DNA from: Candidatus Azophilus lithoversatilis
GTDB lineage: Bacteria; Pseudomonadota; Gammaproteobacteria; Pseudomonadales; Azotimanducaceae
Direction of reading: 5' to 3'
DNA: 64,000 nucleotides
Assembly: GCA_028278675.1 (NCBI GenBank)
Contig: JAQAJJ010000027.1
Location: forward strand, 4,986-68,985
Shown piece by piece: positions 1 through 64,000 of the stretch. Made by a program: the position numbers and the translations under genes. The notes beneath the pieces are model-generated. The model was not told the origin of the DNA and made no database searches. It saw only the letters and a list, made by a program, of their open reading frames with translations. Within the stretch, counting starts at the first letter, position 1; each line of letters starts with the position of its first letter.

Positions 1-1000
1 CGCCGTCGAAGTCCTGGTTCACCTTGTCGCCACCGGAATGATAGCCGGTGATAGAGTTGATGACGTAACCGTTGCCGAGGTCCCACTCGGCTCTGAGCCC
101 CACTTGGTCCACGTCGTACTTGACCGGCTCCTTCTTGTCGGCGAGGTTCTCGAAGGGATCGTCGCCATTGAAGCGCGGATCCTGGGGCGGTATCTGGCCC
201 CGGTCGCGGAGGCGGTCGTAGGTGAGGATGGCATCGAAGCTGTCCGTCGGCGCCCAGCGCAACGCTGCGGTGTAGGAGGCGAAATCGATGTCGCCAGCCG
301 AATCGTCCAACGTGACGTTGTGGTAGAAGCCATCACGCTCCCGCGATATGGCGCCCAGCTTGAGCGCCAAGGTATCGTCAACGAGCGGGATGTTGACCCG
401 GCCCTTGAGGATGCGGGAATCGAAGTTGCCGAACTCCGCGGCAATCCGCGCTCCCATCTCATTGAACTGCGGGCGCACCCGGTTGACGACCACGTTGCCG
501 CCGATGGTGTTCTTGCCGAACAGCACACCCTGGGGACCGCGGTTGACCTCGATGCTCTCCACATCGAAGGTGTCGATCAACTGGCCGGTGCTGGAGCCCA
601 TCTGAATGCCATCGACGATGACGCCGACCTGCGGACTCTGGGTCTTTTCGATGTCGGCATAGCCAACGCCGCGGATGTACAGGGCGCTGGCGCCGGGGCC
701 GGCGGTGTTCATGCCGATGTACATGTTCGGAATGAAGCCGTCGAAGTCCCGCAGCGTCTGCGGCTTGATCTGCTCGATCTGCTCCGCGCCAAAGGCGGTC
801 ACTGACAGCGGCACGTCCTGCTGCGATTCCTGGCGGCGCCGGGAGGTGACCACGATCTCCTCGATCAGGCCGGACGCATCGCGCTCCGCAGCCACCCCGG
901 AGGGCGCCTGCACCGCAAGGGACAAGCCGAAAACCAGCAGCGCCAAGGCAGCCGTCAAGCTACCTCTCCCAATAGCGAAACTCATGAAAATGACTCTCAT
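1..1000 (-). CDS. TonB-dependent outer-membrane receptor, N-terminal ~333 codons (3' end lies beyond the left window edge)
   Basis: Absent from the ORF track because no stop codon falls inside the window. Hand translation of the minus strand from ATG 1000-998 gives MRVIFMSFAIGRGSLTAALALLVFGLSLAVQAP (signal peptide). It continues EEIVVTSRRRQESQQDVPLSVTAFGAEQIEQIKPQTLRDF...YIRGVG...VESIEVNRGPQGVLFGKNTIGGNVVVN, a TonB-dependent receptor plug-domain signature. A GGAGAGG Shine-Dalgarno lies at 1015-1009. The + strand ORF 38..805 is its antisense shadow. Confidence 0.85.
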   Translation of the reverse strand, partial: MRVIFMSFAIGRGSLTAALALLVFGLSLAVQAPSGVAAERDASGLIEEIVVTSRRRQESQQDVPLSVTAFGAEQIEQIKPQTLRDFDGFIPNMYIGMNTAGPGASALYIRGVGYADIEKTQSPQVGVIVDGIQMGSSTGQLIDTFDVESIEVNRGPQGVLFGKNTIGGNVVVNRVRPQFNEMGARIAAEFGNFDSRILKGRVNIPLVDDTLALKLGAISRERDGFYHNVTLDDSAGDIDFASYTAALRWAPTDSFDAILTYDRLRDRGQIPPQDPRFNGDDPFENLADKKEPVKYDVDQVGLRAEWDLGNGYVINSITGYHSGGDKVNQDFDG

Positions 1001-1161
1001 CTGGATTTCCTCTCCTTAAGATGACGACATGCAATCCCCGATTGGGCTGGCCGAGCTGCAGGGCCGACACCGTCCATCGAACCCGTGAGGACAGCCTGCG
1101 ATCAACCGGCTTCCTTACGTCGCCAGCGGCAAGCCGCAGCGGGGCAAACTGACAACTCAAT

Positions 1162-1190
1162 CTTTTAGAGGAAACCGGCGGCAGTGTCAA
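1162..1190 (-). promoter_or_regulatory. Possible sigma70 promoter for the TonB-dependent receptor gene (TTGACA-17 nt-TAAAAG)
   Basis: On the minus strand there is a perfect -35 TTGACA (1190-1185), a 17-nt spacer, and TAAAAG (1167-1162; 4/6 match to TATAAT). This would give a ~155-nt leader before ATG 1000. Pattern match only. Confidence 0.3.
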
Positions 1191-1196
1191 TGCCAA

Positions 1197-1224
1197 CTCT
1201 CGGCCCTCCTAGGAGGGCCGAGAG
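1197..1224. other. Perfect palindromic hairpin CTCTCGGCCCTCC-TA-GGAGGGCCGAGAG (13-bp stem)
   Basis: Read directly from the sequence. It lies in the intergenic region between the divergent TonB-receptor and fimT genes. No U-tract on either strand, so it is not a canonical terminator. Confidence 0.6.
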
Positions 1225-1518
1225 TTCGCGGGCGGATGTCCTACAGCGCCTTAAGCCAACGCCACTAGCTGAGGATTGGGTTGGGATGTAGTCTCCCAGC
1301 CATGAAGCATCCGCAACATCACCATCTGCCCATCGGGCAGCAAGCGGCAACCCAAGGCCATCCCGGTGGCCGGAGCGCGGACGGGCGGGGAACGGACATT
1401 TTACCCGCGGGACCTCAATCGCTTGCAGGAACGGCGCTTCGCGCCGTCCGAGGGCTCGAACCTTCGGTTCGTTGTGCCCTCGAGCCGAGGGACTCAGGTC
1501 AAAGTGAGCTCTCCGGAC

Positions 1519-1537
1519 CGAGGGCGTCCCGCCCTCG
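1519..1537. repeat. REP-like hairpin CGAGGGCG-TCC-CGCCCTCG
   Basis: An 8-bp stem with a 3-nt loop. The reverse complement of the same 19-mer occurs at 53146-53164, and partial copies (GAGGGCGGGAT) occur near 53196 and 55567. Confidence 0.6.
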
Positions 1538-1547
1538 TCTTGAATCG

Positions 1548-2288
1548 GTGTCGTTGCATGGAGCGGGCGGACCCTTCGCGCTCCCCAAGCTGAGGCTCTC
1601 TCCCGCGAGGGGCGGACCCCTCGCGCTCCCCAAGCCGAGGCTCTCTCCCACGAGGGGCGGACCCCTCGCGCTCCCCAAGCTGAGGCCCTCCCCTGCGAGG
1701 GGCGGACCCCTCGCGCTCCCCAAGCTGAAGGCTCTCTGCCGCGGGGCGTCGTTGCTTGAGCTGCTTGTCACCCTAGCCGTTGCCGGTGTGCTGATGGGCA
1801 CTGCCCTGCCCGCCTTCGTTGAACTCGGCGCCGACCACCGCGCCTCGGCGCGGGTCAACGCCATGCTCGGCGCCGTGCGGGCCACCCGCCATCTAGCCAT
1901 CACCCACAATGCCCCGGCCACCCTGTGTCCCGGCCAAGGGCCACGATGCCTGGGTGCGAACCGTTGGCATGAGGGAGCCGTTGCGTTTCTGGACCGCGAC
2001 CGGGACCGCCGCATCGATGAGGGGGAGTTGGTGGGTCTCCGGCTACCCCCGATGAATGAGGGGGAACGGGTCCGCTGGCGTTCGTTCCGCAACCGCAGCT
2101 ATCTGCTCATTCACGGGTCCGGCTTGACGGATTGGCAGAGCGGCAACTTTCAATACTGCCCGGCGGACGGCGACGCCCGATTCGCCCGCCAGATTATCCT
2201 AAACGCCCAAGGCCGGGCGCGCCGGGCCATCGACGCCGACGGTGACGGCATCCGCGAGGACGCTTCAGGCCAGCCGCTTCGGTGCTAG
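1548..2288 (+). CDS. fimT: Type IV pilus minor pilin of the FimT/GspH family; start codon uncertain (frame is open from 1281)
   Basis: Track ORF 1281..2288. Prepilin motif CRG|ASLLELLVTLAVAGVLMGTALPAF has Gly at -1 and Glu at +5. It is followed by a GspH/FimT-like body (HRASARVNAMLGAVRATRHLAITHNAPATLCP...NFQYCPADGD). The only in-frame ATG/GTG/TTG codons upstream of the cleavage site are at 1281, 1302, 1548 and 1554; a CTG sits at 1725. Confidence 0.7.
   Translation: MSLHGAGGPFALPKLRLSPARGGPLALPKPRLSPTRGGPLALPKLRPSPARGGPLALPKLKALCRGASLLELLVTLAVAGVLMGTALPAFVELGADHRASARVNAMLGAVRATRHLAITHNAPATLCPGQGPRCLGANRWHEGAVAFLDRDRDRRIDEGELVGLRLPPMNEGERVRWRSFRNRSYLLIHGSGLTDWQSGNFQYCPADGDARFARQIILNAQGRARRAIDADGDGIREDASGQPLRC
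1565..1744 (+). repeat. Tandem array of four 45-bp units (1565-1609, 1610-1654, 1655-1699, 1700-1744), each junction forming the hairpin GCGAGGGG-CGGA-CCCCTCGC
   Basis: Units read GGGCGGACCC(C/T)TCGCGCTCCCCAAGC(T/C)GAGGC(T/C)CTC(T/C)CC(C/T)(G/A)CGAG. In the fimT frame they translate as GGP(F/L)ALPK(L/P)R(L/P)SP(A/T)R repeated. There are no unique spacers, so this is not a CRISPR array. A solitary related hairpin lies at 22599-22618. Confidence 0.85.
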
Positions 2289-2565
2289 GGAACCTCTGAT
2301 CAAGTCGCGTTCGCTCAGCGTTTCACGGGTTGCGAATGGGGGCAATGCCGCAACCGCCCGGCGCGGCTGAGGATGCGGGCGGAATTCGGCCATTGCGCAC
2401 CGTGAAACGCCCTTCGGGAGGGCGCGCCCTTCAAGAAGGGCGTTTCGGGCGCGCTGGCCGCGTTGCGTCTCCTCCCGTGGTGCCTGCCACTGCTCGTCGT
2501 CGCGCCTCGCCATCACGCCCGCCAGACTCCTCTGAGCTTCCCGGACTTGATCAGAGGTTCCCTAG
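2285..2565. repeat. 281-bp MITE-like structured element bounded by 22-bp perfect terminal inverted repeats (CTAGGGAACCTCTGATCAAGTC at 2285-2306; its reverse complement at 2544-2565)
   Basis: Inverted repeats read directly. Nested internal inverted repeats: GCGTTTCACGG 2318-2328 with CCGTGAAACGC 2400-2410; GAAACGCCCTTC 2404-2415 with GAAGGGCGTTTC 2435-2446; GGTTGCG 2328-2334 with CGCAACC 2349-2355. The fimT TAG (2286-2288) and the pilY1 TAG (2564-2562) both lie inside the terminal repeats. No credible ORF inside. Confidence 0.75.
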
Positions 2566-4612
2566 AATTCCCTAAGTTCACGCCAGGAGAGCCGCCCAGT
2601 CAGCTGGCCAATGGGCGGGCCGATGGCTTGGGAGCGGCGGTTCAGGCCACCAGCCAGGATCAATTGGCCGCCGCCGAAGCTAGGCAGAACCTGGGGCGTT
2701 GCCAACGGGCCGCTAAAGTCGCGCTCATCGAAGACCATGCCGGGGGCGCGGTCGCCGGCGTCCACGGACAGCAGGTCGTTCTCGTTGAGAATGCCGTCGC
2801 CGTTCAAATCCAGCACCGGGTGCCGGGGACTGCCGCCAGTGGCCCACTGAATCGGCACAACGGCACCGAGCGCGCCGCCAGCCGCCGAATTCGACATCAG
2901 GGTGGTCACCAACAGAAGATCGCCCCAAGCCACCAAGCGCGGATGGAAGCGCTCACCCGACTGTTGGCTATCGAGATCGATGCGCCAACCGCGCACCGCC
3001 GATGCGGAAGCGTCCGGTGGCCGGTAGTTCACTGGCTGGTCGGCAACAACGCGATTGAGCCGCGGCGACCCATTGCCCATGGAGCGAACGTTGATCATGC
3101 TCTGCAGCACCAGCGAATCAGGGTCCACCACGCCGCCCGAATCCCAAATGCCGTACAGGGACTGAACGGCCACATCGCCCTGTTGATTAGGACTCAAGAA
3201 GGCTCCCGTGACGAAGACGACCATGAAGCCCGGTTGGCTGGGGTGCTTGAAGACCTTGGGCCTGGCGGTGATGGGTTGAGGAACGCCCTGCCCGGTGCCA
3301 TAGCGCGCCTGGAACAGGCGCGTTGCGCTCCAGTTAGCGGGCTCCGGATTGGAAAGATCGAAGCGATGCAAGTTGCCCTCAAGATCTCCGGCGTAGGCCC
3401 GGTCCACCGTGCCGTTCAGATCCAAGTCCACCAAGGCCGGCTCGCCGAGCCCCGAAGCGGCGCTGGCTGGCAGCTTGACGAAGTCGTGCGCCGACCAGCC
3501 GTCAAGCCCTGCATCAATGAACAGCACGAACAAGACGGCGCGTCCAGCCGTGCTGCCGTCGCCGTTGCCCAGAACCGCCACCCACCTTCTGCCGCCCCGC
3601 AGGTAGCGCGCGTTGCTCATGGCGAGGCCGACTTGGCTGGTGGCGTAGCCCAGATCCTTCACCGGTGTCCCGTACTCGTCCAAATCAGTGACCGGCTGGC
3701 CGTCCGCACCGACCGGTGGGACGTCGTCGGCATCCGTAAACTCCCAAAGCACCATCCCCGCTGCCGCTTCGGCGGAGTCAGCGCTCGTGTCGGGATCCGT
3801 GACATCGAGGGCGAAGTAGCCCTTGCCGCCTTTGCCAAGCCCGCCGACCAGCAGCGTCCGCCAAGCCCTCGCTACACTGCCGGGTGCCTGCCCCACATAG
3901 ACATCCTCCACGGTTGGCGAGGGGATCCGCAAAGGAGGGCGGGACGCCGAACCCGGGGCGGCGTCAAGCCGGGTGGCGAAGCGCTGATCGCCGTCGATCA
4001 GCTTATTCGGAACGTAGGCGAACAACTCATCGCCATTGCTGGCGTCAAAGGCGTGCAGCAGACCGTCGTTAGAGCCGACGTACACCACCCCGGGGCGGTG
4101 CGCCCAATCCACCGCAAACTCGGAATAGGCCTCGCCGCGGGCCACGGGATAGGGCGCGTGATCGCGGCGCACGGCCCTGGGCGCCCCGACAATCACCGGC
4201 TCCGAACCGACAATCGGCCCCAGCCGCCGGTTGTTGCCTTCGCCGCGCAGCCACTTGAGCTGCGCTGCATCCAAGACGGCCCTTTGGTTTGCATTAAGGC
4301 GATCGTGCTCGAATGGCAGGCCAGCCCAAATGACTCGATCCTGGGTGACGATTATCCGACGTTCCGGCGAAGCGCGTTCGAGCCGCTGCGCGGCTCGCCA
4401 CAGCACACGCGATCCGTTTGCATCAAAACGCACGGCATGAAGATCGCCGGTCGCCGCGTCCAAGTCATGGAAGGCCCGATATTCAACCCGCCCTCGGCGG
4501 ACGCCAAGGGGCTGAAGGAGAAGGTGGCCAAGGCCCCGGCAGCACCCGCCTCGGCCAGACAGGCAGCGGCGGAGAGACCCATCCCGGCCAAGGCGCCGAC
4601 AAGGCGATTCAC
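2562..4612 (-). CDS. pilY1: PilY1-type pilus tip adhesin / pilus biogenesis factor (short form without vWA domain); apparent frameshift near 4485-4500
   Basis: Track ORF 2562..4670 carries PilY1 C-terminal propeller-type motifs (VYVGSNDGLLHAFDASNGDELFAYVP, DLDLNGTVDRAYAGDLEGNLHRFDL, C-terminal LSWRELREF). Its first ~60 codons are Arg/Cys-rich junk. A signal peptide (VNRLVGALAGMGLSAAACLAEAGAAGA) is encoded in another frame (track ORF 4352..4612). That frame starts with a GTG overlapping the pilX stop as GTGA. Confidence 0.8.
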
Positions 4613-5334
4613 GGGCCGTTCTCCGGCGGCAACCGCACAGCGAAGGTGCTTTGCAGTTGCGCCCGGGCATGGGGGGTGGCCCCGAAGCCCCGGGCGGTGA
4701 TTCGAAATATGGCGGTTCGCGGCGCTTCAGCGACGGTGGACGGCTCCAGCAAGTGAGGATCGTCCGGCCCGGTCAGGGTCGTCAGCCATTCGATCAGATA
4801 GCGTGGCGGAGCGGCCGCACCGGCAACCGGCGCGGCCCGGCGGCTGCCGCCTCCACCGTTCACCCAGACGCGCTCAGCCTGCCACACCGGGGCTTCGCCG
4901 AAGTCCGCCGGGCGCCACAGGCCATCCGTGCCCGCCGCCGTATAGCGGGCCGCATCGGGACTTGAGGCCAACAAAAAGCGCTCGCCCTCCCCCAACGCTC
5001 GCTCCGCCGCCTGCAAGGCAATCAGATTGTCATGGGCGTTGCGGGCCATGCGCGCCTGAAGCTGAGTGGTCTGCACCCCCGCCACGCCAGCGAGGGTCAG
5101 CAGCATCAATATGACAAGGCTGATGAACAGGGCAATGCCACGCTGACCCCTCCCGGGAGCCTTTGCCTTCGGAAGTCGCGAAAGCGAAAAGTCGATATCA
5201 CAGCGCCCTTGGCCGATCGATTGACGGGAACATCGAGTCGCATTTGACGAAATCGAGCGGCCGAGGGCGCGGACGAGAGCGAGTCCACAGCCGTGAATTC
5301 CGTGCCCAAAGGCTCCTGATTCGCTACCACCCAT
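4609..5334 (-). CDS. pilX: Type IV pilus minor pilin PilX
   Basis: Track ORF 241 aa with a PilX N-terminal segment QRGIALFISLVILMLLTLAGVAGVQTTQLQARMARN. The only in-frame start is ATG 5334, which overlaps the pilW end by 11 nt and gives an unusually long N-terminal leader. It sits between pilW and pilY1. Confidence 0.8.
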   Translation of the reverse strand: MGGSESGAFGHGIHGCGLALVRALGRSISSNATRCSRQSIGQGRCDIDFSLSRLPKAKAPGRGQRGIALFISLVILMLLTLAGVAGVQTTQLQARMARNAHDNLIALQAAERALGEGERFLLASSPDAARYTAAGTDGLWRPADFGEAPVWQAERVWVNGGGGSRRAAPVAGAAAPPRYLIEWLTTLTGPDDPHLLEPSTVAEAPRTAIFRITARGFGATPHARAQLQSTFAVRLPPENGP

Positions 5335-6397
5335 TTCTCAAACTCAAGGTCTGCACAAAGCGCCGGGTGACCTCTTCGCTGGCGGCTGTCACCGCCACGG
5401 AAATCGACCGAATCACCGGATCGTCAGCCAAGGCACTGAACGGCAGGTAGCGATTGGGACCATCGAAACCGTCGTGGGGATCCCCATCCACGCCCGCCCA
5501 AACCTGCAGGTCAACGATGCCCGCCACCAACTCCACTGGCCGCGAAGCGCCGGAACGCCGCCAAAGGCCAGCCGCCCGACTCCCGCCGCGGCGGCCAACA
5601 AAGTAGATCTCCGTCACGACCTGAGCGACTTGCGCACCCTCACCCTGGGTGGCGCCGCTGTACCGCCGGCCCGACTCCGAAAGGCGGCGGGCACCGTCGT
5701 TGTCGTAAGGCCCGCTGCCGGACGTGCGCCTTAGAACGGATCGGCCCGGGCCCGCCGCGGTGACGCGGGTGATGCGAAACATGGCCGCCTGCTCGCAGTT
5801 GCTGACCACAGCCACGTCACCAGCTTGAAGACGGTCATCCGCCGAGTCTTGGACGACGGGGTCGCCGTTGGGCGTCAATCCGCCCGCCAAGGGGAAGCCC
5901 GGCTCCTTCAGGCGGCGAAAGACGATGATGTCAGCCCCCGGCACCAAGCGCTCAAGACGGATGCCCGTGCCCTCGTCCAAGGCGTTGACGGTGCCGCCAC
6001 CTGCCTGTCGGGGCAAGGACACCACGCTGGGCATCCAATCACCAAGGGCGGTGGAGCTGCCATCGCCCCGGTAGTCAAACCCCTGCACTGGGCGAGAGAG
6101 ATTGAATTCAAACAGATCGTCCCAATCACTGTTCAGGACGCTTCTCAAGCGGACGGCACGGCCATTGCAACCGAGATTGCCCGCTGCAGCCGCGGACTGG
6201 CGCAGGAAGGCCATGGCGTAGCGTCCGCGGTCCTGCACATCGGCCTGCTGCAAGAGACTCGAGGCCGAAGCCCGGCCTCCCGCGTACTGCTGCGCCAGAC
6301 CCAAGGTTACGACCAAGCCCAAGGCCAAGGCCAAGAGCAATTCGACCAACGACAAGCCTCGACTTGGCGATCGGGCGAAAGAGCGGTGAGCGGGCAT
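5324..6397 (-). CDS. pilW: Type IV pilus minor pilin PilW
   Basis: 357 aa with prepilin-type N-terminus SRGLSLVELLLALALGLVVTLGLAQQ. Its size and position between pilV and pilX match fimU-pilVWXY1-type operons. Confidence 0.8.
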   Translation of the reverse strand: MPAHRSFARSPSRGLSLVELLLALALGLVVTLGLAQQYAGGRASASSLLQQADVQDRGRYAMAFLRQSAAAAGNLGCNGRAVRLRSVLNSDWDDLFEFNLSRPVQGFDYRGDGSSTALGDWMPSVVSLPRQAGGGTVNALDEGTGIRLERLVPGADIIVFRRLKEPGFPLAGGLTPNGDPVVQDSADDRLQAGDVAVVSNCEQAAMFRITRVTAAGPGRSVLRRTSGSGPYDNDGARRLSESGRRYSGATQGEGAQVAQVVTEIYFVGRRGGSRAAGLWRRSGASRPVELVAGIVDLQVWAGVDGDPHDGFDGPNRYLPFSALADDPVIRSISVAVTAASEEVTRRFVQTLSLRNGW

Positions 6398-6403
6398 GCC
6401 GAC

Positions 6404-6904
6404 TCAAACTCCGCTATCGACGGTCAACGTCCGGTCTTCACCTCGGTCCCGCCATCGAATGGTGATGCGAACCGAGCCGGACCCTGCATCGGCAGCAACG
6501 GCCCCGGTGGCATCGAGTGGCCCGCGGCAACTTTGGTCCGTCGTGGATGCGCCCAAGGCGCAACGCCACTGCGCTAGGTCAAATGCCGCGACTTCCGCAG
6601 CAGTGCACTGGCCAGCGTGGCAATCCGATGCCGTAACGGCATCCCCGCTCGCCGCATAGCTGCCCGCTTGCAGGCCAGCGGGATTGGCGCGAATGCGCTC
6701 GATCACGTCCTCGGCCAGCCTGACCGCCTCGGCATGGGCAGCCGCAGACCGGCGGTGCTGCGCGTTCAGGGTTGTCAAGCCGGCGACGCCGAGTACGCCA
6801 ACGCTGGTGACCAAAAGCGCCACCAGCAGCTCGAGCATCGAAAAGCCCCCTTGGCTGACGCCTCGGCGGTTCGCCTCAATATTCCCAGCCATCTTCTTGC
6901 GCAA
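6404..6904 (-). CDS. pilV: Type IV pilus minor pilin / modification protein PilV
   Basis: 166 aa with prepilin N-terminus QGGFSMLELLVALLVTSVGVLGVAGL and a Cys-containing C-terminal domain. It overlaps the upstream pilin gene by 29 nt; an alternative start lies at 6892. Confidence 0.8.
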   Translation of the reverse strand: MRKKMAGNIEANRRGVSQGGFSMLELLVALLVTSVGVLGVAGLTTLNAQHRRSAAAHAEAVRLAEDVIERIRANPAGLQAGSYAASGDAVTASDCHAGQCTAAEVAAFDLAQWRCALGASTTDQSCRGPLDATGAVAADAGSGSVRITIRWRDRGEDRTLTVDSGV

Positions 6905-7346
6905 TCAATTCACCGTCGTCGTTGCGATCCCATGCCCGGTTGCCCGCTTCGTCCAAGGTCATGAAGCCATCGCCAACCATCAGGCCTCCCGCTTCGGGAT
7001 AGGCGGCAAGCGCAAAACCTTCTGCGCTTGCGGCGATGCTGATCCGATAGCGCCCTTCGGCAACCGAGCGGGGTGCGCAGACCTGAGCTGCGATGGGGCC
7101 GTCGTCTCCATCCCCGACTCCATCGGCATCGGTGTCGGCGGCGCCCTGGTAGGTGAAGCGAAGGCCCGCCCAACGTTCCAAGGCGAGTGCGCAGGCCACC
7201 AAATCTCCCTGGGCCTCGCTGCGGTAGGCTCGCTGTGAATAGGCGTTCAGCGCTGGCAGGCCCAATCCAGCCAGCACGGCCAGAATCACCACGGCCACCA
7301 GAACTTCAATGAGCGTCAGTCCGCGGAACAGCCACACCAGACGCAT
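6876..7346 (-). CDS. pilE: PilE-like type IV (minor) pilin
   Basis: 156 aa. N-terminus FRGLTLIEVLVAVVILAVLAGLGLPALNAYSQRAYRSEAQGDL, followed by a RYRISIAA...FALAAYP...FMTLDEAGNR layout typical of PilE-family pilins. Confidence 0.75.
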   Translation of the reverse strand: MRLVWLFRGLTLIEVLVAVVILAVLAGLGLPALNAYSQRAYRSEAQGDLVACALALERWAGLRFTYQGAADTDADGVGDGDDGPIAAQVCAPRSVAEGRYRISIAASAEGFALAAYPEAGGLMVGDGFMTLDEAGNRAWDRNDDGELIAQEDGWEY

Positions 7347-7404
7347 CTCCTAAACAGACGCGGCCGAGCTTAAGGGAGTGTTTAGCTAAACTCAGCCAAC
7401 GCCC

Positions 7405-7434
7405 GACAAACGGTGCCAACTGGCCGACGAACGG
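7405..7434 (-). promoter_or_regulatory. Two direct 9-mers matching the AlgR (LytTR-family) binding core: CCGTTCGTC (7434-7426) and CCGTTTGTC (7413-7405), separated by a 12-nt spacer
   Basis: Read on the minus strand, 59-88 nt upstream of the pilE-like ATG (7346). CCGTTCGTC and CCGTTTGTC are the cores of the classical algD AlgR sites (recalled from the literature). LytTR regulators typically bind paired 9-mers 12-13 nt apart. Confidence 0.45.
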
Positions 7435-7454
7435 GCGCGTCGGCCAACGCCGAC

Positions 7455-7477
7455 GCGATTGAGTTGCTGCGCAACTC
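7455..7477. repeat. Interrupted palindrome GAGTTGC-NNN-GCAACTC inside a 24-nt motif also present (22/24 identical, opposite orientation) at 30727-30750
   Basis: The reverse complement of 7454-7477 is GAGTTGCGCAGCAACTCAATCGCG; positions 30727-30750 read GAGTTGCGCAGCAACTCGATTGCG. Both copies are intergenic, one upstream of the pilin operon and one upstream of the HiPIP gene. Confidence 0.5.
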
Positions 7478-7545
7478 AGCGCCGCCCTGAAACCGGGCAG
7501 CTCCGCGGGCGCGGTCGAGGCGCTGCTTTGAAACCGGTGGGCCCG

Positions 7546-8013
7546 TCAAGCGCGGGCATCGCGGATCATGCACAGAATCCACAGCGCGGCACCGCAGGTC
7601 AACGCGGCATCGGCCAGATTGAAGGCTGGGAAGTACCACGACCCGTAGTGCAACAGGACGAAGTCCACAACGTAGCCGTTGGTCAGACGGTCGATCATGT
7701 TGCCCAGCGCACCGCCCAGGATCAGTCCGTAGGCCAGGCCCTGGGGCCAATCGCCAATTCTCAACCGCCGTAGTTCATAGACGATGAAGATCGAGAAGCC
7801 GCTAGCCAGGGCAACAAAGAACCAACGTTGCCAACCGCCAAGCCCCGACATGATCGAAAACGCGGCGCCGTCGTTGTGCCAAAGCACCCAACTGAAGAAG
7901 GGCAGTACGGCAACCCGTTCACCAAGGGCGAGCTCGGCGCTCGCCAGCCACTTCGTGCCTTGGTCGAAGGCCATCACCGCGGCAGCGACGGCCAGCCACT
8001 TGAATGGTTTCAT
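7546..8013 (-). CDS. lspA: Lipoprotein signal peptidase (signal peptidase II)
   Basis: 155 aa membrane protein with LspA motifs GGALGNMIDRL and FPAFNLADAALTCGA. Confidence 0.9.
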   Translation of the reverse strand: MKPFKWLAVAAAVMAFDQGTKWLASAELALGERVAVLPFFSWVLWHNDGAAFSIMSGLGGWQRWFFVALASGFSIFIVYELRRLRIGDWPQGLAYGLILGGALGNMIDRLTNGYVVDFVLLHYGSWYFPAFNLADAALTCGAALWILCMIRDARA

Positions 8014-8044
8014 GGTTTGCTCGCCAAGGTCGACGCCAGCGGCA

Positions 8045-8986
8045 TCAGCGGCCTGCCGAATGGCCGTAGCGGAACCAAGCGCGCGCCGCTTCGACGTCGT
8101 AGCCGATTTGCGCCTTGAGGGCCCCGATGGACTCGAAGGCGCGCTCGTCGCGGATCTTGTGCTTGAAGGTCACCGAAAGCAGCCGTCCGTATATGTCCTC
8201 ATCGAAGTCAAAGACATGGACCTCCAGCAGAGGCTCCTTGCCGTCCACCGTAGGACGAATGCCGATGTTCGCGATGCCTTGGCAGGGGCGGTCAAGGCCC
8301 GCATCCACCGTCACGGCAAAGACCCCCTCCAGTGCCGCCCGGTAGCGCTGCAGGCGGATGTTGGCCGTAGGCACCCCCAATTGGCGACCGAGTTGGCGAC
8401 CGTACACTACCCGGCCCATGATGAAGTAGGGATGGCCAAGCAGCTTTTCCGCCAAGCGCAAATCGCCCTCCGACAGCGCTTGGCGCACCCGACTGCTGGA
8501 CACCCGGTCGTGCCCCAAAGTAAGGGTGCCGAGGTGGCTGACTTCGTAACCGAGCCGATCGCCGGCTTCCTTGAGCATGGCATAGTCGCCGGTTCGGCCC
8601 TTGCCGAAGCGAAAATCGTCGCCCACCACGACATAGACGGCGTCAAGCAGGCCGTGCAGGAAGTCATCCGCCACCCACTCGGCGGGCGCGTTGCTGGTGC
8701 GGGCGTTGAACGGCAGGCAGAGCACCCGGTCGAGTCCGGTACGCCTGAGCAGGGTGATCTTTTCCCGAAAGCGGGTCAGACGGGCGGGCACCGCCGCCTT
8801 GAAAAACTCCCTGGGCGTCGGTTCGAAGGTCACCAAGGTGCTGGCGACGTCGATTTCACGGGCCTTGGCGCAGACGTGGGAGAGCAGCATCTGATGGGCC
8901 TGATGAACGCCATCGAAGCTGCCGATCGTGACGACGCCGCCCCGGTGGCGGGGCTCGAGATTGTGCAGGCCGATGACGACTTCCAT
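8045..8986 (-). CDS. ribF: Bifunctional riboflavin kinase / FMN adenylyltransferase
   Basis: 313 aa. N-terminal FAD-synthetase motif VVTIGSFDGVHQAHQ; C-terminal riboflavin-kinase region LGVPTANIRL...EVHVFDFDEDIYG. Confidence 0.92.
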   Translation of the reverse strand: MEVVIGLHNLEPRHRGGVVTIGSFDGVHQAHQMLLSHVCAKAREIDVASTLVTFEPTPREFFKAAVPARLTRFREKITLLRRTGLDRVLCLPFNARTSNAPAEWVADDFLHGLLDAVYVVVGDDFRFGKGRTGDYAMLKEAGDRLGYEVSHLGTLTLGHDRVSSSRVRQALSEGDLRLAEKLLGHPYFIMGRVVYGRQLGRQLGVPTANIRLQRYRAALEGVFAVTVDAGLDRPCQGIANIGIRPTVDGKEPLLEVHVFDFDEDIYGRLLSVTFKHKIRDERAFESIGALKAQIGYDVEAARAWFRYGHSAGR

Positions 8987-9035
8987 GACTGAACGGGGGA
9001 CGGCCTATCAGCCGACCGCTCGTGCCTTCGTCTTC

Positions 9036-9170
9036 AGTGGCGCAGCATGCTGCGGCGAGCTAAGGGCTTCCATGGAACAAATGGAGACGACCTCGCGGCT
9101 GGACGGTTGTTCCTTCGGCGTCGGCGGCGTGCCGTTCTGGGGCAAGCTAAGGGCTTCCATCGGACAATCA
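9036..9170 (+). repeat. 87-bp structured intergenic repeat family, locus A (one full unit 9071-9157 flanked by partial units)
   Basis: CATGGAACAAATGGAGACGACCTCGCGGCTGGACGGTTGTTCCTTCGGCGTCGGCGGCGTGCCGTTCTGGGGCAAGCTAAGGGCTTC matches the units at 36850-37085 and, in reverse complement, at 22104-22354. It lies between the murJ stop and the ribF start. Confidence 0.85.
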
Positions 9171-9218
9171 TAGCCTAATCCCCGCCAGACGACGCCGTTG
9201 CTTGCCGGATGGCGCCGA

Positions 9219-10787
9219 TCAAATGCGATGCTGCAGCTGCGCCATACGCAACCCGCTGACCCATAGGGCCGCAGCATAAGTGAGGCCGCCAGCTACCACC
9301 AAGCCCGCCAGCCAAAGGACTCGATGCAAGGCGGGCACAGCGAACCAAAACTCGGCGCTCGGCGACAGCGCCGCCAAAATCCCGCCCATCAGCGCACTGG
9401 CGGCGAGCGACCGGGCGCCGGTGCGGGCCAAGGCGGGCGTCGCCTGGTAGTAGCCCGCCCGATGCACCCCACGCCACAACAGCCAGAAATGCAGCCAACC
9501 GGCCGCGGCCGTCGCCAGGGCCAGCCCCACATGGCCAAACCACCAGAAGAGGGAAAGGTTGAGCACCACGTTGACGGCGATGGCGGTCAGGGCAAACTTC
9601 AAAGGCGTGCGGGTGTCCTTGTCCGCGAAGAACGCTGGGGCAAGTATCTTGACCAGTACCAGCGGCAGGGCGCCGCAGGCGAAGGCGCGCAGGGCGAGTG
9701 AGGCCATGGCGGCGTCAACGGCGGTCATCTCGCCATGCAGGAAGATGGTGGCAATCAGCGGCTCCGCCAACAGTGCCAAGGCCATCGACGCCGGCAGCCC
9801 CAACAGAACCCCCATGCGCAGACCCCAATCCAACGTCCGGCTGAACGCCACTCGCTCATCTTGGCCCGCCAGTTTCGACAGACTCGGCAGCAGCACCGTG
9901 CCCAAGGCCACCGCCACCAAGCCAATGGGCAATTCCAGCAGGCGATCCGCATAGTACAGCCAAGCGATGCTGCCCGTGAGCAGCATGGACGCCAGAATGG
10001 TGTCGATCAGGGCGTTCAACTGTCCGGCAGAGGACGCCACCAGGGCCGGAACCAACAATCGGCCCACGTCCCGGGCGCCCTCGTGCCGAACGCTCAACCG
10101 GGGCGCCGCGGCAACACCGAGACGGGCCACATTCGGCGCCAGAAAGCCCAATTGCACAAGACCGGCGGCCAACACACCCCAAGCAAGCGCGGGAGCCACG
10201 CCCGAGCCGGCGAAGGCGGCAAGAGTCATGGCCAGCATCAGGCAGAGATTCAGCAGCACCGGCGTGAAGGCCGCCGCCGCATAGCGCCCGTGGGCGTTGA
10301 GGATGGCGGCGGCGAAGGCGGTGAGGGAAATGAACCCCAAGTAGGGGAAGGTGACGCGCAACAAATCCGCCGTCAGGCTCAACTGGTCAGGGTCGCGCCA
10401 AAATCCAGGCGCAAAGACCAGCGTCAAGCCTTCGGCAAATAAAACGCCGAGAATGACAACCAGCGCCAGCACCAATCCGAGGTTTCCGCCGATTACGGCA
10501 ACGAAGCCCTTGAGTTCGTCCAGACCAAGAGCGCGATAGCGCGCCAGAATCGGGACAAAGGCTTGGTTGAAGGCCCCTTCCGCAAACAGGCGGCGGAAAA
10601 AGTTGGGGATTCGGAAGGCAACCAGAAAGGCGTCGGCGGCGCCGCTGGCTCCCAAGAAGTGCGACAGCAGCAAGTCACGGGCAAAGCCGGAGATGCGCGA
10701 CAGCAGCGTCATGCCGCTCACCACGGCACCCTGCGCGGTGACGCTGACCGTTTCGGACGCCGCGTCAGCGTTGCTATCGGTTGACAT
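9219..10787 (-). CDS. murJ: Lipid II flippase MurJ (MviN)
   Basis: 522 aa polytopic membrane protein with the MurJ N-terminal signature LSRISGFARDLLLSHFLGASGAADAFLVAFRIPNFFRRLFAEGAFNQAFVPIL. It is divergent from rpsT, as in many gammaproteobacteria. Confidence 0.92.
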   Translation of the reverse strand: MSTDSNADAASETVSVTAQGAVVSGMTLLSRISGFARDLLLSHFLGASGAADAFLVAFRIPNFFRRLFAEGAFNQAFVPILARYRALGLDELKGFVAVIGGNLGLVLALVVILGVLFAEGLTLVFAPGFWRDPDQLSLTADLLRVTFPYLGFISLTAFAAAILNAHGRYAAAAFTPVLLNLCLMLAMTLAAFAGSGVAPALAWGVLAAGLVQLGFLAPNVARLGVAAAPRLSVRHEGARDVGRLLVPALVASSAGQLNALIDTILASMLLTGSIAWLYYADRLLELPIGLVAVALGTVLLPSLSKLAGQDERVAFSRTLDWGLRMGVLLGLPASMALALLAEPLIATIFLHGEMTAVDAAMASLALRAFACGALPLVLVKILAPAFFADKDTRTPLKFALTAIAVNVVLNLSLFWWFGHVGLALATAAAGWLHFWLLWRGVHRAGYYQATPALARTGARSLAASALMGGILAALSPSAEFWFAVPALHRVLWLAGLVVAGGLTYAAALWVSGLRMAQLQHRI

Positions 10788-10847
10788 GGCCCATCCTCAT
10801 CGGCATATTAGCGCGCCTTCCAAAGCCCCACCCTAAAGGAGCTTCCA

Positions 10848-11129
10848 TTGGCCAACAGTCCGCAGTCCCGAAAGCGCGCCCGACAGGCGGAAACCCGCCG
10901 TCGGCACAACGCCAGCCAACGCTCCACGGTGCGCACCACCATCAAGAAGGTGCGGACCGCGATCGCCGGTGGCGACGCCAAGGCGGCCTCGGAGGCGCTG
11001 GATGCGGCGGTGCCCGTCATCGATCGCATGGCCAACCGCGGCATCATGCACCCGAACCAGGCCGCCCGCCACAAGTCCCGATTGAGCGCTGGCATCCGCA
11101 ACATCACGGGCAATCAGAGTTCGGACTGA
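10848..11129 (+). CDS. rpsT: 30S ribosomal protein S20
   Basis: 93 aa; MANSPQSRKRARQAETRRRHNASQRSTVRTTIKKV is the S20 signature. Confidence 0.95.
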   Translation: MANSPQSRKRARQAETRRRHNASQRSTVRTTIKKVRTAIAGGDAKAASEALDAAVPVIDRMANRGIMHPNQAARHKSRLSAGIRNITGNQSSD

Positions 11130-11154
11130 TCCGCAACGCCGGTCTGACCGCTGG

Positions 11155-12312
11155 TCAGACCAAAACCAAATTGTCCCGATGCATCAGTTCCGGCTCCAGG
11201 ACGTAGCCTAGCCGTGACTGAATGTCGCTGCTGGCGGCGCCGCAAATCCTAAGGGTCTCGGCGCTGGAGTAGTTCACCAATCCCTGAGCGATGAGTTCGC
11301 CTGCGGCATTGACGCAGCGAACCAAGGCGCCCCGGCTGAATTCGCCGCGAACCGCCGCCACGCCCACCGGCAGCAGGCTCACGCCCCGCTCGCGCAGCGC
11401 CCTGGCGGCACCCGCGTCGAGCACCAACTCCCCCTTGGGCCGCTGCTGTCCGGCAATCCAACGCTTGCGGGCCAAGAGCGGCTCGACGCCCGCCGCCAGT
11501 AGGGTGCCCACGGACCGACCGGCAAAGGCGTCGCCGAGCACACCCCGGCGACGGCCATCGACGATCAGGGTATGGGCACCGGAGCGCGCCGCAATTCGGG
11601 CTGCCTCTATCTTGGTTACCATGCCCCCCCGACCGAGTTCCCCTCCCGAACCCGCGCCCGCATCCAGACTTGGGTCGCCGGCCTCGGCATAGCTGATGCG
11701 CCCCGCCTGTGGGTGCGTGCGCGGGTCCGCACTGTGGACGCCATCCACATCGGTGAGCACAATCAAGGCATCCGCCGCCAACAGGCTTGCCACCAACGCC
11801 GCCAAGGTGTCGTTATCACCAAAACGGATCTCGTCATTGGCCACGGTGTCATTCTCGTTGACCACGGGCACGGCGCCCAATTCGAGCAAACGGTTCAAGG
11901 TAGTTCGGGCATTGAGGTAGCGGCGGCGGTCAGCCAAGTCCTCATGGGTCAGGAGCACAAGGGCGGTGTGCCGGCCATGTTCTGCGAAGGCGCCCTCGTA
12001 GGCGCCTACCAAGCCCATTTGCCCTACCGATGCTGCGGCCTGCAGGTTGGGCAGGTCGGACGGCGGACGGCGCCATCCCAAGCGGGCCACCCCTTCCGCA
12101 ACGGCGCCCGAGGAGACCAGCAGCACCCGCCGTCCCCGGTCCAACTCAGCAACGATTTCGCCACACCAATGACGGATGTTGCCATGCGCCGTGCCCGATT
12201 CGGGGTCCGTCAGCAGCGAACTGCCGATCTTGATCACCGTCAGGCCCGCGACGGCAATCTTGCGCCGCGCCGCACGCTCGGCAACCGCTACACTCTCATC
12301 CGAACCGGCCAT
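11155..12312 (-). CDS. proB: Glutamate 5-kinase
   Basis: Amino-acid kinase N-terminus (VIKIGSSLLT) plus a C-terminal PUA-like domain. I prefer ATG 12312, 2 nt after the obg stop, over the track start 12333. Confidence 0.9.
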   Translation of the reverse strand: MAGSDESVAVAERAARRKIAVAGLTVIKIGSSLLTDPESGTAHGNIRHWCGEIVAELDRGRRVLLVSSGAVAEGVARLGWRRPPSDLPNLQAAASVGQMGLVGAYEGAFAEHGRHTALVLLTHEDLADRRRYLNARTTLNRLLELGAVPVVNENDTVANDEIRFGDNDTLAALVASLLAADALIVLTDVDGVHSADPRTHPQAGRISYAEAGDPSLDAGAGSGGELGRGGMVTKIEAARIAARSGAHTLIVDGRRRGVLGDAFAGRSVGTLLAAGVEPLLARKRWIAGQQRPKGELVLDAGAARALRERGVSLLPVGVAAVRGEFSRGALVRCVNAAGELIAQGLVNYSSAETLRICGAASSDIQSRLGYVLEPELMHRDNLVLV

Positions 12313-12314
12313 AA

Positions 12315-13821
<1,507 letters not shown>

Positions 13822-13857
13822 GACTGTGCCTCCTATCCTCTGTACGCCGAAACCCGA

Positions 13858-14181
13858 CTAGGCGGCCGAGGCCGCTTCGATGCCTGTGACTCGGACCTCG
13901 GTGTAGGCTTGGCGATGGCCCTGATGCCGCATGTAGCCCTTGCGACGCTTGAACTTGATGACGCGGATTTTCTTGCCGCGGCCTTGGGCAACCACCTCGG
14001 CGGTGACTCGGCCACCGTCCAACAGCGGCTGGCCGACTTGAACGCCGCTCTCGCCGCCAATCATCAGCACCTGATCGAAAACCACTTCGTCGCCCAGTCC
14101 GGCATCAAGACGCTCAAGTCGAAGCCTTTCACCCTCCGTAACCCGATGCTGCTTGCCGCCGCTCTTGAAAACCGCAAACAT
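13858..14181 (-). CDS. rplU: 50S ribosomal protein L21
   Basis: MFAVFKSGGKQHRVTEGERLRLERL... (107 aa), from ATG 14181 inside track ORF 13858..14304. Confidence 0.93.
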   Translation of the reverse strand: MFAVFKSGGKQHRVTEGERLRLERLDAGLGDEVVFDQVLMIGGESGVQVGQPLLDGGRVTAEVVAQGRGKKIRVIKFKRRKGYMRHQGHRQAYTEVRVTGIEAASAA

Positions 14182-14400
14182 TTTCCCACTCCGCTCGTGT
14201 CGGCGCTTGTGTAAAATAGCCCAATTGGCACCGACCCGCTCCTGCACTCGTGGATACGGCATGCCAACGGCCCGGCAATGAACGCCTTGTTCCTTTGTTG
14301 CCATGGGCTTGCCGCGTCACGGCAAGCCGCTGGCCCGAAAGGCCGCATATTCTAGAGGCGAAGACATGGAATTACAACGAGACGGGGTGGTGCGGCGGCA

Positions 14401-15438
14401 ATGGCGCTAAGCAGTTCCGCCGCTGCGGCGCCGCTGAACGATCGCCCTGCGCGACCGCAGGCGGGCACCAATGCGCTAACGCCTGTTTTGGCCTTGATCG
14501 AGGACGACTTCGTGGCGGTCAACTGCCTGATCGCGAGCCAGTTGACCTCAAAAGCTGCCCTAGTGGAGGAAATCGGCCACTACCTCATCGAATCCGGCGG
14601 CAAGCGGCTGCGGCCAGCGCTGGTGCTGCTCGCCGCACGCTGCTGCGAGTACGATGGCAAGCGCCACATCGCCTTGGCCACCATCATCGAGTACCTGCAC
14701 ACGGCCACCCTGCTGCACGATGACGTGGTTGACCGCTCCAAGCTGCGGCGTGGGCGGCTGACGGCCAACTCGCTGTGGGGCAACGCACCCTCGGTGCTAG
14801 TGGGCGATTTCCTCTATTCGCGCGCCTTTCAACTCATGGTCGAGCTGGACAACAAGGCTGTGCTGTCGATTCTGGCCGACGCGACCAATCTGATCGCCCA
14901 AGGGGAGGTCATGCAATTTTCCGATGTCGGCAACCTCAGCATCACCGAGGAGCGCTACATGGAGGTCATCCGCTGCAAGTCCGCCCTGCTCTTTCAAGCA
15001 GCCGCGCAAAGCGGCGCCGTGCTGGGCGGAGGCAACCCCGAGCAGGTGGCGGCGCTGCGCAACTTCGGCTTGGAGTTCGGTATGGCCTATCAACTCGTGG
15101 ACGACTGGCTCGACTATGCGGGCGACACTAAGTCCATGGGCAAGAACGCCGGCGACGACTTGGCCGAGGGCAAGCTCACGCTGCCCCTTATTTTCACGCT
15201 CGCCAGTGGCGCAAACGCCCAAGTCGATTTGGTGCGCGAAAGTCTAATCACCCGCTCGGCCGCCCAACTAGGGGATGTGCTCGGCGTGGTCAAGGCTTGC
15301 GGTGCGCTCGACTACACCCGCGCCACCGCCTTGCGGCACAGCCAGCGCGCGATGCAATGTCTGGACGCCCTGCCGAGCAACGAATACCGCGAGGCTCTTC
15401 GAGCATTCACGGAGTTCGCCCAAGAGCGGATGGCTTAA
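14401..15438 (+). CDS. ispB: Octaprenyl-diphosphate (polyprenyl) synthase
   Basis: Both aspartate-rich motifs are present (ATLLHDDVVD and YQLVDDWLD), plus GGKRLRP. It is divergent from rplU-rpmA, the conserved gammaproteobacterial arrangement. The N-terminus may be ~20 codons shorter. Confidence 0.9.
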   Translation: MALSSSAAAAPLNDRPARPQAGTNALTPVLALIEDDFVAVNCLIASQLTSKAALVEEIGHYLIESGGKRLRPALVLLAARCCEYDGKRHIALATIIEYLHTATLLHDDVVDRSKLRRGRLTANSLWGNAPSVLVGDFLYSRAFQLMVELDNKAVLSILADATNLIAQGEVMQFSDVGNLSITEERYMEVIRCKSALLFQAAAQSGAVLGGGNPEQVAALRNFGLEFGMAYQLVDDWLDYAGDTKSMGKNAGDDLAEGKLTLPLIFTLASGANAQVDLVRESLITRSAAQLGDVLGVVKACGALDYTRATALRHSQRAMQCLDALPSNEYREALRAFTEFAQERMA

Positions 15439-15444
15439 GGTCCC

Positions 15445-16062
15445 CTACAGCGCGATCGATAGCGACGTGCCGGTCACATAGCCTTGGGGCCGGGCCAGCA
15501 GGCGCGCCAGCAAGGTCATGAGGCTAGCCGAGGGTTCGCGGTTTGGCTGGCCCGAAACATGGACCGAGTTGGCGATCAGCGGCGGCTGCAGCGGCCCCCC
15601 TTCCGAGGCCGCGACCAAGGTCATCTGCCGCAACGATCCGTTGCGGATATCGGCGGCGAGAGCGGCCTCTTCACCCGCAGCCGACGCCCCGGCCAAGGTC
15701 ACCACATCCGTTGCCGCCTTAGTGCGCAGGCGTTTGGCGAGCTTTAGGTGGAAATGATAACCGGCGATGCTTTCCTCAATGAAATCAGCCATCTGCTCGC
15801 CCTCCCGCAGATCACGCCCCACAAAGACGATGGCATCGGCGCGGCTAACGGCAGCCGCCACCCGATCGAGCGCCGCGGCGACTAGGACCTCCTTGCTGAG
15901 ATCAGCGACGCCGAGTTCGACCGCGCCGTCCGAGCCAACGTTGACGACCCGCGCACCCAAGGCCACAAGGCAGGCTTCCGCCTGATCCCGGAGCCCCCCG
16001 ACCTCGCCCGCCAAGACGACGGTGCGGCCACGAAGAGCGTCAGCTGGCGAGGAATCCGCCAT
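15445..16062 (-). CDS. Rossmann-fold protein related to SDRs but with degenerate cofactor/catalytic motifs
   Basis: 205 aa. GRTVVLAGEVGGL sits where the TGxxxGxG motif would be, and I could find no clear YxxxK. It overlaps the upstream SDR gene by 23 nt, suggesting co-translation. Confidence 0.5.
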   Translation of the reverse strand: MADSSPADALRGRTVVLAGEVGGLRDQAEACLVALGARVVNVGSDGAVELGVADLSKEVLVAAALDRVAAAVSRADAIVFVGRDLREGEQMADFIEESIAGYHFHLKLAKRLRTKAATDVVTLAGASAAGEEAALAADIRNGSLRQMTLVAASEGGPLQPPLIANSVHVSGQPNREPSASLMTLLARLLARPQGYVTGTSLSIAL

Positions 16063-16819
16063 CGGCCAGCACCTCCCGGTCTTCGAGTCGAATGGCTGGG
16101 TCGAGCATCAGCAGCAGCGTTTCACCGATTTCCTCGGGTTCGGCCCAGCGCCGCAGCGCAATGGTATCGGCGAGCTGATTGACGAGCGGCGAATCGCGAC
16201 CAATGGCCTTGTCCACTTGCGGCGTCATCGTATATCCCGGCAGCAGGCTCTTGACCTGCACCGAGTGCGTCTGCCCGGCGAGCATCCGCTCATAGGCCCT
16301 GTTGAGACCGGCCATGCCCCCCTTCGTGGCGCAGTAGGCGCTCGCGCCATCCTGGCCGGTGCGGCTCAATATCGAGGAGATGTTAACGGCCATGCCGGGG
16401 AAGCCGCGCTCGCCGTAGGACTCGGCAATGAGCGGCAAGCAGTGCTTGAGGCCGTAGTAGGCGCCGATCAGGTTGACCCGAACCAGCAACATCAGGGTCT
16501 CAGCAGGGGTTTCCTCGATTGGGCTCAAATGGGAAATGCCCGCGTTGTTGACCAGGAAGTCGAGGCGCCCAAAGCGTTCCAGGGTCTCGCCGGTGATGCG
16601 TTCCCAATCGGCCTCGGCACCAACGTCCTGGGGCATGTACGCCACGCTTAGGCCCAAGCCGACGAACTCCGCTTCGGCCTGCCTGCCATCGGCTTCGGTG
16701 CGGGCAGTAATGACCACCCGCACGCCGGCGCGCCCCAGTGCCAAGGCGCATCCGTAACCGATCCCGGTGCTGCCGCCGGTGACAATGGCGACACAGCCGC
16801 GCAGGCGGTTCCCGGTCAT
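16040..16819 (-). CDS. SDR-family oxidoreductase
   Basis: From ATG 16819: MTGNRLRGCVAIVTGGSTGIGYG (TGxxxGxG) and SAYCATKGG (YxxxK). The track start 16924 would overlap the upstream gene. Confidence 0.88.
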   Translation of the reverse strand: MTGNRLRGCVAIVTGGSTGIGYGCALALGRAGVRVVITARTEADGRQAEAEFVGLGLSVAYMPQDVGAEADWERITGETLERFGRLDFLVNNAGISHLSPIEETPAETLMLLVRVNLIGAYYGLKHCLPLIAESYGERGFPGMAVNISSILSRTGQDGASAYCATKGGMAGLNRAYERMLAGQTHSVQVKSLLPGYTMTPQVDKAIGRDSPLVNQLADTIALRRWAEPEEIGETLLLMLDPAIRLEDREVLADGGFLAS

Positions 16820-16826
16820 CGCCTCG

Positions 16827-17171
16827 TTAGCCGAACACTTCCGTGAAAAGCGTTTCGCTGAAGCCCACCAGCAGGGTTTTGCCAACCACCATCGTCGGTG
16901 CGCGCAGGTTGCCCGTCGTGCCAAGCACGGTCGCTACCGCTTCTTCTGATGTCACGTTCGCGCCGCTGAACTCGCTGAGTTTCCGACCTTTGGCGACGGC
17001 CACCCGGCTGGCTTTCTTCAACAGATCCAAAGCGTCGCCACGCTGCAGCTTGCGGCTGGCCGGAACGGTCTCGGCCACTTCGATGCCTCTGGCCTCCAGA
17101 AACTTGGAGGCTCGTCCGCAGCTGGTTCAGCCGCCGCGGTAGTAGTACCAATCAACAGTAGGTGAGGTCAT
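16827..17171 (-). CDS. ArsC/Spx/YffB-family thioredoxin-fold protein with an in-frame TGA (17129-17127) at the first Cys of the CxxC motif; candidate selenoprotein (alternatively a pseudogene)
   Basis: Track ORF 16827..17078 (83 aa, GTG start) lacks an active site. The same frame continues upstream as ATG(17171) MTSPTVDWYYYRGG-TGA-TSCGRASKFLEARGIE, joined directly to that ORF. The total is 114 codons, typical for the family. U-T-S-C-G-R-A parallels the C-T-S-C-R-K-A of Spx. Confidence 0.55.
17092..17111 (-). promoter_or_regulatory. SECIS-like hairpin GCCUCCA-AGUUUC-UGGAGGC starting 15 nt after the in-frame UGA
   Basis: A 7-bp perfect stem with a 6-nt loop containing GU, read on the minus strand. 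Spacing and shape fall within what is described for bacterial SECIS elements (recalled, not computed). Confidence 0.4.
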
Positions 17172-17358
17172 TGGTTTCTCCCATTTGGTTGGAGTAGTTT
17201 CCAGATCAGGCCCGGTCTTGGCAACCCGCGAACCTTGGCCCTTGGGGGCCAAGATTCGTTTGGAGTTTCGCTATTGCGAAACTCCGCGCCCGTTGAGTAC
17301 CGGACGCTTCCATATGGTTCTGAGCCCGCACAGCCGTCCCAGCCATCGGCGATCATGG

Positions 17359-18303
17359 CTAGCCGCCCGCCTTGCGCAAGCTGGTGTAGGCACGATTGAC
17401 GAAGCGGGACGGATCGCCGAAGGCCTCGTCGAATGGCGCCGTCGGTTTGGCCTCCAGGACCGCCTCAAGATCGGCGCCTTCCGCAATGAGCGCCATGATG
17501 ACCACCCGAACGGTCTTGAGCATGTGGATGTAATCCGCCAGCGCCTGGTAGCCCGTCACCGGGCCGTGGCCCGGGATGACCGTCGTGTTCTCGTCGATCT
17601 CCGCAAGCACCGACGAACAAAAGTGAATCATGCCATCGAGGTCGCCGCCATTGCCCACGTCGATGAACGGATAGCCCGAATTGTTGAACACGTCGCCCAA
17701 GTGGACGGCATTGCGGCCCCGGAAGATCACCGCCGCATCACCGGTGGTGTGCGCCGGGCCGAAGTGGGCCAAGTCGATTTGCTCGCCGTTGAAGTGGAAC
17801 TGCATCGTCTCATCGAAGGTGATCGCCGGCCGGGCGTCCTCCGGATAGGCCTGCTGCTCATACTGCAGCGCCACCAGATTGATGATGTGGGCGTCCGCCA
17901 TCATCCGCCGCGAGTTGGCTTGAGCCACCAGCCAGCTGCCCTGCGGGCCCAGGGCCAGGTTGCCGTCCGCGTGGTCAAAGTGCCAATGGGTGTTGATGGC
18001 GAAGTCCACGGCGCCACCGCCGAGTTCGCCAATCTTGGCCTCGATCTTGGGCATCACCTGCGGAAATTGGTCATCGACGATCAGCACCCCGTCATCGCCG
18101 ATGCTGACGGCGATGTTGCCGCCGATCCCGAAGAGAACGTAAAACCCATCGCCGTGCTGTTCCGCTGTGATCTCGGCGCTTTCAAAGTCCCATTCAAAGA
18201 CTCCCATCAACTCATCGAGCGTCATCAGATCGTGGGCTTGAGTTTCGAATGTCGCAAACGCCAAGCCAACGGACAACAACGCCATCAAAACAGAGCGGCG
18301 CAT
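17359..18303 (-). CDS. Secreted MBL-fold metallo-hydrolase
   Basis: From ATG 18303: signal peptide MRRSVLMALLSVGLAFATFETQA, and the HxHxDH motif NTHWHFDHADGN. Confidence 0.85.
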   Translation of the reverse strand: MRRSVLMALLSVGLAFATFETQAHDLMTLDELMGVFEWDFESAEITAEQHGDGFYVLFGIGGNIAVSIGDDGVLIVDDQFPQVMPKIEAKIGELGGGAVDFAINTHWHFDHADGNLALGPQGSWLVAQANSRRMMADAHIINLVALQYEQQAYPEDARPAITFDETMQFHFNGEQIDLAHFGPAHTTGDAAVIFRGRNAVHLGDVFNNSGYPFIDVGNGGDLDGMIHFCSSVLAEIDENTTVIPGHGPVTGYQALADYIHMLKTVRVVIMALIAEGADLEAVLEAKPTAPFDEAFGDPSRFVNRAYTSLRKAGG

Positions 18304-18472
18304 AGGAATCCCCCTAAAGTGCAGTGTCACTGGAAACATTCGAAAAGAGTAACCGAATCGCTCACACAGCACGAGTGCCGTGTTCCTTTGGTCTCTTGTA
18401 CCGCGTTCCTTTGGGACCACTCCCGGTGACCCCCATGATAGGATTGCGCCGCCCAAAAGGACCAGCCAGCGC

Positions 18473-19624
18473 ATGCCCAGCGTTCCCTACGACTTTGGCA
18501 CGGGCCGATCGGACCCGGCCACCTTCCCTACCGAAGCCCTCAAGACCGCGGCGCTGCGGGTGATCGAGCGGGAAGGCAAATCCTTCGCCGACTATCCCGG
18601 AAAACTCGGCCATCCCGGATTCCGCCAAGCGATGGCGGCACGTGAAGCCGGACGTGAGGGCGTGAGAGTTGATCCCGATCACCTCATGATCACCAACGGC
18701 TCGATGCAGGCGGTGACGCTCACCGCCGAAGCGCTCAGCGAGCCCGGCGACGTCGTTTTGCTGGAGGAGTATTCCTACCCCGGCACCCTGTCCGCCTACC
18801 GCTCGCTGAAGCTGGAACTCGTGGGCATTCCCCTCGACGAAGGCGGCATGCGCCTCGACGCGGTGGAGGCAGCTCTGACTCGCCTGCGAAAGACTGGCCG
18901 GACCGCGAGATTCATCTACGCCATCTCCACCTACCAAAACCCAACCGGCTTCGTCATGCCGAGGCAGCGCCGCCTCGAACTGATCCAGCTCGCCCGCCGC
19001 TTCGGCGTACCGATCATTGAAGACAACTGCTACGGGGACGTCCACTACGAGGGCCCCGTTGAACCGGCGATGTACGCTTTGGACGACGGCCCCGACCAAA
19101 TCCATCTGTGCTCCCTGTCGAAGATTCTCGCTCCCGGCCTGCGTCTGGGCTACATTTACGCCAGACCGCCGATGCTGGACCGGATACTCGCCCGCCGCCA
19201 CGACGCCGGCGGCAACAGCTTTGCCGCCGCGGTGGTGGCCGAGTTCTACCGCAACGGCATCGCTGGCCACGCTGCGGTCACCACCCCGCCGCTGCGGCGC
19301 AAGCGCGACCTCGTCTGCCGACGGCTTGAGGAGACGGCAGCAGACCTCTGCGTGTGGTCAAAGCCGGTCGGCGGGCTGTTCATCTGGGTGCGGCTGCCCG
19401 ACGACGTGGACCGCAGACGGCTGGGCAAGCTGGCGGGCAGCCGAGGCCTAAGCTATCTGCCCGGAGCAGTCTTCCACTATCAGGGCGCCGACGCTCCCTA
19501 TCTGCGGCTGGCCTTCGGCCACCTCACCGAAGCACAGATCGACGACGGCGTGCCCATCCTCGCCCGCTGCATCCGCGAAGCCCGGACGAGCAACGAAGCG
19601 ATCGGCTTTGAATCGCTGTTTTAG
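18473..19624 (+). CDS. PLP-dependent aminotransferase (class I/II fold)
   Basis: From ATG 18473. It has MITNGSMQAVTL and the PLP-lysine region CSLSKILAPGLRLGY. Confidence 0.85.
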   Translation: MPSVPYDFGTGRSDPATFPTEALKTAALRVIEREGKSFADYPGKLGHPGFRQAMAAREAGREGVRVDPDHLMITNGSMQAVTLTAEALSEPGDVVLLEEYSYPGTLSAYRSLKLELVGIPLDEGGMRLDAVEAALTRLRKTGRTARFIYAISTYQNPTGFVMPRQRRLELIQLARRFGVPIIEDNCYGDVHYEGPVEPAMYALDDGPDQIHLCSLSKILAPGLRLGYIYARPPMLDRILARRHDAGGNSFAAAVVAEFYRNGIAGHAAVTTPPLRRKRDLVCRRLEETAADLCVWSKPVGGLFIWVRLPDDVDRRRLGKLAGSRGLSYLPGAVFHYQGADAPYLRLAFGHLTEAQIDDGVPILARCIREARTSNEAIGFESLF

Positions 19625-19660
19625 TTCGCAACTTTTAGTCCTCAACAAGGAGAGTGCCAA

Positions 19661-20497
19661 ATGAGAATAGGCGTATCCCTCCCCGTGCGCGAGCTTGAGG
19701 ACGACCTCGCGGCAATCAAGGACTTCGCCCAAACCGCCGAGGCGCTCGGGTACGCCCACTTGCGCGTCCCGGATCAAGTGCTGCGCAAAGGCAACAAACA
19801 TCTGCATGAACCCATGATGCTGCTCGCCTGGATCGCCGCGATCACCGAAGCAATTGAACTGGTGCCATCGGTCATCGTCCTGCCCTCGCGGCAGACGGCC
19901 CTGTTCGCCAAGCAAGCGGCGGAGTTGGACCGGCTCTCGGGCGGGCGGCTGCGGCTCGGCATCGGCGTCGGCGCAACAGCCGATGAGTACGTGGCCATGG
20001 GACAGGACTTCGGCAGCCGGGGGCGGCGGTGCGACGAGCAGCTCGAACTGCTCAAGCGGCTGTGGACCGAGGACAAGGTCGATTTTCGAGGCCGTTGGGA
20101 CCGGATCAGCGGCGGGGGGCTCAATCCGTTGCCCGCGCAGCGCCCCATCCCGGTCTGGATCGGCGGCCGTGCGACGCCGGGCAGAGCGGTCACTCAGCGC
20201 ATCGGCACCCACGCCGACGGTTGGTTCGTGCTCTGCTCCCCCGAAGACTTCCCAACCGTCAAGGGCGGCATTGATGCCGCGGCCCAAAACGCAGGCAGGA
20301 ACCCCGACGCCATCGGCACCGAGGCCGGCGTGGCGGTGGTGGGGCCTCGCCAAGCGGAATGGCGGGACCGCGTGGCGGGTTGGCGGCAAATGGGCTTGAC
20401 CCATCTTTGCCTGCGCACCCTCGGCGGCGGCCTCGACGCGGCACAACACATCGAGACGCTCAAGGCTGCCGCGAACGACGTGCCGGGGGGCCTCTAA
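19661..20497 (+). CDS. Luciferase-like (LLM) oxidoreductase, resembles the F420-dependent subgroup
   Basis: 278 aa; MRIGVSLPVRE...LGYAHLRVPDQVL...RLRLGIGVG...IPVWIGG layout. The cofactor cannot be determined from the sequence. Confidence 0.75.
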   Translation: MRIGVSLPVRELEDDLAAIKDFAQTAEALGYAHLRVPDQVLRKGNKHLHEPMMLLAWIAAITEAIELVPSVIVLPSRQTALFAKQAAELDRLSGGRLRLGIGVGATADEYVAMGQDFGSRGRRCDEQLELLKRLWTEDKVDFRGRWDRISGGGLNPLPAQRPIPVWIGGRATPGRAVTQRIGTHADGWFVLCSPEDFPTVKGGIDAAAQNAGRNPDAIGTEAGVAVVGPRQAEWRDRVAGWRQMGLTHLCLRTLGGGLDAAQHIETLKAAANDVPGGL

Positions 20498-21249
20498 TCC
20501 ACCAGTTGACGCACCGACTCGGGACTTGGGCCACCCGGCAGGAAAAACACCACGGCGTCATCGAAGCCCGCTTCGGCAAAGCGGTCGAGCTTGGCCTTGA
20601 GTTCACCGAGGTCGGTGCCTGGCGGCAATTGAATGGTGGACACCACCGCCCGTCCGCCGCCGGCTTGCCGATAGCGGTCCAACGCAGCGATGACCTGGTC
20701 TGCGGTCCGATAATGGGCGGAAGCGATCCAGCCATCGAATTCGGCTGCCGCCCGCTCGACCCCCTGCCCCCAAGTGCCCAAAAAGAGCGGCGGCCCACCG
20801 CGGACGGCGGACCAAGGCGTGACATCCGCACCTTCGTGCCGGCCGGTGCGGAGAGTTTCCCGCAAAACCTCGATCATCGACGGCAAATCGGCAAACCGGG
20901 TTGCAAAAGGCCGGTCCAAAGCGGCGAAGTCGCTCGTCGTGGAGCCAGCGCCGAGGCCGATCACAAGGCGTTCACCGCAGATTTGGTGTAGGGAGAAGAT
21001 GCGCAGCGCCAAGTCCACGGGGTGGTACAGCGGCGCTTGCAGCACGGCGGTGCCGATCTCCACATCCGCCGCCGCCGTGGCCGCAACGCTGAGCGCGATG
21101 AAGGGCTCGGTGAGCATGAAGCCGCGGCCCAGGACGTGCGCCGACCATAGACTCTCAAATCCCTCGCCGGCGTAAGTGCGGGCCTGCTCGGCCAGCCGGT
21201 CGGGAGCCGATTCGCCCGTCACCGGCCCCAGGAGCGCACCCAGCCTCAC
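20494..21249 (-). CDS. Luciferase-like (LLM) oxidoreductase
   Basis: Start taken at GTG 21249, which overlaps the upstream SDR stop as GTGA. It has an LLM-type RLVIGLGAGS segment and PPLFLGTWGQG. Confidence 0.7.
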   Translation of the reverse strand: MRLGALLGPVTGESAPDRLAEQARTYAGEGFESLWSAHVLGRGFMLTEPFIALSVAATAAADVEIGTAVLQAPLYHPVDLALRIFSLHQICGERLVIGLGAGSTTSDFAALDRPFATRFADLPSMIEVLRETLRTGRHEGADVTPWSAVRGGPPLFLGTWGQGVERAAAEFDGWIASAHYRTADQVIAALDRYRQAGGGRAVVSTIQLPPGTDLGELKAKLDRFAEAGFDDAVVFFLPGGPSPESVRQLVD

Positions 21250-22037
21250 AGCGTCAGCCAGCCGCCGTCCACCGGCAAGTAGGCACCGGTAACGAAGTCG
21301 CTCATCGCCGAGGCCAGAAACACCGCCGCCTTGCCCTGCTCCATGGGATCGCCCCAATGGCCGGCCGGCAGCCGGGCGATGCGGTTGGCCACGCTGTCCG
21401 CCAAGGGATCGCCGGTCGGCGGCGGCGGGTGGCCATCAATGAGCGGCGGCTCGCCGTCGTTCACCCAAGTCGGTCCCGGTGCCAAGGTGTTGACGTTGAT
21501 GCGATGGGGCGCCAATTCCAACGCCAGCGCCTTGGTGATCTGCGCCACCGCCGCCTTGGAGCCGTCGTAGGTCACCCCCACGCCCGGCGTCACCGCTTGG
21601 GTGGAGCCAATGTTGATGATGCGCCCGCCACGGCCCGCCTCAATCATGAATCGCGCCGCCGCCCGGCAGCAGTAGAAGACCCCGTCGACGTTGACCGACC
21701 AGAGCTTGCGCCACATCGCGTCGGTGATGTCCCGCACGGGCCCGCCGAGGTTCTGGTATACGCCCGCATTGTTGACCAAGATGTCCAAGCCGCCCAACTG
21801 ACGGACCGTGGCAGCCAGTGCCGCATCCACCGCCTCCCGGTCACTGACGTCGAGTGCCATGCCAACGCCACCCAGCCCTTTGGCGACCTCAGCGGCAGCG
21901 GTGGCATCGATATCGCTTACCGCCACCTCGGCGCCCGCCGCCGCCAATGCTCGAGCGATGGCGGCCCCAATTCCCTGGCCGGCGCCCGTCACATGGGCCG
22001 TCTTGCCGCTTAGGTCGATCCAATCCGTTACCTGCAT
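21246..22037 (-). CDS. SDR-family oxidoreductase
   Basis: 263 aa; VTGAGQGIGAAIA (TGxxxGxG), NNAG, YDGSKAAV (YxxxK). Confidence 0.9.
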   Translation of the reverse strand: MQVTDWIDLSGKTAHVTGAGQGIGAAIARALAAAGAEVAVSDIDATAAAEVAKGLGGVGMALDVSDREAVDAALAATVRQLGGLDILVNNAGVYQNLGGPVRDITDAMWRKLWSVNVDGVFYCCRAAARFMIEAGRGGRIINIGSTQAVTPGVGVTYDGSKAAVAQITKALALELAPHRINVNTLAPGPTWVNDGEPPLIDGHPPPPTGDPLADSVANRIARLPAGHWGDPMEQGKAAVFLASAMSDFVTGAYLPVDGGWLTL

Positions 22038-22103
22038 GTCGCCTCCATCGTATCGGGCAAAATTGCGATAAAAGCCACTTGATCCTGAGCGGGGAGTTTA
22101 CTG

Positions 22104-22354
22104 GAAGCCCTTAGCTTGTCCCAGAACGGCACGCCGCCGACGCCGAAGGAACAACCGGCCAGCCGCCGGGCTGTCTCCATTTGTTCGATGGGAGCCTTCA
22201 GCTCGCCCCGGAACGGCACGCCGCCGACAGCGAAGGAACAACCCGCCAGCCGCTGGGCTGTCTCCATTTGTTCCATGGAAGCCCTTAGCTTGCCCCAGAG
22301 CGGCACGCCGCTGACATCGAAGGAACAACCCGCGCTGTCTCCGTATGTTCCATG
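22104..22354 (-). repeat. 87-bp structured intergenic repeat family, locus B (units 22104-22190 and 22191-22277, plus a 77-nt unit 22278-22354; reverse orientation)
   Basis: The reverse complement of the unit seen at loci A and C. It lies in the divergent region between two SDR genes (22037 and 22647). Confidence 0.85.
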
Positions 22355-22598
22355 GAAGAAGGCCCGGACAGTCTGTGGGCGCCTGTGACCGATTCGGCCT
22401 TGATCGACTTGCCAATGGCAGGCATGGAGTCTTTCAAGGTGCTATTGTGGGCAGGGTAACTTGATGTTCCCACCATCTAGTGTCCTGTCCCGTAAAATAA
22501 GTGGGTTTTAAGCGCTAGGCCGTTTGGGTTCCCGGCAAGGGCCTTTGCGTTGCCGGAAAGGGCGACAACGCCGTGTGGCGGGCTCCACACAACTTCAT

Positions 22599-22618
22599 GC
22601 GAGGGGCAGGCCCCTCGC
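22599..22618. repeat. REP-like hairpin GCGAGGGG-CAGG-CCCCTCGC
   Basis: Same stem as the hairpins of the 45-bp array at 1565-1744 (GCGAGGGG-CGGA-CCCCTCGC). Intergenic, 29 nt upstream of the SDR start at 22647. Confidence 0.6.
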
Positions 22619-22646
22619 GCTGGGATAAAGCAAACCGGATAAAACC

Positions 22647-23498
22647 ATGCAGCTTGATGGGAAGACTGCCCTAGTATCGGCCGCGGGCCGCGGCATTGGA
22701 CGCGGCATTGCCTTGGCGCTGGCGCAAGCCGGGGCCAATCTGATTGTCAACTCCTACGCCGAAAGGACAACGACGGGCACCGCTGAGGCGGTGCAGGCGC
22801 TGGGGAGGGAGGCGTTGGCCTTTCCTGGCGACATTACCGATCCGGCAACCATCATCGACTGCGTCGATGCGGGCTTGGAGCGCTTCGGGCGCATCGACAT
22901 CCTCATCAACAACGTCGGCGCAGCGCCCAAATCCGCTATCGAACCCGGCACCGGCCCGTTGGCTGGGCCAGCCGCCATCTGGGACGCCCTCTACGCACAG
23001 AATCTCAAGCCCGTGGTGTTGATGTGCGAGGCTTTGATCCCCCACTTCAAACGCCACGGCGGCGGCAAGATCATCAACCTGTCCTCCATCGCCGGGCGCG
23101 CTTCGCTATCCGCGAAAATGCTCGACCACTTCGTGCATCCGTCCTACAGCGCCATGAAGGCGGCGCTGGTCAACTTCACGCAAACCCTCGCCGAGCTGCT
23201 CGGCCCGCACAACATCAACGTCAACGCCATCTGCCCGGGAATCGTCTACACCGACGCCTGGGCCGGCAACGCCCAGCGCGCCGTCAGCCATATGGCCGAG
23301 TTCAAGGGGCAGGATCCACGCACGTGGTTCGAGGGCATCGCCCGAGGCGACTACCCGGAAATCTTCGACCGCACGCCCCTTAAGCGCGAGCAGACCGTGG
23401 AGGACATCGGCAACGCGGCGGTGTTCCTGGCATCGGAGGCGGCCAAGAACATCACTGGCCAATCCCTGATGGTCGATGGCGGAATGGTGAAGTGCTGA
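22647..23498 (+). CDS. SDR-family oxidoreductase
   Basis: 283 aa; SAAGRGIGRGIA, NNVG, YSAMKAAL. Confidence 0.9.
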   Translation: MQLDGKTALVSAAGRGIGRGIALALAQAGANLIVNSYAERTTTGTAEAVQALGREALAFPGDITDPATIIDCVDAGLERFGRIDILINNVGAAPKSAIEPGTGPLAGPAAIWDALYAQNLKPVVLMCEALIPHFKRHGGGKIINLSSIAGRASLSAKMLDHFVHPSYSAMKAALVNFTQTLAELLGPHNINVNAICPGIVYTDAWAGNAQRAVSHMAEFKGQDPRTWFEGIARGDYPEIFDRTPLKREQTVEDIGNAAVFLASEAAKNITGQSLMVDGGMVKC

Positions 23499-23517
23499 AG
23501 GTTGGAGATCGAGATCA

Positions 23518-24972
23518 ATGACCGAGATTCGGATAGCCCGAATTCCCGCCCACTGGGCCGAAGCGCTGGCCGGCGGATCCATCGCCTTGGTGCATGGCGA
23601 TGAACGCCTGACCTGGGCGGAACTGGATGCCGCCTCGAATCGGCTGGCCCGCGGCTACCGAAGGCTCGGTGTGCGCGAAAACGACTTCGTGACCATCGCG
23701 CTGCCGAATGGCATCGAGTTCTTCATCGCCTGCTTCGCCGTCTGGAAGGCCGGCGCCACGCCGCAGCCGGTATCCGCCAAGCTGCCCAAACTCGAGCGCG
23801 ATCAGATCATCGACCTCGCCCAGCCGAGCCTAGTGGTTGGCGTGGCCGAGGACGAGCATCCCGGTTTTGCGTGTGCGCCGACGGGATTCTGCACCGATGC
23901 CGAGTCGAGCCAGCCCATTGAAGCCGCGCCCGCGGCATCCTTCAAGGCCATGACCTCCGGAGGCAGCACCGGCCGACCCAAGCTCATCGTCTCGGCAACG
24001 CCCGCCATTTGGAACCCCGATCAGGACTTCCTGCAAATGCCGATCGGCGGGTCAGTGCTGGTCCCCGGCCCGCTCTACCACAACGGGCCGTTCATGTGGG
24101 CCATGATCGCACTGTTCAAGGGCAACCAAGTGACCATCACTACGCGCTTCGACGCCGAGAGCACCCTGCGCCTGATCGAGGAGCAGCACGTCGAGTTGCT
24201 CTACTTGGTGCCGACCATGATGCAGCGCATCTGGAGCCTGCCGGAAGCGGTGCGCCACCGCTACGCCTTGAATTCACTCAAGGTGCTCTGGCATTTGGCC
24301 GCGCCCTGCCCACCGTGGCTTAAGGAGGCCTTCATCGATTGGCTCGGCGCGGACGTGATCTGGGAGCTTTACGGCGGCACTGAAGGCCAAGGCGGCACCG
24401 TCATCACCGGTTCGGAGTGGCTCAAGCACCGGGGCAGCGTCGGCAAGCCGAACCCCGGCTGCCGGATGAAGATCGTCAATGAAGCAGGCGAGGCGCTGCC
24501 CGCTGGGGAGATCGGTGAGATATTCATCCTGCCGGACACCGGCCAAGGCAGCACCTACCGTTACATCGGCGCCGAACCCAAGACCATCGAAGGCGGCTGG
24601 GAAAGCCTCGGCGACCTAGGTTGCATGGACGAGGACGGCTACCTCTACCTCACCGATCGGCAAACGGACATGATCCTCTCCGGCGGCGCCAACATCTATC
24701 CTGCGGAAGTGGAGGGCGCGGTCGAGTCCTTCCCGGGGGTGCGTTCATGCGCCGTCATCGGCCTGCCGGACGCCGATATGGGCAACATCGTGCATGCCAT
24801 CGTGGACGCTCCGGCAGGCGGCATCAACGAAGAGGCCTTGCTGGCCCATCTCGCCGAACGGCTGGTGCGCTACAAAATCCCCCGCAGCTTCGAATTCGCT
24901 CGTCAGCCCCTGCGTGACGATGCGGGCAAACTGCGCCGCAAGCAGCTACGGGCGGAGCGCATCGGCGCATGA
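23518..24972 (+). CDS. AMP-dependent synthetase/ligase (acyl-CoA synthetase family)
   Basis: 484 aa; AMP-binding motif MTSGGSTGRPKL, YGGTEG, and DEDGYLYLTDRQTDMILSGGANIYP. Confidence 0.9.
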   Translation: MTEIRIARIPAHWAEALAGGSIALVHGDERLTWAELDAASNRLARGYRRLGVRENDFVTIALPNGIEFFIACFAVWKAGATPQPVSAKLPKLERDQIIDLAQPSLVVGVAEDEHPGFACAPTGFCTDAESSQPIEAAPAASFKAMTSGGSTGRPKLIVSATPAIWNPDQDFLQMPIGGSVLVPGPLYHNGPFMWAMIALFKGNQVTITTRFDAESTLRLIEEQHVELLYLVPTMMQRIWSLPEAVRHRYALNSLKVLWHLAAPCPPWLKEAFIDWLGADVIWELYGGTEGQGGTVITGSEWLKHRGSVGKPNPGCRMKIVNEAGEALPAGEIGEIFILPDTGQGSTYRYIGAEPKTIEGGWESLGDLGCMDEDGYLYLTDRQTDMILSGGANIYPAEVEGAVESFPGVRSCAVIGLPDADMGNIVHAIVDAPAGGINEEALLAHLAERLVRYKIPRSFEFARQPLRDDAGKLRRKQLRAERIGA

Positions 24973-25021
24973 AGCGGCAACCCGTCGGGGGAATCGCAGA
25001 AATCTCCGTCAGCCCGGCCCC

Positions 25022-25531
25022 TCACACTTGGTTTTTGAACGCTGCCCCTTCCTCGTAGTAGCGGTGGTGCCAGATGCCCTCCCCCGCTTCGTCGTCCAAA
25101 GGCATCCGCCAAGTGGTGACCCGCGCCCGCTCAAGGGGCAGGCGGTACAGCCCGCGGGGCTGATTGATGGTGTTGCGGACATAGGCGTCCGCCCCTTCGG
25201 GCGGCACGTAGCGCTTCGCAATGCGGCGATAGAGGTCGCGCCAGACGTCGTCCTGGCCGATGTCGTAAAGCAGTTCAGCCTCCCCTTCGGCAAGCACTTT
25301 GCGGTACGGCAATGCCTGCTCATCGATGCACAGCGCCACCCGCGCATCGCGGCGCAGGCAGGCAAACCACTCGGAGCGCTTGCGCGGCGTGAAGTGAATG
25401 GCCCCATCCTCATAAAGGAACCAGATGGGCGTCACCAGGGGACTGCCGTCTTCGCGCACCACGGCAACTCGCATCAACACGCCCGGTTCGGCAAGGAACC
25501 GCTCCATCTCCGATATCGTTAGCTTTGGCAC
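25022..25531 (-). CDS. Pyridoxamine 5'-phosphate oxidase (PPOX)-like split-barrel flavoprotein
   Basis: 169 aa; N-terminal EMERFLAEPGVLMRVAVVREDGSPLVTPIWFLYEDGAIHF is typical of the PPOX-like family. Confidence 0.7.
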   Translation of the reverse strand: MPKLTISEMERFLAEPGVLMRVAVVREDGSPLVTPIWFLYEDGAIHFTPRKRSEWFACLRRDARVALCIDEQALPYRKVLAEGEAELLYDIGQDDVWRDLYRRIAKRYVPPEGADAYVRNTINQPRGLYRLPLERARVTTWRMPLDDEAGEGIWHHRYYEEGAAFKNQV

Positions 25532-25537
25532 GCTTCA

Positions 25538-26794
25538 CTAGTTCCCGAAGTCCCAAGACTCGCCGGTATGGTAGCGGCGCAGCACGTTCTTGGCGATGAG
25601 GATGCGATGCACCTCGTCCGGGCCATCCGCGATGCGCAGGGTGCGGGCGCCTTGGTACATGCCCGCCAAGGGCAGATCGCCGGAGACGCCCGCCGCGCCC
25701 CAGACCTGAATGGCGCGGTCCACCACCCGATGGTAGGCCAGCGGCACGCACACCTTGATCGCGGAGATGTCGGTGCGGGGGTCGACGCCGCTCTCCATCT
25801 TCTCGGCGCAATGAATGGTCATTAGCCGGGCGCTCTGGATGTCCATGTAGCTGTCGGCAATGAAACCCTGCATGAACTGCTTCTCCTCCAGCTTTTCGCC
25901 GCCATGCACCTCCCGGTTCATGATGCGCTCAACCATGAGGTCGAAGGCCCGCCACATGGCGCCGATGGAGTTCATGCAGTGGTACACGCGGCCAGCCCCC
26001 AACCGGTCCTGGGCGGCGGCATGGCCGGTGCCGGTGCGCCCGAGTTGATTCTCCCGGGGCACCCGCACATTGTCATAAACGATTTCGCAGTGGCTGGAGC
26101 CGCGCCCCCAAACCGGCACGCCGCGCACGATGTTCACCCCCGGCGTATCCTTGGGCACGATGATCTGGGTCATCTTCTCGTTACGCCCGCCCGCCTCGTC
26201 CGGCTCGCAAGTGCGGCACATGACGATGTAGAAGTCGGCCGCGTGGCCATTGGAGGTGAACCATTTGTGACCGTTGATGACCCATTCGTCACCATCGAGT
26301 TCCGCACGGGTAGTGAGGGAGCGCGGGTCGGAGCCAGGGTTGTGGGGCTCGGTCATGGAGAAGGCCGATTGCATGCGTCCCTCAGTGAGCGGCCTGAGCC
26401 ACTTCTCATGCTGTTCCGGCGTGCCGTATTTGACGAGGATCTTCTGGTTGCCCGAATTGGGCGCCACGACGCCGAACAGCGAAGCGGCACCGGGACTGTA
26501 GGCGAGCACCTCGTTCATGAAGGCATGCTGCATGAAAGTGAGGCCCATGCCGCCGAACTCACGGGGCAAATGGGGCGCCCAGAGCCCAGCGTCCTTGACC
26601 TTGTCCTGGATGCCGTGACGGAGTTCCCGGGCTTCATCAACAACCGCCTTGGGCGCTCTCGCACCCTCGGCCATCCAGCCCCACAGCTTGCCCTCCGCCG
26701 GCAGGATGTCCTCGTTGACGATCTCGGCAGCGGCCAACCGGATGTCGTTGACGCCCTTGTCGAGCGTGGGAACGGGCCTTACATTCATTGCCAT
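25538..26794 (-). CDS. Acyl-CoA dehydrogenase family protein
   Basis: From ATG 26794. ACAD-type middle and C-terminal domains, ending RIADGPDEVHRILIAKNVL. Confidence 0.88.
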   Translation of the reverse strand: MAMNVRPVPTLDKGVNDIRLAAAEIVNEDILPAEGKLWGWMAEGARAPKAVVDEARELRHGIQDKVKDAGLWAPHLPREFGGMGLTFMQHAFMNEVLAYSPGAASLFGVVAPNSGNQKILVKYGTPEQHEKWLRPLTEGRMQSAFSMTEPHNPGSDPRSLTTRAELDGDEWVINGHKWFTSNGHAADFYIVMCRTCEPDEAGGRNEKMTQIIVPKDTPGVNIVRGVPVWGRGSSHCEIVYDNVRVPRENQLGRTGTGHAAAQDRLGAGRVYHCMNSIGAMWRAFDLMVERIMNREVHGGEKLEEKQFMQGFIADSYMDIQSARLMTIHCAEKMESGVDPRTDISAIKVCVPLAYHRVVDRAIQVWGAAGVSGDLPLAGMYQGARTLRIADGPDEVHRILIAKNVLRRYHTGESWDFGN

Positions 26795-27199
26795 GCTTGA
26801 TTCTCCGAAATCACGATGAGCCGCGGTCTGAACAAGTTCGGGATGATGCTCACCCCCATGGAGCAAACCGCCCTGCGGATGAGTGAGTTGCTGGAGAGTC
26901 CAGAACAGCCGCTAAAAGTGGCTGCAGCGGGAGGCTGCGGACGGGAAGCTGGAGCCCCGCGCCGATTGCGATGCGGGGCCCCGCTCAGTGAGGGATGGTC
27001 AGGGACTCGACCCCTCAACAACAGATAAATGCACGATCACCTCCTTGCTTTCCGTTGAACACGGCGCGCATGGTGCGCCAAGTTGCGTGGCATTGCAAAC
27101 GAACCCCCAACCCGGCAGGGAGGCGAGGGTTCGTGGGCGCCGCGGCTGTGACGGTCATGGTAAAGTAGCCCGGCTGTGAGGGCCAAGACGGAGCGGAAC

Positions 27200-27553
27200 A
27201 TGCAACTTGAGGGCATTCACCATGTGTCGATCAACGTCAAGGATGTCGATGAGGCTTTGGGCTTCTACGTTGATCTGCTCGGCATGGAACGGCTTGACCG
27301 TCCCGACTTCGGCTTTCCCGGCGCTTGGCTGCGCAGCGGCGGGCAGGAAGTTCACCTGATCGGCATCGACTCCGGGCCACCGCTCAAGGAGCAGCACTTC
27401 GCCTTCAAGGTGGCGGACGTGGACAGCGTCAAGACGGCGTTGGAGGCTGCTGGATTGAAGTGCTCAAAACCTTTCGAAATCGCCGCCGTGTGCCGTCAGG
27501 CCTTCACCCACGATCCGAGCGGCAACATGGTGGAATTCAACCAGCGGTTGTAA
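27200..27553 (+). CDS. VOC (glyoxalase/bleomycin-resistance/dioxygenase) family protein
   Basis: From ATG 27200 with a GGAG Shine-Dalgarno. MQLEGIHHVSINVKDVDEALGFYVDLLGM is the VOC N-terminal signature. Confidence 0.85.
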   Translation: MQLEGIHHVSINVKDVDEALGFYVDLLGMERLDRPDFGFPGAWLRSGGQEVHLIGIDSGPPLKEQHFAFKVADVDSVKTALEAAGLKCSKPFEIAAVCRQAFTHDPSGNMVEFNQRL

Positions 27554-27566
27554 CGCAGGCAGCCGG

Positions 27567-28787
27567 TCAAACGAGCGCCGGCAGGGTTTCGAATCGCCCT
27601 TTCAGCACCGTTGATGCGGCGTCCTGCTGCATCCAGCCATCGATGGCGGTGGCGTAAACACGGCGGAAATCCACCGTGTGAACTAGGTTTTCGCCATCGG
27701 TCAGCGCCGTGAGGCTAGGTGGCTTGCCGTAGTGTCCGCCCTTGACCGGCTTGCCGGCAAGGAACATGAGGTTGGCGGTGCCGTGGTCGGTGCCGAGGTT
27801 GGTGTTTTCCGGCACCCGGCGGCCGAACTCGGAATGCACCAGAACCACCACCCTCTCCGCCTGCCCTAGGCGTTCCAAGTCGCGGATGAAGCCGTGAATG
27901 CCGTCGCAGGCGTAGCTCAGGAGCCTCCGGTGCAGGGCGCTCTGCTGCACATGGGTGTCGAAGGCGTTGTTGCGAAAGGCGACGTGGTAGATGCGGGCCG
28001 GCAATCCCGCCCCGATGCAAGCCGCCACCTTGGGCAGGTCCATGGGGGCGATGCCATAGTCCACTGGCGAGCGGTAGTCTGACCAGGCTTGGCGAATCCG
28101 CGCTGAAGCGCCGAGGGCGCTCCTGGCCATTTCGTTAAGGTAGGTGCGCGCCGGGTTGCCGTCGGCTTGGTCGATGCGCGCCATCAGCGCCTGCTGCGAG
28201 TGGAAGGCGCGGCGTTGAAAGCGCTCCGGGTCATCGAAGACCACTGGCGTCCGCCGGCGGCCCTTGACCGCCAAGGACTGTGCCGAAGCGATGTTGATGA
28301 GCAATTCCACTCCGGCGCTCCCGTTTCCATTGACTGCGTCGGTTTCGTCCAAGGCATCCGCCAAGCGGCCCAGCCAGCCAAACTCGTCGCCTCCTCCGGG
28401 TACGCCGGTGTGCCAATAGGCCATGGAGGTGAAGTGGGAGTAGGACGGCTGTTCGTAGCCGCAGCCGTGAATGATGGCCAAGTCGCCGCTGCGCCAGAGC
28501 CGCTGAAAGCCCAGCATGCCGGGGTTGAAGCCGAAATCGCCATCCAATTCAAGCAGCTCATCCGCCTTGATGCCGATGTTGGGACGCTGCCGGTAGTAGG
28601 CGTCGTCGCCGTAGGGGACCACGGTATTCAACCCGTCGTTGCCCCCGGAAAGCTCAACCACCACCAGAATTCGACCCTCCTCATCCCGCCGCGGCACCGC
28701 CCAAGCGCGGCGGCGGAGGACGGGCGCCGTGGCCAGCGCCGCCGTCGTGGCGATGCCGCCCTTCAATAGGCTGCGGCGATTGAACAT
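27567..28787 (-). CDS. DUF1501 family protein (sulfatase-like fold) with Tat signal
   Basis: From ATG 28787: MFNRRSLLKGGIATTAALATAP (twin-arginine). Family motifs GGNDGLNTVVPY, FDTHVQQ, SEFGRR and GTDHGTAN are present. Confidence 0.85.
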   Translation of the reverse strand: MFNRRSLLKGGIATTAALATAPVLRRRAWAVPRRDEEGRILVVVELSGGNDGLNTVVPYGDDAYYRQRPNIGIKADELLELDGDFGFNPGMLGFQRLWRSGDLAIIHGCGYEQPSYSHFTSMAYWHTGVPGGGDEFGWLGRLADALDETDAVNGNGSAGVELLINIASAQSLAVKGRRRTPVVFDDPERFQRRAFHSQQALMARIDQADGNPARTYLNEMARSALGASARIRQAWSDYRSPVDYGIAPMDLPKVAACIGAGLPARIYHVAFRNNAFDTHVQQSALHRRLLSYACDGIHGFIRDLERLGQAERVVVLVHSEFGRRVPENTNLGTDHGTANLMFLAGKPVKGGHYGKPPSLTALTDGENLVHTVDFRRVYATAIDGWMQQDAASTVLKGRFETLPALV

Positions 28788-28823
28788 GGTTCCCTCCACA
28801 TTTTCAGCCAAGCGCTGGCCACT

Positions 28824-30662
28824 TCAGCCGAGTTGATACTCAGGGCGGCTGAGCAGCGCATGCAGCAGAAGCCTCAGCGGCTCCTCCAGATACGAGGCCG
28901 CGGCACGAATGTCGCCGGTGCCCAACTCCGCCTCCAGGTAGTCGGCCAGCGCGCTTTGCGTGGCTCGGTCCGGCGCGACGGAGAAGAACCGCTCCACTAG
29001 GTATCCAACCACTTCCCGAGGGGTCTCCAGACCCTCCCGAAGCACCATGCCAGTCAAGTCGAGACGGGCCGTGTGGCGGGGTATGGGCTTGACCCGCTCA
29101 ATGGCCATCTGCCAGCCCCGGTAGCTGCCGTAGCGGGTGTTGAAGGCCTCATCGCGATCGGCCAGCAGGTTGGAAGCCGCCATCTCCGCCATCCCTTCTG
29201 AGGCCATGCCGTCGCTCACCATGGCCGCGGGCCGGGTCGCCCGGCTGATGTCCATGCCGGCGCGCAGGCGCTCATGGACGCTGAGTATTTCCGCGCCATA
29301 GCCCGGATAGCGGTCCGGGGGAACGAAGGCGATGTCGGGAAACGCCAAGTCAAGCACGAAGTTACCCCGTTCGAAGAGCAGGCTCGGCGTGATCCAACTG
29401 CGGCCTTCGCTCCAGCCCGCCACCGTCGGCGGATGCATCAACCGTTGGCCCAGCGACTCGGTGACGGTATTGAAGTCCGGCGCACCGGGCACGGCGAGAA
29501 GGTCCAGCTTACGGTAAGTGGAGACGACGAATTCAACCGGACCCTTGATGCGCGTGCCCAACACCTCGGGCGCGTAGAAGCGCCGCGACAGAAAGAGCCG
29601 TTCCAGAAAGGCCGCGATGTCGTAGTTTGCCGACTTCAGCCAAACGCCGAGCTCCCGCTGCCCGTCGGCACTCGGCGCGTCGCCCACGAAGTGATGGTGG
29701 AGCTTCCCGGCGATGAATTCAGCAGCAGCGTCCTGGGCCAGGATGATATCGATGACTTCCACGCCGTCGAAGCGTCCCTCCTGGCCCATAAAACGCTTGA
29801 TGCCGCCGTCGTGGGCATCGGCCTTGAAGTCGAAGTCAAGCCCCTTGTAGTTCCAGCCCGTGAAGGCGCGGGCAGCCTCGCGCACATCGGCCTCGCCGTA
29901 GTGGCCGACGCCCATGGTGAACAGCTCCATGATTTCCCGGGCGAAGTTCTCGTTCGGCGAGCCCTTGACGTTGACCCCCGCATCCAGGAACGCAAGCATC
30001 GCCGGATCCTGGGCCACGGCAATCAACAGGGTGCGGAAATTGCCTAGGCCCAGCCGCTGAAAGAGACGCAGTTGCTTGAGCATCTTGCGGCAGTCGCGCA
30101 CCTTGTCCTCGTTGGTGGCAAAGTGCCCATGCCAGAAAAGCGCCATCCGCTCCTGCAGCGGACGGGGGCTCAAGAGCATGCGGTTTGCCCACCAGTAGGC
30201 GACCCGATCGGTTTCCAGCCGGCTGGCGCGCAGCCAGTAGAAGAAGGCGTTGACCACCGGTTGCAAACGCCGATTGCCCGCCGGCTTGGCTTGGATGCCG
30301 AGCGCCTCGCCCTGCTGGCGGGCCAAGGCGGTGGTAGCCGGACGGCTGGGCGGAAAGGGATCCAATCCTTCGTCAAAGATGCCCGACGGCTCGAAATCCG
30401 GCAGCTTTGCCTGCGGCGCTCCCTCGAAGTACACCAGCCGGCGCACCGCCGCCTTGGGGGTCAAAGCCGCCAACGCCGCCACCTCGGCGGGCGTGCCACC
30501 GAAGCCGGCCCGCTCCAGAAGGTGGCGCGCCTCGGCTTCGCCCCAGTCCCGAGGATCGATGGGACTGAAATCACCCTGCGCCCACCAAGGAAAGGCGGCG
30601 AAGCAGATGCCCGCTCCGAAACGGACTAAGGCTGTGCGCAGCTCGATGAAATTGAGATCCAT
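28824..30662 (-). CDS. DUF1800 family protein
   Basis: 612 aa with the LFWHGHFATN motif. It sits immediately upstream of DUF1501, the usual pairing. Confidence 0.8.
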   Translation of the reverse strand: MDLNFIELRTALVRFGAGICFAAFPWWAQGDFSPIDPRDWGEAEARHLLERAGFGGTPAEVAALAALTPKAAVRRLVYFEGAPQAKLPDFEPSGIFDEGLDPFPPSRPATTALARQQGEALGIQAKPAGNRRLQPVVNAFFYWLRASRLETDRVAYWWANRMLLSPRPLQERMALFWHGHFATNEDKVRDCRKMLKQLRLFQRLGLGNFRTLLIAVAQDPAMLAFLDAGVNVKGSPNENFAREIMELFTMGVGHYGEADVREAARAFTGWNYKGLDFDFKADAHDGGIKRFMGQEGRFDGVEVIDIILAQDAAAEFIAGKLHHHFVGDAPSADGQRELGVWLKSANYDIAAFLERLFLSRRFYAPEVLGTRIKGPVEFVVSTYRKLDLLAVPGAPDFNTVTESLGQRLMHPPTVAGWSEGRSWITPSLLFERGNFVLDLAFPDIAFVPPDRYPGYGAEILSVHERLRAGMDISRATRPAAMVSDGMASEGMAEMAASNLLADRDEAFNTRYGSYRGWQMAIERVKPIPRHTARLDLTGMVLREGLETPREVVGYLVERFFSVAPDRATQSALADYLEAELGTGDIRAAASYLEEPLRLLLHALLSRPEYQLG

Positions 30663-30726
30663 GCCAGTCTTCCTAATCGCGGGAATAGGTTGTCACATGA
30701 GTCAACTTTTATGCCCGGCGACCGCC

Positions 30727-30750
30727 GAGTTGCGCAGCAACTCGATTGCG
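30727..30750. repeat. Second copy of the 24-nt palindromic motif GAGTTGCGCAGCAACTCGATTGCG, followed by hairpin CCGCCC-TTA-GGGCGG (30751-30765)
   Basis: See 7455-7477. It lies in the divergent region between the DUF1800 gene (30662) and the HiPIP gene (30894). Confidence 0.5.
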
Positions 30751-30893
30751 CCGCCCTTAGGGCGGCGCGCCCACTGATTGGTCTGAGGCATCGCCTCGTT
30801 TGCCAGTATAGCCTCGGCGATGTGTATAATGCCGCTCGCCGGCAGTCGCTGGCCCATCCCGAACTTCAATCCAAGCAAATCACGAGGACACCG

Positions 30894-31220
30894 ATGCTGC
30901 AACGCCGTTCGTTTTTGAAGAAAAGCGCCCTGACGCTTGGCGCCATACCCGTCGCCAACCTGTTGGCCGGTTCAAGCGCCTGGGCCGCTGGCGAGGTCGA
31001 GATCACCGAAGACGATCCCGTGGCGATGGCCTTGGGCTACAAGCACTCCGCAGAAGACGTGGACACCGCCAAGTACCCGAAATGGGCGGCGGGCCAGCTA
31101 TGCGACAACTGCGTTCAATACAAGGCCACCAGCGAGGGCTGGGGCACCTGCGCCATCTTCCCCGGCAAGCTGGTCGCGGCCAAGGGCTGGTGCAACGTTT
31201 GGGTAGCGATCCCCGCCTAG
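30894..31220 (+). CDS. hip: High-potential iron-sulfur protein (HiPIP) with Tat signal
   Basis: From ATG 30894 with a GAGG Shine-Dalgarno. MLQRRSFLKKSALTLGA is a twin-arginine signal. The Cys pattern CDNC...GTC...GWCNVW is the HiPIP [4Fe-4S] ligand signature. Confidence 0.9.
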   Translation: MLQRRSFLKKSALTLGAIPVANLLAGSSAWAAGEVEITEDDPVAMALGYKHSAEDVDTAKYPKWAAGQLCDNCVQYKATSEGWGTCAIFPGKLVAAKGWCNVWVAIPA

Positions 31221-31237
31221 CGGCGAATCCCGCCGAA

Positions 31238-31567
31238 TCAGTCACCCCAGCTAAAGGGCGTGAAGAACTCCTCGCGCGTGAGCCAAGTGTAGTCGGCCTC
31301 GCCGGCCATCAGGCCCACCAGCACGATCAGCACCAGAGTAGGCACGAGGATGGCGTAGATCAGCGCCATCCGCTCCCACATCATGTGCATGAACACGGCG
31401 ACGATCAGGCCCGCCTTGAGCATCATGAAGATGATGATGAGCGTCCAGCGCAAATAGCCCTGGAATGCCAGGTAGTCCACCGTGTAGGAGGCGGCGCTGA
31501 GCACGAACAGCAAGCCCCAAACCCAGAAGTAGATGGAAATCGGATGTTGTTGGCCTTGATCTGACAT
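31238..31567 (-). CDS. Cytochrome c oxidase subunit IV-like small membrane protein
   Basis: From ATG 31567. 109 aa with three hydrophobic helices, positioned last in the oxidase operon. Confidence 0.7.
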   Translation of the reverse strand: MSDQGQQHPISIYFWVWGLLFVLSAASYTVDYLAFQGYLRWTLIIIFMMLKAGLIVAVFMHMMWERMALIYAILVPTLVLIVLVGLMAGEADYTWLTREEFFTPFSWGD

Positions 31568-31595
31568 CTGTTGAATTCCCTGCCGGTCCCAAAAA

Positions 31596-32297
31596 CTACC
31601 AAAGGTAGAAGAAAGCGAAAATAAAGACCCACACGAGGTCAACGAAGTGCCAGTAGAGGCCCATCGTCTCGACGATCTCGTAGCGGTTCTTGCGTCCGGT
31701 CATGAAGCCGGGCGTCTCCTTGTCCAAATCGCCGCGCCGCACCTTGAAGGCGGTGATGAACAGGAACAGCACGCCGAACGACACGTGGGTGCCGTGAAAG
31801 CCGGTGATCATGAAGAAGGCGGCACCGAATTGCGGCGCGCCCATCGGATTGCTCCAGGGCCGCACCCCCTCATCGACGATCAGCTTGGTCCATTCGAAGG
31901 CCTGCATGCCCACGAAGGTGGCGCCCAGCACCGCGGTCACCATCAGCAGCCAGAAGGTCGGCACCTTGCGCCTTGCATAGCCGAACTTCACCGCCATGGC
32001 CATGGTGCCGCTGCTGGTGATGAGCACGAAGGTCATGATGGCGATCAGCAGCAACGGCACCGGCGCGCCCATGAACTCCAGGCCGAACACCTCGCTGGGA
32101 TTGGGCCAGGGCGTCGTGGTGGACATGCGCACGGTCATGTAGGACACCAGGAAGCAGGAGAAGATGAAGGTGTCGCTCAACAGGAAGATCCACATCATGG
32201 CCTTGCCCCAAGGCACGTTCTTGAACGCCCGCTGATCGGAGGACCAATCGTCAACAATGCCCTTGATTCCCGGCGCCAGGGCTACTGATTCAGCCAC
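31596..32297 (-). CDS. Heme-copper oxidase subunit III
   Basis: 233 aa; FFMITGFHGTHVSFGVLFL and the C-terminal YWHFVDLVWVFIFAFFYLW subunit III signature. Confidence 0.9.
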   Translation of the reverse strand: MAESVALAPGIKGIVDDWSSDQRAFKNVPWGKAMMWIFLLSDTFIFSCFLVSYMTVRMSTTTPWPNPSEVFGLEFMGAPVPLLLIAIMTFVLITSSGTMAMAVKFGYARRKVPTFWLLMVTAVLGATFVGMQAFEWTKLIVDEGVRPWSNPMGAPQFGAAFFMITGFHGTHVSFGVLFLFITAFKVRRGDLDKETPGFMTGRKNRYEIVETMGLYWHFVDLVWVFIFAFFYLW

Positions 32298-32361
32298 GTA
32301 ATTGCTTTCCTTCTGTGATGTGAGTAGATGAGGTGCCTAAGTTCCAGCCGCCGCGATCGGC

Positions 32362-33018
32362 TCAGGTCGAGAGCATCAAGCCGAACAGGATGAGCCAGAC
32401 CACGAACAAAAAGTGCCAGTAAACGGCGCAAAGCTCCACGCCCAGCCGAGTCTTCACCAGCGCCCCCGCCTTGGCGTGGCCCGAGGTTCGGGCCAGCGCC
32501 ACCAGCCCGCCGAGCAAGTGCAGGACATGCAGCCCGGTGAGCACGTAGAAAAAGGAATTCGCCGGGTTGCTGGCCACCAAGTAGCCTGAGGCGACCAAGC
32601 CCTGCCAAACGATCAGCTGCCCCGCCATGAAGGCCAACGCGCAGCCGCCGCCAATCACGAGCCCGGTGCGGATGGCTGCCCATTGCTCCCGAGCGGCGCC
32701 CCGCCAAGCCCATTGCAGGCCCAAGCTGCCAACAAACAAGATGGCGGTGTTGAACCACAGCAGGCCCGGCTCCGGCAGCGGACGCCAATCCGACAGTTCC
32801 ATGCGGATTGAGTAGGCGCTGACGAACAGGGCGAACAGCGAGGTGATAACGGCCAGCAGCACACCCAACGCTACCTTCGGCGGCGCTAGAAACCCTACCC
32901 CCTGCTGGGCTCCGGAAGGCGCACTGGCTACCCAAGGCTTGACATTGAAGGTCTGGCGCAGCAGCCACCAGACCACCGCCCCCATGAGCAGGGCCAGGAA
33001 TATGAGCGTCGCGGTCAT
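32362..33018 (-). CDS. Second heme-copper oxidase subunit III-like protein
   Basis: 218 aa; FYVLTGLHVLHLLGG and AVYWHFLFVVWLILF. Confidence 0.85.
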   Translation of the reverse strand: MTATLIFLALLMGAVVWWLLRQTFNVKPWVASAPSGAQQGVGFLAPPKVALGVLLAVITSLFALFVSAYSIRMELSDWRPLPEPGLLWFNTAILFVGSLGLQWAWRGAAREQWAAIRTGLVIGGGCALAFMAGQLIVWQGLVASGYLVASNPANSFFYVLTGLHVLHLLGGLVALARTSGHAKAGALVKTRLGVELCAVYWHFLFVVWLILFGLMLST

Positions 33019-33021
33019 GAA

Positions 33022-34824
33022 TCAGCTTTCCGCCTTGGTCTCGCCTTGGCCGCGGGCCGCGGCCATTTCCTCGGACGGCACGTTTTGCGGGATGAAGTCC
33101 TGTTCCGCCCCCGGTACGCCGTAGTCGTAGGCCCACCGGTAAACCGACGGCAGTTCGTCCTCATCGAAGTTACCGTGCCGCGGCGGCGTATGCGGGGTTT
33201 GCCATTCCAAGGTAGTGGCCTTCCAAGGGTTGTGGCCCGCCTCCTTGCCGCTGAACAGGCTCTTGATGACGTTGTAGATGAAGATCAACTGAGCCAAGGC
33301 AACAATGATGGCGGCGATGGAAATGGCCGCGTTCAAGTCCTGCGCCGAATCCGACATGAAGGCGGTCTCGCCATAGGCGTAGTAACGCCGGGGCACGCCT
33401 TCAAAGCCCAAGTAGTGCATCGGGTAGTAAATGGCGTAGGTGCCGAGGAACGTCATCCAGAAATGGATCTTGCCCAAGGTCTCGTCGAACATCCTGCCGG
33501 TCATCTTCGGATACCAGTGGTAGATGGCGCCAAACACCACCAGCACCGGCGAAACCGCCATCACCATATGAAAGTGGGCCACCACGAAGTAGGTGTCGGA
33601 AAGCGGCAGATCGACCGTGACGTTGCCTAGGAACAGCCCGGTCAGCCCGCCGTTGATGAAGGTGAAAATGAAGCCTATGGCGAACAGCATCGGCACCGTG
33701 AGCTGAATGTTGCCCCGCCACAGGGTCAGCACCCAGTTGTACACCTTGATGGCCGTCGGCACGGCGATGATCAACGTGGTGGTGGCGAAGAAGAAGCCGA
33801 AGTAGGGGTTCATGCCGCTGACGTACATGTGGTGCGCCCAGACGATGAAGCTAAGCGCTCCGATCGCGACGATGGCCCAAACCATCATCCGATAGCCGAA
33901 GATGTTCTTGCGGGCGTGGGTGGCGAGCACATCCGAGACGATGCCGAAGGCCGGCAGGGCGACGATGTATACCTCCGGATGCCCGAAGAACCAGAACAGG
34001 TGCTGGAAGAGGATCGGGCTGCCGCCGTCATAGGCGGTCTGCTCGCCCGCCGCCAACATGGCCGGCATGAAAAAGCTGGTGCCGATCAGACGGTCGAGAA
34101 TCATCATGATGCAGCTGACGAAGAGCGCCGGAAAGGCCAGCAACGCCAGCACCGTGGCCATGAAAATGCCCCAGACCGTTAGCGGCAGGCGCATCAGCGT
34201 CATGCCTCGGGTGCGCGCCTGCAGCACGGTCACCACGTAGTTGAGCCCGCCCATGGTGAAGCCGATGATGAACACGCACAGTGAGATGAGCATCAGGATG
34301 ATGCCCGCCCCCGTGCCCGGGGTGCCGCCAATCACCGCCTGCGGCGGGTACAGCGTCCAGCCGGCCCCGGTGGGGCCGCCGGGGACGAAGAAGCTGGCCA
34401 CCAGGATCAGCACCGCCGCCAGATAGACCCAGTAGCTGACCATGTTGACGTAGGGGAACACCATGTCCCGGGCGCCGCACATCAACGGAATGAGGTAGTT
34501 GCCGAAGCCGCCCAAAAAGAGCGCCGTCAGCAGGTAGATGACCATGATCATGCCGTGCATGGTCACGAACTGCAGGTAGTTGGCCGGGTCAATCAGGGAG
34601 AAGGACTCCGGGAAGCCCAACTGCAGGCGCATGAGAATCGACAGCACCAGCGCCACAAGGCCGATGCCGATGGCGGTGATGCCGTACTGGATGGCAATGA
34701 CCTTGGCGTCCTGGCTCCAGATGTACTTGCCGATGAAGGTCTTCGGGTGATAGAGCGGCTCCTCGGCGACCTCAAACGGCCGCAGATCCGCATCAGTGAC
34801 TGCATCGTGGGCGACTTGAGCCAT
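33022..34824 (-). CDS. coxA: Cytochrome c oxidase subunit I
   Basis: From ATG 34824, 2 nt after the subunit II stop. Motifs LFWFFGHPEVYIVALPAFG, VWAHHMYVSG and VVAHFHMVMA are present. Confidence 0.95.
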   Translation of the reverse strand: MAQVAHDAVTDADLRPFEVAEEPLYHPKTFIGKYIWSQDAKVIAIQYGITAIGIGLVALVLSILMRLQLGFPESFSLIDPANYLQFVTMHGMIMVIYLLTALFLGGFGNYLIPLMCGARDMVFPYVNMVSYWVYLAAVLILVASFFVPGGPTGAGWTLYPPQAVIGGTPGTGAGIILMLISLCVFIIGFTMGGLNYVVTVLQARTRGMTLMRLPLTVWGIFMATVLALLAFPALFVSCIMMILDRLIGTSFFMPAMLAAGEQTAYDGGSPILFQHLFWFFGHPEVYIVALPAFGIVSDVLATHARKNIFGYRMMVWAIVAIGALSFIVWAHHMYVSGMNPYFGFFFATTTLIIAVPTAIKVYNWVLTLWRGNIQLTVPMLFAIGFIFTFINGGLTGLFLGNVTVDLPLSDTYFVVAHFHMVMAVSPVLVVFGAIYHWYPKMTGRMFDETLGKIHFWMTFLGTYAIYYPMHYLGFEGVPRRYYAYGETAFMSDSAQDLNAAISIAAIIVALAQLIFIYNVIKSLFSGKEAGHNPWKATTLEWQTPHTPPRHGNFDEDELPSVYRWAYDYGVPGAEQDFIPQNVPSEEMAAARGQGETKAES

Positions 34825-34825
34825 G

Positions 34826-36241
34826 CTATTCCTCCGCTCCTGAGTAGGCCGCGCCAGCCTCGGCTGAAGCGGCGGCGACTTGAGTTTCACCTAAGGTGTT
34901 GATGTAGGCGACGACGTCGTTGACGGCGTCGTCGTCCTTGAGTATGCGAGCCATTTCCGCCATTTGCCAGCCATAGAGGTCGTCCTCGTGGCGCCCCCTT
35001 ATGTCGGCCTTGAAGTTCTCCAATTGACGCGCCAAGTACCAATCGGTCATGCCCGCCATGCGCGGCGCATTCAGCGCCTTGATGCCTTGCGCTTCGTGCC
35101 CGTGGCAGGCGCCGCAGGTGACCCAGATGTCCTCCCCGCGTTCCGCGTCCCCGGCAATGGTGGTCTCGGCCGGCTCGTCCGGCAGGGTGCCAATGTAGGC
35201 GATGACATCCTCGATGGCCTGATCGTCCGCAAGCGTCATGACCATCGGCGCCATCTGCTGGCCAAAGGTGTCCGCTGGGTGGGCGCCGCGCGCGCCGATT
35301 TTGTAGTAGTTGAGCTGACGGCGCAGATACCAGTCCTCCTGGCCGGCGATCTTCGGTGAGTTCATGACCTGCATGCCCTTACCCTCCGGGCCGTGGCAGG
35401 CCACGCAAACGGCGTACTGCGCCTGGCCGGCCACCGGGTCGCCCTGCGGGCGGGCGAGGATGTCAGCGTAGGTGGGCTGCGCGGCGTACCACGCCGCGTA
35501 GTCCGCCGCCTCATCGACCACCACCTTGCCGCGCATGGCGAAGTGGCCGATCCCGCACAGCTCCTCGCAAAGCACCTCATACTCGCCGGCCACCGTGGGT
35601 TTAAGCCAAATGTAGGAGACCAAGCCCGGCACCAAGTCCATCTTGACCCGAAACTGGGCGACGGTGAAGTTGTGCAGCACGTCCTTGGAGCGCAGATTGA
35701 TCTTGACGTTGCGGTCGAGCGGCAGATGCACCACGTTGCTCTCGATCAGCCGGTCATCCTGGCCGTGGGGGTCGTCCGGATCCATGCCGAAGGGGTTGTC
35801 GTCGCTAATGAGCTTGGCGTCCACGTTGCCGAACTTGCCGTCGTCGCCCGGCAGCCGGTAGCTCCAGTGCCACTGCTGGCCGATGGCCTCGATTTCGTCG
35901 GCATCCTCCGGCACGGTGACGAACTCAGCCCAAACGATCAGGCCCGGGGCCAGCATGGCGGCCACGCCAACCGCGGTAATGGCGGTGAGCCAGAACTCCA
36001 GCTTGTGATTCTCCGGCTGGTATTCGGACCGCCTTTCCTTGTTGTAGCGGAACTTGATGACGCAGTACGCCATGAAGGCGTTGACGGCCACGAAGACGAT
36101 GCCCGTCACCCAGAAGGTGATGTCGATCGTCGTGTCGATCATGCCCCAGTTCGAGGCCAAGGGGGTCAGGTACCAAGGACTCAGAATATGAAAAAGGACC
36201 GAGCCAACGATCAAAATGATCAATGCAACAGCAAATGCCAT
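34826..36241 (-). CDS. coxB: Cytochrome c oxidase subunit II fused to a C-terminal dihaem cytochrome c domain
   Basis: 471 aa. CuA motif VLHNF...CEELCGIGHFAM, followed by two CxxCH sites (CVACHG and CGACHG). Confidence 0.93.
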   Translation of the reverse strand: MAFAVALIILIVGSVLFHILSPWYLTPLASNWGMIDTTIDITFWVTGIVFVAVNAFMAYCVIKFRYNKERRSEYQPENHKLEFWLTAITAVGVAAMLAPGLIVWAEFVTVPEDADEIEAIGQQWHWSYRLPGDDGKFGNVDAKLISDDNPFGMDPDDPHGQDDRLIESNVVHLPLDRNVKINLRSKDVLHNFTVAQFRVKMDLVPGLVSYIWLKPTVAGEYEVLCEELCGIGHFAMRGKVVVDEAADYAAWYAAQPTYADILARPQGDPVAGQAQYAVCVACHGPEGKGMQVMNSPKIAGQEDWYLRRQLNYYKIGARGAHPADTFGQQMAPMVMTLADDQAIEDVIAYIGTLPDEPAETTIAGDAERGEDIWVTCGACHGHEAQGIKALNAPRMAGMTDWYLARQLENFKADIRGRHEDDLYGWQMAEMARILKDDDAVNDVVAYINTLGETQVAAASAEAGAAYSGAEE

Positions 36242-36279
36242 CTATGCAACTTCCTCAACTAATTTTCTTGTCGCCTGCG

Positions 36280-36816
36280 CTACCTGCCCACCAAGCCTTC
36301 CACCACGTCGCGGATAAGCGCGAAGTCCTCGGTCTGCGCACCCTTGAACACACGTTCGACCACGCCGTCGGCGTTGATGACGAATGCTGCTGGCAACGCG
36401 GACACGCCATAGCGGCGAGCCGTGCCGCCACCCAAGTCCAAGGCATTAGGATAACCGATGGAAACCCGTTCAAGGAAGCGAACCGCATCGGGGCGGTGAG
36501 TATCCAGATTTAGGCCGACGACTTCAAACTTTTCTTGCGGCCAATTTGTCCGTAAGGCGTCGAGTCGGGGCATCGACCGCCGGCAGGGTACGCACCAGCT
36601 CGACCAGAACTCCAAGTAGAGGACCTTGCCGCGATAGTCGGCGAGCGCGATGGGAGCGGCCTCGGCGTCCACGGCAGGCAAAAGGAACGCCGGCGCCGAC
36701 TCCCCAGCCTCAACTGCCGCCGCAGGCGCCGCCCAAGCCAAAAGCGCAAAAGCCCCGCAGGCCAGTGCGCTGAGTGTTGGTGCCATGACGCTACAAGTGC
36801 TTTGTGAAATCTTCAC
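36280..36816 (-). CDS. TlpA-family periplasmic thiol:disulfide oxidoreductase
   Basis: 178 aa with a signal peptide. FWSSWCVPCRRSMP contains the redoxin CxxC. It is the first gene of the oxidase cluster. Confidence 0.85.
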   Translation of the reverse strand: MKISQSTCSVMAPTLSALACGAFALLAWAAPAAAVEAGESAPAFLLPAVDAEAAPIALADYRGKVLYLEFWSSWCVPCRRSMPRLDALRTNWPQEKFEVVGLNLDTHRPDAVRFLERVSIGYPNALDLGGGTARRYGVSALPAAFVINADGVVERVFKGAQTEDFALIRDVVEGLVGR

Positions 36817-36849
36817 CGCAACAGTCTATGGGCAACGAACCGGGACTTC

Positions 36850-37085
36850 CATGTAACAAATGGAGACAGCCCCGCGGCTGGCCGGTTGTTCCTTCGCTGT
36901 CGGCGGCGTGCCGTTCCGGGGCAAGCTAAGGGCTTGCATGGAACAAATGGAGACAGCCCAGCGGCTGGCCCGTTGTTCCTTCGCTGTCGGCGGCGTGCCG
37001 TTCCGGGGCAAGCTAAGGGCTTCCAGCTGGCCCGTTGTTCCTTCGCTGTCGGCGGCGTGCCGTTCCGGGGCAAGCTAAGGGCTTC
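36850..37085 (+). repeat. 87-bp structured intergenic repeat family, locus C (units 36850-36936 and 36937-37023, plus a 5'-truncated unit 37024-37085)
   Basis: Unit: CATGGAACAAATGGAGACAGCCCAGCGGCTGGCCCGTTGTTCCTTCGCTGTCGGCGGCGTGCCGTTCCGGGGCAAGCTAAGGGCTTC. It contains a nested hairpin GGAACAA...CAGCC-CAGC-GGCTG...TTGTTCC. It lies between the cupin gene stop and the tlpA-like start. Confidence 0.9.
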
Positions 37086-37112
37086 CAGAAGGGTGGCGTC
37101 ATAAGCCACGAG

Positions 37113-37469
37113 TCAGTTGTCCCCAAGGGGAATGACCAAACAGGTGCGCGGTTCGCCCCCCACCGCGCGGGAAATGTGGCCTTGGCCGGTTTCGTCCTCC
37201 GCCAGCAAAATCGAACCGGGGCCGAACAGTCGCTTGGTCCCGTCGCCGAGTTCAATTTCGACGCTGCCGGTCAAGTTGACGATGAACTGCCTTCGGGGCG
37301 CATTGTGAAAACTCCAATCGTAGTCCCCTGAGACTTCCCGAAACACCACCGAACGGGCCGCCCAGGGCTCGGACATACGACCGCTGCCGCCAAAGTCCCG
37401 GAGTTCCAACTCGATGTCCTCGAAGTGGGACCGCCCATCATCGCCCGTGAAGAGTCTAGTCACCTGCAT
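37113..37469 (-). CDS. Small cupin-fold protein
   Basis: From ATG 37469, 118 aa. The beta-rich sequence with HNAPRRQFIVNLTGSVEIELGDG...ILLAEDETGQGH is consistent with a cupin barrel. Function unknown. Confidence 0.6.
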   Translation of the reverse strand: MQVTRLFTGDDGRSHFEDIELELRDFGGSGRMSEPWAARSVVFREVSGDYDWSFHNAPRRQFIVNLTGSVEIELGDGTKRLFGPGSILLAEDETGQGHISRAVGGEPRTCLVIPLGDN

Positions 37470-37533
37470 GTTAATAGCGCCGAGTTGTGGAAGTGTGCGG
37501 GCAAGACTGCATGGTGTCGGCCAATGCCGCAAG

Positions 37534-37561
37534 GGTCACTTCAAACTGGTCACTTCAAACT
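37534..37561 (+). promoter_or_regulatory. Perfect tandem direct repeat 2 x GGTCACTTCAAACT in the divergent cupin/P450 promoter region (candidate operator)
   Basis: Read directly. The copies at 37534-37547 and 37548-37561 are identical, 58-85 nt upstream of the P450 ATG (37619). Confidence 0.45.
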
Positions 37562-37618
37562 GGAAACAGTGCAAGCCGCTCGTGATAGGCTTTTCCTTTT
37601 TCTGAGGAGCATCCGAAC

Positions 37619-38866
37619 ATGAGCGAGGCCTTGGAACTGCCGGTGAACGATCCGTGGTCGGACATCGACCTAAGCGAAGCGTCCCTTTACGCCAACGACA
37701 CCATTCATCCCTACTTCGCGCGGCTGCGCCGCGACGCCCCGGTGCACTATTGCGCCGAGAGCGCCAGCGGCCCCTACTGGTCGGTTACCCGCTATGCGGA
37801 CATCAAGCACGTCGATACCCGCCATCAGCAATTCTCCTCCGAGCTCGGCGGCATCAGCATCGCCGAGCAGGAGCTTGAGGAGCACGTCCAGCTTGAGAAC
37901 TTCATCGCGATGGACCCGCCCAAGCACACCCAGCAGCGCAAGACCGTCGCCCCATCGGTGGCGCCCGCCAACCTGCGCAATTTCAAGCCCATCATCCGCG
38001 AGCGGGTGATCGACATACTCGACCACCTGCCGGTCGGCGAAACCTTCAACTGGGTGGACGAGGTCTCCATTGAACTGACGGCGCGCATGCTCGCCGTCCT
38101 GTTCGACTTCCCCTACGCGGACCGGCGCAAGCTGGTGCATTGGTCCGACCTGGCCACCGCCACGCCGCAGCTCATGGGCGAGGCGGGCCTGCCCGGCGAG
38201 TACCGGCTCAAGGAACTCACGGAGTGCGCCAACACCTTCGCCGCGCTCTGGCACGAGCGGGCTGGGCGCGAGCCGGGCAACGACCTGATCTCCATGCTGG
38301 CCCACGGCGAGTCCACCAAGGACATGCTGCAAAAGCCCACGGAATTCCTCGGCAACCTGATGCTGCTGATCGTCGGTGGCAATGACACCACGCGCAATTC
38401 GATCAGCGGCGGCGCGTTGGCGTTCCAACGCTATCCCGATGAGTTCCAAAAACTCCGGGCCAACCCCAGCCTCATCGCCAATGCGGCCAGCGAGATGATC
38501 CGCTGGCAAACGCCGGTGATCCACATGCGCCGCACCGCCACGCAGAACACCGAGTTGGGCGGCCAGCGCATCAAAGCCGGAGACAAGGTCATCATGTGGT
38601 ATCTCTCCGGCAACCGTGACGAGACAGTGTTCGATGACGGTGAGCAGTTGATCATCGACCGTCCCAACGCCCGCCAGCACATCGCCTTCGGCTTCGGCAT
38701 CCACCGCTGCATGGGCAACCGTCTGGCGGAGATGCAGCTGCAGGTGCTTTGGGAGGAGATTCTTGAGCGCTTCGAACGCATCGAGGTGGTCGGCGAGCCG
38801 GTGCATGCGGCCAACAACTTCATTCGCGGCATTCTGGAACTGCCCGTGCAAGTTACTCGGCGTTAG
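37619..38866 (+). CDS. Cytochrome P450, CYP153-like
   Basis: 415 aa with a GAGGAG Shine-Dalgarno. Heme-binding loop FGFGIHRCMGNRLA. The I-helix segment LMLLIVGGNDTTRNS is, as I recall, characteristic of CYP153 alkane/terpene hydroxylases. Confidence 0.88.
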   Translation: MSEALELPVNDPWSDIDLSEASLYANDTIHPYFARLRRDAPVHYCAESASGPYWSVTRYADIKHVDTRHQQFSSELGGISIAEQELEEHVQLENFIAMDPPKHTQQRKTVAPSVAPANLRNFKPIIRERVIDILDHLPVGETFNWVDEVSIELTARMLAVLFDFPYADRRKLVHWSDLATATPQLMGEAGLPGEYRLKELTECANTFAALWHERAGREPGNDLISMLAHGESTKDMLQKPTEFLGNLMLLIVGGNDTTRNSISGGALAFQRYPDEFQKLRANPSLIANAASEMIRWQTPVIHMRRTATQNTELGGQRIKAGDKVIMWYLSGNRDETVFDDGEQLIIDRPNARQHIAFGFGIHRCMGNRLAEMQLQVLWEEILERFERIEVVGEPVHAANNFIRGILELPVQVTRR

Positions 38867-38871
38867 TCCGT

Positions 38872-40062
38872 ATGCGCAAGGAAGACCAAGTCCGCCTGAT
38901 CGAGGCCCTCATGGAGAAGCTCGACAGCGGCGTCAATGTGGACGCGGGCTGCCAAGTGCGCAATCCAGTGTCGGCCTACACCTGCCCTGAACTCGCGCAA
39001 CGGGAGTGGCAGGCCTTCTTCACGGAGCATCCCCAAGTGGTGGGCCTGTCAGCCGACCTGCCCGGCCCGGAAACCTTCCTCACCAGCACCGACTTCGGCA
39101 AGCCCATTGTCTGCACTCGGGACGCGCAAGGCACCTTCCGGGCCTTCCTGAACGTCTGCCGGCACCGGGGCGCGATCGTCGAAACCGAGGCTCGAGGAGA
39201 AAAGCGGCAGTTCAACTGCCCGTTCCACGCCTGGGGCTACAACCTGGGCGGCGACCTGGTGTCGGTGCCCAAGGAAGGCCACTTCGGCCCTGTGGATCGA
39301 TCCTGCCACGGCCTCAAGGCCCTGCCTGCGCAGGAGCGTTTCGGACTGCTGTGGGTGCATCCGCAGCCGGATGGGGAGATGGACCTCGACCGGCAACTCG
39401 GCGACCTGGGCCCGGAATTGGAGGATTGGGACCTCGACCGGTTCGTTCCCGAGGGGCAAACCACCTACGAGCACCCGATGAACTGGAAGCTCGCCATCGA
39501 CACCTTCGGTGAGACCTACCACTTCAACACCCTGCACCGTGACAGCCTGGCCCAGGACTTCCACGGCAATGTGCAGCTCTACGACACCTACGAGCGCAAC
39601 CACCGGATGATGCTGTGCCTGAGGAACATCGACGCACTGCGGGAGACGGACCGCACCGACTGGCATGTGCTGAGCGCCGCGCTGCCGGTTTATTACATCT
39701 TCCCCAACGTGCAGCTCATCATCGGCTATGACGGCCCCACCTTGGTTCGGGTGTACCCGGACGCCACCGACCCCCACAACAGCCGCTCGCAGATCTCGTT
39801 CTACCTCGACCCCGGCATCGACCGGACCGAGCTCGCCGACCGTCAGGGGGAGGCCTACAGGGACGTCGTCGCGCGCATGGAGGACTTCGCCCGGATCATT
39901 CGCGACGAGGACTACAAGGCCGCCGCCGCAGCCCATGCCGGCGCCCGCTCCGGCGCCCAGGAATACGTCACCTTCGGACGCAACGAGCCGGCCCTGCACC
40001 ACTACCACAACACCTACCGGACGGCGCTGGGCATGCCGCCGCTGCAAGTGATCAGCAACTAG
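38872..40062 (+). CDS. Rieske [2Fe-2S] non-heme iron oxygenase, alpha subunit-like
   Basis: 396 aa with the Rieske motif CRHRG...(17)...CPFHAW. It starts 5 nt after the P450 stop. Confidence 0.88.
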   Translation: MRKEDQVRLIEALMEKLDSGVNVDAGCQVRNPVSAYTCPELAQREWQAFFTEHPQVVGLSADLPGPETFLTSTDFGKPIVCTRDAQGTFRAFLNVCRHRGAIVETEARGEKRQFNCPFHAWGYNLGGDLVSVPKEGHFGPVDRSCHGLKALPAQERFGLLWVHPQPDGEMDLDRQLGDLGPELEDWDLDRFVPEGQTTYEHPMNWKLAIDTFGETYHFNTLHRDSLAQDFHGNVQLYDTYERNHRMMLCLRNIDALRETDRTDWHVLSAALPVYYIFPNVQLIIGYDGPTLVRVYPDATDPHNSRSQISFYLDPGIDRTELADRQGEAYRDVVARMEDFARIIRDEDYKAAAAAHAGARSGAQEYVTFGRNEPALHHYHNTYRTALGMPPLQVISN

Positions 40063-40101
40063 TGTCCTGTCTCGCGGCGATTCGCTTGCGAGCGACCCGG
40101 C

Positions 40102-41514
40102 TCAATCAACGATGGCTTGGTAGGCCAGCGTCTTGAATTCGGTGCCCAGCCGCCCGGGAGGCGGAATGACCTGCACCATGAAAACGCCTACCATTTCCTC
40201 AGCAGGGTCGATCCAGAAACGGGTGCCGGCGGCACCGCCCCAGTTGTACTCCCCCACTGAACCCAATTCGCCAATGGCGCCTTGATCCTTCGCCACGGCA
40301 AAGCCGAGACCGAAGCCGTAGCCGCCGCCGACCAAGCCCATCGAAAGCCCGGCCAGATTGTCGGTGGTCATCAATTCCACGCTCTTTGGCGACAGCAGCC
40401 GCACCCCGTCGAGTTCGCCGCCATTGAGCAGCATTTGGCAAAAGCGCAAGTAGTCACGGGCCGTCGACAGCAAGCCCCCGCCGCCGCCCTCAAAGACAGC
40501 GCCCTCGCGGTAGCCGTCACTCATCCGCTCGTCGGTGACCGCCAACCCGTCGCCGGCTGGTGCGGGTTCGAAATCAGCGCCGTCGTCCTGCGCGCCCGCA
40601 GGGCTGTACAGCTGGGCGATGCGCGGCCAAGTCTCTTCCGGCGCGGTGAATGAAGTATCCGCCATGCCCAAGGGGTCAAAAATGCGGTGCTTTAGGAACT
40701 CACCGAAGGACATGCCGGAAACCGCCTGCACCAGCGCACCTTGAACGTCCACGGAAACGCTGTAGTGCCAGCGGCTCCCCGGATCGTACTGCAAGGGCAG
40801 CTGCCCCAAGGCGGCAGAGAATTCCTCTAAGGACTGCGGCGGCGCCATCAGTTCCGCTTTCCGGTAGAGGGCATCCACCTCGGTTTCGCCGAAGAAGCCG
40901 TAGGTGAAGCCAGCGGTGTGCTTGAGCAGATCTCGAATGGTCGGCTGGCGGGCCGCGGCGCGGGTCTGGCCTGCTACGGAAGCATCACCCGTTCCTTCGG
41001 TGCGGCTGATGGTGCCGTCGGAGGTCATTCGAGTCGCATCGCTGTCCCCCGTTGAGCGAGCGACCTGCAGGTCGGCCAACGCGGGCAAGTAACGGGCCAC
41101 GGGATCGTTCAACAGAAACTTGCCTTCCTCATAGAGCATCATCACCGCCACGCTGGTGATGGGCTTGGACATCGAGTAGATGCGGAAAATCGTGTCCAAG
41201 GTCATCGGCCGGCCGGCCTCGCGGTCCGCCTGGCCATAGGCCTCCTCATAGGCCACCCGGCCTTGGCGGGCGATCAGGCCGACGCCGCCAACCATCACGC
41301 CGTCTTCCACAACGGCGTTCATGCGGGCCGTCAGGCGTTCCAGCCGCTCGCTGGACAGCCCGACCTGCTCGGGCCGCACGGAGGCCATCTCTTCACCCCA
41401 GACCGCCGACGGTGTCCACGAGGATGCCGCCAACAATGCCCAGGCCGGGAAAAGCCTCAAATTCAACAAACGAAGCCAGCCGTGCGCTGGGTTTGCCCGT
41501 TCCGCATTCACCAT
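40102..41514 (-). CDS. Serine hydrolase of the beta-lactamase/esterase (class C-related) family, secreted
   Basis: From ATG 41514, with a hydrophobic N-terminus. SxxK motif YSMSKPITS. ~470 aa. Confidence 0.85.
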   Translation of the reverse strand: MVNAERANPAHGWLRLLNLRLFPAWALLAASSWTPSAVWGEEMASVRPEQVGLSSERLERLTARMNAVVEDGVMVGGVGLIARQGRVAYEEAYGQADREAGRPMTLDTIFRIYSMSKPITSVAVMMLYEEGKFLLNDPVARYLPALADLQVARSTGDSDATRMTSDGTISRTEGTGDASVAGQTRAAARQPTIRDLLKHTAGFTYGFFGETEVDALYRKAELMAPPQSLEEFSAALGQLPLQYDPGSRWHYSVSVDVQGALVQAVSGMSFGEFLKHRIFDPLGMADTSFTAPEETWPRIAQLYSPAGAQDDGADFEPAPAGDGLAVTDERMSDGYREGAVFEGGGGGLLSTARDYLRFCQMLLNGGELDGVRLLSPKSVELMTTDNLAGLSMGLVGGGYGFGLGFAVAKDQGAIGELGSVGEYNWGGAAGTRFWIDPAEEMVGVFMVQVIPPPGRLGTEFKTLAYQAIVD

Positions 41515-41698
41515 CACAATCCCCTCATCATTGATCAAGCACGAAGGCGCGATGTTACACGAACGCCCATCCTGGCTCCCTGGAATCCGGACTTTCAAGC
41601 GGCTCAAACTAGGGCCTGTTTACACGACTTGGGTTAACAGGCCCTATGCCACTACGCGCATTCTGCTAGGGTGTGCTCCTCTTTTGGGGAGTGGCGGC

Positions 41699-42472
41699 AT
41701 GGCCTACGACGGTTTCGACTTGAGCGGCAAAGTGGCCATCATCACCGGCGGCAACGGCGGCATCGGCCTCGGCTTCGCCCGGGCCTTGGCAGCGGCAGGC
41801 GCCGAGGTGAGCGTTTGGGGCACCAATGCGGACAAAAACGCCGCCGCTGAAAAGGAGCTTCAAGCCATCAACCCATCGGCCTCGGCCACCCTGTGCAATG
41901 TCGCCGACGAAGCTGCGGTCGAGCGCGCCATGGCGGGGGTGATCGAACGCTACGGCCGCATCGACGGCTGCTTCCCCAACGCCGGCATCGGCACCCAGAA
42001 CACCAAGCCCTTTCATGAACACAGCAACGAGGATTGGCACAGCGTCATCGACGTCAACCTGCACGGCGTCTTCTATACCTTGAGAGCGGCAACCAGGCAG
42101 ATGGTGGCCCAAGGCGAAGGCGGCAGCTTGGTGCTCACCGCCAGCGGCACGGCCATTCAGGGCGCCGCCCGAGGTCAGGCCTATGCCGCCACCAAGGGCG
42201 GCATGGTGGCCATGATGCTGGCGCTGTCCGTGGAGATGGCGCGCCACAAAATCACCGCCAACGCCGTCATTCCCGGCTGGGTGGAAACGGGCATGACCGA
42301 GCAGCTCTTTGCCTGGGAGAAGTTCGCCGGCAACGTCATGCCACGCATTCCCATGCGCCGCTGGGGCACACCGGACGACTTTGGCGCCATCGCCGTATAC
42401 CTGATGAGCGACGCCTCCCGCTGGCATACCGGCGACGTGATCAAGATCGACGGCGGCTTCAGCATTTTTTAG
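41699..42472 (+). CDS. SDR-family oxidoreductase
   Basis: From ATG 41699: MAYDGFDLSGKVAIITGGNGGIGLGFA, and YAATKGGM (YxxxK). Confidence 0.9.
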   Translation: MAYDGFDLSGKVAIITGGNGGIGLGFARALAAAGAEVSVWGTNADKNAAAEKELQAINPSASATLCNVADEAAVERAMAGVIERYGRIDGCFPNAGIGTQNTKPFHEHSNEDWHSVIDVNLHGVFYTLRAATRQMVAQGEGGSLVLTASGTAIQGAARGQAYAATKGGMVAMMLALSVEMARHKITANAVIPGWVETGMTEQLFAWEKFAGNVMPRIPMRRWGTPDDFGAIAVYLMSDASRWHTGDVIKIDGGFSIF

Positions 42473-42531
42473 CCGACCGACAGTACCCACAGTGTAGAAA
42501 GCCCCATCGACGCCCAATAGAGGAAAAAGCA

Positions 42532-44079
42532 ATGGCCGAACCCGCTCTTATCCCCGTGCGCACCATCGACGACGCCTACCACCGGCTGCTGGACGCCGAA
42601 ACTCGACCCGTGCCGGCATCCTACCGGCGCGACAACCCCATCGCCCCAGGACCGACCCGCGTACCGGTGGCACGTTACACCTCCCAAGCCTTCTTTGATC
42701 TGGAAGTGGAGAAGATCTGGAAGCGCGCCTGGCAAATGGCCTGCCACGAGGACGACATGCCCAACGTGGGCGACTACGTGCCCTACGACGTTGCCGGGTT
42801 GTCATTCCTAGTGGTGCGAACCGGGGCCGATGAGTTCAAGGCCTATTACAACGCCTGCCTGCACCGGGGCCGCAAGCTGCGCGAAAACCGTGGCCGCAAC
42901 GCAACGGAGCTGCGCTGCCCCTTCCACGGCTGGACCTGGAACCTCGACGGCAGCCTGCGCCAAGTGCCCTGCCAATGGGACTACCCCGGCCTGAAAGCCA
43001 GCGAGCAGTCGCTGCCCGAGGTCAAAACTGGTCGCTGGGGGCGCTACATCTTCATCAACCCCGACCCCGACTGCGAGCCCCTTGAGGACTTTCTGGGCGA
43101 CCTCCCCAGCCACTTCGAGTTGCTGCCCTACGAGCGGCGCTACAAGTCCGCCCATGTGGCCAAGACCATCCGCTGCAACTGGAAGGTGGCCTCGGAGGCG
43201 TTCATGGAGTCCTATCACGTCATAGCCACCCATCCGCAAATCCTGCTCGGCGGCGTCCATGACGTGGACACCAAGTACGACGTCTTCGGCAACTACTCCC
43301 GGGCAATCCGCTGCGGCGCCTTGGAAAGCCAGGGGCAGCCAGAGTGGGACCCGCTCCCCGACGACGGCAAGCGGCGGCTGCGCCACCCGCTCAACGGCTG
43401 GGTCTATGAGGGCGCCGGCGAGGGCTTGGTGCGGGTCACAACCCCCAAGGGCAAGACTGGCCTGTTCACCGCCAACGCCGAGCCGGTGGAGGGTGAACTG
43501 GGGGACGTCAATCCACACCTGTGCAACTGGGTGGGCGGCCGGCAGCTCCCCCAATCGGAACTGGAGCGGGCCATCGCGGAACGCAGCGCCAAGAACGACA
43601 AGTCCCAGCCCACGCATCCCCGCGTCGCCTACGCGCAGATGCAGCGGGAAATGCTCAAGCCCGCGCTCCCCTCCATCGCTGACCAAATCGCCGACATCGA
43701 ATTCTCGTCGGTGTTCTTCACGGTGTTTCCCAACTTTCACCCTTGGGGGTCGTTCAACAGCATCAACTACCGCTTTCGCCCCAAGGGCCGCAATCCCGAC
43801 GAGTGCATCATGGAGTGCATGTTCCTATCCCCCATCCCGGAGCACGGCGACTACGAGCCGGTCCGCCAGATCCACTGGCTGGGGCCGGACGACGACTGGA
43901 CCGACGCCCCGGAACTCGGCATGTTGGGCAAGGTGTTCAACCAGGACATACGCAACCTGCCCTACGTCCAGCAAGGCCTGCACGCCACCGCCAAGGAGCA
44001 CCTGCAGTTCGCCGACTACAACGAGACCAAGCCCCGCCACCTGCACATGCTGATTGATGAGTGGATCGCGCGGCCGTAA
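42532..44079 (+). CDS. Rieske [2Fe-2S] non-heme iron oxygenase, alpha subunit-like (second paralogue)
   Basis: From ATG 42532, 515 aa, with the Rieske motif CLHRG...CPFHGW. Confidence 0.88.
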   Translation: MAEPALIPVRTIDDAYHRLLDAETRPVPASYRRDNPIAPGPTRVPVARYTSQAFFDLEVEKIWKRAWQMACHEDDMPNVGDYVPYDVAGLSFLVVRTGADEFKAYYNACLHRGRKLRENRGRNATELRCPFHGWTWNLDGSLRQVPCQWDYPGLKASEQSLPEVKTGRWGRYIFINPDPDCEPLEDFLGDLPSHFELLPYERRYKSAHVAKTIRCNWKVASEAFMESYHVIATHPQILLGGVHDVDTKYDVFGNYSRAIRCGALESQGQPEWDPLPDDGKRRLRHPLNGWVYEGAGEGLVRVTTPKGKTGLFTANAEPVEGELGDVNPHLCNWVGGRQLPQSELERAIAERSAKNDKSQPTHPRVAYAQMQREMLKPALPSIADQIADIEFSSVFFTVFPNFHPWGSFNSINYRFRPKGRNPDECIMECMFLSPIPEHGDYEPVRQIHWLGPDDDWTDAPELGMLGKVFNQDIRNLPYVQQGLHATAKEHLQFADYNETKPRHLHMLIDEWIARP

Positions 44080-44315
44080 CGCCCTGCCGCAGTGATGGAG
44101 CGTTGCTGCAGACCAAGCACGGGGCCAGATGCTCAGCGAGAGCTTATCGCCAAGCATTGGCATTGAAAGTCGGGTCACTCGGCCAAGGCCTGGCGCATTG
44201 ACCCCCAATCACGCAGTGAAGGCAGAAGTTGTGAACGTCCTGTTCACGTCCCAAGCAAACCCACCAATTGACAACAAGCACTCGTGATCACGGGCGACGG
44301 AAGGCACCCAACCAG

Positions 44316-45500
44316 CTATATGTGGTCCCACAGCCGGTACCCCTCCACCGCCCAAGCATTTTCCGCCACCGGATGGCTTTGCCTGGTGCGGCATAGCACC
44401 ATGACCGGCCCCCTCGCGCGCGGCAGCAACCCACGAACGGCCATTGCCTGTCTGAAGTCCCTGCGGGTGGGAAGTTCCTTCCACTTGGATTCGGCGAGAG
44501 TCAGCTGGCCGTCCCGATCGATCACGAAGTCCACATCTCGGGACTGATCCCGATAGAACCAGACCGTCGCCTCCGGCGCATCAACGCGAAGCTGCTTGCG
44601 CAGCTCGCCGAAAACGAAGGTCTCCCAGATGGCGCCGATCAGATAGCTCTCCAGGACGGCCTCGCTACTGAGACCCAACAGAAAGCAGAGCAGGCCCACA
44701 TCGTTGAAGTAGAGCTTCGGGGTTTTGGCAATACGCTTGCTGACGTTGACGAAGTAAGGCTCGAGCAGAGTGATCTGGTTAGTTGCCTCCAGTACGCTAA
44801 GCCAAGCGGTGATCGTCTTGGCGCTGACGCCCACTTCCTTGCCGAGCTCCGTCTTGTTCAGCAACTGGCCGCTCCGAACCGCCATCGCCCGCATGAAACG
44901 GTCAAAGTCCCGCAACGAGGTCACGTTCAGGAGTTGGCGCACATCCCTTTCCAAGTAGGTTGCCTGATAGCTGCGAAAGTAGTCCACAGGCCGCAGCGCC
45001 AAATCCTTCCAGAGTTGCGGCATGAATCCGCGTACGAGTGCCTCGGCCGCCCCCCCGGCGGCTTCCTGCGCAATGAAGACAGGGCCAAGTTCGCGAATGG
45101 TCAACCCCTCGAGTTCCACGACGCCGCAACGGCCGGCGAGCGAGTCGGATACCTCCCGCATGAGGCTCAGTTTTTGGGATCCCGTGAGAATGAAGCGGCC
45201 ATTGGCGTTCCGGTCACGGTCGATCTCAACCTTCAGGCTGCGAAAGAGCTTCGGCGCGTACTGCACCTCATCGACGAGGAGTGGCGGTGGATGCCGGTCC
45301 AGGAAGGTCTGCGGATCCTCTTCCGCGAGCTGCGCCTCGGCGGGCAGGTCGAGACTGACGTAGTGATGGTCGGGGAACAGTTTGGTCAACAGCGTCGTCT
45401 TCCCGGTCTGGCGGGCGCCGGTGACCGCCACGGCGGGGAAGTGCGTCGCCAATCGCCGCACCGAAGAGGCAAGGTCTCTGGAAAAGTAATAGTTCGACAA
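44316..45500 (-). CDS. AAA-family ATPase with DUF4143-type C-terminal domain
   Basis: 394 aa with Walker A VTGARQTGKTTL. The overall AAA_14 plus DUF4143 architecture is judged by eye. It is a solitary gene with AT-richer flanks. Confidence 0.75.
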   Translation of the reverse strand: MSNYYFSRDLASSVRRLATHFPAVAVTGARQTGKTTLLTKLFPDHHYVSLDLPAEAQLAEEDPQTFLDRHPPPLLVDEVQYAPKLFRSLKVEIDRDRNANGRFILTGSQKLSLMREVSDSLAGRCGVVELEGLTIRELGPVFIAQEAAGGAAEALVRGFMPQLWKDLALRPVDYFRSYQATYLERDVRQLLNVTSLRDFDRFMRAMAVRSGQLLNKTELGKEVGVSAKTITAWLSVLEATNQITLLEPYFVNVSKRIAKTPKLYFNDVGLLCFLLGLSSEAVLESYLIGAIWETFVFGELRKQLRVDAPEATVWFYRDQSRDVDFVIDRDGQLTLAESKWKELPTRRDFRQAMAVRGLLPRARGPVMVLCRTRQSHPVAENAWAVEGYRLWDHI

Positions 45501-45710
45501 ATCAGGAAGTCACAGTCCGGATATAATGGAATCAGGATATCGTATATTCGCCATTGTTCGCAACGGCGCTTCGCCTAAGGCGAAGCGCAGGCACCCCAAC
45601 AAATCAAGTGCGTTCGAATAACTTCGGTGCGCCAAGACAGGCCCCGCGCACTGCGGTTCCCTTCCGAATGTGCGCAAAGCATAATTTGCTTCTTTTGGAG
45701 TGAAGCGTCC

Positions 45711-46721
45711 ATGTCCGAATCCGCCAATCGTCAATTCCTGCTCGCCGCCCGTCCGCACGGGATGGTCAAGGCCTCCGATTTCGAGTACCGGGAGGTCGCC
45801 GTGCCGACGCCAGGCCCCGGGGAGGCGCTCGTCAAGACCCACTACATCTCATTGGATCCTTCCATGCGCGGGCAAATGGAGAATCGGGCCGACTACGTCG
45901 CGCCCCTAGCGCTCGGCAGCATCATGCGGGCCCGCGGCGTCGGCACGGTGATGGCCTCCAACAATTCCCAATATCCCGAAGGCACCCAGGTGACCGGCAC
46001 GTTTGGCATGCAGGACTACGCCCTATCGGACGGCAATAATCTGCCCCTGCGGACCTTCGAGGCCAACATCGACCCGAAGGTGGCCTTGGGCGTGCTCGGC
46101 GGCACCGGCATGACGGCCTACTTCGGGTTGCTCGACGTCGGCCAGCCCAAGGCGGGAGACGTGGTGATGATCAGTGGCGCAGCCGGCGCCACGGGCAGCG
46201 TCGCCGGGCAGATTGCCAAGATCAAGGGCTGCACGGTGTTCGGCATGGCGGGCAGCGACGAAAAGTGCGCCTGGCTGACCGACGAACTCGGCTTCGACGG
46301 CGCCTTCAACTACAAGACCGCCGACGCGGCGGCGGAGGTGGACCGGCTGTGCCCGAACGGCATTAACGTCTTCTTCGACAACGTCGGCGGCGAGATTCTG
46401 GACATTTGCCTCGACCGCATCGCCATGAACGCCCGCATCGTGATCTGCGGCGGCATTTCCCGTTACAACCTCACCGAGCAGCCGCCGGGACCTAGAAACT
46501 ACTTCAACTTGGTCTTCCGCCGCGCCCGCATGGAGGGGTTCATCGTCATCGACTACGAACACCGCTACCCGGAGGCGGAGGCCCAGATGCGCCGCTGGAT
46601 CGACGCCGGGCAGCTTCAGCAGCAAACCACCGTCATCGACGGCTTCAAGGAACTGCCGAACGCGCTCATCCAGCTCTTTGCAGGCGCCAACACCGGCAAG
46701 ATGATGGTGCGGACCACATGA
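45711..46721 (+). CDS. NADP-dependent oxidoreductase, medium-chain dehydrogenase/reductase family (YncB/CurA-like)
   Basis: From ATG 45711. Nucleotide-binding segment MISGAAGATGSVAGQIAK, with an N-terminal ene-reductase-type domain. Confidence 0.85.
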   Translation: MSESANRQFLLAARPHGMVKASDFEYREVAVPTPGPGEALVKTHYISLDPSMRGQMENRADYVAPLALGSIMRARGVGTVMASNNSQYPEGTQVTGTFGMQDYALSDGNNLPLRTFEANIDPKVALGVLGGTGMTAYFGLLDVGQPKAGDVVMISGAAGATGSVAGQIAKIKGCTVFGMAGSDEKCAWLTDELGFDGAFNYKTADAAAEVDRLCPNGINVFFDNVGGEILDICLDRIAMNARIVICGGISRYNLTEQPPGPRNYFNLVFRRARMEGFIVIDYEHRYPEAEAQMRRWIDAGQLQQQTTVIDGFKELPNALIQLFAGANTGKMMVRTT

Positions 46722-46819
46722 GGCCCGGGCACTGAGCGAATCGATCCGGAGGGTATCGAAAAGCTGAGAGCGCTGTGCGCTGACGCAAATCAGGCCCAAC
46801 AAACCACGGGAGCCCCACC

Positions 46820-47356
46820 ATGAGTGACGAACTGCAAGCCCTGAAAGTCCGCATCGCGCGCCTCGAGGCCAAGGAAGCGGTGCTGAGCGCCTTCAATCGC
46901 TATCTCTACAGCCTGGACACCGGCTTTGGCGACGACATCGTGGACTGCTACACGGCGGACGCGGTGCTCGACGTGCCAAATTTTCCCGGTGCCGGCGGAG
47001 ATGACCTGCACTTCGAGGGCCGGGCGGAGATCGCGCCCCTGTACGCACCCTACAGCGAAGGGCCGAAGGGCATACGCGGCGGCCACCACTCCGCCAACAT
47101 CGCCATCAACGTCGCCCCGGATCTCAACTCCGCTGAAGTCACCGCCTACTTCATGACCAACACCGCCAACGGCGTGCAGGGCGGACGCTACGAAGGGGTC
47201 ATGCGCCCCGGAACGGACGGTCAGTGGCGCTGGAAGACGCTGGCCATCACCAGCGCCTGGGGCTGGCAGATCAAGGACTTCGAAACGGTTTCCGAATCCG
47301 TCGGTTTGGAATACTCGCCGTTCGGTGGCCGCCACGCGGCCTACACGCCACCCTGA
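46820..47356 (+). CDS. SnoaL/NTF2-like fold protein
   Basis: 178 aa. The N-terminal helix LEAKEAVLSAFNRYLYSLD followed by a beta-rich region is typical of SnoaL-like/ring-hydroxylating beta-subunit folds. Function unknown. Confidence 0.55.
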   Translation: MSDELQALKVRIARLEAKEAVLSAFNRYLYSLDTGFGDDIVDCYTADAVLDVPNFPGAGGDDLHFEGRAEIAPLYAPYSEGPKGIRGGHHSANIAINVAPDLNSAEVTAYFMTNTANGVQGGRYEGVMRPGTDGQWRWKTLAITSAWGWQIKDFETVSESVGLEYSPFGGRHAAYTPP

Positions 47357-47508
47357 GCCCGGCAACCGGAGGGCGCCATGCCCTTCCGGGGATCCATGCT
47401 GATTCGAGGCGAGGGGGCAGCCTCGAACGAAGCTGGCTCAAGGGCGTGACGGCCTCGTTTGCGAACCGGGCGTTGACGCAAGAGACGTTGAGCCGCCGCG
47501 CCGCCGAG

Positions 47509-48549
47509 CTAAGGCGCCTCAAACAGCGCCTCGCAGCCGGTGCCGGACAGCAATTCATCCACAAAGGCGCGGTCCTCCCCATCGAGCCGCGCCCGTTCAC
47601 TGCGCAGCCACTGCAGGCATTTGGCTTGGTAGGGGAAGGGCTTTTGGGTCCATGGGCGCCCGTCGATCTCAGTGCGCACTTCGTCTGCGCCCTGATTGAC
47701 CGCCGCAGCATTGGCCAACAACGCGGGGGCGTAAACGCGGCCCACCTCCTCAAGCAGTCCGCGCAGCGTGTCCGGCAGGGCATCGCGCTCAAACCAATGT
47801 CCCAGCTCGGGTTCAAGGCCGGACAGATCCTCCATGACGCCCACCCAGGCAAAGACGTGGGGGGCGCTTTCAAACGCGATTTGCATCGGCGTGGGATCGA
47901 AGCCCGTCAACTGGGTGAGTTGGCCGAAGATGGCGAAATCAGCCGCGCCGGGACGCTGCCCGAGCACGAATGGGCCGTTGCGGATGTGGGCGTCGAAGAG
48001 GTTCAGAAAGCGCCTGTAGCTCGCCTCAATGATCGGGGCGGTTGTCTCGTTGCTGCCCACCACATGCAGGCGGCTGATCTGCCGATCACGGATAAAGGCC
48101 GACATGGGGGCGATTTCGGCGTCGCTGGCGGCCAGATTTCGCCATCTCGGCAGAATCTCGCCACCGCGCTCAATGTCCGCCGGATAGTGCCAGCGATAGT
48201 GGAACATGGCCTTGGTCAGCCATTCATCGCCGTAGTCCTCGAGCAGGAAGTCGATGAACGCCATGGCCGGGTCGGGCGCAACGACCGAGCGGCCCAAGAC
48301 CTCCCGCTCCAAGCGGCGAATGATGGGCGAGGAGTCCACCACCGCCTCGAGATCGCCATCGGCGGCGGGAAGGAAAAAGGTGGGCAGCAGCCCCACCTTC
48401 GGCTGCGGGAGACCGGCATCCGGCTCCCTGCCATCCACCGCGCTTTGCAGAAAGCGATAGGGGATGCGCCGGTAGCGCAGCAGCGCCAGCATCTTGCGGG
48501 TGTAGGGGGAGCCAGGCGCTCCCTTCAAGGCGATTGGGGCATCAAGCAT
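47509..48549 (-). CDS. Glutathione S-transferase-like protein
   Basis: From ATG 48549: thioredoxin-like N-terminal domain KGAPGSPYTRKMLALLRYRRIPY followed by a helical C-terminal domain. The assignment is by overall resemblance only. Confidence 0.55.
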   Translation of the reverse strand: MLDAPIALKGAPGSPYTRKMLALLRYRRIPYRFLQSAVDGREPDAGLPQPKVGLLPTFFLPAADGDLEAVVDSSPIIRRLEREVLGRSVVAPDPAMAFIDFLLEDYGDEWLTKAMFHYRWHYPADIERGGEILPRWRNLAASDAEIAPMSAFIRDRQISRLHVVGSNETTAPIIEASYRRFLNLFDAHIRNGPFVLGQRPGAADFAIFGQLTQLTGFDPTPMQIAFESAPHVFAWVGVMEDLSGLEPELGHWFERDALPDTLRGLLEEVGRVYAPALLANAAAVNQGADEVRTEIDGRPWTQKPFPYQAKCLQWLRSERARLDGEDRAFVDELLSGTGCEALFEAP

Positions 48550-48661
48550 GGGCGAGCACTCATGGGGCATGCGAAGACGCCAGTATAGCGCCAGCGCCCC
48601 ACATCGCCCTCCGATAGTGGTAAATTCGCCCTTTTGCGCAGCCAAGCAAAACGGAGGCCCC

Positions 48662-49399
48662 ATGACCCTACGCATCAACGCTCAAGCGCCCAACTTCACC
48701 GCCGAGACCACCCAAGGCCGCATCGACTTCCACGATTGGATCGGCGACGGCTGGGCGGTGCTGTTCTCCCATCCCAAGGACTTCACCCCGGTCTGCACCA
48801 CTGAACTTGGCTACATGGCCGGCCTCGAGCCGGAATTCACCAAGCGCAATTGCAAGATCATCGGCCTCTCCGTGGACCCGGTGGACAACCACGCCGCCTG
48901 GTCCAAGGACATCGAGGAAACCCAGGGCCACGCCGTCAACTATCCGCTGATCGGCGACCCGGAGCTGAATGTGGCCAAGCTCTATGACATGCTGCCCGCC
49001 GAAGCCGGCGACGCCGCCGAAGGACGCACCGCGGCCGACAACGCCACGGTGCGTTCGGTGTTCGTGATCGGCCCCGACAAGGGCATCAAGGCGATGCTGA
49101 CCTATCCGATGAGCACCGGGCGCAACTTCGACGAGGTGCTGCGCCTGCTCGACTCGTGCCAGCTCACCGCCAAGCACAAGGTGGCGACGCCGGTGAACTG
49201 GAAGCGGGGCGAGGATGTCATCATCGTTCCCGCCGTGTCCGATGAGGAGGCCAAGGCGAAGTTTCCCGACGGCTGGAAAGCGCCCAAGCCCTACCTGCGC
49301 ATCGATCACCAGCCGGTCGTAGCCGGTGACGAAGGCAGCGAGGCCGCCGAGGCGCTCCCAAAGCCCGAGGGAGTGGGCGAAGACGGAAACCCGCCATGA
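48662..49399 (+). CDS. 1-Cys (Prx6-like) peroxiredoxin with an aberrant ~30-residue C-terminal extension
   Basis: From ATG 48662 with a GGAGG Shine-Dalgarno. Active site HPKDFTPVCTTE, and the usual near-C-terminal PDGWKAPKPYLRI. The ORF then runs on through the left copy of the 80-bp inverted repeat (49307-49386) and stops at a TGA overlapping the downstream ATGATG. Confidence 0.88.
   Translation: MTLRINAQAPNFTAETTQGRIDFHDWIGDGWAVLFSHPKDFTPVCTTELGYMAGLEPEFTKRNCKIIGLSVDPVDNHAAWSKDIEETQGHAVNYPLIGDPELNVAKLYDMLPAEAGDAAEGRTAADNATVRSVFVIGPDKGIKAMLTYPMSTGRNFDEVLRLLDSCQLTAKHKVATPVNWKRGEDVIIVPAVSDEEAKAKFPDGWKAPKPYLRIDHQPVVAGDEGSEAAEALPKPEGVGEDGNPP
49307..49386. repeat. Left copy of a perfect 80-bp inverted repeat (partner at 50168-50247)
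   Basis: CACCAGCCGGTCGTAGCCGGTGACGAAGGCAGCGAGGCCGCCGAGGCGCTCCCAAAGCCCGAGGGAGTGGGCGAAGACGG is the exact reverse complement of 50168-50247. It also shows as the shared peptide HQPVVAGDEGSEAAEALPKPEGVGEDG in track ORFs 48548..49399 (+) and 50140..50964 (-). Confidence 0.95.
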
Positions 49400-50763
49400 T
49401 GACTGGCGATGAGTATCGCGCTTCCTTGGACGATGGGCGCGCCACCTTTTTTGAGGGCGAGCAGATCTTCGATCTGCCCGGCCATCCCATCCTCGGCATC
49501 ACTGTGGACTCCGCCGCCGCCGGCTACGACCGCTTCCACGACCCCGCCCCCGGCGCGGTGGGCGCCTTCATGGCGGTGCCGGGTTCGGCCAAGGAACTGC
49601 GCGAGCAAGTGGAACTGCACGAGACCGTGGACCTGCTCACCCATGTCACCTACGCCTCCATCATGACGCTGCTGACCGCCGCCGACCGCATCGAGGCCAC
49701 GCTGCCCGACCAGGCGGCACGCATTCGGGCCTGGGTCAAGGATGCCCAACGGCGGGATGTGCGCATCACCCAGTGCATCACCGACGCCAAGGGCGACCGC
49801 AGCCGACGGCCCGGCAACCAGGACGACCCGGACGCCTACGTGCGGGTCATTGAGCGGCGCTCGGACGGCATCGTCATTCGCGGCGCCAAGCTGCACATCA
49901 GCGCCGCCTCCATGGGCCACGAGCTGATGACCATCCCCACCAAGGGCATGAAGCCCGGCGAGGATCAATACTCGGTGGCCTGCATGGTGCCGGTGGGTGC
50001 GCCGGGGGTGAAGATCATCAACACCACCTACGCGCCGCGCCATGCGGACACACGGGACTTTCCGATGTCCGGCAACCACCACACGCCGGAGGGCTTCGTC
50101 ATTTTCGAAGACGTGTTCGTTCCTAGCGACCGAGTCTTCCTAGCTGGCGAGCACCCGGAATTCGCCGCCGTCTTCGCCCACTCCCTCGGGCTTTGGGAGC
50201 GCCTCGGCGGCCTCGCTGCCTTCGTCACCGGCTACGACCGGCTGGTGGGCCTGGAGCGGGTGGGCCACATCAAGGAGAAGATCAGCGACATGATGATCAA
50301 CGCCACCTTGATTCGGGCCAGCCTCGAAGCCGCCATCGAGAACTGCAGCGTCACCTCCGACGGCGCGGCCTTTCCCAGCGAGCTTTACACCAACGTCGGC
50401 AAATACCACGGAGCCGCCAACTACGCGCTCATGGTGCGCCATCTGCACGACATCGCCGGCGGCAGCATCCTCACGGCGCCGGGCATGGCGGACCTGGACA
50501 ATGAGCAAACCGGCCACTTGGTGCGCAAGTACATGGGCACCCTGCAGTCGGTGGACGGCATCTACCGCTCGAAGCTTTTCCACGCCATCCGCGACTACAC
50601 CGCCGACGCCTTGGGCGGCTGGTACGCGGTGACCAACCTGCAGGCCGGCGGCGGCCTCTACGCCCAACGCATTGTTTCCCGCTTGCACTACGACCTGGAA
50701 CACGCCAAGAAGCTGGCCCTGGAAGCCGCGCACATGGGGGAAAGCGCCAACGGGTCGGCATGA
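49396..50763 (+). CDS. 4-hydroxyphenylacetate 3-hydroxylase (HpaB)/4-hydroxybutyryl-CoA dehydratase-family protein
   Basis: 455 aa with a family-typical layout (IVIRGAKLHISAA..., FEDVFVPSDRVFL, HIKEKISDMM). It contains the right copy of the 80-bp inverted repeat. It looks ~10 residues short just after it, compared with my recollection of family members. Confidence 0.8.
   Translation: MMTGDEYRASLDDGRATFFEGEQIFDLPGHPILGITVDSAAAGYDRFHDPAPGAVGAFMAVPGSAKELREQVELHETVDLLTHVTYASIMTLLTAADRIEATLPDQAARIRAWVKDAQRRDVRITQCITDAKGDRSRRPGNQDDPDAYVRVIERRSDGIVIRGAKLHISAASMGHELMTIPTKGMKPGEDQYSVACMVPVGAPGVKIINTTYAPRHADTRDFPMSGNHHTPEGFVIFEDVFVPSDRVFLAGEHPEFAAVFAHSLGLWERLGGLAAFVTGYDRLVGLERVGHIKEKISDMMINATLIRASLEAAIENCSVTSDGAAFPSELYTNVGKYHGAANYALMVRHLHDIAGGSILTAPGMADLDNEQTGHLVRKYMGTLQSVDGIYRSKLFHAIRDYTADALGGWYAVTNLQAGGGLYAQRIVSRLHYDLEHAKKLALEAAHMGESANGSA
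50168..50247. repeat. Right copy of the perfect 80-bp inverted repeat, inside the HpaB-like gene (encodes AVFAHSLGLWERLGGLAAFVTGYDRLV)
   Basis: See 49307-49386. The spacer between the copies is 781 bp (49387-50167). Confidence 0.95.
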
Positions 50764-50785
50764 GAGCCGACTGCGGACAGCGGCC

Positions 50786-51784
50786 TCAACGGTGGCGGGC
50801 CGCCTCCTCCTTGAGCAGCAGGTAGCGCTCCAACCGGCCCCTGTCCAGCGCTCCGGCGGCGACCGCAGCCTGCACCGCGCAATCGGGCTCGTCGCCGTGA
50901 CGGCAATTGGCGAACCGGCAGCGTTGCGCCAGTATCTCAATATCCTCAAGCACCCCGGCGACATCGCGCTCCCCTGCGGCAGGAATCTTCAGTTCCCGCA
51001 TGCCCGGCGCGTCAAGCAGCAAGCAGCCGTCGGACAACGGATGCAGCGACCGCCGGGTGGTGGTGTGGCGGCCCTTGCCGTCCCGCTGGCGAATCCGCCC
51101 GATCGCCTGCACCGGCGTACCGCTTAGGGTGTTGACCAAGGTGGACTTGCCAACGCCGCTCGGACCGGCCAGCGCGACCGTCGCGCCGAGCCGCCGCCAA
51201 GGGGTCAACGCCTCGACCGACGCGGCGTTGCGGGCGTCCACGCATTCAATGCTCAAGTCGGGACGCAGACCACGGACCCTTTGAACCTGATCCTTCGACG
51301 CTGCGGCCAGATCTCGCTTGGTCAGCACCAGCACGGCCTCGACGCCGCTCTGCTCCGCGAGGTTCAGGTAACGCTCGATCCGAGCGAGATTGAGGGCCTC
51401 ATGACCGGCGGCGACGATGAAGAGCGTGTCAATGTTGGCACCCATGAGCTGGATCTCGCCGCGGGTGCCTGCGCCGATGCGCTTGAGGACGTTGCGGCGC
51501 GCCAGCAGACGCTCAATGCGCTCGGCGGCGGCGTCGAAAGCCACCCAGTCGCCGACGGTGGGTCGGTCTTCCGGGGGCAGTCGGTACCAGCGCCCGCCCA
51601 AGGGCACCGTTCGCTCATCGTCGCCAAGCGCGATGCGCGCGCCGGTGCGCTCCATGGCCATGATGCGCCCCGGCGCGCCATCGCCGGCGCGCAACTGATC
51701 GGCAAAGAAAGGCCCCCAGCCGAGGGTGATCAGACGATTCGGGGCGCTCAAAAATCCCAGCCCGTTCGCGGCGCAGGCAGGCAC
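50786..51784 (-). CDS. rsgA: Ribosome small-subunit-dependent GTPase A
   Basis: Circularly permuted GTPase motifs VLTKRDL then GPSGVGKSTLVNTL, and a C-terminal zinc knuckle CRFANCRHGDEPDCAV. The start is uncertain: GTG 51784, or TTG 51751 overlapping the upstream stop. Confidence 0.88.
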   Translation of the reverse strand: MPACAANGLGFLSAPNRLITLGWGPFFADQLRAGDGAPGRIMAMERTGARIALGDDERTVPLGGRWYRLPPEDRPTVGDWVAFDAAAERIERLLARRNVLKRIGAGTRGEIQLMGANIDTLFIVAAGHEALNLARIERYLNLAEQSGVEAVLVLTKRDLAAASKDQVQRVRGLRPDLSIECVDARNAASVEALTPWRRLGATVALAGPSGVGKSTLVNTLSGTPVQAIGRIRQRDGKGRHTTTRRSLHPLSDGCLLLDAPGMRELKIPAAGERDVAGVLEDIEILAQRCRFANCRHGDEPDCAVQAAVAAGALDRGRLERYLLLKEEAARHR

Positions 51785-53055
51785 AGCGCCTCATCCAGAC
51801 GGTCCAGCAGCGCGCCCGAGGGCGCCATAAGGTCGCTGCCGTGCGCCGGCGTCTCCACGGCCAAGCCGTCCGTCACCGCCAAGCCCGTCGCCGGCGCCAC
51901 CCCGAACCAGAGACGGCTGAAGGCGTTCACGGAGGCTCGCAGGGTGGGCAGGTCATCGCGATGGCCGGATTCGACCCATGAGCTCGGACCCACCGAAATC
52001 CAATAGTCCCCGGCACAGCCTCGCCAAGGGCCGTCCGGCAGATAGTCGGTCACCGGATCGGTTAGCCTCAAATTGAACTGCACTTTCTCGCCCGGCCAAT
52101 GCCGCGCCGCCACGCAGGCGCCCACGTCAAGCATCCGCAACTGCCACCAAGCGGCGGTGCGGTGGTAGGCGGCGTAGTCCGAGTTGCGGGTGTTGCGCCG
52201 GTGGCGGAACGGCTCCTTGAGCAGGGTTTGCAATTGGATGTCCGAGGGCTCGTGCATTGCAATCAAGGAGACTTGATCGCCCAGGGACTTCAGCAAGGCC
52301 AGCAATTCCAGCAACTGCGGCCCATCCTGATAGGCCAGCATCTGCACCTGATAAGGGCCGTGCTCCATCTGCTCGGCAACCAGCCAAACGCAATGGGTCA
52401 ACGCACCGTCGCGCTCATAGCCGAAGCCGAAGCCGTTGGGACGAAAGGAAAGTTCCGCCTTCATTAACTCCGCATCCGGCAGCAGACAACCGCCGTGGCC
52501 CCGGCGGCGGTTCATCATCGCGCCATGCACCGCCCGCCAGTCGTCCTTGGTCAACCGCTTGGGCGGACGAAAGGGCGCATCCACCCGCAAGGTTGCGGGA
52601 TCAAATCGAAAGGTGTGCTCGTAGCTGCCGGTGCCGAAGCCGAGCCGGTCGTAGAAGCCCTGGTCAAAGACGCCGAGCACGGCAAGCGCAGCGCCGTCCT
52701 CGACGCCGGCGGCCAATTGCCGGGCAGTGAGCCGCAGCGCCAAGCCGAGCTTGCGGGCGATTCGGCTAGTCATGACCGCGGTGACCGCGCACATCGACAA
52801 GTCTTCATCGATTCCCGGCTCAAGGGTTTCGACAAAGGCCTTGTTTCTGGCGGCATTCCGATAGCGCATCGCGCCCAGCGAGGTGTGCGCCATGCACTCC
52901 GCCTGACCGTCCAGCGCCGCCGTCAAGCAGCGGCCGGCGCAGAGCATGTCGGCCACCGCGGCCTCGCCCGCCTTGCTGTCAATCCAGCCGATTTCCCGCC
53001 AGATGCGCTGAATGGCCTTCAGGTCCCGTTCGGGTTGGTAAGGTCGAATTTCCAT
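51748..53055 (-). CDS. Eis-like GNAT N-acetyltransferase with C-terminal sterol-carrier-like domain
   Basis: From ATG 53055 (MEIRPYQPERDLKAIQRIW). It has the GNAT core VMTSRIARKLGLALRLTARQLAAGVEDGAALAVLGVFDQGFYDRLGFG, and at ~435 aa the long multi-domain layout of Eis/COG4552-type proteins. Confidence 0.7.
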   Translation of the reverse strand: MEIRPYQPERDLKAIQRIWREIGWIDSKAGEAAVADMLCAGRCLTAALDGQAECMAHTSLGAMRYRNAARNKAFVETLEPGIDEDLSMCAVTAVMTSRIARKLGLALRLTARQLAAGVEDGAALAVLGVFDQGFYDRLGFGTGSYEHTFRFDPATLRVDAPFRPPKRLTKDDWRAVHGAMMNRRRGHGGCLLPDAELMKAELSFRPNGFGFGYERDGALTHCVWLVAEQMEHGPYQVQMLAYQDGPQLLELLALLKSLGDQVSLIAMHEPSDIQLQTLLKEPFRHRRNTRNSDYAAYHRTAAWWQLRMLDVGACVAARHWPGEKVQFNLRLTDPVTDYLPDGPWRGCAGDYWISVGPSSWVESGHRDDLPTLRASVNAFSRLWFGVAPATGLAVTDGLAVETPAHGSDLMAPSGALLDRLDEALCLPAPRTGWDF

Positions 53056-53145
53056 GTTTCCAGCCTGCAACCGGCATACAGCGCTGTCAATGCCCCGCCT
53101 ACAGCGCTACTAATCCAAAACAACTGCGCTTCCCTTCCAACAGTG

Positions 53146-53164
53146 CGAGGGCGGGACGCCCTCG
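53146..53164. repeat. REP-like hairpin CGAGGGCG-GGA-CGCCCTCG (reverse complement of 1519-1537)
   Basis: An exact 19-nt match, in the opposite orientation, to 1519-1537. It is intergenic, between the GNAT start and the NUDIX stop. Confidence 0.6.
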
Positions 53165-53230
53165 AGCCGACCTTCATTCAAAGCCGTTGTCTGGCTTGAG
53201 GGCGGGATGACCACGCACTGAAGGACTTGG

Positions 53231-53998
53231 TCAATGGCCCGGCGGCAGTACCGGCCGGTGCACCGGGAAGTGTCGGTTGCGCGCTGCCGCGTCAATGGCC
53301 GCTTCGGCGGAACGATGGCTGGCCAGTCCCTCCAACTGCAGGCGGGTCACGTTCATCAGGCCAAAGTCTCCCTCCCGATGGCGGCTCAAGGCCTCCTCCG
53401 GGGCGACCCAGACGCTGTCCACGGTTTCATGCTCATCGTGGCGGCCCGCCTGCCCTTCCGGGGCAGCGGCAATGAAGAAGCGGGTGTCGAATCGCCTCGG
53501 GCGGCCCAAGGGCGTGACGAAGCGGCTGTGAAAGTGGACGCGGTCCACCGCCAGCGACAGCCCCTCCCGCTGGCAGATGTCGAACAGCCGCAGGGTACGG
53601 CCATGCAAAGGCTGACGATAGGCGTCGAAGCGGCGGCGCTCGTCGGCATTGGCGTAGGAGAGCAGGACCCCGTCCCGATAGGCAAGCAGCAGTCCCGCCT
53701 CTTCAAAGCTCTCGCGGATGCCCGCAACCCAATAGCCCCGCCACTGCGCACCCAAGGCTTCGGCCTGCGGGGCTTGCCGCTCATCTGGCCCGGTGCGAAC
53801 GGCATCGTACTTGTGCAAATGATCGTCGCCATCCACTCGCCCACCGGGGAAAACGTACATCCCACCGGCGAAGGATGCGCGGTTGGTGCGCTTGAGCATG
53901 AAGATCTCGAATCCCCGCGCCGCTTCGCGCAGCACAATGACCGTGGCCGCCGGACGAATCGGCTGCACGGGAGGCGCCGGCGCTTTGTTAGCGACCAT
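53231..53998 (-). CDS. NUDIX hydrolase
   Basis: From ATG 53998 (MVANKAPAPPVQPIRPAATVIVL). It has a Nudix-box-like segment PGGRVDG...AGIRESFEEAGLL. The N-terminal half of track ORF 53231..54400 overlaps the upstream esterase gene and is not credible. Confidence 0.8.
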   Translation of the reverse strand: MVANKAPAPPVQPIRPAATVIVLREAARGFEIFMLKRTNRASFAGGMYVFPGGRVDGDDHLHKYDAVRTGPDERQAPQAEALGAQWRGYWVAGIRESFEEAGLLLAYRDGVLLSYANADERRRFDAYRQPLHGRTLRLFDICQREGLSLAVDRVHFHSRFVTPLGRPRRFDTRFFIAAAPEGQAGRHDEHETVDSVWVAPEEALSRHREGDFGLMNVTRLQLEGLASHRSAEAAIDAAARNRHFPVHRPVLPPGH

Positions 53999-55523
53999 CT
54001 TGAACCAAGCCGACCCGCCGCCGGTAGTGGGACTCGAGCAAATCCAGCTTGGCGGCGATGACCCCGGCCTCGGCACGGTCTTCGTTCGAGAACACCAGCC
54101 AGCGATCCCTCTGCCGGTCGTAGCGGGGCCAAGCCACCTCGCCATCGCCGTTGGGGTTGCCGGAGCGGGCGAATTGCACCCAGAACGCCTGCATGCGCGA
54201 TGCCAACGCCCGTTCGGTTGGATCCCCGGATTGAGCGCCCGCAAAAAGGATGGCGGCATCATAGCCGTGGGGCGTGCCGCGCCACTCGCCGCTCTGCTCG
54301 GCAGGCACGAAATCGAGGTAGTAGAGCCACGCCGGGCTATCCACATTGTCCATGCCCGCGCCTGCGACGCGCGCAGCGAGCAGGTAGCGGTTGTCGCCAA
54401 ACATTCGCGCCACGCCCTGCTCAGGGCCCAGCCGATAGTCTTCGGCGTACAAGCGTTCGACCGCCGCCTGCCCGTCCCGATGGTAGCCGACGAATTCGGC
54501 CGCTGATATGCCAGAGGCCGGCATCACCGATCCTTCATTGCTATTGCCGCCCGTGATCAACGGCACGTCGTGCTGGCGTCCCTGGGCAAACATCAAGCCA
54601 GGCTCCTCCGGCAAGGTGCCCCCATCGACCAAGGGCAAGTGAAAACCCTCCACCGCTTCGGCCAGCGCCGCGCCGTCCAACGCCCGCAGGCCGCTCTCGG
54701 TGGCCGGCCCGTCAGCCACTTGGGCGACCAAGCCTTGGGCGATGCCCTCCGCTGACAGTGGCGGCGCGAAGCCCATGCTCAACACGTCCCCCTGGGGAGC
54801 GTGGCGTGTGCGCGGCAGGGCCCAGGTGCCGTAGCCGCTCTGGGCAATGGCGCGGTGGAAGAGACCTTCGGCTTGGGGGCTGACCATCAGCAAGCTCACC
54901 GCCATGCCGCCCGCGGAGACGCCGAAGATCGTCACGTTGCCGGGGTCGCCGCCAAACTGCGCGATGTTGGCCTGCACCCACCGCAGCGCCAGAATCATGT
55001 CCAGCAGGCCGAAGTTCGCCTCGCGGGATTCAAGCGCCTCGTGGCTGAAGAAACCCAGCGGACCGAGACGGTAGTTGAAGGAGACGGTGACGACGCCGCG
55101 GACCGCAAACGTCTCGCCCGCAATCCGCCCCGACCCGGCACGAAATCCGCCACCGTGGATCCAAACCATCACCGGGCGCTTGCCGTCATCAACACCCGGC
55201 GTCCAGACGTTCAAGGTCAGGCAGTCTTCGCTGGCAGCGGCAATGCCTCGCTGCCCGGCCCGCGACTGAGGGCACATGGGGCCATATCCCGATGCCGCCT
55301 TGACGCCCTCGTGGACCGCTGCCGGCTGCGGTGGCCGCCAACGCAGATCGCCGAGCGGCGGACGGGCGTAGGGCAGCCCGAGGAACGTCCAACCCCAATC
55401 CGCCCGGAAGCCGCGAAACTGGCCTTGCTCGGTGGTGACCACTGCCGCCGCGGCGGTGCCGGAGAAAAAGGCCAAAAGCCCAGCATAGACAAAACCGCGG
55501 ATCAGTTGCTCCAAACGCGACAT
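53988..55523 (-). CDS. Type B carboxylesterase/lipase family protein, secreted
   Basis: ~511 aa with a signal-like N-terminus. Oxyanion region VWIHGGGF and nucleophile elbow GDPGNVTIFGVSAGG. Confidence 0.9.
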   Translation of the reverse strand: MSRLEQLIRGFVYAGLLAFFSGTAAAAVVTTEQGQFRGFRADWGWTFLGLPYARPPLGDLRWRPPQPAAVHEGVKAASGYGPMCPQSRAGQRGIAAASEDCLTLNVWTPGVDDGKRPVMVWIHGGGFRAGSGRIAGETFAVRGVVTVSFNYRLGPLGFFSHEALESREANFGLLDMILALRWVQANIAQFGGDPGNVTIFGVSAGGMAVSLLMVSPQAEGLFHRAIAQSGYGTWALPRTRHAPQGDVLSMGFAPPLSAEGIAQGLVAQVADGPATESGLRALDGAALAEAVEGFHLPLVDGGTLPEEPGLMFAQGRQHDVPLITGGNSNEGSVMPASGISAAEFVGYHRDGQAAVERLYAEDYRLGPEQGVARMFGDNRYLLAARVAGAGMDNVDSPAWLYYLDFVPAEQSGEWRGTPHGYDAAILFAGAQSGDPTERALASRMQAFWVQFARSGNPNGDGEVAWPRYDRQRDRWLVFSNEDRAEAGVIAAKLDLLESHYRRRVGLVQDGR

Positions 55524-56010
55524 CAAAACTCCCCTTCCACGAAGCTCCCCTGGCTAAACACGAGGGCGGGATGCCCGGCCGGGGGACCCCGCCTGGCGCT
55601 AGGACATCTCGCCCGTGTGCGGAACCGCCTTGATTCAAAACGAAAAATAGACTCGAACAAAGCCCGGCCCGAGGAAATCCCGCCCTTGCTCCGTCGAGAG
55701 TTGAAGGCAGCTCCCTGCGCACCTGCGCAGTCAGTGCATTGGCGGTTGTTCCTTGAATGTCGCCAAGACTCCACAAGCGCTGAGAGCATGGCCATTTGCG
55801 CGGCGGGATGCAACTCGGTCACGAGGCGATCCCAGTGTCGTTCCAATTGCCTTTCGCGCATTCGCGGGATCTGGCCCTGTAGTTCACCGACATCGGAATC
55901 GGCAGCCGGCCCAGCGCCTTCGCCCGGACACGGCACATCGTGGCACATCGGGGCTGGCGCCAGCGGACGTGCGCCGCTAGAGTGGCATTTTTTGGGGGAG
56001 CGTTGATTCC

Positions 56011-56946
56011 ATGAAGCTATCGGTTGAGTTTCCGAGCGTCGCCTACCGGGAAGGACCGGCGGCGGTGGCTCGGTTGGCGCGAGCCATCGAGGAGATCGGC
56101 TTCGACCAGCTCGACATCTTTGACCATGTGGTGATGGGCTACCCGACACAAGGCCGCGCCGCGCCCATCTACCCGCCGAAAATGCCAATCATGGAAGCGT
56201 TGATGACGCTCGCCTACGCCGCCGCGGTCACTGAGCGCATCGGCCTCGGCACGGAAGTGCTGGTGCTGCCCCAGCGGGAACCGGTGCTGGTCGCCAAACA
56301 GCTCGCCACCCTGGACACGCTCTCCGGCGGCCGCGCCCGACTGGGTGTGGGGGTCGGCTGGCAGGCATCGGAGTACCAGGCATTGGGGGAGGACTTCAGC
56401 AACCGGGGCCGGCGCATGGACGAGGCCATCAAGCTGATTCGCGCCTACTGGACCGAAGGACGGATCGACTTCCAAGGCGAGTTCTACCAAGCCGACGCCA
56501 TGGCCATGGAGCCCAAGCCTCCCCAAGGCGGCAAGCTGCCCATCTGGGTCGGGGGCGGCGCGCCACAAGCGCTCAAGCGTGTTGGCGAACTGGCGGACGG
56601 TTGGCTCGCGCCCGCCATTGAAGCACCCGAACAAGCGGCGCGCATGATCGAGACCATCCGTCGGCACGCCGAGGCGGCGGGCCGCGACCCAGCCGGCATC
56701 GGCCGGCAGATGATGCTCGGCATGCCGCCCCGGGACGATGCCGGCAGAGGCTTCTACGGCGATGCCGGTCAAGTCGTGCAACGGGCCAACGTCGTCGCCG
56801 AGATGGGCTTCGAGTGGATCGCGCTCAACGCCACGGCCATCTTTCAGGCGGGGTTTCGCAGCGTCGATGCGATGATCGACAAGCTTGGCGAGCTGCATGG
56901 CGCCATTCGCGCCGAAGTCGGCACCTCGCCGCAGGCCGCGGCCTGA
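56011..56946 (+). CDS. Luciferase-like (LLM) oxidoreductase, resembles the F420-dependent subgroup
   Basis: 311 aa, similar in layout to the 19661..20497 product (RARLGVGVGW, LPIWVGGGAPQALKR). Confidence 0.75.
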   Translation: MKLSVEFPSVAYREGPAAVARLARAIEEIGFDQLDIFDHVVMGYPTQGRAAPIYPPKMPIMEALMTLAYAAAVTERIGLGTEVLVLPQREPVLVAKQLATLDTLSGGRARLGVGVGWQASEYQALGEDFSNRGRRMDEAIKLIRAYWTEGRIDFQGEFYQADAMAMEPKPPQGGKLPIWVGGGAPQALKRVGELADGWLAPAIEAPEQAARMIETIRRHAEAAGRDPAGIGRQMMLGMPPRDDAGRGFYGDAGQVVQRANVVAEMGFEWIALNATAIFQAGFRSVDAMIDKLGELHGAIRAEVGTSPQAAA

Positions 56947-56950
56947 GATC

Positions 56951-57265
56951 ATGGACGGGCAAAGCAATCCCGACGCCAACCATCAGCGCTATTGGCGCGC
57001 CAACCTGAAGCTGATGGGCATCCTGCTGGCGGTCTGGTTCATCGTTTCCTTCGGCTTCGGCATCCTGCTGGTCGAACCCCTCAACCAGATTCAATTCTTC
57101 GGCTTCAAGTTCGGCTTCTGGTGGGCCCAGCAAGGCAGCATCTACGTCTTTGTCGCACTGATCTTCATCTACGCCGCGGCCATGCGCCGCATCGACCGCA
57201 AGCACGGCGTCAGCGACAACGTCACCGGCGATGCCGGCGACGGCGACCCATCCGGAGCCGACTGA
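56951..57265 (+). CDS. DUF4212 small membrane protein (putative solute:sodium symporter small subunit)
   Basis: From ATG 56951. YWRANLKLMGILLAVWFIVSFGFGILL...FGFKFGFWWAQQGSIYVFV is typical of DUF4212. It sits immediately upstream of an SSS transporter gene. Confidence 0.8.
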   Translation: MDGQSNPDANHQRYWRANLKLMGILLAVWFIVSFGFGILLVEPLNQIQFFGFKFGFWWAQQGSIYVFVALIFIYAAAMRRIDRKHGVSDNVTGDAGDGDPSGAD

Positions 57266-57269
57266 CGCC

Positions 57270-59045
57270 ATGGACGTGCAGGCCCTGACCTATCTGTTCG
57301 TCATCGGCAGCTTCGCCCTCTACATCGGCATCGCCATCTGGTCGCGGGCCGCCTCCACCGGGGAGTTCTACGTCGCCGGGGGCGGTGTGCATCCCGTCGC
57401 CAACGGCATGGCCACCGCCGCCGACTGGATGAGCGCCGCCTCGTTCATCTCCATGGCCGGCATCATCGCCTTCATGGGCTACGACGGCGCGGTTTACCTG
57501 ATGGGGTGGACCGGGGGCTACGTGCTGCTCGCCCTGCTGCTGGCACCCTATCTGCGCAAGTTCGGCGAGTTCACCGTGCCGGACTTCATCGGCGCCCGCT
57601 ACTACTCCAACGCCGCCCGGGTGGTGGCGGTGGTTTGCCTGATCGTGGTGTCGTTCACTTACGTCGCCGGACAGATGCGCGGCGTCGGCATCGTCTTCAG
57701 CCACTTCCTCAACGTCCACATCGTCTGGGGCGTATTGATCGGCATGGCGGTGGTGTTCTTCTACGCGGTGCTTGGCGGCATGAAAGGCATCACCTACACC
57801 CAGGTCGCCCAGTACTGCGTCCTGATCTTCGCCTACCTCGTGCCCGCGATCTTCATCTCGCTGCTGATCACCGGCATCCCCATCCCGCAAATCGGCCTCG
57901 GCGCCGCCGTCAACGACGGCAGCGGGCTGATGGTGCTCGAAAGGCTCGACCGCACCTTGGTGGATCTGGGCTTCGGCGCCTACACCGATGGCAGCAAGTC
58001 GATGATCGACGTGTTCGCCATCACCTTAGCGCTGATGATCGGCACCGCCGGGCTGCCGCATGTGATCGTGCGCTTCTTCACGGTGCCCAAGGTCTCGGAC
58101 GCCCGGCGCTCGGCGGGCTATGCCCTGCTGTTCATCGCCCTGCTCTACACCACCGCGCCGGCGGTGGGCGCTTTCGCCCGCCTGAACTTCATCGACACGG
58201 TGCAGGACGCGCCCTACGCCGAGGTGGCCGACTGGTTCAAGCGCTGGGAGGACATCGGGCTCGTGGGCTGGCAGGACAAGAACGCCGACGGGGCCATTCA
58301 GTACGCGCCCGGCGTGCCCTTCGACGGCCCGCCCGTCTTCACCGGCGAGCGCGGCGAACAAGGCCAACGGGCATTGGCCAACCCACCGAGCGCAAGCGCC
58401 AACGAGGTCTATGTGGACCGCGACATCATGGTGCTGGCCAACCCGGAAATCGCCGCCCTGCCGGGTTGGGTGATCGCCCTGGTTGCGGCGGGCGGCTTGG
58501 CGGCGGCGCTTTCCACCGCCGCCGGGTTGCTGCTGGTGATCTCCGCCTCGGTCTCCCACGATCTGATGAAGAAAACCTTGGCCCGCGGCATCAGCGACCG
58601 CCAGGAGCTGCGCTACGCCCGCATCGCCGCCGCCACCGCCATCGTCATCGCGGGGTATCTAGGCATCAATCCACCGGCCTTCGTCGCCCAGGTGGTGGCC
58701 TTCGCCTTCGGCCTGGCCGCGGCCTCGCTGTTTCCAGCCATCCTGCTCGGCATCTTTTCCCTGCGCGCCACCAAGGAAGGCGCCATCGCCGGCATGTTGG
58801 CGGGCCTCGTCTTCACCTTCGGCTACATTGCCTACTTCAAGTTCATTGAACCGGGGCAGAACAACGCCGACCACTGGTGGTTCGGCGTCTCTCCGGAGGG
58901 CATCGGCGCTCTGGGCGCCGCCCTGAACTTCGCAACCGCCCTGACCGTCAGCCGCTTCGCGCCCGCCGTGCCTGAGCAGGTCAAGGCGTTAGTCGCCTCC
59001 ATCCGGGTGCCCGCCGGGGTGGAGCGGCCCCACGACCACCCATGA
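57270..59045 (+). CDS. Sodium:solute symporter (SSS) family transporter, ActP/VC_2705-like
   Basis: From ATG 57270, ~591 aa and polytopic. FYVAGGGVHPVANGMATAADWMSAASFISMAGIIAF is the SSS N-terminal signature. Confidence 0.88.
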   Translation: MDVQALTYLFVIGSFALYIGIAIWSRAASTGEFYVAGGGVHPVANGMATAADWMSAASFISMAGIIAFMGYDGAVYLMGWTGGYVLLALLLAPYLRKFGEFTVPDFIGARYYSNAARVVAVVCLIVVSFTYVAGQMRGVGIVFSHFLNVHIVWGVLIGMAVVFFYAVLGGMKGITYTQVAQYCVLIFAYLVPAIFISLLITGIPIPQIGLGAAVNDGSGLMVLERLDRTLVDLGFGAYTDGSKSMIDVFAITLALMIGTAGLPHVIVRFFTVPKVSDARRSAGYALLFIALLYTTAPAVGAFARLNFIDTVQDAPYAEVADWFKRWEDIGLVGWQDKNADGAIQYAPGVPFDGPPVFTGERGEQGQRALANPPSASANEVYVDRDIMVLANPEIAALPGWVIALVAAGGLAAALSTAAGLLLVISASVSHDLMKKTLARGISDRQELRYARIAAATAIVIAGYLGINPPAFVAQVVAFAFGLAAASLFPAILLGIFSLRATKEGAIAGMLAGLVFTFGYIAYFKFIEPGQNNADHWWFGVSPEGIGALGAALNFATALTVSRFAPAVPEQVKALVASIRVPAGVERPHDHP

Positions 59046-59521
59046 ACGCACAGCGCATCAAAGCCCACCTTGAATTGCTGACCCCCTTCGTCGGGCGCGA
59101 AATCGGGGTGTCGCCCTGGGTGAGCATCGACCAGGAGCGAATCGATGCGCACGCCCGCAACACTGGCGATGACGCCTGGATCCATACCGACCCGGCCCGA
59201 GCGGCCCGGGAAACCCCCTTCGGCTGCACCATTGCGCAGAACTTCCTGCTGATGTCGCTGCTGACCGACATGGCCCAAGCCACCAACCTGCCCATGGACG
59301 GCGTGGCCTACCGCACCAGCTACGGCTTCGATCGGCTGCGCATCGTGCAGCCCGTGCCGGTGGGCCGCCGGGTGCGGGGACGGTTTGAATTGAGGAAAGT
59401 CGAGGCCAAGGGGCATCATGGCGTCTTGGTTCGCTTGGACGCCTCAATCGAAATCGAGGACGATGATTTGGCGCCCGCGCTGGCCGCGGAGTGGCTGATC
59501 TATCGGCGGCTGGAGGATTGA
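59042..59521 (+). CDS. MaoC-like (R-specific enoyl-CoA hydratase / hot-dog fold) dehydratase
   Basis: 159 aa. WVSIDQERIDAHARNTGDDAWIHTDPARAARETPFGCTIAQNFLLMSL matches the MaoC dehydratase motif region. Its ATGA overlaps the upstream gene. Confidence 0.75.
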   Translation: MNAQRIKAHLELLTPFVGREIGVSPWVSIDQERIDAHARNTGDDAWIHTDPARAARETPFGCTIAQNFLLMSLLTDMAQATNLPMDGVAYRTSYGFDRLRIVQPVPVGRRVRGRFELRKVEAKGHHGVLVRLDASIEIEDDDLAPALAAEWLIYRRLED

Positions 59522-59528
59522 GCATCCC

Positions 59529-60413
59529 TTGAGCGAACGCATCCTCCAGGCCAACGGCATCACCCTCTGGACGGAGAGCTTCGGCGACCCCAACGGCGTT
59601 CCCCTGCTGCTGATCATGGGCGCGAGCGCCCAAGGCCTCTACTGGCCAGACGGCCTTGTTCAGCGGCTGGTGGACCAGGGCCGCTTCGTCATCCGTTACG
59701 ACAACCGCGACACCGGGCAGTCCACCTGCTTCGACTTCGCCGAAAATCCCTACACGCTGGACGACATGACCAAGGACGCGGTGGGCGTTCTGGACGGCTA
59801 TGGGCTGGAATCCGCCCATGCGGCGGGCACCTCCATGGGCGGCATGATCGTCCAGCTGCTGGCCATCAATCACCGGCCACGCTTGCGATCAGCCACCATC
59901 ATCATGTCTACGGCGATGGCCAGCAATCCCGATGAGCCGGACATGGGCGGCGGAGACTTGCCGCCACCTGATCCCAACTGGCTGGCCAGAGTCCTCGACA
60001 TCATCGCCTCGCCAGCCCAAACCCGGGAGCAGCGAATACAACTGCGCATCGACCTCTTTCGGCAGATGGCCGGCTCCATCGAGCCATTCAATGAGGCGCG
60101 CCAACGGGACATCGCCACCCGCGAAGTGGACCGCGCCCTGAACTTTGACGCCATGAACAACCACATCCCCGCCATCATGGCCTCAAGCCCCAGGGATCGG
60201 CGCCCGCTGCTGGCCAAGCTCGACATCCCCACTCTGGTCGTGCACGGCACCGAAGACCGCAACCTACCCTACCCCCACGGCGTGGCGCTCGCCGAGGCCA
60301 TTCCGGGTGCGGAACTGATGGCGCTGGAGGGCGCCGGGCACGAGATGCCGAACTGCTACCTGGACGAGATGGTGTTGCGCATGGTGGCGATGCAGGATGC
60401 CGTTGCCCCATGA
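59529..60413 (+). CDS. Alpha/beta-fold hydrolase
   Basis: 294 aa with a TTG start. It has the nucleophile elbow HAAGTSMGG, a late HGTEDRNLPY segment and a GAGHEMP catalytic His region. Confidence 0.85.
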   Translation: MSERILQANGITLWTESFGDPNGVPLLLIMGASAQGLYWPDGLVQRLVDQGRFVIRYDNRDTGQSTCFDFAENPYTLDDMTKDAVGVLDGYGLESAHAAGTSMGGMIVQLLAINHRPRLRSATIIMSTAMASNPDEPDMGGGDLPPPDPNWLARVLDIIASPAQTREQRIQLRIDLFRQMAGSIEPFNEARQRDIATREVDRALNFDAMNNHIPAIMASSPRDRRPLLAKLDIPTLVVHGTEDRNLPYPHGVALAEAIPGAELMALEGAGHEMPNCYLDEMVLRMVAMQDAVAP

Positions 60414-60540
60414 CCGAGCGCCCAAAGCCGCCGCCGCCTCCGCCAGCCGACGCCGAATTCGGCGCGGCCCGACACCGGGCTTGGACCGGGGAGTTGATTT
60501 CGTTCAATATCGGTTGCCCATCGACCGATGCGAATGAACC

Positions 60541-61377
60541 ATGGCTGACCTCAATCCCCTAGCCGGAACGCCGTTCGGCGACATGCTGGTGCTCTGCCTG
60601 GTGCTGGCGGCGCTGTGCTGGCTTTCCTCCGTGCTGACCCGTGAATACTCTTGGGTGGACCGCGTTTGGTCCATTGCGCCACCCATCTACTGCCTGTGGG
60701 TGGCTGGGGCGGCGGACTTCGACTCGGCCAGGCTGAACCTGATGGCCGGGCTCGTCACCCTCTGGGGCGTGCGCCTGACCTTCAACTTCGCTCGCAAGGG
60801 CGGCTACCAGAAGGGCGGCGAGGACTACCGCTGGGCGACGGTCAGGGAGCGCGTCGGTCCGGTAGGCATTCAGGTGCTCAACGCCACCTTCATCGCGCCA
60901 GGGCAGATGCTCCTGATCTGGCTGTTCTGCGCTCCAATCCACAGCGCCTGGCTGTGGTTGGAGGCACCGTTCACTTGGATGGATGCCGCGTTGGCGGCGC
61001 TGTTCCTCGCCTTCCTCATCGGCGAGACCGTTGCCGATGAGCAGATGTGGGCGTTCCAGCAGGACAAGAGGCGCAAACTGCAAAACGGCGAGGAAGCCGA
61101 GCCTTTCCTGCGCACCGGCCTGTACCGCTACAGCCGCCACCCCAACTACTTCTGCGAACTCGGCATGTGGTGGACGCTCTACTTCTTCGCCGTCACCGCG
61201 TCAGGGGAATGGCTGCACTGGACCGGCTGGGGATTCATATTGCTGACCCTGCTCTTCCACAGCTCAACAAATCTGGCGGAGACCATTTCCAGCGGCAAGT
61301 ACCCCAGCTACCGGGACTACCAAGCGAACGTGCCGAGGCTGATCCCCATTCGGTTTGGGCGGGCGTCGGCCTCTTAG
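60541..61377 (+). CDS. DUF1295 / steroid 5-alpha-reductase-like membrane protein
   Basis: 278 aa and polytopic. GLYRYSRHPNYFCELGMWW is the conserved C-terminal motif of this family. Confidence 0.7.
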   Translation: MADLNPLAGTPFGDMLVLCLVLAALCWLSSVLTREYSWVDRVWSIAPPIYCLWVAGAADFDSARLNLMAGLVTLWGVRLTFNFARKGGYQKGGEDYRWATVRERVGPVGIQVLNATFIAPGQMLLIWLFCAPIHSAWLWLEAPFTWMDAALAALFLAFLIGETVADEQMWAFQQDKRRKLQNGEEAEPFLRTGLYRYSRHPNYFCELGMWWTLYFFAVTASGEWLHWTGWGFILLTLLFHSSTNLAETISSGKYPSYRDYQANVPRLIPIRFGRASAS

Positions 61378-61619
61378 GGAGCCAGCCGGATCGCCTCCAG
61401 CCTGCTCGATGTGACGCGCAGCAACATCGTCTGCGACTGTGACTGATCGAAGAGATGCCGGTTCAGCTCGTAGAGCTCCGGCACGAGCTCGTGAATCTTG
61501 AGGAGCAGATCGGGCTCTAAAGCCGCTTCCGCCGCCAGCCCGGGAACGTCCGTGTCCGAGACGTACCAAACGCCTGCCTCGTCGTCACGGGAGATCTCCG
61601 CGTAGCACATGTGAGTCAT
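61374..61619 (-). CDS. DUF1902 domain protein (HicB-like antitoxin-type fold), no partner gene seen
   Basis: From ATG 61619: MTHMCYAEISRDDEAGVWYVSDTDVPGLAAEAALEPDLLLKIHELVPELYELN matches the DUF1902 pattern as I recall it. Its stop overlaps the convergent DUF1295 stop (TTAG, 61374-61377). Confidence 0.6.
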   Translation of the reverse strand: MTHMCYAEISRDDEAGVWYVSDTDVPGLAAEAALEPDLLLKIHELVPELYELNRHLFDQSQSQTMLLRVTSSRLEAIRLAP

Positions 61620-61802
61620 GCTGGCACCCGCCGCCAATCTGCCGTCCGCTGGGAATTGTGCCTTCCCACCTCGGCTGTGGCTATCGTTCCGCAAAACGCC
61701 TGCCACCAGCTGCCCCTCCCGGTCGAACCGCAGGGACGCAAGCATGATTCACAACTACCATATTTTGTCGCATTAACATGCCTTTTTCGGTAAGTTATTG
61801 CT

Positions 61803-62438
61803 ATGAAATTTTCCGAACTAGTGCATCTGGTCGCCGATGAGCCCGTCTTCGAGACGGGAATGCTGCTTGTCGGCGGCGTTGATGCGGTCAATCTTCGGCG
61901 TCAGCTTTCCCGTTGGACGCGCAACGGACGGCTGCTCCAGTTGCGGAGAGGGCTTTATGCGCTCGCGCCCCCTTGGCAAAAGTGCAGGCCGCATCCCTTC
62001 CTGGTGGCAAACCGGCTTGCGCCCGGCTCCTACGTCAGCGGCCACTCAGCGCTCGCGCACTGGCAGGTCATTCCAGAGTTCGTCGCCGAAGTCACCAGCT
62101 GCGCCGGTGGGCGGCCGCGCCTGTACCACACGCCGCTGGGGCGATTCGGCTTTCGCCACTTGAAGCCCGGACGGCGCTTCGGCTACCAGCGCGTTGCGCT
62201 CGGGGACAATCAACATGCCTTTCTTGCGGAACCGGAGAAGGCGCTGCTCGATCTGGTCTACTTCGCACCCGACGGCGACAACCCGGCCTATCTGAAGGAA
62301 CTGCGCCTCAGTTTCGACGCGTTGAGCCTGGACCGCCTCGAGGCGTTCGCCCAACTCAGCCAATCGCCCAAACTGGTGCGAGCCACCACCCAACTGCACA
62401 AGCTGGCCACCAACGCCCCGGCCTACGAAGCCCTATGA
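61803..62438 (+). CDS. abiEi: AbiEi-family antitoxin / transcriptional regulator (type IV toxin-antitoxin)
   Basis: 211 aa. The N-terminal winged-helix-like segment LRRQLSRWTRNGRLLQLRRGLYAL and the C-terminal LAEPEKALLDLVYF are typical of AbiEi. An ATGA overlap links it to the downstream toxin gene. An AT-rich promoter region lies upstream. Confidence 0.8.
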   Translation: MKFSELVHLVADEPVFETGMLLVGGVDAVNLRRQLSRWTRNGRLLQLRRGLYALAPPWQKCRPHPFLVANRLAPGSYVSGHSALAHWQVIPEFVAEVTSCAGGRPRLYHTPLGRFGFRHLKPGRRFGYQRVALGDNQHAFLAEPEKALLDLVYFAPDGDNPAYLKELRLSFDALSLDRLEAFAQLSQSPKLVRATTQLHKLATNAPAYEAL

Positions 62439-63235
62439 AGGAGCATCTCAAGCAGCTGGTGTCCGAAAGCCCGCCCCTGCACGGACGAAACGTGGCGCGT
62501 GAATACCTACAAGGCCAAATTCTAGGAGCGCTTCAACATGCTGGGGCCATGAACTCTCTGGCATTTCAAGGCGGAACCTGCTTGCGATTCGTTTTCGCCC
62601 TGCCGCGCTATTCCGAAGATCTGGATTTCGCTTTGGAGGGCGATCGCTCGACCTATGACTTGCGAAACTACCTGAAAGCCGTGCGTTCGGTGCTGAATGC
62701 CGAGAACTACGACACCGAGCTGCGCGTGTGGGATGAGAAAACGGTGCATCGAGGATTGGTGCGATTTCCCGGCATCCTCCATGAACTTGGCCTGTCACCC
62801 CATCGATCGGAGTCGCTGGCCATTCGAATCGAGGTCGATACCCAGCCACCAAAGGGGGCTGGCACGGACGTCCACTTAGTGAGGCGTCACATCGCGCTTC
62901 GATTGCACTGCCATGATCGGTCCTCTCTGTTGGCGGGCAAGCTGCACGCGGTGCTGCACAGACCCTATCCCAAGGGGCGCGATTGGTTCGATCTCATCTG
63001 GTATCTCAGCGCCCCGGAGTGGCCGGCCCCCAATCTGGCCCTCTTGAACGCTGCGCTGGAACAAACCGGATGGCCGGGCGACGCCCTTGAGCCACAGACC
63101 TGGCGGGTGGCGGTTCACCAAAGGCTGGAGTCGCTCGACTGGGCGCCCATTGAAGCCGATGTGCTTCCATTCCTGGAACGGCAGTTCGACGTCGAGTTGG
63201 TCAGCAAAGACAACGTGGCGCAGCTGTTGCGGTAG
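62435..63235 (+). CDS. abiEii: AbiEii/AbiGii-family nucleotidyltransferase toxin (type IV toxin-antitoxin)
   Basis: From ATG 62435 (inside track ORF 61913..63235), 266 aa. AFQGGTCLRFVFALPRYSEDLDF is the nucleotidyltransferase GG...DLDF core of AbiEii. Confidence 0.8.
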   Translation: MKEHLKQLVSESPPLHGRNVAREYLQGQILGALQHAGAMNSLAFQGGTCLRFVFALPRYSEDLDFALEGDRSTYDLRNYLKAVRSVLNAENYDTELRVWDEKTVHRGLVRFPGILHELGLSPHRSESLAIRIEVDTQPPKGAGTDVHLVRRHIALRLHCHDRSSLLAGKLHAVLHRPYPKGRDWFDLIWYLSAPEWPAPNLALLNAALEQTGWPGDALEPQTWRVAVHQRLESLDWAPIEADVLPFLERQFDVELVSKDNVAQLLR

Positions 63236-63289
63236 ACGGCATCAGGGAAGGCTCAGCGCATGCAGGCGCCCGCTGGCGTTGGCGGTGCA

Positions 63290-64000
63290 TCAAGCCGCCG
63301 GCAACTGCTCCCCGTCGAGCTGCAGGCGGGCGAAGCGGGCGTAGAGGTCGTTGCCCCGCACTAGCGCGTCGTGGCCGCCTGCGGCGATGAGGGCGCCTTC
63401 CTTCAGCACCAGGATGCGGTCGGCTTGGCGCACCGTGGAGAGGCGGTGGGCGATCACCAGGATGCTGCAGCGGCCTTTCAGTTCCTCGATGCTCAGCCGA
63501 ATGGCATGTTCGCTTTCCGCATCGAGGGCGGCGGTGGCCTCGTCGAGCAGCAGGATGGCCGGGTTGGTGAGCAGCGCTCTGGCGATGGCGAGGCGTTGCT
63601 TCTGGCCGCCGGACAGGCCCACCCCGCCCTCGCCCACCACGGCCTCCAAACCTTCGGGGAGCTGCGCCACAAACTCCGCGGCGTGGGCCAGCCGCAGCGC
63701 CTCGTCAATCTCGGCGGCACTGGCATCGGGATTGCCGTACAGAATATTGGTGCGCAGCGAGCCGGCGAACAACACAGGGTCCTGGGGCACGAAACCGATG
63801 CGCTCGCGCACATCCTGGCGGCGCAGTTGGCGCAGGCTGCGCCCGTTGAGGAGGATGCTTCCTTCGCTCGGATCGTAAAATCGCTGCAGGAGGTCGAACA
63901 AGGTGCTTTTGCCCGCCCCTGACGGGCCCACCACAGCGACCATTTCCCCCGGCTGCACGGTAAAGTCGATGCCGTTGAGCACCTGAACGTCGGGACGGGC
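63290..64000 (-). CDS. ABC transporter ATP-binding domain (C-terminal part of an MsbA-like permease/ATPase fusion; 5' end beyond the right window edge)
   Basis: Walker A GPSGAGKST, signature LSGGQKQR, Walker B ILLLDEATAALD. The frame stays open upstream of the track start (…ARPDVQVLNGIDF) to position 64000. Confidence 0.9.
   Translation of the reverse strand, partial: ARPDVQVLNGIDFTVQPGEMVAVVGPSGAGKSTLFDLLQRFYDPSEGSILLNGRSLRQLRRQDVRERIGFVPQDPVLFAGSLRTNILYGNPDASAAEIDEALRLAHAAEFVAQLPEGLEAVVGEGGVGLSGGQKQRLAIARALLTNPAILLLDEATAALDAESEHAIRLSIEELKGRCSILVIAHRLSTVRQADRILVLKEGALIAAGGHDALVRGNDLYARFARLQLDGEQLPAA

Follow-up and report, generated by a model that had tools for sequence, protein, structure and literature searches.

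We found that a short ORF on the minus strand of the 64-kb stretch of DNA analysed here (hereafter the window) is the truncated call of a real selenoprotein gene, which belongs to the already curated family NF041106. Its novelty is low, and lower than the initial annotation had put it, since a curated NF041106 model exists and NCBI names close homologues accordingly. The explanation that we consider highly probable is that the gene encodes a 114-residue NF041106 selenoprotein, a thioredoxin-like redox protein, in which codon 15, a UGA, is read as selenocysteine (Sec) with the help of a downstream SECIS. A candidate Sec-encoding UGA in an ArsC/Spx-family gene, followed by a SECIS-like hairpin, was what the initial annotation had proposed from the single sequence, and the comparative tests described below support that proposal.

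Gene structure and family assignment

The selenoprotein frame contains 14 sense codons (MTSPTVDWYYYRGG) before the TGA at 17129-17127 and continues after it with T-S-C-G-R-A-S-K-F-L-E-A-R-G-I-E into the 83-aa GTG ORF. The translation of the read-through product is thus MTSPTVDWYYYRGG-U-TSCGRASKFLEARGIEV...FTEVFG. The positions originally assigned to the ATG, the TGA, and the hairpin, as well as the count of 114 codons, were each confirmed on the minus strand (Table 1). The truncation is not peculiar to this copy, as most database homologues are also cut to 83 or 90 aa and start just past the same position.

Table 1. Coordinates of the selenoprotein gene and its adjoining features in the window.
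Feature	Position	Strand	Remarks
Shine-Dalgarno-like GGGAGA	17177..17182	minus	read from sequence; 6 nt upstream of ATG
Full selenoprotein CDS	16827..17171	minus	114 sense codons including UGA-Sec at codon 15, plus TAA; ATG at 17171-17169, TAA stop at 16829-16827
In-frame UGA, inferred Sec codon (residue 15)	17127..17129	minus	first position of the U-T-S-C redox motif
TGC = Cys18, resolving Cys of the UxxC motif	17118..17120	minus	invariant Cys column
SECIS-like hairpin	17092..17111	minus	begins 15 nt after UGA
Earlier-called 83-aa GTG ORF	16827..17078	minus	truncated annotation of the selenoprotein gene
G-T-T-G-N-L-R-A-P codons	16896..16922	minus	invariant alignment columns; putative thioredoxin-fold cis-Pro loop
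SDR-family oxidoreductase gene	16040..16819	minus	downstream; starts 7 nt past the selenoprotein stop

When the product was compared with NCBIfam, with U written as C, it scored 104.4 bits (E = 4.4e-30) with NF041106 ('ArsC_rel_Se_1, ArsC family (seleno)protein'), whose curated cutoff is 85, and the alignment placed residues 6-109 of the product on model positions 1-107 of 107. NF041106 calls for Sec or Cys as the first residue of an N-terminal U/CxxC motif, and the product indeed carries U-T-S-C at residues 15-18. Pfam afforded no family for the read-through product, even at E <= 1. A search of 5.8 billion proteins yielded 329 homologues of the product, and for two of these, 78-81% identical to it, NCBI already uses the name 'ArsC family (seleno)protein'. 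Furthermore, a full-library profile search returned 337 clusters (50% identity) at E <= 1e-10, most of which are N-terminally truncated calls, while the more distant full-length cluster members include both Cys forms and 'W' (TGA) forms. Compared with NF041106, the window copy shares the UxxC motif, the size, and an origin among marine and environmental Proteobacteria, and differs in nothing substantive; it departs from the family only in being annotated as a truncated 83-aa ORF.

The statement in the initial annotation that ArsC-like Sec/Cys pairs had been predicted computationally in marine metagenomes was correct (PMC1088965, PMC2398784). The Sargasso Sea selenoproteome contained UxxS arsenate-reductase selenoproteins (PMC1088965), and the 2008 GOS selenoproteome listed 'Arsenate reductase 2, cd03032, UxxC', for which it counted 42 sequences with Sec and 238 homologues with Cys (PMC2398784). 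ArsC-like selenoproteins were also described in Desulfotalea and Desulfuromonas (PMC1794560), and a 2022 review lists an 'Arsenate reductase-like protein, COG1393, UxxC', which it credits to the GOS study (PMC9312934). The GOS 'Arsenate reductase 2', or UxxC arsenate reductase-like family, appears to be the same family as NF041106. Our literature searches found no experimental work on the UxxC ArsC-like family. A cultured or expressible family member would be useful, and nothing here would surprise a selenoprotein specialist.

The possibility of a sequencing error, which had also been raised at the outset, was checked against other assemblies, and the TGA was reproduced in three independent ones. 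The Logan assembly of SRR35761419 is 100% identical to the window over 5,974 bp, and the long-read HiFi contig ptg000816l (ENA ERZ18545484, 885 kb) is 98.9% identical over 13 kb, with 126 mismatches. Two amino-acid differences fall in the selenoprotein gene of ptg000816l, with the TGA and the hairpin identical. As for the genetic code, no ordinary stop is used more often in the window than TGA, which ends 25/42 of the long coding-like ORFs, so that the standard code applies.

Conservation of the in-frame UGA and its pairing with cysteine

We then examined the TGA column across relatives of the gene. A genomic scan with one genome per GTDB species detected at least 595 relatives, and the best 80 were analysed; they are distributed over Gammaproteobacteria/Pseudomonadales, Acidobacteriota, Myxococcota, Planctomycetes, Gemmatimonadota, Ca. 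Binatia, Ca. Eisenbacteria, Opitutales, and others. As a result, TGA was found at the identical column in all 82 sequences (82/82), comprising these best 80 relatives, the window, and the identical Logan contig. A metagenome scan aimed at Cys-form DNA was seeded with a Cys-form alignment; it nevertheless retrieved TGA at this column in 78/78 usable loci, and TGA forms alone among them. The reading frame is kept both before and after the TGA in all of these sequences (82/82 and 78/78), and in the 82-sequence set the W-[YH]-Y-x-R-x-G motif upstream of the TGA and the T-x-C downstream of it are conserved. The second position of the redox motif pair, Cys18, is an invariant column, encoded by TGC in 47 and TGT in 32 members of the genomic set, and present in 151/151 sequences of the codon-usage analysis.

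Full-length homologues in the protein databases carry either C or W at the U column. The 'W' entries correspond to TGA in the DNA (L168) and do not match a code-11 translation. Genuine Cys forms, whose DNA was collected locus by locus, are rare, with TGT in L164 and TGC in L165, L166/L167, L172, and L173. This pattern of TGA and Cys codons at one column is, on the aligned sequences, the classical Sec/Cys signature. It bears out the earlier placement of the TGA at the first Cys of a CxxC motif, as the homologues have TGA or Cys there and Cys10 of Spx aligns with it. The alignment of homologues, which had been suggested as a check, thus gave TGA in 82/82 and 78/78 sequences and TGC/TGT in five Cys forms.

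The downstream hairpin as a putative SECIS

The hairpin downstream of the UGA, GCCUCCA-AGUUUC-UGGAGGC, has a 7-bp stem with the 5' arm at 17111-17105, the apical loop at 17104-17099, and the 3' arm at 17098-17092, and its loop G-U occupies nt 27-28, counted from the U of UGA. On a single sequence the hairpin is only modestly unusual and constitutes weak evidence. For the window sequence alone, the folding stability of the 63-nt segment does not exceed that of its dinucleotide shuffles (z = -0.67), and of all TGA triplets in the window, 1.3% are followed by a comparable 7-bp Watson-Crick stem with an early loop G. It is the comparative data, namely the TGA column, the pairing, and the covariation, that place the hairpin far above chance.

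For these comparisons, 79 distinct genomic sequences were aligned and their columns numbered from the U of UGA, so that the helix joins columns 19-25 to columns 32-38. It is paired in 93.7% of cells, versus 25-39% when the partners are slid by 1-3 columns. Pair 21-36 covaries (GC 28, CG 15, GU 5, UG 3, AU 1, unpaired 27), and the observed covariation score was reached by 0/500 shuffles. When genomes and metagenomes were pooled into 146 distinct 48-nt sequences, C23, C24, G27, U28, U29, U32, G33, and G34 were invariant, and at least 6/7 pairs were kept in every one of the 146; position 18 of the family hairpin is mostly A. The codons tell the same story at synonymous sites. Ser+7 is TCC in 145/145 cases, whereas five codons serve for Ser+2 of the same gene; for Lys+8, AAG occurs in 124/124, whereas Lys+18 is AAG in 50 and AAA in 31; and Leu+10 is CTG or TTG (YTG) in 124/124, whereas Leu+27 is CTG in 66 and CTC in 64. 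Where Arg stands at +8, its codon is always AGG (13/13). The synonymous entropy is 0 at the Ser TCC and Lys AAG codons, and the constraint is confined to the hairpin. Judged from these alignments, the hairpin is under RNA-level selection.

The Cys forms provide a control, since all five independent ones (5/5) violate at least one hairpin invariant. In L164, G27 is changed to A, and in L172 the C23-G34 pair has become a C-A mismatch, while L165, L166, and L173 contain TCG, CGA, or CTC codons, or have lost the helix altogether. Constraint on the hairpin thus goes together with the UGA, as it should in a SECIS. The hairpin first described as SECIS-like has therefore proved to be conserved, with both covariation and synonymous-site constraint. 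Rfam holds no bacterial SECIS model, and it returned chance matches only, whether the whole window was scanned at gathering thresholds or 17040-17180 at permissive E.

The hairpin resembles the E. coli fdhF SECIS in that it lies in the coding sequence, directly 3' of the UGA, with a short GC-rich stem and a small G-U loop, and, as in fdhF-type elements, the stem tolerates an internal mismatch or bulge, here at pair 21-36. The fdhF SECIS has the loop AGGUCU, with its G-U at nt 23-24 from the U of UGA. The present hairpin differs from it in the position of the loop G-U, at nt 27-28, and the primary sequences are unrelated. The clean family-specific definition obtained here, with eight invariants, the covarying pair 21-36, and the mostly-A position 18, could seed a covariance model or guide mutagenesis.

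Protein fold and comparison with Spx and ArsC

The family profile matched B. subtilis Spx (1z3e and others) with an E-value of about 6e-7. In this alignment, Cys10 and Cys13 of the Spx C-T-S-C correspond to the U/C column and to C18, respectively, and G-N-L-R-A-P aligns with the Spx L-L-R-R-P motif. An AF2 model was made of P0021, a natural Cys homologue 60% identical to the window protein, and reached a pLDDT of 91 and a pTM of 0.83. The modelled chain consists of β1 (9-12), α1 (17-29), β2 (36-38), α2 (45-53), a β-hairpin (57-62 and 65-70), α3 (77-83), β3 (94-97), β4 (100-103), and α4 (107-114), with C16/C19 at the β1-α1 junction and P93 before β3. The P0021 model thus exhibits the β-α-β ... 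β-β-α core topology, the CxxC at the N-terminus of α1, and the Pro loop before β3 of a thioredoxin-like fold. In a Foldseek search of the PDB with it, the top matches were Spx chains (TM about 0.54), followed by ArsC-related proteins and YffB and, further down, by Grx/NrdH-like proteins. These weak profile hits and the homologue model indicate that the protein is a divergent thioredoxin fold of the ArsC/Spx superfamily. In such a fold, the G-T-T-G-N-L-R-A-P segment would serve as the cis-Pro loop and face the UxxC site.

Among solved structures, Spx chains are the best matches by both sequence profile and structure, and the family shares with the Spx/MgsR regulators, which sense redox state and bind RNA polymerase (TIGR01617; 1z3e, 3gfk, 6gho), the C/U-T-S-C at the β1-α1 junction and the L-R-x-P loop. 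However, the product scored only 25.6 bits with TIGR01617, against a cutoff of 75.05, and 11-19 bits with the equivalog Spx models, against 123-159. The Spx chains, at 131-132 residues, are also longer by about 17, and the P0021 model has a β-hairpin between β2 and β3, at the place where Spx and ArsC have a helical subdomain. Spx is known mainly from Firmicutes, whereas the hosts of the present family are Gram-negative bacteria and other phyla.

The relation to the glutaredoxin-coupled ArsC of the R773 and E. coli chromosomal type (PF03960) is more distant. The two belong to the same superfamily and have the nucleophilic Cys or Sec at an equivalent N-terminal position, but the product has no PF03960 match at E <= 1 and no significant similarity to E. 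coli ArsC. The U column (U15) aligns with Cys12 of E. coli ArsC over 30 N-terminal columns only (hhalign, E = 0.12, probability 0.5%). Of the Arg60/Arg94/Arg107 triad of ArsC, Arg60 and Arg107 did not align, and the invariant R90 of L-R-A-P plausibly corresponds to Arg94. The UxxC motif also separates the family from the UxxS 'Arsenate reductase 1' selenoproteins (PMC1088965, PMC2398784). Since the Spx thresholds were missed and there is no significant similarity to ArsC, 'ArsC' serves here as a superfamily label, and not as a function. The original assignment to an ArsC/Spx family thus holds for the superfamily fold and for the alignment of U with Spx Cys10, but not for membership of either group, as neither the Spx nor the arsenate reductase threshold was reached.

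The clade is almost obligately Sec (TGA in 160/160 of the closest relatives, with rare Cys forms), and the gene is scattered and stand-alone in at least eight phyla. We give a small chance to the idea that this clade may be a functionally new, selenium-dependent ArsC/Spx branch, either a Spx-like selenenylsulfide sensor or regulator outside Firmicutes, or a reductase for an unrecognised substrate that is poorly served by Cys.

Selenocysteine machinery and other selenoprotein genes

Searches for the Sec machinery covered the window and related loci. No tRNA-Sec was detected in the 64-kb window by ARAGORN or Rfam, nor in 60 related loci by ARAGORN, and tblastn with E. coli SelA, SelB, and SelD gave no match to selA, selB, or selD in the window. 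Likewise, 20 kb of the syntenic HiFi contig contained no sel genes, and among 1.5 Mb of related loci tblastn detected a SelB-like gene fragment in L044 only. The window represents only about 1-2% of a genome, so little can be concluded from its lack of sel genes. A 97-nt 'tRNA-Thr(agt)', located right after the gene in L041, was considered as a tRNA-Sec and set aside, as it has no Rfam support. Two scans of the 64-kb window revealed no other selenoprotein gene, and the candidates at 59446, 33024, 63920, 50761, 60535, and 2403 turned out to be frame-sharing adjacent genes, gene ends, or shadow ORFs. The selenoprotein gene itself would imply that the source gammaproteobacterium is a Sec user.

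Proposed decoding and alternative explanations

According to the Sec-recoding explanation, the UGA at codon 15 would be read as selenocysteine, and the hairpin that begins 15 nt further on would serve as a bacterial SECIS. SelB with Sec-tRNA(Sec) would bind the apical stem and the G-U-containing loop of the hairpin, so that Sec would reach the ribosome ahead of termination by release factor 2. In the folded protein, U15-T-S-C18 would lie between β1 and the N-terminus of α1, opposite the conserved L-R-A-P loop, and the product is most likely a selenol/thiol oxidoreductase that would cycle through a Sec15-Cys18 selenenylsulfide. The data above establish the gene structure, the conserved UGA, its pairing with Cys, selection on the hairpin at the RNA level, family membership, and the fold, whereas we infer Sec insertion in this organism and the redox chemistry by analogy, and a physiological substrate as well.

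A pseudogene would need one nucleotide change, the nonsense mutation of TGC or TGT to TGA at the active-site Cys codon, and it would fit with the gene callers seeing an 83-aa ORF and with the lack of sel genes in the window. However, TGA stands at the same column in the 160 closest relatives from many phyla, the peptide before it evolves under purifying selection, the hairpin after it is conserved and constrained at synonymous sites, and in a strain variant with 1.1% divergence the gene is still intact. The comparative data have thus effectively refuted this explanation, which the initial annotation had offered as its alternative, and its probability is negligible. Equally improbable is a reading in which the 83-aa ORF is the true product and the 14 upstream codons with the hairpin form a leader peptide or attenuator-type element. 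Its appeal lies in the in-frame GTG start at 17078 and in the order of a short ORF, a stop, and then a hairpin, but this resemblance is superficial: the hairpin has no U-tract, the GTG/TTG 'starts' are not conserved, with calls of 83, 90, and about 100 aa beginning at different places, the Cys homologues are continuous proteins of 112-119 aa, and an 83-aa product would be left without β1 and α1 of the fold. Such a leader or attenuator is hardly credible.

Two further explanations concern the fate of the UGA in translation. The codon might be decoded as Trp or Cys, through a reassigned code or through near-cognate read-through stimulated by the hairpin, as some database entries do translate it as W, and no Sec machinery was detected within the 64-kb window. 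On the other hand, TGA is an ordinary stop in 25/42 ORFs and the hosts come from standard-code phyla, the entries with W have TGA in their DNA and are at odds with a code-11 translation, the position pairs with a redox-active Cys in homologues, and the geometry of the hairpin, whose small apical loop carries an invariant G-U, is that of a SECIS; we regard decoding as Trp or Cys as very improbable. Scarcely more probable, and still quite unlikely, is a stranded relic, in which the host has lost selA/B/C/D and translation ends at codon 15. Lineage loss of selenoproteins is documented (PMC1794560), and the 64 kb contain no sel genes, tRNA-Sec, or second selenoprotein gene, although a window of about 1-2% of the genome carries little weight in this respect. 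A relic would be expected to decay or to convert to Cys, as in L164 and L172, whereas the UGA, the UxxC motif, all of the SECIS invariants, and the RBS are intact here, and they are identical in the variant with 126 mismatches over 13 kb.

Gene neighbourhood and annotation

The SDR gene downstream is probably co-transcribed with the selenoprotein gene, and it is not a conserved partner: the selenoprotein-SDR arrangement is common only to the close relatives L002, L003, and L169. A 205-aa ORF follows the SDR gene, and an MBL-fold gene lies upstream of the selenoprotein gene. No neighbour family recurs across 80 loci, and no ars genes were seen among the neighbours examined. Since there is no conserved neighbourhood beyond close relatives, no function can be assigned by guilt by association. 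A promoter and terminator scan gave nothing above background.

The practical value of these results is an annotation fix, by which the 83-aa ORF becomes a 114-aa selenoprotein with a transl_except at codon 15. Truncated calls of 83, 90, or about 100 aa likewise stand in most database copies of the NF041106-type family.

Base preferences next to the SECIS-like stem

We compared the nucleotides around the UGA in alignment A2, the pooled nucleotide alignment of 146 distinct sequences, with columns counted from the U of the UGA. Codon +5, which encodes Arg or Lys and lies immediately 5' of the SECIS stem, ended in A in 121 of these sequences, as CGA, otherwise a rare codon, or as AAA or AGA, and this bias suggests that the helix has a conserved, unpaired A at its base. 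Synonymous variation was also lowered 5' of the UGA, at codons -5 to -2 (TAC, CAC, CGC, AAG).

Coordinates of the features discussed (window positions unless a locus is named)
Feature	Position	Strand	Remark
Alignment A2 column 18	17112	minus	third base of codon +5
MBL-fold gene	18474-17359	minus	
Spacer hairpin	17234-17253		CTTGGCCC-TTGG-GGGCCAAG
205-aa ORF	15445-16062	minus	23-nt overlap with end of SDR gene
764-codon frame	2406-4697	plus	
622- and 219-codon ORFs	32364-34900	minus	separated by TGA at 33024
SelB-like gene	L044:17178-17924	plus	
ARAGORN call	L041:10352-10448	plus	

Flanking spacer and downstream ORF

The MBL-fold gene and the selenoprotein gene are 187 nt apart, and this spacer contains a palindromic hairpin with a perfect 8-bp stem. 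A terminator-like element was called at this hairpin on the plus strand only, and the call was no more than shuffled sequences would give. On the other side, the 205-aa ORF overlapping the SDR gene had no match in Pfam or NCBIfam and was conserved only in the close relatives represented by loci L003 and L169; together with the selenoprotein and SDR genes it may form a lineage-specific operon, in which it would be the third gene.

Candidate Sec machinery at related loci

In an Acidobacteriota MAG (CAZFLB010000062.1, locus L044), about 7 kb downstream of its ArsC-like Sec gene, we found a SelB-like N-terminal GTPase sharing 41% identity with E. coli SelB over 245 aa. This gene is incomplete, extending past the contig end, and its own frame is interrupted by a TGA at codon 126 (RELA*LEVREL), which may reflect misassembly, pseudogenization or recoding. 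In a Ca. Eisenbacteria MAG (locus L041), ARAGORN placed a 97-nt "tRNA-Thr (agt)" directly 3' of the ArsC-like gene, and its length made it a candidate tRNA-Sec. Since Rfam detected neither tRNA nor tRNA-Sec there, the call is probably a false positive.

Other in-frame TGA codons in the window

The open frame of 764 codons has coding-like GC3; upstream of it lie an in-frame TGA and, before that, 38 open codons. This frame had no match in Pfam, and in our judgement it is not a selenoprotein gene but a shadow or unknown ORF. The TGA at 33024 was likewise rejected as a Sec candidate. The downstream ORF has its own restart ("MTATLIF") two codons past the stop. The two ORFs look like ordinary adjacent genes in one frame, for putative cytochrome c oxidase subunits, and illustrate that neighbours arranged in this way can be mistaken for in-frame TGA candidates.
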